Assembly: GCF_001412615.1 (NCBI RefSeq)
Contig: NZ_CP013011.1
Coordinates: 540,001-572,000 of the forward strand
Length of the DNA: 32,000 bases
Source of the DNA: Pyrodictium delaneyi
GTDB lineage: Archaea > Thermoproteota > Thermoprotei_A > Sulfolobales > Pyrodictiaceae
Direction of reading: 5' to 3'
A program made the position numbers and the translations under genes. Each line of letters begins with the position of its first letter. The first letter of the stretch is position 1. Positions 1 through 32,000 of the stretch are shown here, piece after piece. The notes below the pieces were generated by a model. The model did no database searches and was not told the origin of the DNA. It saw only the letters and a list, made by a program, of their open reading frames with translations.

Positions 1-404
<404 letters not shown>

Positions 405-647
405 CACGGCCGCAAGGCGGGCCCGTGGCCGGGCCACCCCGGTGCCGCCCTGCTATCCCGGATGCCCGGGGTTTAGCCCCGGGCCCGGTGGGCGGGCGGG
501 GTCTGGGCCCCCGTCGGGCCCAAGCGTCCCAGGGGTACGGCCCCCGGGTTTGCTTGGGCCCCCATTGTTACCGCGTGATCGTCCCCGGCGGCCCCGCCGG
601 GTTGTCTCCCCGGCGGGGCTCGCCGTGTTTGAGGGCTTACCGCACTC

Positions 648-668
648 GGAGAGAATATAAGTATTTCG
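648..668 (-). promoter_or_regulatory. putative rRNA operon promoter (TATA box)
   Basis: The minus strand reads CGAAATACTTATATTCTCTCC, an A/T box in otherwise G+C-rich sequence. It lies ~250 nt upstream of the 16S 5' end. The G+C-rich leader (405-~625) is consistent with a processing-stem leader. Confidence 0.5.
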
Positions 669-1067
669 GGGACGTGTTGTGTTAACTCTTCAGAGCCGCT
701 GTATCCCGGTAAAACCCGGTGTTACTGAGGCTTTTTCAATACCGTGTCTGGCTCGTCGGCCCCGATTAATGTATGCCTCATCAGGCCTGATTTAAGATTC
801 TTGGCTAACATGTTCTGGGGTGTATCCTCACCATGCATGTGCCGTGGTAGCTGTGAGGTGGGGCTAGCATCTTCTATGCGGCACACTATACTGTGATGCG
901 GTGGGCACACTAGGGGATTGCCTTGGAGCTGGTATCTACCCTCTGCAACTATTCTTCATTATAGATACTGGTGATATAGTTGGGTAGTTGACGGGGTAGG
1001 GCAAGAGTGTAGAAGTGATTGACCCTTGACGGTGAGCGTAAGAAGGTCGATGAGTGAAGAATGTGGG

Positions 1068-1155
1068 TGTGCCCCCGGCTGGAGGCTAGACCGCCCATCC
1101 CCCGCCGGGCTTTGCCCGGCGTCGCGGCTGCGCCGCCGCCGGGAAGCCGGGGGCC
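1068..1155 (-). other. G+C-rich extended hairpin with K-turn-like GA pairs and a 3' ACA (candidate sRNA or terminator structure)
   Basis: The minus strand reads GGCCCCCGGC-(22 nt)-GA-CGCCGGGC-AAA-GCCCGGCG-GGG-GA-(18 nt)-GCCGGGGGC-ACA. It has a 9-bp basal stem and an 8-bp apical stem. It lies ~60 nt 3' of the stop of CDS 1214..2383. Confidence 0.35.
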
Positions 1156-1213
1156 GTGTAGAAAGCGGGATAATGCAGGTTCCAGTGTATCTGGGTTTCC
1201 CCGGGGCCCGGAG

Positions 1214-2383
1214 CTAGGGGGCGGTGAGCCCCGCCTCCTCGGCCGCCGCCACCCTTAGCTTGCGTAGACACCCCTCGCGGAGCCTTGGCCCCGCCTCTCC
1301 CTCCTCTAGGCACTCCCTAGGTGTATCGTCTGGGCCTAGCACCTCCTCGAGCGCTTCGAGGACTCTAGAGGGTAGACCCTTCCTGTAGACGTCCTCACAG
1401 TCATAGAGGCTTCTAATTGTCCGGGCCGCTGCAGCCTCTACTGCTGCACCGGCTGCTAGGGCCCTCACAGCCTCAAGCTGGAATCCTAGGTGGTGCATCA
1501 TGATACCGCCAATCTTCTTCTTTGAGAGCTGCGTAGCCGCAATATACGCCTCTATTGCTCTGTGGAGCAACTTTGTGAGCTTCCCGGCAGGGTCGCCGGC
1601 TCCACAGGCACTGTAGGTTAGGGGTAGTAGCCAGCGACGGCGGGCGAAGAGGAGGCTGAGGAGTGTTAGGAGCTGCTCCCGCCCCGGTGCGGGGGCCCGG
1701 CCCTTGGGGGTCCGCGGCTCTAGCATCCGCTTGGGCAGTTTACCGGGGGCTAGCGATACAGTATAGCGGAGAGCTCCAATTGAATCCATCGACATGTATT
1801 CTATGAGTTCTACTGCGTCTCCGCGCTTCGCCGGGTAGGGCCGCTGCTCAGCAGCAACCGCCTCGAGCCCAGCGCCGATTAGTGCTGCTGCGGCTGCAGC
1901 CGCCTCGAGGGATAGAGCTTGTAGCGCGCTGTGTCCCTCCTCGTCTAGGAGGACGCGGATAACCGATGGGGGCCGGCGGCTCTGCTGGACCGTTTCCAGG
2001 ACCGCGTAGAGCGTAAAGGCTAAGGCATCGCCCGGCGTTGCCGTGAACCTCCAGCCACCCATTACACCCCTCCAGGGCACAGCACGGTAGACTGTACGGC
2101 GGCAGGCCGAGAGCGGAAGACGCAGCCCGCAGTGCCTCTCCATGTAGCTCTGCAGCTTCTCTAGCACTTCGCTGTAGGACTCGGAACGCGGGAACGCGCT
2201 GACTTGCGGCCACACACTATAGATGTCTGGTACTAATACTAGACCTGTGCTGTCGTAGACATTTGGGTCTAGCAGTGGTGCCACTGGGTCTAGCGCTTCA
2301 GCAGCCGCCGCGCCGTAGACGTACTCGAGCTTCTCGCTTCTCCGGAAGGGACTCCCCATGACGTATACTGCTAGCCCGGGCAA
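1214..2383 (-). CDS. hypothetical protein (389 aa, Ala/Leu-rich, ~67% G+C), last gene of the ABC operon
   Basis: This is a long ORF with no recognisable catalytic motif. It is co-oriented with the ABC permease and lies 70 nt downstream of it. Confidence 0.6.
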   Translation of the reverse strand: MPGLAVYVMGSPFRRSEKLEYVYGAAAAEALDPVAPLLDPNVYDSTGLVLVPDIYSVWPQVSAFPRSESYSEVLEKLQSYMERHCGLRLPLSACRRTVYRAVPWRGVMGGWRFTATPGDALAFTLYAVLETVQQSRRPPSVIRVLLDEEGHSALQALSLEAAAAAAALIGAGLEAVAAEQRPYPAKRGDAVELIEYMSMDSIGALRYTVSLAPGKLPKRMLEPRTPKGRAPAPGREQLLTLLSLLFARRRWLLPLTYSACGAGDPAGKLTKLLHRAIEAYIAATQLSKKKIGGIMMHHLGFQLEAVRALAAGAAVEAAAARTIRSLYDCEDVYRKGLPSRVLEALEEVLGPDDTPRECLEEGEAGPRLREGCLRKLRVAAAEEAGLTAP

Positions 2384-2452
2384 GGCCCTCCACTACACCC
2401 TAAGAACCGTAGCTCCTCGTCGAGGAGGAAAAGAGGGATACCCCCAAGGAGG

Positions 2453-3460
2453 CTAGAGGGTGTATCGGGCAAAGTACCTGTCTAGTAGCGCCCACAGCGC
2501 CACTGTAGCCACGGCTGTCGAGACAGCGCCTAGAAGTACTAGCGTGCCTACTGTGGGGAGCTGCGAATGGATGGGGAGCCCTAGCATTGATGGGCTTGGC
2601 GACGCGCCAGGGCCTGAGATGAGAAGGTCTGCTATCCTCGCAGGAAGCTGGAAGCTCCCGTGGAGCGGCTCTAGCGCGTTGAGCAAGTATACCTGGTACA
2701 CCGCGTCAGCCAGCGCTCCAGGGTGATCCCTGAGTGATGCTAGGCCTAGTAGGAGGGGCAGAGCTGAGACCATGCTGCCCGCCACATAGAGGGCTACCGC
2801 CGCTATGGCTGCCGTGGTTACACGCTGTAGCTTGAGGCCTAGCAAGGCAGCTGCTAGAGCTAGGGGTAGGCTTGCAACTGCTAGGAGTAGACCGTAGACA
2901 GGTATTATCCATGGTGCTTCTTGCCTAGCTAATGCTATACTCATTGAGGCGTAGACTGAGGCAGCAGAGACCATGTAGATGAGTGTCAGCATAGCTACCA
3001 TGGCTAGTATCTTTGCTGCTAGTATCCTTCTCCTGGAGACTGGCCGTAGAGCTAGGAGTTGTAGTCTCCCACTACCAGCGTCGCTCGCAAGAAGCGAGGC
3101 GCCCAGTATGGCCGAGAATAGCCAGGCGAAGCTCGATATGCTGGTTATCTGTATAGGGAGTATACCGGATAGCACTGAAACATCGCCGCCATGGACTGTC
3201 TGGGCTCCTAGGGCTACTAGCCACATCCGGCGTACAAGGTTCTCGAGGCCATACATCTGGACGATTTCGTGCAGGCTCCCCCGGAGCATGAAGCCTACCA
3301 GGAGGGGTAGCAGCGATATAGCTAGGAGGAGCTGTACCCCGCGGCGTCTAGCCTGCCAGACTATCTCTACCCAGAGTAGGGCCCGGAAGCCAGGCACGGC
3401 TGGAGCCCTACGCTGCTGTGCCTCTTCCACGGCCAGCCCGGCCCTCCAGCACCTCCCCAC
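2453..3460 (-). CDS. ABC-2-type transporter permease
   Basis: The 335-aa protein has about six hydrophobic spans. Its ORF overlaps the end of the upstream ATPase gene by 53 nt. The true start may be an internal GTG. Confidence 0.7.
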   Translation of the reverse strand: MGRCWRAGLAVEEAQQRRAPAVPGFRALLWVEIVWQARRRGVQLLLAISLLPLLVGFMLRGSLHEIVQMYGLENLVRRMWLVALGAQTVHGGDVSVLSGILPIQITSISSFAWLFSAILGASLLASDAGSGRLQLLALRPVSRRRILAAKILAMVAMLTLIYMVSAASVYASMSIALARQEAPWIIPVYGLLLAVASLPLALAAALLGLKLQRVTTAAIAAVALYVAGSMVSALPLLLGLASLRDHPGALADAVYQVYLLNALEPLHGSFQLPARIADLLISGPGASPSPSMLGLPIHSQLPTVGTLVLLGAVSTAVATVALWALLDRYFARYTL

Positions 3461-4409
3461 GACTACCAGATACTAATCGTATATATGCCTCCTCTAGGCT
3501 TATATTCCGAGCTATTATGGTGTAGACGCGTACACCGCCCGTTACGAGCGCCTCCACGACCCCGGGTACATCGTCCCGGGACCCCACATGTACAGCTACA
3601 CGGCGGCCCGTGCCGAGCCGGGAAACCTCATAGCCCCTCGCAGCAAGCACCTCAATAGCCCTGCCTGGGTCATCCACCTCGGCTTCAACGACTACTCCCA
3701 CGGATAGCCTCCTTCTCAGCTCCTCGACGCTACCACTATACACGACCCTGCCACGATAGATCACAGTGACCTCGGAGGCCAGTTCCTCGACCTCTCTTAG
3801 TAGGTGGCTGCTGAGGAGGACTGCAGTCTCCCGGGAGAGATCCGCCACGAGGCTACGGATTGATACAACACCCTCCGGGTCTAGACCGGTAAAGGGCTCG
3901 TCCAGTACGTAGAGCTCGCGGGGCTGCAGAAGGGCCTGAGCAAAGTGTAGGCGCTTACGCTCGCCCTTACTCAGCCCCCGGATCCTCCGGCTCCGCAGCT
4001 CCCAGAGGCCAACAGCCTCCAGCACCTGCCGTGCAGCCTTGACCGCATCTAGCCGGGAGAGACCCTCGAGCACACCTAGCTCTATGAGGAGTTCTTCCAC
4101 CGTATATTCGCCGGGGAACACTGGAACCTCCGCAACGTAGCCTATGAGGCTCCGGAGCCTCCATCCTTTGCTCGAGGCGAGGTCGTATCCGTGGAATAGT
4201 ATTTTGCCGGAATCGGGGACCGCTAGACCAACAATACACTTCATGGTGGTAGTCTTCCCAGCCCCATTTGGACCCACTAGGCCATGAATACCCCTCTTGA
4301 CTTGGAAACTGACACCGTTAACTGCTACTAGCGTACCATACCTCTTAACGAGGCTTTCTACTGAAAGGACAGCACCGAAAACCACATCATGTCCCCTAGC
4401 TAGACGCAC
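3408..4409 (-). CDS. ABC transporter ATP-binding protein
   Basis: Walker A is GPNGAGKTT, the ABC signature is LSKGERKRL and Walker B is LYVLDEP. A ~100-aa C-terminal extension is present. Confidence 0.9.
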   Translation of the reverse strand: MRLARGHDVVFGAVLSVESLVKRYGTLVAVNGVSFQVKRGIHGLVGPNGAGKTTTMKCIVGLAVPDSGKILFHGYDLASSKGWRLRSLIGYVAEVPVFPGEYTVEELLIELGVLEGLSRLDAVKAARQVLEAVGLWELRSRRIRGLSKGERKRLHFAQALLQPRELYVLDEPFTGLDPEGVVSIRSLVADLSRETAVLLSSHLLREVEELASEVTVIYRGRVVYSGSVEELRRRLSVGVVVEAEVDDPGRAIEVLAARGYEVSRLGTGRRVAVHVGSRDDVPGVVEALVTGGVRVYTIIARNISLEEAYIRLVSGSRGEVLEGRAGRGRGTAA

Positions 4410-4822
4410 TCACGTGAGATCCCTGGCATCCCATAGAAACGGCTCACCTAGCTCTCCAAATATACAGTATACCATACACAAGTATAGTTACAAACAGTAC
4501 AACTATGCTAGATAAAGGCTAGGTTATGTTCACACATGGTAATTAAGTAGGATAGGCTGTTCAACAAGCAAGCAACCCACTACCACTCGACGAGCAGCAC
4601 AGCTACGACACCTACTGCACACGGAGTAAAAATACTAGCAGGGAGACTAAAGGAGCAGCCTGCTTAAGCCTTGCAACACTGCTACAAGCGGCTCGGTGCG
4701 CGGCCTCGCCCACACCGCCCCCTGAGGAGTCCCGACAACGCTTGTACAGGGCTTCGGGTGTCCGGCAGAGCGTCCTCACAGCCAAGGAAGAAGATAGGTA
4801 AAGAGGCGGCCGGGTCCTGGGG

Positions 4823-4899
<77 letters not shown>

Positions 4900-4991
4900 A
4901 CCCTCCATGAGTAGCTGGCACTCGGTATGACTAGCCTATAAGCGTTCTCCCTACATCATCTGCTCCAGTGATACCTAGGCACACACCGTAG

Positions 4992-5096
4992 GGGCTCAGA
5001 TGCGGGCCTTACCGCCATCCCCCGCGCATAGCGCGGGGTTTAGCGAAGCTAGCTCGGGTCTTCAACCCGGGTTCCCTCTTCATGGCCCCGCTGACC
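4992..5096 (+). other. candidate structured RNA (three-way junction), unassigned
   Basis: A closing helix pairs 5002-5008 with 5084-5091. It encloses two perfect hairpins. The first is 5020-5038 (CCCCGCGC-ATA-GCGCGGGG). The second is 5053-5071 (CTCGGGT-CTTCA-ACCCGGG), whose U:G wobble only pairs on the plus strand. Confidence 0.3.
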
Positions 5097-5303
5097 AGCC
5101 TTTGGATATACTGTGCTATTTGTGACACTGCCGCCAGAGTCCGGGGAGGCACGGAGACCTATATTAGGCCACTCCCAGGCTGACAGCACTGCGACACGGA
5201 AGACAGGGCCGCCTCCGGAGAGCCCGCCCAAAGGGCGGGTGATGAGGCTCAGCGGCCTCGCGTCGGGAGCACCCTGCAGCGAGGGCAGCTGTGACGCGTG
5301 AGA

Positions 5304-5380
5304 GGCCGCCGTAGCTCAGCCGGTAGAGCGCGGGGCTGTGGACCCCGAGGTCCCGGGTTCAAATCCCGGCGGCGGCCCCA
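5304..5380 (+). tRNA. tRNA-His (anticodon GTG) with encoded G-1 and CCA
   Basis: The sequence is G-GCCGCCG-TA-GCTC-AGCCGGTA-GAGC-G-CGGGG-CTGTGGA-CCCCG-AGGTC-CCGGG-TTCAAAT-CCCGG-CGGCGGC-C-CCA. The extra 5' G opposite C73 is the His identity element. Confidence 0.95.
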
Positions 5381-5473
5381 TTCACACCTTCTATACCTTC
5401 TGCAACCGCCATACGACCCAGCTATATGGATGCATGGCTTTCAGGGAGGACAACTGCCTTCAGCGCTTATACC

Positions 5474-5488
5474 TTAAGGTTAATTGAT
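5474..5488 (+). promoter_or_regulatory. putative RNase P RNA promoter (TATA-like TTAAGGTTAATTGAT)
   Basis: This A/T-rich box is centred ~27 nt upstream of the start of the P1 helix at ~5509. Confidence 0.35.
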
Positions 5489-5508
5489 GCCCTGGGACGA
5501 AGTATGCA

Positions 5509-5856
5509 CGGGGTTCTCCGGGCCTCGGCTGGCCGCTGACGGGCCGGAAAGGCCTGAGGAAACTCCGCCCTCCCCGCGGCACCGGGGCCCCGCAAGGGGC
5601 GCGGGTGAAACCCGCGGCAACGGCACAGAAACGGCACGCCCGCCCGCGGGAGGACTGTGATGCGGAGAGGGCCCGCCGGTAACGGTGGGCCAGTAACCCG
5701 CTGAGGACCCGGGCGGGTGCGTTGAAACGGCCGTCCCCCCGGGGAGCAAGGCGGCGCGCCGATGAGGGCCGCGCGACTGGCGCGCCGGTGTCCGCTTAGT
5801 CGAATGCGGCCGTAGGTACAGAAGGCGGGTTATAGCCGGGGCCCGGAGAACCCCGT
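5509..5856 (+). ncRNA. rnpB: RNase P RNA (archaeal type A)
   Basis: The P1 helix pairs GGGGTTCTCCGGGCC (5510-) with GGCCCGGAGAACCCC (-5855). A CR-I-like block is GAGGAAACTCCGCCC. ACAGAAA is present. A CR-IV-like block is GGGTGCGTTGAAACGGCC. A CR-V-like block is ACAGAAGGCGGGTTATAG. Length is ~350 nt and the region is G+C-rich. Confidence 0.85.
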
Positions 5857-5983
5857 AGCTAATGATGCCGGAGCCCTACGGACCACACGGTCTGCCTACG
5901 AGACGGTCCGGAGGCTTATCCGGCGGACTCATCGCCACATATTAGGTGTATGCTGGGCTGTTCTGGCTCCTGGGTGGCCCTGG

Positions 5984-6394
5984 ATGGGTAGGCGGAGGCG
6001 TAAGTATCGGAAGCCACAACTGCTGAGAGCACCTAGAACACTCCCTACCATATTCGACTGCCCTCACTGCGGCGCTCGCGCTGTGAGCGTCGAGATAAGG
6101 AAGAAGGAGAAGAACGAGCGTGGAGAAGTGAAGGCTATAGTTAAGTGCGGTAAGTGCGGCCTATACGCCGAGATGTGGGTACCACAGATATTCCAGCCCG
6201 TCGACGTGTACTCGAGATTCCTAGACGCGTACCTCGAGGGGAGGCTAGAGTACACGTTCATCAAGGAGGGCGGAGAGGCTACTATCTCGCTCGAAGAACT
6301 AGCCTCGGAGAGCGAGGAAGGCGAGGAGGCGGTTGAGGGTGGCGAAGCCTGGGAGAGTGGAGTCGAGTCTGAGAAGGAAGGTAGAGGCTGGTGA
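5984..6394 (+). CDS. elf1: transcription elongation factor Elf1 homologue (Zn ribbon) with acidic C-terminal tail
   Basis: The N-terminus MGRRRRKYRKP is basic. A C4 ribbon is formed by CPHC...CGKC. The motif PVDVYSRFLDAY matches the eukaryotic Elf1 pattern. The tail is Glu-rich. Confidence 0.75.
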   Translation: MGRRRRKYRKPQLLRAPRTLPTIFDCPHCGARAVSVEIRKKEKNERGEVKAIVKCGKCGLYAEMWVPQIFQPVDVYSRFLDAYLEGRLEYTFIKEGGEATISLEELASESEEGEEAVEGGEAWESGVESEKEGRGW

Positions 6395-7082
6395 GAAGCT
6401 CTTCTTCCTTCTCTCGGACCCCGAGAAGCCCCTGGAAGTCGATACAGTGGTACAGTTCGAGGAGAGCGGTGCCGACGCGCTATTGATAGGCGGTAGTTTG
6501 AACGTCACTCCATACGATATAGACGAGTATATTAGTTCGCTCCGGGCAGAGGGCGTAAAGCTGCCGATTATACTGTTTCCTGGAGGCCTCAATAACATAG
6601 CTAAAAGCGCTGATGCGATACTCTTTATGTCGCTGCTTAATAGCCTTGATCCCTACTGGCTCATAGGCGCACAAGTATCGGCAGCTATGCTTGTAAAACG
6701 CCTGGGCCTCGAGGCTATACCAACAGCCTACATCATAATCGGGCATGGTGGCGCCGCCGGCCACATAGGTAGGGCCCAGCCAGTACCACTGGAGAATGCC
6801 TACATAGTGGCGGCCTACGCTGCTGCAGCAGAGCTACTAGGCTTTCGCGCCATATATGTAGAAGCTGGCTCAGGATCACCTACGCCTGTCCCCCTCGATG
6901 CCGTTAAACATGCAAGAGCAGCAATAGAGGATACATTACTGATAGCTGGCGGAGGTATAAAGACACCAGAGTATGCCAAGAACGTTGTAGAGTCTGGAGC
7001 GGATGCCATAGTGGTAGGTACACTCGCTGAGAAGAACCCCGGTGAAGCAATTAAGATACTAGAGGCGATCAAGAGGAAATAG
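6333..7082 (+). CDS. geranylgeranylglyceryl phosphate (GGGP) synthase, PcrB family
   Basis: Motifs seen are LFFLLSDPEK, LLIGGS and IAGGGIKTPE. The tracked start is TTG at 6333, and GTG at 6357 is an alternative. Either start overlaps the elf1 3' end. Confidence 0.85.
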   Translation: MRVAKPGRVESSLRRKVEAGEKLFFLLSDPEKPLEVDTVVQFEESGADALLIGGSLNVTPYDIDEYISSLRAEGVKLPIILFPGGLNNIAKSADAILFMSLLNSLDPYWLIGAQVSAAMLVKRLGLEAIPTAYIIIGHGGAAGHIGRAQPVPLENAYIVAAYAAAAELLGFRAIYVEAGSGSPTPVPLDAVKHARAAIEDTLLIAGGGIKTPEYAKNVVESGADAIVVGTLAEKNPGEAIKILEAIKRK

Positions 7083-7096
7083 TGTCAGACAAACTT

Positions 7097-7426
7097 CTAG
7101 GACTCCTTTCTATCCTTTTTGTCCACTGTTTTATTATTCTGATTATCTATCTGATTATCTAAACATGAAGCCGCATTGAGCTCACTACTATACTTGACCC
7201 TTAGAGCTTCCTCAGCATCTATACCTACCATAGCTGCTAGGCTGAGCGTCCATGCTATCACATCAGCTATCTCCTCGGCTATCTGTTTTCTATCACCTTT
7301 AAGGAGGGCTTCTCCAAGCTCACCAACCTCTTCCACGAGCCATGTAAATGTAGCATAGAGTCCACGGCCAACATCTCTATGACGGAAAGCCTTCTCCATA
7401 GCACGTTGTATACATGACAGCTCCAT
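7097..7426 (-). CDS. MazG-like nucleotide pyrophosphohydrolase
   Basis: The MazG metal-binding motifs EEVGELGEAL...EEIADVIAWTLSLA are present. The C-terminal tail is low-complexity. Confidence 0.75.
   Translation of the reverse strand: MELSCIQRAMEKAFRHRDVGRGLYATFTWLVEEVGELGEALLKGDRKQIAEEIADVIAWTLSLAAMVGIDAEEALRVKYSSELNAASCLDNQIDNQNNKTVDKKDRKES
7139..7161. repeat. tandem 12-bp duplication (CTGATTATCTA x2) inside the mazG-like 3' end
   Basis: CTGATTATCTA occurs at 7139-7149 and again at 7151-7161. This encodes the repeated DNQ(I/N) in the protein tail. Confidence 0.8.
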
Positions 7427-7591
7427 CGCCGGCCACCAGATAAACCCAAATTCATATGGCTAACGACTTTTCTAGCCTCTTTCAGCGCATGATCTTAGGC
7501 CCATACCGAGACATGCAAACTGAGAAGCTGATGGCCTTGAAGACCAGTGAATCACCCATACAAATTAGCTATGTGAGAAGCCGCCCCACAG

Positions 7592-7786
7592 TTATATTAA
7601 GCTAAATACTATTACAGCAGCGATGAACCCTATTGTTATCATCATTACATGGAGTGGCTTTATCCTAAACAATGCATCTTCTTCACTGAAGGCCAGTAGA
7701 CCAGCTGCTGTGAAGACTGTCGGTGTAGTATCCTTGCCCTTACCCTCCTTCTCCTTCTTGCTACTCTTCTTTGCATTACGCGCCAT
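7592..7786 (-). CDS. secG: preprotein translocase subunit Sec61beta (SecG)
   Basis: The 64-aa protein has a Lys-rich N-terminus, the motif AAGLLAFSEE and a single C-terminal TM span (MMITIGFIAAVIVFSLI). Confidence 0.8.
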   Translation of the reverse strand: MARNAKKSSKKEKEGKGKDTTPTVFTAAGLLAFSEEDALFRIKPLHVMMITIGFIAAVIVFSLI

Positions 7787-7896
7787 GAGCTAGGCGTCAC
7801 CCCCCGGTAACTGTTGCGTACCGCTGGAGAGTGTCTTACCTCTTTCCCTCCAGATCTAGAGGCTGCACAGACAGTACTAGACCCACTACTGTCCCA

Positions 7897-7919
7897 CTCC
7901 ACAGGAAAGCTAGGGGTTG
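7897..7919 (+). repeat. ORB-like box a
   Basis: CTCCACAGGAAAGCTAGGGGTTG matches box d at 18/23 positions. It shares the CTCCA...GGAAA...GGGGT frame. Confidence 0.5.
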
Positions 7920-7974
7920 TATGACTAACCTTTTCACTTATTCAATACAATGCTAATATTTGTCTTTGGGAGGG

Positions 7975-7996
7975 ACCCCTCTGTTTCTACTGGATA
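7975..7996 (-). repeat. ORB-like box b (inverted)
   Basis: The rc reads TATCCAGTAGAAACAGAGGGGT. It is 19/21 identical to box d over TCCAGTRGAAACNGAGGGGT. Confidence 0.7.
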
Positions 7997-8164
7997 AGTA
8001 CAGACGTCGCAATCAATCTATGGATCTATTATGTCTCACTCATTAGTATTGAATGAAAGTTTAGACAAACCAAATTATATGGAATTTAATGTTGAGCGTT
8101 AAAGCTGTAATGACAGAAACGAATGGCCAACATATCTGCGGTCCATGTAATGTTGCGCAAATTG

Positions 8165-8185
8165 TCTACTTGAAACGGCGGGGTC
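8165..8185 (+). repeat. ORB-like box c (degenerate)
   Basis: TCTACTTGAAACGGCGGGGTC matches box d at 15/20 positions. It keeps the GAAAC-N3-GGGGT half. Confidence 0.4.
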
Positions 8186-8271
8186 TGTCTCCGGAGTACT
8201 GCTAAGTTGTCACCCTTGGCGCCAGCACAGCTACAGCAATGCCAGTAGTACTGTTGTGGGTATATGGTGGG

Positions 8272-8294
8272 CTCCAGTGGAAACTGAGGGGTTG
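8272..8294 (+). repeat. ORB-like box d
   Basis: CTCCAGTGGAAACTGAGGGGTTG contains the TCCAGTGGAAAC core plus a G-string, as in Sulfolobus/Aeropyrum ORB elements. Confidence 0.7.
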
Positions 8295-8299
8295 TTTAC

Positions 8300-9544
8300 C
8301 TAGAGGTAAACATCATCGCTCATTATCGGTGTCGAGGGCGGAGTTACAGACTTCCCTACCGGATGGCGGCCTGGAGGCAGCATAAGGTGGTGGAATGAGG
8401 ATAAGGGTGGAGTATAGTAGCCGCAGTAGCGAAGCTCCTCTGTAGGGCAGCCCTTGTCAGCCGTGAGGCCAGGCTCGTAAACACGTAGATACTCGGCATT
8501 GAGGGTTATGCCACCCCTATGTGGCTTTACTTGTCCACCAACCTCTATCTGCGAGCCTCGTGGCAGACGTAATGCTATCCTCTTGAGCACACCAGTCTCT
8601 CTGTAGAACGCTACGTCTATACACCCTGTGTCGTCGCAGAGCTCTGTTATTACGTGGCCACCTGGAATCCTTTGCACCGAGGATACATACCCCACGAGTA
8701 CAGGGTTATCATAGGGCCTAGTCTCTGAGACCCTCTTTCTCCGCAGGTGAGCGTTTGTAGCTTGATTAGTTCGGAAGAGTATCCAGTGGCTGTACTCCTC
8801 TCCGGCATCGATGATATCTAGTGCTTTGAGCAGAATGCCTGGCTCTTCTCCGCGGACACCATAGAGTACAGGGTCGTAACCATGTGGATGTATCAGTACA
8901 CGTTTCTCCAAGTAGTCGTAGTTCATGAATGTTAGAGGTCGTGTACGTAGGTCGTATTCTATCACACTCAGCTCGTCTATTCTTCGCTCAAAGGTCCAAC
9001 GGTCTATCTTCCTGTAGGTTATTAGCTCGAATGTGAAGTCGTCTAGAACAGCACCTAGGGCGGCTAGGGCGCCTAGTATGCCTCGCGAGTCAACACCATA
9101 TGCAGCTATTGCCCGATTCCCAGCTTCCTCTATGCATTCTTGTGCCAGTCTTAAGGGCAGGGCCTCGTGGACTGCCCTCAGGTAGAGTCTCTCTAGGCAC
9201 CTAGGCCTCACGGTGAAGTAGTCTCTAAGCGTGGTTGCCTCCTCTAGGAGAAGTAGCACATATGCCTCCTTGCTGGAAGGGTTGGCCGAGTAAAGCTTGG
9301 CAGCTCTGTGGAGTAGTTCTGAGAGCTTCTCTAGATCCCGTCTGCTCTCTATGCTGAAAAGTAGTGCTACTGCACCGTTGCCTCTTGTTTTCCAGGGTAC
9401 TGCAGGGTTTAGACGGATAAGCCACGGGTAGTCTACTAGGCTCAACCCCTCCTCTACGGCTTTATGAGTTATTAGCGAGGCTAGGTGTGTAGTGCAGCCG
9501 GCAAACGATGTATCAAAACTATCAAGGCCTACAGCGGCTATCAA
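8300..9544 (-). CDS. tiaS: tRNA(Ile2) 2-agmatinylcytidine synthetase TiaS
   Basis: The N-terminus reads GLDSFDTSFAGCTTHL, and RLNPAVPWKTRGNGA is present. Both match the TiaS/DUF1743 signature. Confidence 0.8.
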   Translation of the reverse strand: MIAAVGLDSFDTSFAGCTTHLASLITHKAVEEGLSLVDYPWLIRLNPAVPWKTRGNGAVALLFSIESRRDLEKLSELLHRAAKLYSANPSSKEAYVLLLLEEATTLRDYFTVRPRCLERLYLRAVHEALPLRLAQECIEEAGNRAIAAYGVDSRGILGALAALGAVLDDFTFELITYRKIDRWTFERRIDELSVIEYDLRTRPLTFMNYDYLEKRVLIHPHGYDPVLYGVRGEEPGILLKALDIIDAGEEYSHWILFRTNQATNAHLRRKRVSETRPYDNPVLVGYVSSVQRIPGGHVITELCDDTGCIDVAFYRETGVLKRIALRLPRGSQIEVGGQVKPHRGGITLNAEYLRVYEPGLTADKGCPTEELRYCGYYTPPLSSFHHLMLPPGRHPVGKSVTPPSTPIMSDDVYL

Positions 9545-9785
9545 GTGTTTTCGCCTCTACCTTCAACATGTAGTCACAGTAATGAGGTATGTGTTATACT
9601 ATGTATCTTGGGTTCTTTCAGGGAGTCAGTGGTGTACTTTCACGGGGTAAATGCGGTTGATACCGTGACAGTAGCTCTCCCCTGCATCATGTATCTATCG
9701 TGGTTCCAGTGGCGTGATTAAGAGTACTCAATGCCAAAATCGTATCAAGTAATATGGTTATGTGGATAGGGCGGCTCTAGGATGG

Positions 9786-10031
9786 CTAGAAGTTTTCATG
9801 ATCCTTTACGACTATCATTGTTAGTGTTGATCGTACTCTCGGTGAGCTGCGCAGATTTTTGTACACGATGTCCCTCAGTTTACCCATGTCATCGCTCTCT
9901 ATTATAGCGACTATGTCGTAGAGTCCGTACACCATGTATACTGCACGTACCTCGGGGAGATTCTTTAGGGTCTCAAAGATCTCTTCGTCGGCCCCCATTT
10001 CGGTATTTATTAGGATGACAGCTTTGGGCAC
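9786..10031 (-). CDS. stand-alone Lrp/AsnC ligand-binding (RAM) domain protein
   Basis: The 81-aa protein has a pattern (AVILINTEMG...VYMVYGLYDIVAIIES) typical of the AsnC_trans_reg domain without an HTH. Confidence 0.7.
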   Translation of the reverse strand: MPKAVILINTEMGADEEIFETLKNLPEVRAVYMVYGLYDIVAIIESDDMGKLRDIVYKNLRSSPRVRSTLTMIVVKDHENF

Positions 10032-10197
10032 GAATTACACCCCTTCAGGCCTCCATAGTCCTACGGTTGTTGCCAGGGAGATTAATACAGATAGTGGGTG
10101 GGTGTATAGAAGGCTTCGTACAGTACCTAAACACTTGCCTCCGCCACTCACTACTATAGCAGGGTGGATAGGTGTTCTAGGGCGAAGTGATGTAGTA

Positions 10198-10809
10198 ATG
10201 CGGGGCAGCGGTGACGGTTTTGGCGTAAGGCTTTACGCTATATACCTCCGGCATGATAACCCTAAGTACAATACTGCGGCCAAGCTCATAAGGCTAGGAA
10301 TAGTCAGGGAGGTCAGAAAGCCGCCGCGCGGTAGTATAGTGCTTGACCCATTATCTCCATTTCCTGTCTCAGCCTCCGATAGGGGGCTCGTAGGGACCCA
10401 TGGAGTCTGTGTGATAGACGGGTCATGGCGTAAAGTAATAAGGATACTAGGCCGTATACCGGGAGGAGTTAAGAGAAGACTACCACTCCTTCTTGCAGCC
10501 AACCCTGTAAACTACGGGAAACCGTTCCTCCTCAGTAGTGCTGAGGCGCTAGCAGCTACACTCTACATCACTGGCTTCATAGACGAAGCTCTAAGGGTGC
10601 TTTCCGTATTCAAGTGGGGCTACACGTTCATTGAGTTGAATAAGTCACTACTAGAGAGGTACACTGGGAAAACACAGAAAGAAGTAATTGAATCAGAGTG
10701 TAACATACTGAGAGATACTATAGGACTTGAGCTGGACGAATGCTCCGGAGAGAATCTTCTAGCAATCTACAAGCGTGTACTAGAAAGCTACGAAGAGAAA
10801 GGTCGCTAG
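10198..10809 (+). CDS. tsr3: 16S rRNA aminocarboxypropyltransferase Tsr3
   Basis: Motifs seen are YAIYLRHDNPKYNTAAKL, VIDGSW and LLAANPVNYGKPFLLSSAEALAA. I take the start at ATG 10198, because the tracked ORF start at 9934 runs antisense into the neighbouring gene. Confidence 0.8.
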   Translation: MRGSGDGFGVRLYAIYLRHDNPKYNTAAKLIRLGIVREVRKPPRGSIVLDPLSPFPVSASDRGLVGTHGVCVIDGSWRKVIRILGRIPGGVKRRLPLLLAANPVNYGKPFLLSSAEALAATLYITGFIDEALRVLSVFKWGYTFIELNKSLLERYTGKTQKEVIESECNILRDTIGLELDECSGENLLAIYKRVLESYEEKGR

Positions 10810-10879
10810 ATATCCCTTCCAGGTATACCTCTCCTAGGACTGATCTAAGGTTCAGAAGGAGGACTAGAAGGTGATGTTG

Positions 10880-10967
10880 TGGTGCGGGGGGTGGGATTTG
10901 AACCCACGCAGGCCTACGCCAGCGGGTCCTAAGCCCGCCCCCTTTGACCTGGCTCGGGCACCCCCGC
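10880..10967 (-). tRNA. tRNA-Leu (anticodon TAG), long variable arm, CCA encoded
   Basis: The rc reads GCGGGGGTGCCCGAGCCAGGTCAAAGGGGGCGGGCTTAGGACCCGCTGGCGTAGGCCTGCGTGGGTTCAAATCCCACCCCCCGCACCA. The anticodon loop is CTTAGGA. Confidence 0.95.
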
Positions 10968-11028
10968 ACCCTATCCCTTAGCGAGGCTCCGGGAGGCAAT
11001 GAGTGGGGCTGCTGGGGCTTAAATGCCC

Positions 11029-11481
11029 TTATGCTTGTTCGGCTTTTCCGGTGTCAAGGATTTGTGTTAGATTGTCTCTGGTAGGTTTCTTGTTGTTGTA
11101 TATTGTTGTCTCGGCTAGTATTATCGAGATTTTGTCTGCAATCCCCTCGGCTAGCATCATCTTATCCGGCGAAGGGGGTATTGCGTGTAATAGTCTTTCA
11201 AGAGCGTTCCAGAGAGTCTGGGCAGCTTCTACTAGGATCCTAGTTCTCGTCTCATCATCTATACCGTATATCATTCTGCAAAGTGTTTCAGTGCTGGGGC
11301 TTAAGCTCTCGTGTACATAGCGGGATACGGCGGCCGGGCTTACACCCATTATGGCGGCTATGTCTTTTGCTGCATAACCGTTCTCAAGTGCTATCTCGAC
11401 TAGTCTACGCCGGGTCCTCGAGTCAAGGAGTGCTACAGCCTCGCATACGTCTCCCAGAGTTTGGCTCATAACGATGGTCAC
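11029..11481 (-). CDS. HTH-domain putative transcriptional regulator
   Basis: A helix-turn-helix-like segment is GYAAKDIAAIMGVSPAAVSRYV. No further family assignment is possible by eye. Confidence 0.5.
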   Translation of the reverse strand: MTIVMSQTLGDVCEAVALLDSRTRRRLVEIALENGYAAKDIAAIMGVSPAAVSRYVHESLSPSTETLCRMIYGIDDETRTRILVEAAQTLWNALERLLHAIPPSPDKMMLAEGIADKISIILAETTIYNNKKPTRDNLTQILDTGKAEQA

Positions 11482-11551
11482 CCCCGAGTGTGTAATGTAC
11501 GCAAGATGCTAGGCTATGTGCAGAGCATTGTGTAGGTAGATGCACTGGATC

Positions 11552-12331
11552 CTAGGGTAACGAGTCTAGGCTTAGCAGGGCAAGTATTTGCTCGAAGAGT
11601 GATAGTGAAGGGCTACGCTTGTAGGCGCGTAGTGTTGCGCGTAAAGTAGGGTTCTCTACTCCTATTTTTGCGCAGCGTCTAACCCATTCTAGCCTTTTGA
11701 GCCCGCCGACTAGCTGTGTAAGGTTGCCAGGGCTTTGGTGAAGGGTACTAGAATCATAGTCTATTATGAAGGGCTCGCTGCTAGCTAGGTCTATGAGCAC
11801 CTGGCCTCCAGGCCTCGCGAGTTCGCCGTGTCTTATGCCTAGCTTGTCGAGCCGGTATGCTTTCCAGAGTAACCGCCGAAGTACGTGTCGTGCCCATCCA
11901 CAGCTCCTTGGACGGAAATCGCCTAGCTGGGGGCCATAGATAGGCTGGACTAGTATAAATAGTCTCGTAGCCATGTATATTCTTGGGGCTATGTTGGCCC
12001 ACGCGGCTACAGTCCATGCAGCGGCTTCCCACAGCATTGAACCGCGCCGGGAGCGAGGATGTAGAGCCTTAACGGCGACTATGGTGTCACGCCAGATCGC
12101 CAGGAAGACGTTGCCAGCCCAGCCTCTGCCAAGCAGCCGGTAGCCTCCGGGTATCTCGACTCCGCCATAGCTTATGTAATGGGTAATGCCCGCCTCCCGT
12201 AGCTCCGAGAGTAGATGCTTACAGTGTCTGCTCTCTGGGTCCGGGTAGCAGATGGCAGAGGCTGCCTCCTGTAGCTCTATCTTCTCGGCTTCATCCAGTG
12301 TGGTGCTTTGTAGCCCGTCTCTAGTAGCCAT
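11552..12331 (-). CDS. atypical (RIO/Bud32-like) protein kinase-fold protein
   Basis: A Gly-rich loop is GRGWAGNVF, the VAVK lysine is present, a catalytic-loop-like segment is IRHGELARPGGQVLID, and a DYD motif follows. The ORF overlaps the cca 3' end by 55 nt. Confidence 0.5.
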   Translation of the reverse strand: MATRDGLQSTTLDEAEKIELQEAASAICYPDPESRHCKHLLSELREAGITHYISYGGVEIPGGYRLLGRGWAGNVFLAIWRDTIVAVKALHPRSRRGSMLWEAAAWTVAAWANIAPRIYMATRLFILVQPIYGPQLGDFRPRSCGWARHVLRRLLWKAYRLDKLGIRHGELARPGGQVLIDLASSEPFIIDYDSSTLHQSPGNLTQLVGGLKRLEWVRRCAKIGVENPTLRATLRAYKRSPSLSLFEQILALLSLDSLP

Positions 12332-13719
12332 GCCAACTCGTCACCCTGGAGCCGGTCTATAGCCTCCGGAAGCGTCGCCACCGATACGGTGAACCCCTGG
12401 GCACTACTCGGTAGCCACTCACTCATACGGTCTCGTAGAAGCGCAATGGCGTCTCTATATCTTCGCGGCCTAGCTACGGCTAGTCTACCATTGCTGGTAA
12501 TCCACGGGCCTACAGCCGTCTCGTCGGCCCGATACTTCTCTATGAACCGGTACGCGTTGCTAGTATTCCATGCGGGCGGGCCGAGGTGAAGCTGGAGCTG
12601 AGGCAGTGTCCTTGATTCGAGCTCCACTAGTACTATGAAACGTCTACCCTCCTCGGATGCGTATGCTCCGGCGTCTAGTATTCTGAAGCCCCAGTGCTCT
12701 AGCAGCCTTATAGCGGCTCTTAGTACACGCTTGGCTATCCCCCAGAGGTTGTCTGGCGGAAGCTTCTGGGGCGACTCGAAGAGAGCCACTATGGTGTTGC
12801 CAGCCCTGGAGCCGTATACAGCTAGTACTTTCCCGGGAAGAGGCCTAGGCTTCTCTACGGCTCCGGGCACGTAGAAGAAGTCCTTACGCGGCTCATTGAG
12901 ATAGAGGAGCGAGGCTACTATGAACCGTGCGAGACTCTGCCTCGAGACAGCGGCTGCGACATTGCGGTCAGGATCGACAGGATCTACTACTATCATGGCC
13001 GCGTCTTTAAACTTCTTCAAGAGTACTCGCTTGTCCCGGTAATGATTCTCAATATCTATAACCACGGGGGGTCTCCAGGACTGTGCTGCTTCTAGGACAC
13101 TCCGAAAGCATCCGTAGTGTATTATGAGGAGTTCTACGAGATAGCCGGAGAATCCTTGTATAGCTATCTCTGCACCATAGACTCCTACACCCTTCATAAA
13201 GGACTTGAGTAAGCGTGCCTCGTCTCTCATCTCGGGAGTCATCTTAGAGATCACGTACTGCCGGTGGAAAGGAGTTCTATCCACAGCGGTAACTGGCTTA
13301 TCAGGGTCGGGTACCGCGCATCCTGGTACTATCTCTACCCATATGTCGTTGACTAGTACTCTCAAGTAGGGGTGTTGCGCATAGCGCTTCTCTATGGTTA
13401 GACCCATTGAGGATAGTTTCGCAGCTAGCCGGTCTACTATGCCGCTCTTTATCACGTCTAGACATTCGCTGGGAGGTAGCAGGATAAAGAGATCCAGGTC
13501 GAGATCGCCACTAATCCACGTATCTTTAGCATAGCTACCCTCGATAGTCACGTTGACGCCGGTTATACCTAGATCTCGTAGCGCATTCTCGACCAGGCTC
13601 TTAGCCCTCCTGGCGGCCTCTTCAGCCCTCTCCTTTTCCTTCTTTGAGGGCTTTATCGCAGAGAGTATCTCCTCTTCTACTCTAGCTAGTTTACACGCTC
13701 CTGGCACCTTAGCGTACAC
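12277..13719 (-). CDS. cca: CCA-adding enzyme (archaeal class I tRNA nucleotidyltransferase)
   Basis: The nucleotidyltransferase motif GSYAKDTWISGDLDLDLFIL is present. The length of 480 aa and the overall pattern fit archaeal Cca. Confidence 0.85.
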   Translation of the reverse strand: MYAKVPGACKLARVEEEILSAIKPSKKEKERAEEAARRAKSLVENALRDLGITGVNVTIEGSYAKDTWISGDLDLDLFILLPPSECLDVIKSGIVDRLAAKLSSMGLTIEKRYAQHPYLRVLVNDIWVEIVPGCAVPDPDKPVTAVDRTPFHRQYVISKMTPEMRDEARLLKSFMKGVGVYGAEIAIQGFSGYLVELLIIHYGCFRSVLEAAQSWRPPVVIDIENHYRDKRVLLKKFKDAAMIVVDPVDPDRNVAAAVSRQSLARFIVASLLYLNEPRKDFFYVPGAVEKPRPLPGKVLAVYGSRAGNTIVALFESPQKLPPDNLWGIAKRVLRAAIRLLEHWGFRILDAGAYASEEGRRFIVLVELESRTLPQLQLHLGPPAWNTSNAYRFIEKYRADETAVGPWITSNGRLAVARPRRYRDAIALLRDRMSEWLPSSAQGFTVSVATLPEAIDRLQGDELAWLLETGYKAPHWMKPRR

Positions 13720-13967
13720 CTCATGGTTGTCCTTGCTACCCTCTGGGTAACTGCCGTGCTCCTCTGGCTAGGCAGGTTACAGAAGACACTATACCGGTAT
13801 AGCTGCTCCCAGACTGGGCGGCTGTGAGGAGGGCTGGTATTGCTGAGAGGGCCCGTAAGGCCTCAGTGACGATGGACACCAGCTCCGAGCCTTCATCTCC
13901 CATCTTCTAGTAATAATGATGGGCTCCGTCTGCTGTGCTGCAAACAAATGCCTAGACAGCAAGGTGG

Positions 13968-14780
13968 TTGACAATTATTAGAGACCATGCCAAGATTAAG
14001 AAGGGGCCAGAAGTAGGGATTCCCTGCCCTGGTGGTATGGTCATGGATGTCTTCATGGAGCGTGCCAAGAAGGTCCACGATGTGCTTCTACAGAAGGCTC
14101 GTAGTATAGGCAACGAGAGTATACGCTCGATAGTGCTGAGTCTCCTAGAGGAGCCGGTAATAACATTCACTAAGGTTGAGCCGAAGATAAGCTTCCACGA
14201 AAGCCCCGCCGCCCCTAAGAAGCATCATGCTTACCCTGGCGGGCTACTGGATCATACGCTTGGCGTCACGGAGATTGCAGAGAAGCTTATAGACGTATAT
14301 GCTGGGATCTATGGCGCAAATGTTGATAGAGACCTAGTTATTGCCGCAGCGCTGCTTCATGACCTCTTCAAGTACTACCAGTACGAGCACGACCCCTTGA
14401 CTGGCGGTTATAGGCCTCGTAGCGACTGGTACTTCAGCCACGACTTCGCCATGGTGGCTGAGCTATCTGTCCGAGGTGCCCCGGATAGGCTGATAAGAGT
14501 AGTAGCTGAGACACATGGAACGGTACCGTTTAGCACTATAGAGTCTCAGATTGTGCACCAAGCCGACACAACAGATTCTCAGATGGTCTCTCAGATACAG
14601 GACGTGGTATGGCGTGCATGTCTAGACATAGAGTTAGAGCTGGGAGATGTAAAGGCCATAAAGGTGTTCAACGAAGCTATGAAGAGGGCACCAATATTCG
14701 AATACGCAAAGATATACTACACCAGAGGCCGTGATGAGTTGAGAGAGTACATAAAGAAGCTGCTAAGCCTCGGCAAGTAG
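13968..14780 (+). CDS. HD-domain metal-dependent phosphohydrolase
   Basis: The H...HD motif appears as HHAYPGGLLDHT ... AALLHDLFK. The tracked start is TTG 13968, and ATG 14037 is an alternative. Confidence 0.7.
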   Translation: MTIIRDHAKIKKGPEVGIPCPGGMVMDVFMERAKKVHDVLLQKARSIGNESIRSIVLSLLEEPVITFTKVEPKISFHESPAAPKKHHAYPGGLLDHTLGVTEIAEKLIDVYAGIYGANVDRDLVIAAALLHDLFKYYQYEHDPLTGGYRPRSDWYFSHDFAMVAELSVRGAPDRLIRVVAETHGTVPFSTIESQIVHQADTTDSQMVSQIQDVVWRACLDIELELGDVKAIKVFNEAMKRAPIFEYAKIYYTRGRDELREYIKKLLSLGK

Positions 14781-15409
14781 CCTAGAGACGGTGTTGCTCT
14801 TGCGTGGAAACCTCTATACCCTGGCTAGTATTCAGGTCCGTACACGGGGCTATGTGGAGGCCGACATAGGCGTACACTCTTTCCCGTGTAGTGGGTGGAT
14901 GAAGAGGGGTCGATTTACCGAAGCCCGCCAATATGCATTAGAGCCGATGAAGAACCGTCGGACGTAGAAGAGCATTAATACATGGTATGCGATGAATGAT
15001 CCCCTGGCTCCTCTGAGGCCCTGAACACTATATACTGAGGTTCTTGCGGAACAGGTATAGAATAAGCCGGTACAGTTTGTTTGCTCAAAACTAGGGATTT
15101 GTCGAGTGTATTTCTACGGCTCTGAGGTGGGTCCGGCTTCATCACTCCATTATCTTGTATCAGTCGACCGGTACCGTCTTCATGGCCTGTTATCCGTATT
15201 ACGTGGCTGAGTTGTACTAACTAGGTTCAAGTAGACTTTATGTGATTGCAAAAATTGCGTAGACTTGTATGCATGGTTATCATGTTGAGGGCTCTGTGTG
15301 AGAGCTCTAGCTCATCCCCGGGTTGGTCGCATGGTTTGCTATTCTTCATCGCCCGCGGGATATTGTATACAGGATCGGGCTCGGGGTAGTTAGTCTCTAT
15401 GCCTAGCTC

Positions 15410-16477
15410 TTAGCTTATGAGCACTCGTAGAATTGAGGCTACTCCCTTTGGCAGGCGTGGTAGTAGTCGTAGCAATTGACGAGGACTAAGCTCTCCTAGC
15501 CCAAGTGATGTGAATACATCAATAGGCAGTGCTGCGAGTATGTTTGCTCGTATTTCGGGCGACGCCGTTCTTATCTTGTTAAGCAGTTTTAGCTGTAGGT
15601 TTATCCACCTAGTGATGCTGCCAAGATGTTTTGAGACATCGTCCCCCCGTGTTATATTGTTAAATAGTGCATACGCTGATGCTATGGATGGACGTATACC
15701 CTCACCGGTTAGGGGGTAGACGAAGCCAGCAGCCTCGCCTATGATGGGTACTTCTCTTAGTAGAAGGCTTGTGTTGGCCCCGGAGACGTTTATCCTGGCA
15801 CCTTTGACAGGTGTAAGGGGTTCTAAGCCTTTGAACCTGGTCTCAACAAACTTTTCTAGCCTAGATCTCAGACTCTCTGCGTCTTCATATCCACCAACGC
15901 CTATGTCCACAGTTCTATCGGATCTTGGGAACACCCAGTAATAGCCTACAAGGTTACTGTCGAACCATATCTCAATTATGTCGGTGTCCACGGGTTCGCT
16001 GGTCTTAAATATCTGTTGAACTGCGAGTATTGCGTTGTTTGCATAGCCTGGTAGACCTACAAGGCCAGGGGCTAGGACTACTCGTTCCCTTGCAAACAAG
16101 GGTTCGCCTTTTACTCGGGGTCTTGACGAGTCTGATATATCTACGAACCTCTTGTTGACAGTAGCGTTTTCGAGGAGGCTTTCAATAAACTTTGGCTTGT
16201 CTAGTATGTAACCCCAGCGTTGGCCGCTAGACTCGTGTACTAGCTTTCCATCTATATATATGCGGAAACCGTTTATCGTAGTTAGGATTACCTCATTGGG
16301 TACCTTGATATACCTCTCTACTTGAAGTGGAACGGCCCAGCCGCATGGCTTAGAAGCAAAGTTTACCCCTTCGTAAACTTCCACTGAGTAGCCCTCACTT
16401 GTGGCATAGTAGGCGAATGCAGCGCCAGCAGGCCCGGCGCCTACTACGACAAAGTCTGGCTTACTGGTTTCTGGCAT
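15410..16477 (-). CDS. geranylgeranyl reductase family flavoprotein
   Basis: The N-terminal FAD fold reads FVVVGAGPAGAAFAYY. The gene lies immediately downstream of the polyprenyl synthase gene (19-nt gap). Confidence 0.75.
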   Translation of the reverse strand: MPETSKPDFVVVGAGPAGAAFAYYATSEGYSVEVYEGVNFASKPCGWAVPLQVERYIKVPNEVILTTINGFRIYIDGKLVHESSGQRWGYILDKPKFIESLLENATVNKRFVDISDSSRPRVKGEPLFARERVVLAPGLVGLPGYANNAILAVQQIFKTSEPVDTDIIEIWFDSNLVGYYWVFPRSDRTVDIGVGGYEDAESLRSRLEKFVETRFKGLEPLTPVKGARINVSGANTSLLLREVPIIGEAAGFVYPLTGEGIRPSIASAYALFNNITRGDDVSKHLGSITRWINLQLKLLNKIRTASPEIRANILAALPIDVFTSLGLGELSPRQLLRLLPRLPKGVASILRVLIS

Positions 16478-16496
16478 CTCTAGGCACCTCTTAGGC

Positions 16497-17402
16497 TTAG
16501 GAAGTGTCGGGAGTAGTGCCCCTGGTTACTACTTGTGGCACCCATCCAAGCATAGCGTTGACTATGAAACCAGGAAGATGTGAAAGGTAGGAGTCGTGTA
16601 AGTTGCCTGTTATCTTTATTGAGAAGTCTATAGCCTTTGACAGCAGTGTTTTTATCATAGTGTATGCCTTGTTTACGCCACTTCCGTTAAGCCATCTTAG
16701 GAATAACTGTAGACTGGGCTCGCTTCGAACTTTTTCTTTATCATTGCTATCACGTAGATCGTCTGCTATCTGGTACATTATTCCTATAGTTTCGCCGTAC
16801 TTCGAGGCTATATCTATAAGGGAATAGCGTCCAGCAGCTATGACTCCTAGTTCTGCGGCTAGCCTGAAAAGTGCTCCAGTCTTAAGCCGGATCATCTCTA
16901 TATATGAGTCGGGATGGAGTTCTTCCGGGGATGTGAATGCGTCTAGGACTTCGCCTCTAGAAATATCTAGCCATGCTTGAACAGTACGTCGTAACGCCTC
17001 CTCACCGTAGCGCTCAGCCACTATTCTTTGGGCGAAGGGTATTAGGAGATTAGATACCATAACTGTCTTCTTTAACCCGTATTTCACCCATGCAGCTTCT
17101 GCTCCTCTCCGCGTAATGTCTTCATCTATTATGTCGTCTAGGGCTAGGCTGGCAGCATGTACAAGCTCCACAGCTACAGCCGCATCGAGGCCGTCCTCTA
17201 CGCGTGCACCTAGACTCCTTGCTACTTCTAGTACCAGGAAGCCGCGAAGTCTCTTACCACCCATAGCTATATATCTTGCAGCATCAATGGCCTTTGCTTC
17301 TGGTAGCTCTTTTAGCCAACGCTCAATAGCATCGTCTATTAGCTGGCGCATCTCGCGCCAGTGCTCGAGCAGCTGGTTAGAGTTTAGCCCTTGCATACCC
17401 AT
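16497..17402 (-). CDS. polyprenyl (geranylgeranyl) diphosphate synthase
   Basis: The first Asp-rich motif is LALDDIIDED and the second is QIADDLRD. Confidence 0.8.
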   Translation of the reverse strand: MGMQGLNSNQLLEHWREMRQLIDDAIERWLKELPEAKAIDAARYIAMGGKRLRGFLVLEVARSLGARVEDGLDAAVAVELVHAASLALDDIIDEDITRRGAEAAWVKYGLKKTVMVSNLLIPFAQRIVAERYGEEALRRTVQAWLDISRGEVLDAFTSPEELHPDSYIEMIRLKTGALFRLAAELGVIAAGRYSLIDIASKYGETIGIMYQIADDLRDSNDKEKVRSEPSLQLFLRWLNGSGVNKAYTMIKTLLSKAIDFSIKITGNLHDSYLSHLPGFIVNAMLGWVPQVVTRGTTPDTS

Positions 17403-17541
17403 CCTACCTTTCGGGCAGCGTTAGTGAGAAGCCATGATACCATTTATAGCCGGTTTCTGTCCAATCTTCCAAGCGCAATGCCCTCCTCTCACTCTTATAC
17501 CCTTTCCCTCGGAGAATTCTATAGCGTGGGGGCGCCCGGTA

Positions 17542-18291
17542 ATGGCGAAAGCTAGACTGTCATATCCTGACGCAAAGTCGTTCTACAACATGCTTGACGC
17601 TATATCCAAGATAGTGGATGAAGTTACAATGATAATAACAAATGACGGTATCAAAGCAATAGCGCTGGACCCTGCTCACGTTGCACTAATAACTATAGAG
17701 TTGCCACCAGAGAGCTTCATAGAGTACGAGGTTGAGGGCGACGAAGTAAAGCTAGGATTCAACGTAGCGAACACGGCTAAGCTAATCAAACGAGGAAAGA
17801 AAGGAGACAAGCTAGACATAGAAGTAGACGAAGAGAGAGTTACATGGTCAATCGTAGGTGCTACTATAAAGCGCTACCGTGTACTAAACCTTGACGTTCC
17901 CGTCCCTGAGATCCCGGAGGCTCAGCTCGAGTTCAAGATAAGGGTAGCAATGATAGTCGATCCCTTCAAGAATGCATTGAAGGACGCCGAAGCTGTTGGC
18001 GATACGGTAGAGCTAGAAGCCCCCGACGAGAGCACGTTCATCATAAGAGGTGTGGGAGCTGCGACAGCTGAGGCTAAGATCAGAAGTGACTCACCGGCGG
18101 TAGTAGAGTTTAGCGTCGACGAGCCAGGAAAGTCGGCCTATAGCATAGACTATCTAAAACATGTCGTCTCGCTAACAAAAGTTGCCGACACAATATCAAT
18201 AGAGTTCTCGCAGGATATGCCACTGAGGCTACAGTTCCAGCTGCCAGCCGGAGGTAAGGTAACCTATCTGCTAGCACCCAAAGTAGCATAA
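17542..18291 (+). CDS. pcn: DNA polymerase sliding clamp (PCNA) subunit
   Basis: The N-terminus is MAKARLSYPDAKSFYNMLDAISKIVDEV..., and the C-terminus is KVTYLLAPKV. At 249 aa from ATG 17542 it has the usual PCNA length. The 36 codons upstream in the tracked ORF are not PCNA-like. Confidence 0.85.
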   Translation: MAKARLSYPDAKSFYNMLDAISKIVDEVTMIITNDGIKAIALDPAHVALITIELPPESFIEYEVEGDEVKLGFNVANTAKLIKRGKKGDKLDIEVDEERVTWSIVGATIKRYRVLNLDVPVPEIPEAQLEFKIRVAMIVDPFKNALKDAEAVGDTVELEAPDESTFIIRGVGAATAEAKIRSDSPAVVEFSVDEPGKSAYSIDYLKHVVSLTKVADTISIEFSQDMPLRLQFQLPAGGKVTYLLAPKVA

Positions 18292-18443
18292 ACTAAAATC
18301 AGCACCTCTCTAGGGTATCTAACGCTCTGGGGCGTGATGAAAAATAGTCACCGGCTCAGCGTAGAGCTATGCATTGATGCAGAAGGCCAGGACAGCTGAC
18401 ACAACAGGATATGTATCAACACTCTATTCTTCATTATGTAGCT

Positions 18444-19331
18444 TTACTTCTTTATCCTCTGGAGTACTGCTTGCGCCAGCTCCTTGGCAGGATTAACCCC
18501 CGTAGCAGCCTGGAGTCCTCTCCATAGCGGTGAGGCATTTACTTCGATTACAACATATCCATCATTATTCTCTACTATATCGACACCTGCATATATTAAG
18601 CCTAGCACGGAGGCAGCTCGGACAGCTGTCTCTAGAATGTCGCTAGATGGTGATGCAGGTAACGCCTTTGCACCACGCGCTATATTGGTTTTCCAGTAGC
18701 CTTGTGGTGCTATGCGGTATATTGAGGCTATAGCTCTACCATCAACAACAAATATACGTATATCCCTATTATTCTTCTTCTCGATGTACTCCTGAACGTA
18801 TATGGGCTGGTTAAGCGAGGATAGCAAGTTAACAACATAGTAGGCAGTATCGGTGTCGTCTACCATAAATGAGCCTAGGCCTAAACTGCCCGTAATGGGT
18901 TTTAGGACGGCGCTACCTAGTCTCTCTACTTCTCTAAGTGCTTCGGAAGGGTCCTCAGTGACTATAGTATCAGGTACCGGTATGCCATTTTCATGCAGTA
19001 TTCTTAGGCTCGTAAACTTATCGCGTGCCAGAAAAAGTGCATCTGCAGGATTTACTACCGCTATGCCATGAGATTCAGCAGTCTTCAAGAAAGCATATCT
19101 ATACATGTATTTTTCCACACTTAGACCGCGCCCCAGTCCTCTCACAATTATAGCATCTACATCGAGGCATTTTCCATGATATCGTAGAGGGCATCTAGAG
19201 CTTATACTAGCAGAGGTATAGTTCCACAAGATGTAGATGGGCTGGGCTCCTAGCTCAGAAAAGGATTTCATTAATTGTCTCGAAGACCATGTAGGTCGCG
19301 GTGCACTATGTAGTATTGCAATCCTAACCAT
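18444..19331 (-). CDS. RimK/LysX-family ATP-grasp ligase
   Basis: ATP-grasp pattern: DKFTSLRILHENGIPVPDT, AVLKPITGSLGLG, IYVQEYI, DIRIFVVDG and VIEVNASP. I take the start at ATG 19331; the tracked TTG is at 19349. Confidence 0.75.
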   Translation of the reverse strand: MVRIAILHSAPRPTWSSRQLMKSFSELGAQPIYILWNYTSASISSRCPLRYHGKCLDVDAIIVRGLGRGLSVEKYMYRYAFLKTAESHGIAVVNPADALFLARDKFTSLRILHENGIPVPDTIVTEDPSEALREVERLGSAVLKPITGSLGLGSFMVDDTDTAYYVVNLLSSLNQPIYVQEYIEKKNNRDIRIFVVDGRAIASIYRIAPQGYWKTNIARGAKALPASPSSDILETAVRAASVLGLIYAGVDIVENNDGYVVIEVNASPLWRGLQAATGVNPAKELAQAVLQRIKK

Positions 19332-19382
19332 GTCTTGGCCAGACCCCAACTAGTATATGCTCAACTTATACTCCTCGGATAT

Positions 19383-20339
19383 TTATGATGTGGAAGGTAG
19401 GCTATGTTCAATCTTGTCTATTGCATGTTCAACAACGAGCGATCCGTAGAGGGGCGCCGTTAATGGATCCGTGTGTAGAACTAGTTCGAGGATTTTTGTG
19501 TCTTTAGGTGTATACATGGAGAGCTTAAATCTGGCTTCTTTTAGTATGTCCGCTTCTACGTCTGTAAGCATTGCTAGCACAGTACCATGTAGAAGTCTTG
19601 CGGTCATGTGCACCGGTAGGCTTGATACAGGATATACATTTGCTTTGTGGATATAGCCTGATAGGATATAGGCTGTTGGAAGCATTGTGGTTGATGCGTA
19701 AACGCTTAGCTCTTTACCGGCTTTCACAGCCTCTACAAAGTCATTTATGAATTGTTTGTACCTATCAATAAGACTGTCATATACATAAGATATATCCGAT
19801 AGCTCATTTAGCAATCTATTGACTCTAATTCTGATACCGCTAAACTTTTCTGCAAGGTATGTAGCGGATTTTGCTGCAAGCAACATGTAGTGAACAGATG
19901 GGCGCTGTGATGTCACCTCTATCAAGTTCTCCTTACCTATACGGGCTGCAATTATATCGGGTAATGGCGTTGACACTATTACGAATCTTGTCTCTGTTAT
20001 TCGGGCTGCATCTGCTGTTCTAGCTATAATGTTCTCGGCTCCTGGTTCCGCGAATAGCACTAGTAATGAAGTCTCTTCGTGGTATGCGAGTGTATGGTAT
20101 AGAAATGCCTCAATAGGCTGTATGTATATAGTCTTGTCAGTTAGCTGGCGTAGTATCCAATAGAATAGGTGTGCAGCAGATTGTGCGTAAAAACTGCCGG
20201 CGAAAGCTACATAGATAGTGTTTGGCGACTCAGCAAGCTCTGTGACTGTCTTAGCCTTGCTTGTGGCATCGGCTTCTATCGCTGCTAGCGTGGATGCTGT
20301 TAGAGTAGTGCTGTCTCGAGTGAGCGGCAGCAACTGCAC
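19383..20339 (-). CDS. double SIS (sugar-phosphate isomerase)-like protein with degenerate motifs
   Basis: Two SIS-like halves are visible: [15 protein letters not shown]...[34 protein letters not shown], and a second half from ELSVYASTT. The canonical S-x-S-G-x-T motif is not conserved. A GTG start overlaps the MTAP stop by 40 nt. Confidence 0.45.
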
Positions 20340-21124
20340 CTCGCCGTGTCGGGGGCCTCTGGTAGCCTGGGTATAAGCTCGTATAGCAGCCGTCGTGCAC
20401 GCTCAGTATTCTCCTTCATGACCCTAGTTACTTCCTCTGCTGTGACAGGTCTATCAGCCCATACGTCATAGTCTGTTACGAGTGCTATAGTGGCATAGCA
20501 TATCTGTGCCTCGCAGGCAAGGTTTACCTCTGGTACTAGTGTCATCCCTATGATATCAGCCTTGAATACGTCCTTCCATATCCGACTCTCGGCCCTTGTA
20601 GAGAATCGTGGCCCTTCAATGCATATGTATGTACCGTGTTCGTGTATCCTAAAGCCTAGCTCTTTACCAACCTTTATGATCTCTTGTCTAAGGTGTTCGC
20701 AGAACGGATCAGCCATGCTCACGTGTGCGACCACTGGACCGTCAAAGAAGGTGTACTCTCTCTTCTTAGTCATGTCTATGAACTGGTCTGGGACAACCAT
20801 GTCGCCTGGACGATAATCCTCCCGGAGAGACCCCACAGCTGACACAGATATAATCCATCTAACGCCTAGGCTCTTGAGAGCCCAGATGTTGGCACGGTAG
20901 TTAATCTTGTGCGGGGGTATGCGGTGGCCCCTGCCGTGCCTCGGGAGGAACGCGACACGTCTTCCCCTAACAGTCCCGACAATAATGTAATCGCTAGGCT
21001 CACCGTACGGCGTATACACCTTGACTTCACGGGGCTCCTCAACTATACCTGGGTCATAAAGCCCGCTGCCACCTATGATGCCTATCTCTGCTCTGACAGG
21101 AGGCTCTGGAGGAAACTGCACCAT
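20300..21124 (-). CDS. mtnP: S-methyl-5'-thioadenosine phosphorylase (MTAP)
   Basis: Motifs seen are [40 protein letters not shown] and a MTLVPE block. A C-terminal Cys cluster CSCC is present. Confidence 0.85.
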
Positions 21125-21233
21125 TTAGGTACACCGTGTCGGAATATCTGGAGGTGGTGGAGAAGGATTATAATCTTAGTGAGCAGGCATCATAGTGGTA
21201 TACACAGTTGTTGGAATGGATGTATGAATACGG

Positions 21234-22160
21234 CTACTCGCGGGGCTTAACTGCTACCACGCCTTGGGCACGATCGTCGTATCTCACCCTTACGAATCCC
21301 ACGTACTGTAGTCGCTGTATAACACCCCGTACTATGGGGCCGTGACCGTGGCCGCGTGAACGTAGCGGCTCGCCAGTATAATGAAAGAGGATTCCTCCGG
21401 GCTTAAGTACCCGGAATAGTTCCCTATAAAAATCCCTGCTATAGAGTTCGCCGGCCATGCTAAAACGTGGTGGATCATGAATAATCCGGTCAAAGGTGTT
21501 ATCGGGCAAACGCTCTACAAGTTTGCTGGCATCGGCTAGTATAATCTTTACCTTGCTGTTGGCTAGTTTTGCACTCCAAGGATTAAGCTGTGCTATTGCT
21601 AGGACTTCACGGCTCACCTCGACTGTATATACTCGTTCGGCGCCATGATGTAACGAAGCTATTGTTGTATAGCCTAGGCCTGTGCAGACATCAAGCACTA
21701 TATGACCTCGTCTTACACGGGCTGCTCTAACCTTATAGTTGGCGTCGCGGAGCGGACCTATGTCACTACTCATCCTATGCATATGCACTCCATTCACTAT
21801 TAGGGTAGGTGCATCCAGATCCCGAGTAAAATGAAGCCTCATGTATGCATTCCCGCGCCTAATCTCTATAGGGTATAATACGGGATTATCGTCATTCAGT
21901 ATGGTGTAGATGAAGTTATCACGAATGTTGCTAACCTCATCAAAATCTAGTAAGAGTTCTTTGTCTCCAACTCTTATCTCTAAGTAATTATCCTTACAGC
22001 GCAGCATAACCCCGTATAGCCCCCTGGCCGTTGTCATTGAGCTGGCGCTGCACTTGCTCAGGGTATCGTGTATGATGTAACCTGGGATAGCATAGGGTCG
22101 CGGCTTGAACTCGTAAAGCTCTACCGGGGACGACGTATCATCTAATAGCTCGGTGGACAT
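21234..22160 (-). CDS. class I SAM-dependent methyltransferase (amino-methyltransferase type, DPPRF motif)
   Basis: The SAM motif I is VLDVCTGLGYTT and motif IV is IIHDPPRF. An N-terminal ~140-aa extra domain is present. Confidence 0.7.
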   Translation of the reverse strand: MSTELLDDTSSPVELYEFKPRPYAIPGYIIHDTLSKCSASSMTTARGLYGVMLRCKDNYLEIRVGDKELLLDFDEVSNIRDNFIYTILNDDNPVLYPIEIRRGNAYMRLHFTRDLDAPTLIVNGVHMHRMSSDIGPLRDANYKVRAARVRRGHIVLDVCTGLGYTTIASLHHGAERVYTVEVSREVLAIAQLNPWSAKLANSKVKIILADASKLVERLPDNTFDRIIHDPPRFSMAGELYSRDFYRELFRVLKPGGILFHYTGEPLRSRGHGHGPIVRGVIQRLQYVGFVRVRYDDRAQGVVAVKPRE

Positions 22161-22277
22161 GTCTCCTTGCCGCGTAGTGATATACGTGAGTAGGTACCCT
22201 CCTAAATATAGGCAGGCGTATGGTAAGCAGGATGGATGAGAGGGGTATGATGTGCACGACTCACACTGATGTAGAAG

Positions 22278-22613
22278 CTAGGTTGATGAAGGAGGTTTCG
22301 GCTGACCCCAATGTTGCTCCCCAGTGTTTAATAACAGATTATCTATGTACATTTTCACTGCAATTGTATGTTTACATGGTTTGTTATACATAGATGCGGG
22401 ACATGTGCAACGTAAGTAACCGCTGAGCTTGTTGTAGTATACTATGTAGTAGCCGTTGCTCCCCTTAACGACTGCAACGTAGGTATTGTTGTCGTGTCTC
22501 CTAATATATACTAGTCTGCCCTGATTTATTATTCGTGCTGCTTCTAAAAGTAGTCTTTTAGAGCCCCTGTAGTACGTCTTGGAGCTACTTGGCGCAGAGC
22601 AAGGTATACTCAT
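22278..22613 (-). CDS. SWIM zinc-finger protein
   Basis: The CxCxnCxH signature appears as CTCPASMYNKPCKH. I take the start at ATG 22613; the tracked GTG is at 22625. Confidence 0.6.
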   Translation of the reverse strand: MSIPCSAPSSSKTYYRGSKRLLLEAARIINQGRLVYIRRHDNNTYVAVVKGSNGYYIVYYNKLSGYLRCTCPASMYNKPCKHTIAVKMYIDNLLLNTGEQHWGQPKPPSST

Positions 22614-22682
22614 TGAATGCAACACAAATCACCACTAGTTGAGCGAAAGTGGCAATGAGCCCTAAGAGAGCTAGGTGTAACT

Positions 22683-23570
22683 ATGACTAAAGCTATAGAC
22701 TTCGTAAAAGGAGTTGCAGAGCTAACAAGACCGCATAATCTAATAGTAGCAGTAGTAACTACGTTCATAGGATATGGCATAGTATCAAAGACGTATGGTT
22801 ATCAACTAGCAGACAAGACATTCATATGGCCTGCATTAGTTGTCGTGCTCATCGCGGCTGCTGGTTACGTAATAAACGACTACTACGATATAGAAACTGA
22901 TAGAATAGCTAAGCCCTGGAGACCACTAGTCTCTGGCATAGTGTCACCACATACAGCAAGAATACTGGCCTATACCCTATTCGCGCTAGGCCTAGCAATA
23001 TCAGCTATTATGAATCCATACATACTCTTATTCGTTGCTGCTAATGCATTGTTGCTTCACGAGTATTCACGCTGGATAAAGAGAACAGGATTCATAGGCA
23101 ACACCGTCGTTGCATATAATTCTGCTGCAACAATACTCTTTGGAGGGCTAACGAGAAGTATAGAGCTAGACGCGCTAGTGCCTTATGCAGTATTAATACC
23201 AGCCATTTATGCGTTCCTCTTTGTACTGGGTAGGGAGATCGTAAAGGGTATCGAAGACATAGAAGGCGATAGAAGGGCTGGTATCTACACTATAGCGGTA
23301 GCGTATGGTGCTGAGCGTGCACGTAGCATGGCTATACTCCTCCTAGGAGCTGTTGTTGCTATAAGTCCAATACCGGCGCTACTAGGCATATATAACGTGC
23401 TATACGCGGTATTTGCGGTCATAGTGGATGTGACGATACTGTTATCACTTATTACACTTTACAAGGCTAACAATATAGACGAGATCATAGCCGCAGCTAG
23501 GAAGGCAAGGAGCCTCCTTAAAGTCGGCTTTCTAGCAGGTGGACTCGCCTTTACACTGGGCCTGCTATGA
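22683..23570 (+). CDS. UbiA-family prenyltransferase, probable digeranylgeranylglyceryl phosphate (DGGGP) synthase
   Basis: Motifs seen are ELTRPHN, NDYYDIETDRIAKPWRPLVSG and a second Asp-rich segment KGIEDIEGDR. About eight TM spans are present. Confidence 0.7.
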   Translation: MTKAIDFVKGVAELTRPHNLIVAVVTTFIGYGIVSKTYGYQLADKTFIWPALVVVLIAAAGYVINDYYDIETDRIAKPWRPLVSGIVSPHTARILAYTLFALGLAISAIMNPYILLFVAANALLLHEYSRWIKRTGFIGNTVVAYNSAATILFGGLTRSIELDALVPYAVLIPAIYAFLFVLGREIVKGIEDIEGDRRAGIYTIAVAYGAERARSMAILLLGAVVAISPIPALLGIYNVLYAVFAVIVDVTILLSLITLYKANNIDEIIAAARKARSLLKVGFLAGGLAFTLGLL

Positions 23571-23623
23571 TTTAATGGGGAGGCTCAGAGAGGTCGATGC
23601 TCAGCATCCCTTAGAGACTCCCC

Positions 23624-24277
23624 TCAGTCTAGGGTAGCTTCTTCACAGCCTCTCTGCAACACGTCTAGGCTAGACGATATGGCTCTACGTAGTCTATTGA
23701 GCTTACGCTTGCCTAGTAATAAATACGTGTTAAGCATGTCTGCAAGTATAGTATAGTCGAGATCAATTATGATCCGGTTATTGAATGAGACCGGTACGTC
23801 TATTCTTTCAGAACCAATTATGAACATATAGTAGGATCTAGAGGTGAACTTGTAGCCAGTATATTTGTAGCCAGCTTGAATAGCTATGTCTGCTATAAGC
23901 TCGGCTAGTCTGATGCAGCAAGTGTGTAGTGCTAGTATAGGGGGTTGTGCCGAGACCCAGACGTGTCTATAGCCTATCTTTATAGCCTCCTCTATCGCTT
24001 TCCCTAGCTCCATGGGACTTACTGGCCGATGCCATTTATACACTATACCTCCTCGGCGCTTATCGCCAGGCGAGGGAGCCGAAAACACTGCGATACGGCC
24101 GCTACATGAACTCGACGTAGCTATTGTAGGTATGGAGTTGAGGGCTAACAGTAGGTCTACGATATCGCTATCTATCTTATTGTCTTTAAGTGCACGGGTA
24201 AAGCCTTCGCGCAGTTGGTCTCTTAGCTTAGTCCAAGACTCCGTGTTACAAGTGCTCGGTGGTAGATCCGCATGCAT
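23624..24277 (-). CDS. taw3: tRNA wyosine-derivative methyltransferase Taw3 (TYW3 family)
   Basis: The TYW3 signature DIVDLLLALNSIPTIATSSSCSGRI is present. I take the start at ATG 24277; the tracked GTG is at 24286. Confidence 0.7.
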   Translation of the reverse strand: MHADLPPSTCNTESWTKLRDQLREGFTRALKDNKIDSDIVDLLLALNSIPTIATSSSCSGRIAVFSAPSPGDKRRGGIVYKWHRPVSPMELGKAIEEAIKIGYRHVWVSAQPPILALHTCCIRLAELIADIAIQAGYKYTGYKFTSRSYYMFIIGSERIDVPVSFNNRIIIDLDYTILADMLNTYLLLGKRKLNRLRRAISSSLDVLQRGCEEATLD

Positions 24278-24980
24278 AGAGTGCACCCAGCCAGCCGGCG
24301 AGGGAGGCGTAGCCAGAGCTAGATGCCGGGTTAAATGACAATATTACTGCTTCACCCATCCCCTTGATCTGGCTAATTACTATCTTCTTTCCTACAGCCA
24401 ATATGGGGCTCATAAGCCTGGAGCGTGGTCCTACAATCTCGTAGAGTTCATCTATGCAACAATGGAGGCCTGGCTTTCCTACTACACCTGCGGGGTGGAG
24501 AGGGTTGTGGGAGTAAAGGCTTCCGCAGAGCCCGTTCTCACGTGTTATCTCTAGCCTGTTAAGCTCATCAAACAGAACCATTACGCCATTTGCGCCGTAT
24601 TTTAGCACGTTGTCGAAGAACTCTTCATAATCTACTTCTCGTACGCTTATACCCACAGATTTTAGGGCCATTACGAAATCAGAGGGTGCAGCAGCTATAC
24701 AGTTCGTGTCACGTGCTATTATCCTCCCATAGCTCCACGTAGAGCTGTGCAGAACTATATCGCTGTCACCACATCCTGGAGAGCAGATAATGCTACCAAC
24801 GCCTATGACTTGATCAATTATGAATCCTTTGTTTTCAACAGTTGCTGTAAACGGGGTATCTACTATCATACATCTACAGTTATCGCTACTAGCAGTTAGC
24901 GCTATCTTCTGTATAGTCTCTGGAGACTTTATGAGTAGCTCTATAGGATATATAGTGCTGCCCGCCGGAAGTTGTGGCAT
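24246..24980 (-). CDS. hypothetical protein (244 aa, Cys-rich), overlaps the taw3 start
   Basis: The ORF starts at a clean ATG. No motif is recognised. Its stop lies 32 nt inside taw3. Confidence 0.55.
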   Translation of the reverse strand: MPQLPAGSTIYPIELLIKSPETIQKIALTASSDNCRCMIVDTPFTATVENKGFIIDQVIGVGSIICSPGCGDSDIVLHSSTWSYGRIIARDTNCIAAAPSDFVMALKSVGISVREVDYEEFFDNVLKYGANGVMVLFDELNRLEITRENGLCGSLYSHNPLHPAGVVGKPGLHCCIDELYEIVGPRSRLMSPILAVGKKIVISQIKGMGEAVILSFNPASSSGYASLAGWLGALYACGSTTEHL

Positions 24981-25124
24981 GATAGTATCCCCTCAGCAGC
25001 CTGGTTATATATCATCGCAGGTGCTCAGCCCTTACATGGTTCTTCATCGGGGTGTAGTGCCTGGCAGCCTAGCGCCCCTATCTACCCTTCGGTAATGTAG
25101 CCTAGTAGCTGGAGGGGGCGATCC

Positions 25125-25547
25125 GTGATAAAACGTTGGCCCAAGCGCCGTGAATTCCTGGCCTACTATCTTCTGCTAAAATACGCTAAGGCTAAGAAAG
25201 TTAGACAAAACGGTGATGATGGCTGCATAAATGCTGGCGAGGCTATAGATGTTTTAAGGGTGTTCACGGGAAGCAAAAAGCTGGCTATATCGCTGTTAAG
25301 GCAACTAGTTAAGAGGGGATTCCTAGCCAGAAGGGCTTCACTAATATACTGTCCAAGAGACATAGCTGAACTGCTAGATGAAGCCCTAGTGTATTACCTA
25401 GCTGGTAGGCTACGGCGCCGAGGGGTAAAAGCGGTAGTAGAAGGAACATCCAACGTACTCTTGCTCGACAAGAATAGCTGTGATGACGGCGTGGCCGAGA
25501 TTCTGGCTAAAATTGGGCTGAGGGTGCAATGTGTAGACATTCAGTAA
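25125..25547 (+). CDS. hypothetical protein, possible winged-helix DNA-binding
   Basis: The 140-aa ORF has a GTG start. A basic helix-rich segment LAISLLRQLVKRGFLARR is present. The assignment is weak. Confidence 0.4.
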   Translation: MIKRWPKRREFLAYYLLLKYAKAKKVRQNGDDGCINAGEAIDVLRVFTGSKKLAISLLRQLVKRGFLARRASLIYCPRDIAELLDEALVYYLAGRLRRRGVKAVVEGTSNVLLLDKNSCDDGVAEILAKIGLRVQCVDIQ

Positions 25548-25709
25548 CGTTGAACAGTCTAGAGTTGCAGCTGCACATAGTCACAAGGTTTATATATAAC
25601 ACGTGGTTAAGGATGCTTCTATCTTAATCTAGCCTAGCCTTAAACATTGATTGTTTACATAAGAATATCGCGTACTTGTGGTGAAGTCTAGAATGTAACC
25701 GGATCAGTG

Positions 25710-26072
25710 CTAGTCTTCATCTTCGTAGATTTCTACTATAATCCGAGCCTTAACCTTATCCTTAGAGAATGGTGGTGGAGATTCACCTAGATCGACCGCA
25801 AATACTACTGAGTTACCGAGGCTGTCTGTAAACCTAACTTCAGCTACGTACCGCTTTCGAGGTCCAGATTCGAACACCTTCAATACGGCCTCATATATCC
25901 TGCTTAGCGCCATTTGAAGTGCCACAGGGCTTGAGAAATCCTCTGGCCTTAGCTGGATTGCTTGTAGTCCTTGCATGATCTCTCCGATCTTGGCTTCACC
26001 TTCGAATATTGCGAGCTTCTTTATCTCCTCGCTACCGGCGCGCTGGGTGTTTTCGTTCATAGCTCCAACCAC
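25710..26072 (-). CDS. hypothetical protein (120 aa), divergent from nop5
   Basis: This ORF has coding-like composition and an acidic C-terminus. No motif is recognised. Confidence 0.45.
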   Translation of the reverse strand: MVGAMNENTQRAGSEEIKKLAIFEGEAKIGEIMQGLQAIQLRPEDFSSPVALQMALSRIYEAVLKVFESGPRKRYVAEVRFTDSLGNSVVFAVDLGESPPPFSKDKVKARIIVEIYEDED

Positions 26073-26100
26073 CCATTTTAGCCGGTGATAGTGGAATGGA

Positions 26101-26112
26101 ATACTTAAATAG
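26101..26112 (+). promoter_or_regulatory. putative nop5-flpA promoter TATA box (ATACTTAAATAG)
   Basis: The box lies ~55 nt upstream of ATG 26166. A GGAGGT Shine-Dalgarno-like motif sits at 26150-26155. Confidence 0.4.
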
Positions 26113-26165
26113 TCTCCTCCGTATGGCTAGCCCTAAAGGGGTGCAGGAAGGAGGTAACTTCAGCC

Positions 26166-27425
26166 ATGAAGGTTTATATCGTTGACCACTTTACCGGCAG
26201 CTATGCGCTCAATGAGCAGAAGGACCTAGTAGCCTATGAGCATGCCCCAAAGAGCCTCGACGATATGGTCGAGGAGGCACTCAAGATAGAGCGTGGTGAG
26301 CCTACTGCAGCCTACCTTAGGCTACTCGACAAGCTAAAGGAGATGGGTATTACGACGTTAGTAGTCGAGACTAGTGAGATGGCTAGAGTAGCCTCTGGTA
26401 GAGGCTTTGAGGTAGAGGTTAAGCCTGCCAATGAGATTGCACGCTACTTCCGCGGTAATGTAGTAGAGATAGTGACTAGCACAGAATTTGTAAAGAATGA
26501 GGAAGAGTTCTACAAGCTCCTCCATGAGTTCACTATAGAGACTACTAGGAGGAAGCTGCGTCGAGCAGCACAGAAACGTGACCTACTAGCAGCACAAGCC
26601 ATAAGAGCTATAGATGATATAGATAAGACAACAAACCTCTTCGCTGCGAGGCTGCGTGAATGGTATAGCCTACATTTCCCCGAGCTTGATGACCTTGTGC
26701 GTGAGCACGAGGATTATGTAAAGATAGTGGCTGAACTCGGTCATCGTGACAACATAACGGTTGAGAACCTAATTAAGCTGGGCTTCAGCGAAGAAAAGGC
26801 CAAGAAAATAGCAGAGGCAGCATCAAAGAGTATGGGTGCAGATTACCCAGAGTTCGATATACAGCCTATGCAGAGGCTAGCAAGGATAACTCTAGAGCTG
26901 TACAAACTACGTAGAGACCTCTCAGACTACATAGCCCAGGTAATGAAGGAGGTAGCACCAAACATAACAGCACTAGTAGGCCCACTGCTAGGTGCGCGCC
27001 TCATAAGCCTTGCTGGTGGCCTAGAGGAGCTAGCATACCTACCTGCAAGCACTATACAGGTACTGGGCGCCGAGAAGGCGCTCTTCCGCGCTCTAAGAAC
27101 GGGAGGAAAGCCGCCAAAGCATGGCATAATATTCCAGTACCCCGACATACATCGTAGCCCGCGCTGGCAGCGTGGTAAGATAGCTAGAGCGCTAGCAGCC
27201 AAGCTAGCCATTGCTGCTAAGGTAGACTACTTCACGGGCAGGTTCATTGGCGATAAGTTGAAAGAGGCTCTCCGTAAGAGGATTGAAGAGATCAAGAGGA
27301 TATACAAGAAGCCGCCAAAGAGGAAGGAGATTAAGCCAACAAAGCCCGCTAAGCCAGCCCGCCCGGCACGTGGCAAGAAGGCTAGAAAGGGCAGAAAGGG
27401 CAAGGGTAAAGGCAAAAGGAGGTAA
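26166..27425 (+). CDS. nop5: C/D box sRNP core protein Nop5 (Nop56/58)
   Basis: A Nop/NOSIC domain pattern is present (LREWYSLHFPEL, GAEKALFRAL, HGIIFQ). The C-terminal tail is Lys-rich. The gene is immediately followed by fibrillarin. Confidence 0.9.
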   Translation: MKVYIVDHFTGSYALNEQKDLVAYEHAPKSLDDMVEEALKIERGEPTAAYLRLLDKLKEMGITTLVVETSEMARVASGRGFEVEVKPANEIARYFRGNVVEIVTSTEFVKNEEEFYKLLHEFTIETTRRKLRRAAQKRDLLAAQAIRAIDDIDKTTNLFAARLREWYSLHFPELDDLVREHEDYVKIVAELGHRDNITVENLIKLGFSEEKAKKIAEAASKSMGADYPEFDIQPMQRLARITLELYKLRRDLSDYIAQVMKEVAPNITALVGPLLGARLISLAGGLEELAYLPASTIQVLGAEKALFRALRTGGKPPKHGIIFQYPDIHRSPRWQRGKIARALAAKLAIAAKVDYFTGRFIGDKLKEALRKRIEEIKRIYKKPPKRKEIKPTKPAKPARPARGKKARKGRKGKGKGKRR

Positions 27426-27492
27426 CACTACCAAGTTTTAAGGTCTCCTCATGCCGGTCAAACTCATGAGGTAATTGAATAGGTGGTCTGGT

Positions 27493-28200
27493 ATGGTGGA
27501 GGTAGTTAACGTTTATGAGCACGAGCGCTACAAGGGCGTCTACGTAGTAGAACTCGAAGATGGATCTACACGCCTCGCCACAGTAAACCTAGCACCCGGG
27601 AAAAGAGTGTACGGCGAGAGGCTATTCAAGTGGGAGGACAAGGAACTCAGAGAGTGGAACCCCTATCGTAGTAAGCTTGCAGCAGCACTCCTAAAGGGTA
27701 TCGAAGAGCTCCCAATAAAGCCAGGGCACAGAATACTATACCTAGGTGCAGCAACAGGTACCACACCCAGCCATGTATCCGACATAATAGGGCTAGAAGG
27801 TAAGATATACGCGCTTGATGTAGCTCCACGTGTTATGAGGGAACTGATAGCGGTTTGTGAGACACGGCCAAACATGCTACCACTCCTAGCAGACGCTAAG
27901 AAGCCATACGAGTACCGTCACATAGTTGAGCTTGTTGACGGCGTATACGCGGATGTTGCACAGCCAGAGCAGGCAGAAATAGTCGCGGATAATGCGGACT
28001 TCTTCCTAAAGGAGGGCGGCTACCTCCTACTAGCGATAAAGGCTAGGAGCATCGACGTCACCAAGGAGCCTAGCGAGGTATTCCGCAACCAGATAGAGGT
28101 GCTAAAGAACCGTGGCTTCGAAATAGTAGACATGGTGCACCTAGAGCCCTTCGATAAAGATCACGCAATGGTTTATGCAAGGTATAAGCCGCAGAAATAA
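27493..28200 (+). CDS. flpA: fibrillarin-like rRNA/tRNA 2'-O-methyltransferase
   Basis: Motifs seen are [35 protein letters not shown] and DVAQPEQA. I take the start at ATG 27493; the tracked TTG is at 27475. Confidence 0.9.
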
Positions 28201-28445
28201 GCTCCAAAACACAATCTTTTAACTACACTTATGAAAATCAACAATAGACTAATACTATGCTGTTGATATCTTGTTTTGGTTTGATAACCATTTGTAGATT
28301 ATAATAATCAGCTACTTATAGGATATGGTTGGCAACACTGCATTGATTATATTGGTAACCTTCATACTTTCCAGTATATCTCGGGAAGCCAGAAGGAGTA
28401 TACTCTAACTCTAACCTAGCTGCACGGACTAAGGGAAGATAGGCT

Positions 28446-28880
28446 ATGGCTTATCCTGGGGAGAGACTACATCGATACATATATCACAAGGCATATAGAG
28501 ACAAGCAGTTCTTCGAATCTTTGCGCCCAGCAGAGTATAAGAACCTATCTGTGTTACTAGAAGAAGATGAGCCAGGTGTACGGCTGGCATCTGGACAATA
28601 CTATATGTTCAGCAGAGAGGATCTAGAGACTTTGAGGAATATGCTTCCTTGGTATCTACATAGCTTAGTAAAGCTTCCATTCTTCTTCATATACTCACGT
28701 ACTGGGCACGTCGGTAGTTATAAGCTGGTAGGGCCGGATAGGTGGGCTGCACGGGCAATAGGGTATATCCTAGAGGGCGACCTTACACAAGAGAAGTGGG
28801 AGCTTAGTGGGAGTGAAATGGAACGATTACTTGCGTTGCTTAAAAGCCTTATAATAGTCTCTCTATCAATTTCACTATAA
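28446..28880 (+). CDS. UPF0216/DUF61-family archaeal protein
   Basis: The pattern LSVLLEEDEPGVRLASGQYYMFSREDLETL...LPFFFIYSR resembles the DUF61 family. Confidence 0.55.
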   Translation: MAYPGERLHRYIYHKAYRDKQFFESLRPAEYKNLSVLLEEDEPGVRLASGQYYMFSREDLETLRNMLPWYLHSLVKLPFFFIYSRTGHVGSYKLVGPDRWAARAIGYILEGDLTQEKWELSGSEMERLLALLKSLIIVSLSISL

Positions 28881-28903
28881 ATAATGGGGTGGGGTTAGAA
28901 ACA

Positions 28904-29860
28904 ATGCGAGTCGTAGAGGACGTAGTGCGTGAAACGATAAAGACGCTGCAAATGTACGGATACAGTGTTGACAAGGTAGTATACCCAGAGGATCCTAGGA
29001 AGCGTAGCATAGACATTGTGGCTTCACGTAAGGGGGATAACCCGCTACTCGTAAAAGTCATTGATGATGCTATACAGTTGCAGCCAAGAGAGCTCAGAGA
29101 ACTTAGAGAGTGTAGCCTGCTCCTGGACGCAGCGGGGCTAGTAGTAGCTGATAGGGATAATGGTATCGAAATAGACGACATGGTGGCGCATGAGCGCTCT
29201 GGCGTCTATATAGTGAGTGCAGCTGGCTTGAGAGCGGCCCTTAGCAACTCCATCTACGTTGTAAGGAGGCAGGGCAACTACTACATGCGGGTAGACGGGG
29301 AGAAGCTTAGAGAAGAAAGGTCAAGGAAAGGCTACAGCCTAGGCGATCTAGCTTCAATGCTCAGTGTGAGCCGTAGAAGCATATACATGTATGAGCAAGA
29401 GGAAGTAGATATATCGTTGAACACTGCGCTGCGATTAATGGACATATTTGGTGAGGAAGTGTTTAAGCCTATACCTATACTCCGTGAGAAGCCGGAACAG
29501 CGACGTATCCAGAGGCTTCCAAGCCGTAGAGTTGGCAGCGAACCCTCTGAGACGGAGAAGGCAGTAGAGACCATAGTCAGGGCTGGTGGCGAGGCTGTCG
29601 AGACAAAGCGTATACCACCAGATGTAGTAGCTAGGCTAAGAGACGACAAGATGCTAATAGTTATAGAGCGTAAACGCGAGCGTCGCCTTGAAAAGAGAGT
29701 CTATGAAGCAGCAAAGGTGGCCATGAAGGTTGTCGCGAAAGTCATAGCTGTCACGCACAGACGCGAATACCGCAACGAGCTAGAGGACTACGGTGTAGAC
29801 GTATATACCAGTATTGACGAGTTTATATCAGAAGTTAGCATCGAAGAGGACCGGGAATAA
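28904..29860 (+). CDS. archaeal putative HTH-type (cro/C1) transcriptional regulator
   Basis: The central HTH is GYSLGDLASMLSVSRRSIYMYEQEE. The N-terminus MRVVEDVVRETIKTLQMYGYSV is typical of this conserved archaeal family. The tracked GTG at 28889 is an alternative start. Confidence 0.7.
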   Translation: MRVVEDVVRETIKTLQMYGYSVDKVVYPEDPRKRSIDIVASRKGDNPLLVKVIDDAIQLQPRELRELRECSLLLDAAGLVVADRDNGIEIDDMVAHERSGVYIVSAAGLRAALSNSIYVVRRQGNYYMRVDGEKLREERSRKGYSLGDLASMLSVSRRSIYMYEQEEVDISLNTALRLMDIFGEEVFKPIPILREKPEQRRIQRLPSRRVGSEPSETEKAVETIVRAGGEAVETKRIPPDVVARLRDDKMLIVIERKRERRLEKRVYEAAKVAMKVVAKVIAVTHRREYRNELEDYGVDVYTSIDEFISEVSIEEDRE

Positions 29861-29920
29861 GGAACACTAATAACAGCTCTTAAGAGGGACCTCTTCTCCT
29901 CCCGCCCTCCGGGAGCCTCA

Positions 29921-31249
29921 TTGGCGATAAGCCTGCGTAGCCGCATACATGTAGCTGAACTTCTCAGCAAGGGTGAGGTCGGTAAGGAGTATACAGTCGC
30001 TGGATGGGTTGATACCGTAAGAGCTCATGGCGGTATAGTGTTCGTTGTGCTACGTGATCGTACAGGAAAGATACAGCTAGTAGTCAAGAAAAATGTCTCA
30101 AAAGACGCCTGGAAGACAGCCAAGAACCTGACACCAGAGAGTGTGATAGCTGCACACGGAACTCTCGTAGAGAGCAAGGCGGCTCTAGGAGGTCGAGAAC
30201 TAGTAGTAAGCGAACTCGTAGTATACTCCAAGGCCGATCCACTGCCCATTGATATAAAGGATCACTCTAAGACTATACTTGCAAAGAGGCTCGACTGGCG
30301 GTTCCTAGACCTGCGTAACCCGAGGAACCTCTTGATATTCCTAGTCGAGGCAGAGATGGCTAGAGCGGCCCGCGAGTGGTTCTATGAGCATGGGTTCGTA
30401 GAGATATTCACCTCAAAGATAGTAGGTGCGGCGACGGAAGGCGGAGCCGAGGTCTTCAGCATAGTATACTTCGACAAGCCAGCCTTCCTAGCACAATCTC
30501 CACAGCTTTACAAGCAGATGGGTGTAATAGCTGGGTTTGAACGCGTATTTGAGATAGGACCTGCATTCCGTGCAGAGCCGCACCATACTACGCGTCATCT
30601 CACAGAATATACAAGTGTTGACCTAGAGATGGGATTCATAGACAGTTTTGAGGATGTTATGGATGCTGTTGAGGGAGTAGTTCGTGCGATGATAAGGCGG
30701 GCTATATCAGTCTACGGTAACCAGATAAGAGAATACTTCCCTGACGCTGTGCTGGAGGAGCCCAAGGACATACCAAGGATAACTATTCGTGAAGCATACA
30801 AGCTGCTAGAATCAGCTGGCGTAGAGGTGGAGTGGGGCGACGATCTTAGCAGCGAGGGTGAGAGAAAACTAGGCGAGATAATAGAGCGTGAATACGGCTC
30901 ACCAATAGTTTTCGTGACCGAATATCCATGGCGGGCTCGGCCATTCTATACTATGAAGAAACCAGATGACCCAGAATGGACTCTAAGCTTCGACCTACTC
31001 TTCCGCGGCTTAGAGATAGCTACTGGTGGTCAGCGTGAGCACCGTTACGAGGTGCTAGTCAAGCAGATAGAAGAGAAAGGACTAAATCCCAAGAACTTCG
31101 AGTGGTATCTCAACATGTTCCGCTATGGAGCACCACCGCATGGAGGTGCAGGTATAGGCCTTGAGAGAGTTGCTATGCAGCTACTAGGACTCGGCAACAT
31201 ACGTGAAGCCCGCTTGCTGCCACGTGATCCTGAGAGGCTAACCCCCTAG
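29921..31249 (+). CDS. aspS: aspartyl-tRNA synthetase (archaeal type)
   Basis: Class II motifs are FRAEPHHTTRHLTEYTSVDLEM and GGAGIGLERV. An N-terminal OB-fold anticodon-binding region is present. The start is TTG. Confidence 0.9.
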   Translation: MAISLRSRIHVAELLSKGEVGKEYTVAGWVDTVRAHGGIVFVVLRDRTGKIQLVVKKNVSKDAWKTAKNLTPESVIAAHGTLVESKAALGGRELVVSELVVYSKADPLPIDIKDHSKTILAKRLDWRFLDLRNPRNLLIFLVEAEMARAAREWFYEHGFVEIFTSKIVGAATEGGAEVFSIVYFDKPAFLAQSPQLYKQMGVIAGFERVFEIGPAFRAEPHHTTRHLTEYTSVDLEMGFIDSFEDVMDAVEGVVRAMIRRAISVYGNQIREYFPDAVLEEPKDIPRITIREAYKLLESAGVEVEWGDDLSSEGERKLGEIIEREYGSPIVFVTEYPWRARPFYTMKKPDDPEWTLSFDLLFRGLEIATGGQREHRYEVLVKQIEEKGLNPKNFEWYLNMFRYGAPPHGGAGIGLERVAMQLLGLGNIREARLLPRDPERLTP

Positions 31250-31544
31250 CCATCCCATAGTTAGCTTCCGTTTCTTTTAGCTCAGCCTCGATCGCTTTCT
31301 CAACATCTAGTCTCCCGGCGCATTACGACTAAAGTTAATTTCAATGAGAACTCTAGCTATGCCAGCACATAGTCTAATTATTGCAATCATGGAATATTGC
31401 AGATTGCAGGATTCAGCCCCCAGCGCCTCTTCATCGATATGAATCGTTAGTTCTCCGCGTCGTCTAGCCTCATCACGCCAGTGCGAGGTTTCCGAGAGAA
31501 TCATTATTAATGGTTATCGAAGCTGGCTGCTTAAATGGGAGTTA

Positions 31545-32000
31545 ATGATGCACCATGACTCTAGAGGTCCACGTCCAGCAGCGGTTATTCATCGGAAATG
31601 GCCGTTTGACGAGAAGCCATTACTAATATTCTGGGAGACAACTAAGGCATGTATGCTTGCATGTAAGCATTGTCGTGCCTCAGCAATACTCGAGCCCTTG
31701 CCTGGTGAATTAAGCCACGAGGAAGGGATTAAGCTTATAGACGATATAGCTGGCTTCGGTAAGCCTTCCCCAATTCTCGTGTTTACTGGTGGCGATCCAC
31801 TAATGAGGAAGGATATATGGAGTCTAGTAGCTAGGGCAAAGGAGCATGACATAACTGTAGCTATGGCACCCGCCATTACACCGAAGCTCACGGATGCTGA
31901 GATAAGGAAAATGGTTGAGATGGGAGTAAGTGGTATAAGTATAAGTCTTGATGGTAGTAGGCCAGAGATACATGATAGTATACGCGGTGTTTCCGGTGTC
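31545..32000 (+). CDS. radical SAM protein (PqqE/AhbD-like), N-terminal part, runs off window
   Basis: My own translation from ATG 31545 reads MMHHDSRGPRPAAVIHRKWPFDEKPLLIFWETTKACMLACKHCRA...ILVFTGGDPLMRKD...GISISLDG. The CxxxCxxC cluster and the GGDPL motif are present. The ORF is absent from the ORF track because it has no stop in the window. Confidence 0.8.
   Translation, partial: MMHHDSRGPRPAAVIHRKWPFDEKPLLIFWETTKACMLACKHCRASAILEPLPGELSHEEGIKLIDDIAGFGKPSPILVFTGGDPLMRKDIWSLVARAKEHDITVAMAPAITPKLTDAEIRKMVEMGVSGISISLDGSRPEIHDSIRGVSGV

Follow-up and report, generated by a model that had tools for sequence, protein, structure and literature searches.

Organization of the sec61beta-tiaS spacer

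The window analyzed here is a 32-kb stretch of the Pyrodictium delaneyi chromosome in which an intergenic spacer (7787-8299) separates sec61beta from tiaS (Table 1). Pfam matches confirm MazG, Sec61beta, TiaS, and PCNA, the genes named in the original prediction, which was made from the DNA letters. All genes of the neighborhood are housekeeping genes (16S rRNA, RNase P RNA, tRNAs, TiaS, the CCA-adding enzyme, PCNA, Nop5, fibrillarin, and AspRS). The spacer had been described as free of any sizeable open reading frame, and it indeed holds only mechanical ORFs of 41-80 amino acids that overlap its edges.

Four ORB-like boxes, designated a to d, occur in the spacer with exactly the sequences, coordinates, and strands first quoted for them. 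In a motif scan of the 32-kb window, these boxes are the sole matches to TCCASWDGAAASNNNGGGG with at most one mismatch, box c being the copy that carries one. The cluster is confined to about 400 bp of intergenic DNA. Chance origin of the four boxes is rejected, since four matches are observed and none appear in 100 dinucleotide-preserving shuffles. Membership in the ORB family was judged by the archaeal consensus TCCA-SW-GGAAA, followed by 3-5 nt and GGGG. Boxes b and d pair as inverted copies, as originally proposed, with minor corrections to the dimensions: 18 of 20 positions are complementary and 278 nt lie between the arms, in place of 19 of 21 and about 277 bp. A gap of 6 bp separates box d from the stop codon of tiaS.

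Boxes b and c are separated by 170 bp with a G+C content of 35%, versus 51% for the window, a value that ranks among the lowest 0.7% for segments of this length. Recounting gives 26.7% G+C over 8041-8100, earlier put at 27%, and 30% over 7921-7970, in agreement with the earlier figures. Inverted ORBs bracket this putative duplex unwinding element (DUE), with box b on the minus strand and boxes c and d on the plus strand, the arrangement by which members of this origin family are recognized.

A further element, overlooked in the original prediction, lies at the center of the DUE and is the single match to WTWKACAAAC in the 32-kb window. It resembles ucm, which characterizes origins of Sulfolobales and Desulfurococcales and is bound by UBP, the protein of Saci_0847 and SiRe_1573 (motif definition in PMC12141716). 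At Sulfolobus oriC1, ucm sits in the DUE and is essential, being needed for oriC1 firing in S. islandicus (PMC12141716).

Two lesser signals carry little weight. An 8-nt direct repeat, TAATGTTG, does occur only at 8087 and 8148 in the window, as had been noted; it lacks conservation in relatives and is rejected as a functional element, being probably incidental. Cumulative GC skew, a check proposed with the original prediction, reaches its minimum at 7-9 kb, a weak signal from a stretch that, at 32 kb, is too short for it to count.

Table 1. Features of the P. delaneyi window, with conservation in an alignment of nine Pyrodictiaceae spacers
Feature	Position	Strand	Sequence or domain	Column identity	Invariant columns	Remarks
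MazG	7097-7426	-	Pfam			
sec61beta	7592-7786	-	Pfam Sec61_beta			Landmark on the other side in Pyrodictiaceae
ORB box a	7897-7919	+	CTCCACAGGAAAGCTAGGGGTTG	96%	19/23	Outer box, sec61beta side; counterpart of A. pernix ORB1
ORB box b	7975-7994	-	TCCAGTAGAAACAGAGGGGT (minus strand)	81%	10/22	Inverted; left edge of the putative unwinding element; counterpart of ORB2
A/T-rich segment	7995-8164					Taken as duplex unwinding element; between inverted boxes b and c
ucm-like element	8059-8070	+	GTTTAGACAAAC	94%	9/12	Center of the A/T core
ORB box c	8165-8185	+	TCTACTTGAAACGGCGGGGTC	74%	5/21	Degenerate inner box, right edge of the DUE; counterpart of ORB3
ORB box d	8272-8294	+	CTCCAGTGGAAACTGAGGGGTTG	88% (with 5' flank GTGGG)	16/29 (with 5' flank GTGGG)	Outer box; counterpart of ORB4
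tiaS (tRNA-Ile2 agmatidine synthetase)	8300-9544	-	Pfam TiaS_FLD, TiaS_TCKD			Gene landmark, not a functional part of the predicted origin
PCNA	17434-18291	+	Pfam			

Conservation in the Pyrodictiaceae

Nine Pyrodictiaceae spacers were aligned, namely those of P. delaneyi, P. occultum, Hyperthermus butylicus, and Pyrofollis japonicus together with five from a genome-collection ORB scan. The tiaS-sec61beta spacer as a whole has diverged among them, with a mean column identity of 48%, and the DUE outside the ucm-like element is likewise poorly conserved (47-55%). The original prediction had suggested checking whether spacer and boxes persist in related genomes, and the outcome favors it: column identity is 74-96% in the boxes and the ucm-like element versus 40-58% in the segments between these conserved blocks. 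This pattern points to purifying selection on exactly the boxes and the ucm-like element.

The spacers of P. occultum, H. butylicus, and Pyrofollis japonicus are 470-530 bp long and match that of P. delaneyi in flanking genes and in the order and sequences of the boxes. Gene order in these species is that of the window, as it is in a second P. delaneyi assembly. The spacers of the other Pyrodictiaceae are predicted origins, not experimentally mapped ones. For H. butylicus, two oriCs are entered in DoriC (PMC4164010, Table 2), either of which may be the tiaS-sec61beta spacer. About 5 kb separate the H. butylicus spacer from coordinate 1 of CP000493.

In the two Pyrodictium species the ucm-like element reads GTTTAGACAAAC, and the majority of relatives carry GTTTATACAAAC. 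At 8059-8070 it is one base off the TTATACAAAC of relatives, with G instead of T at 8064. Of the 23 related loci from Desulfurococcales, Acidilobaceae, and other Thermoprotei examined among the scan matches listed, 18 carry TTATACAAAC once each, either between the ORBs or directly next to them.

Relation to the Aeropyrum pernix and Sulfolobus origins

Ori1 of A. pernix K1 occupies chromosome positions 444,909-445,231, has its A/T-rich region between ORB2 and ORB3, and is bound by Orc1-1, whereupon the segment between ORB2 and ORB3 turns sensitive to P1 nuclease (PMC8287685). Both origins of A. pernix proved active in marker-frequency analysis (PMC10769869), and ucm is found in both (PMC12141716).

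The spacer of P. delaneyi and the A. pernix Ori1 sequence, which was machine-read from the supplement of PMC8287685 and may contain small errors, align element by element and in the same order. Boxes a (+) and b (-), the ucm-like element, the degenerate box c (+), and box d (+) fall opposite ORB1 (+), ORB2 (-), the A/T-rich region with ATGATACAAAAAC, the degenerate ORB3 (+), and ORB4 (+), respectively. Box c thus pairs with a similarly degenerate ORB3, ATCCAGCGGAAAAAGGGGGTG, and box d and ORB4 have in common a flank, GGGGT.GT.TACC, past the last box. Both loci have strong outer boxes of the CTCCACAGGAAA...AGGGGT type and a similar spacing from first to second box (about 75-78 bp, counted from the sequences), and neither adjoins an orc1/cdc6 gene. 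The two differ in that the b-c (170 bp) and c-d spacers are longer in P. delaneyi, in the ucm variant (TTTAGACAAAC in P. delaneyi versus ATGATACAAAAAC in A. pernix), and in standing, A. pernix Ori1 being experimentally validated whereas the P. delaneyi origin is predicted from sequence. The A. pernix oriC1 was reportedly treated by Grainge et al. in 2006 and by Robinson and Bell in 2007, and the ORC1-ORB4 structure from this species is PDB 2V1U.

The flanking genes differ as well, sec61beta and tiaS in P. delaneyi standing against rpiA on one side in an Aeropyrum-type scan locus (L105) with the order rpiA-ORBs, whose ORB1 and flank nearly match those of A. pernix K1. Gene order appears to link the P. 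delaneyi and A. pernix loci through tiaS-ORBs-rpiA intermediates found in metagenome-assembled genomes. The order rpiA-ORBs-tiaS is seen in five loci of Acidilobaceae and Desulfurococcales genomes (L038, L040, L077, L110, and L120), the first two of which carry MazG-PcrB-Elf1 just past rpiA, as in the window. In Acidilobaceae and Aeropyrum-like genomes, rpiA occupies the position that sec61beta holds in Pyrodictiaceae. Relative to tiaS, the ORBs and ucm point the same way in all loci linked by gene order.

Likeness extends to oriC1 of Sulfolobus (Saccharolobus), where inverted ORBs also surround an A/T-rich DUE holding ucm and where the ORB consensus is likewise of the TCCAGTGGAAAC...GGGG type. 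The Sulfolobus ucm sequence, ATTATACAAAC, was derived from the wild-type and mutated oligonucleotides of PMC12141716, and it is identical to TTTAGACAAAC of P. delaneyi at 9 of 11 positions. The Orc1-1-dependent Sulfolobus oriC1 has three ORBs (ORB1-3) and lies directly upstream of orc1-1/cdc6-1, whereas P. delaneyi has four boxes, and its 32-kb window contains no initiator gene.

The unlinked initiator gene

Neither Pfam nor tblastn with three Cdc6 queries detects a Cdc6/Orc1 gene in the 32-kb window, bearing out the observation that no initiator gene is nearby. The mark of a WhiP-dependent origin is missing as well, as the annotated ORFs of the window include no WhiP-like (Cdt1-like) gene. 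The original prediction regarded this neighborhood as unusual on the premise that characterized crenarchaeal origins adjoin orc1/cdc6 or whiP. The premise fails for A. pernix oriC1, since neither A. pernix cdc6 gene adjoins the origins (PMC5333045), and an ORB cluster without an initiator gene is the rule in Pyrodictiaceae, Acidilobaceae, Desulfurococcaceae, and Aeropyrum-like genomes.

The genome-collection scan with the 21-nt pattern CTCCACAGGAAANNNAGGGGT returned at least 120 loci; of the 120 listed, none comes from the P. delaneyi genome and 112 are archaeal. Among the matches listed, Cdc6 stands beside the ORB motif in 22 loci and MCM in eight, the typical context of an origin. Among the same matches, these Cdc6- or MCM-flanked loci all fall outside Thermoprotei except for one MCM-flanked locus (L115), which is filed as an Acidobacteriota metagenome-assembled genome. 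Euryarchaeal and DPANN oriCs linked to cdc6, such as those of Pyrococcus and the Methanomassiliicoccales, Methanothrix, and Woesearchaeota loci, share the ORB core with P. delaneyi and match CTCCACAGGAAANNNAGGGGT directly. In these origins the ORB is directly beside cdc6 or mcm, whereas the P. delaneyi spacer has neither.

A different context prevails in related Thermoprotei. In about 25 such loci among the matches listed, the ORB cluster adjoins tiaS, rpiA, or other non-initiator genes and never orc1, and Cdc6 is absent from these loci, from the 20-kb Pyrodictiaceae loci, and from the window. The distance from the ORB cluster to tiaS is at most about 0.5 kb in more than 15 related loci. Stetteria hydrogenophila is a case in point: four ORBs and ucm are spread over its tiaS 3' end and the adjoining spacer, and no ORB occurs within 4 kb at its orc1-1 locus. 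Counterparts of Orc1-1 are common in Desulfurococcales, including Stetteria, with 64-98% identity to A. pernix ORC1 among the 120 matches listed, which are mostly Acidilobus metagenome sequences and include none from P. delaneyi; the query was A. pernix ORC1 rebuilt from a PDB alignment. An oriC1 without an adjacent initiator gene, usually located beside tiaS, thus appears from these loci to be the norm of the clade. An adjacent orc1/cdc6 gene is typical of most archaeal origins and is absent at the P. delaneyi spacer. Such a gene is not required and does not define the family, because it is also absent at the validated A. pernix oriC1 and at every related Thermoprotei locus examined.

Function of the spacer

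The spacer segment 7897-8294 is best explained as the Orc1-1-dependent, oriC1-type chromosomal replication origin of P. delaneyi and the counterpart of A. pernix Ori1/oriC1, a reading given a probability of about 0.86. The central call of the original prediction, an ORB-type origin whose inverted ORBs enclose an A/T-rich unwinding element, is strongly supported by the motif statistics, by conservation across nine Pyrodictiaceae, by the ucm-like element, and by the same-order match to A. pernix Ori1.

By analogy with the characterized origins, Orc1-1 and UBP would be expected to bind this locus in P. delaneyi and the origin to fire in vivo. Orc1-1 would be encoded elsewhere on the chromosome and act in trans, sitting on each ORB with fixed polarity through its winged-helix domain and initiator-specific motif. 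Box a might serve as a conserved outer Orc1-1 site, like A. pernix ORB1. The opposed boxes b (-) and c/d (+) would bracket the 170-bp A/T-rich unwinding element, and the opposed inner boxes would direct MCM loading onto this segment as the duplex opens. The nucleoid protein UBP may occupy the central ucm-like element and help a step after MCM recruitment, as in Sulfolobus. Bidirectional replication would follow.

It is improbable, though less so than the other alternatives, that the spacer houses an origin now dormant or relic, or that Orc1 binds it for another purpose such as local transcription control or chromatin organization, with its ORBs kept and no firing in normal growth. Dormant origins are described in archaea, for Haloferax mediterranei (PMC4595724), and the absence of a linked initiator gene at the P. 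delaneyi spacer would fit a site of this kind. However, an unlinked initiator gene is normal for the clade, as Stetteria illustrates. The four boxes, the ucm-like element, and their order and orientation also appear to be under strong purifying selection in at least nine Pyrodictiaceae and many Desulfurococcales, and the matching A. pernix origin fires in vivo (PMC10769869).

Capture of the origin with an integrated plasmid or virus, which would make it secondary rather than ancestral, is very improbable; such a history has been suggested for oriC3 of Sulfolobus and oriC2 of A. pernix. Acquisition from extrachromosomal elements is accepted for some crenarchaeal origins, according to PMC4010727, which summarizes Robinson and Bell (2007). 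Against such a history, the wholly housekeeping neighborhood contains no integrase, initiator, or viral genes in the window, the gene order of the locus is constant across whole families, and the motifs are of the Orc1-1/oriC1 type and not of the WhiP type. No attachment-site repeats, integrase remnants, or loss of the locus in close relatives were seen.

Just as hard to credit is the view that the conserved blocks are a non-coding RNA gene or serve sec61beta and tiaS as promoter and terminator, with a coincidental likeness to ORBs: although the spacer must hold the promoter of sec61beta and the point where the tiaS transcript ends, and box d comes close to the tiaS stop codon, Rfam yields no match in the spacer at gathering thresholds or at a permissive E-value (best E = 0.52), ARAGORN finds no tRNA there, RNAalifold gives a covariation term of -0.48 kcal/mol with boxes b and d, inverted copies of one motif, as the only long-range pairs, and a single 20-nt motif with a chance expectation of 0 is present in four copies that match the pan-archaeal ORB, which stands beside cdc6 or mcm in other lineages.

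Origin prediction and the tiaS linkage

Pyrodictium lives close to the upper temperature limit of life. A literature search found no replication origin for P. delaneyi, and the spacer supplies a precise predicted origin coordinate for a Pyrodictium species whose origin has not been mapped. The ORB-ucm-ORB design of Sulfolobus and Aeropyrum is kept throughout the Pyrodictiaceae. Understanding of archaeal replication is unchanged by this origin; an initiator-unlinked origin is already documented for A. pernix. There is a practical side to the gene neighborhood, in that origin-prediction tools anchored on cdc6 would miss oriC1 across the clade, for which tiaS would be the better landmark. Of the two origins listed for A. 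pernix, Ori-Finder 2 found only one, and the same holds for H. butylicus (PMC4164010).

The linkage between oriC1 and tiaS recurs across Pyrodictiaceae, Acidilobaceae, Desulfurococcaceae, and Aeropyrum-like genomes. A speculative and rather unlikely proposal is that this linkage, and not that of oriC1 with orc1-1, is an ancient, selected arrangement, descended from an ancestral order tiaS-oriC1-orc1-1 from which the initiator gene moved away in Desulfurococcales-type lineages. If so, initiator expression would have become separated from the origin in these lineages, and the abutment or overlap of the origin with the tiaS 3' end would matter functionally, for example through transcription into ORB4. 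The T-to-G variant of ucm in the two Pyrodictium species would then reflect co-evolution with their UBP. Outside Thermoprotei, the ORB-cdc6 unit of Methanomassiliicoccales also has tiaS within some 1-3 kb.

Genomic setting of the predicted origin

The predicted replication origin in the sec61beta-tiaS spacer lies in a region densely packed with genes for core information processing. RNase P RNA and the tRNAs tRNA-Ala(CGC), tRNA-His(GTG) and tRNA-Leu(TAG) are all encoded less than 8 kb from the origin. The origins of A. pernix have likewise been reported in dense blocks of core information-processing genes (PMC10769869), a setting that the predicted origin of the window shares.

Coordinates of RNA genes, neighboring genes and a second A/T-rich stretch in the window
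Feature	Position	Strand
16S rRNA gene, 5' part, extends past window start	1-404	-
tRNA-Ala(CGC)	4823-4899	-
tRNA-His(GTG)	5305-5380	+
RNase P RNA	5520-5844	+
Conserved AsnC-type regulator gene, 81 aa	9786-10031	-
Tsr3-like ribosome-biogenesis protein, mechanical ORF, 291 aa	9934-10809	+
tRNA-Leu(TAG)	10880-10967	-
Intergenic A/T-rich stretch	28191-28445

A second intergenic stretch, between fibrillarin and a DUF61 gene, is also strongly A/T-rich and contains the window minimum in G+C content (29% over 170 bp). Searches of the window for the ORB and ucm motifs returned no match in this stretch.

Variation of the predicted origin spacer among Pyrodictiaceae

One Pyrodictium sp. genome (L073 500-1768) has sec61beta in the opposite orientation to that in the window and a spacer of about 1 kb, yet box a, ucm (the conserved element in the A/T-rich core) and box d are all kept. 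The ucm sequence itself differs at its fifth position, which is G in two Pyrodictium species (window 8064; L002 11472-11481, a relative's locus) and T in most relatives, giving TTAGACAAAC versus TTATACAAAC.

In a single Pyrodictiaceae metagenome-assembled genome, two contigs (L060 1-406 and L119 2309-2686) each terminate within one and the same ORB cluster, and their box sequences are identical; the metagenome assembly broke at the predicted origin. In the published H. butylicus genome (CP000493.1), the counterpart spacer lies at record coordinates of about 5011-5539, just 5 kb or so away from coordinate 1. For H. butylicus, DoriC counts two origins (PMC4164010).

In an alignment of the tiaS-sec61beta spacers of Pyrodictiaceae, the inverted pair of boxes b and d (7975-7994 and 8272-8292) shows a few positions that vary jointly between species. 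RNAalifold scored four "pairs" between the two boxes as changed on both sides. An RNA helix joining them is ruled against by the covariation term, which is only -0.48 kcal/mol. The joint changes fit a pair of sites recognized by a single protein, or else gene conversion.

Linkage of tiaS to ORB sites

In many genomes the AsnC-tiaS pair is conserved in its position beside the origin. Among the matches listed in the ORB scan, tiaS also lies about 1-3 kb from an ORB site in genomes of Methanomassiliicoccales and Methanobacteriota (L030, L063, L065, L046 and L026), and the first three of these share the gene order tiaS-(hflX GTPase)-ORB-cdc6. Because these euryarchaea are distant, the linkage between tiaS and the origin may be older than Thermoprotei, or else it may be a coincidence.

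Beside tiaS, the Tsr3-like mechanical ORF overlaps the AsnC-type gene on the opposite strand. Gene calls for Tsr3 in relatives give about 195-200 aa, so the protein probably begins downstream of the start of the mechanical ORF.
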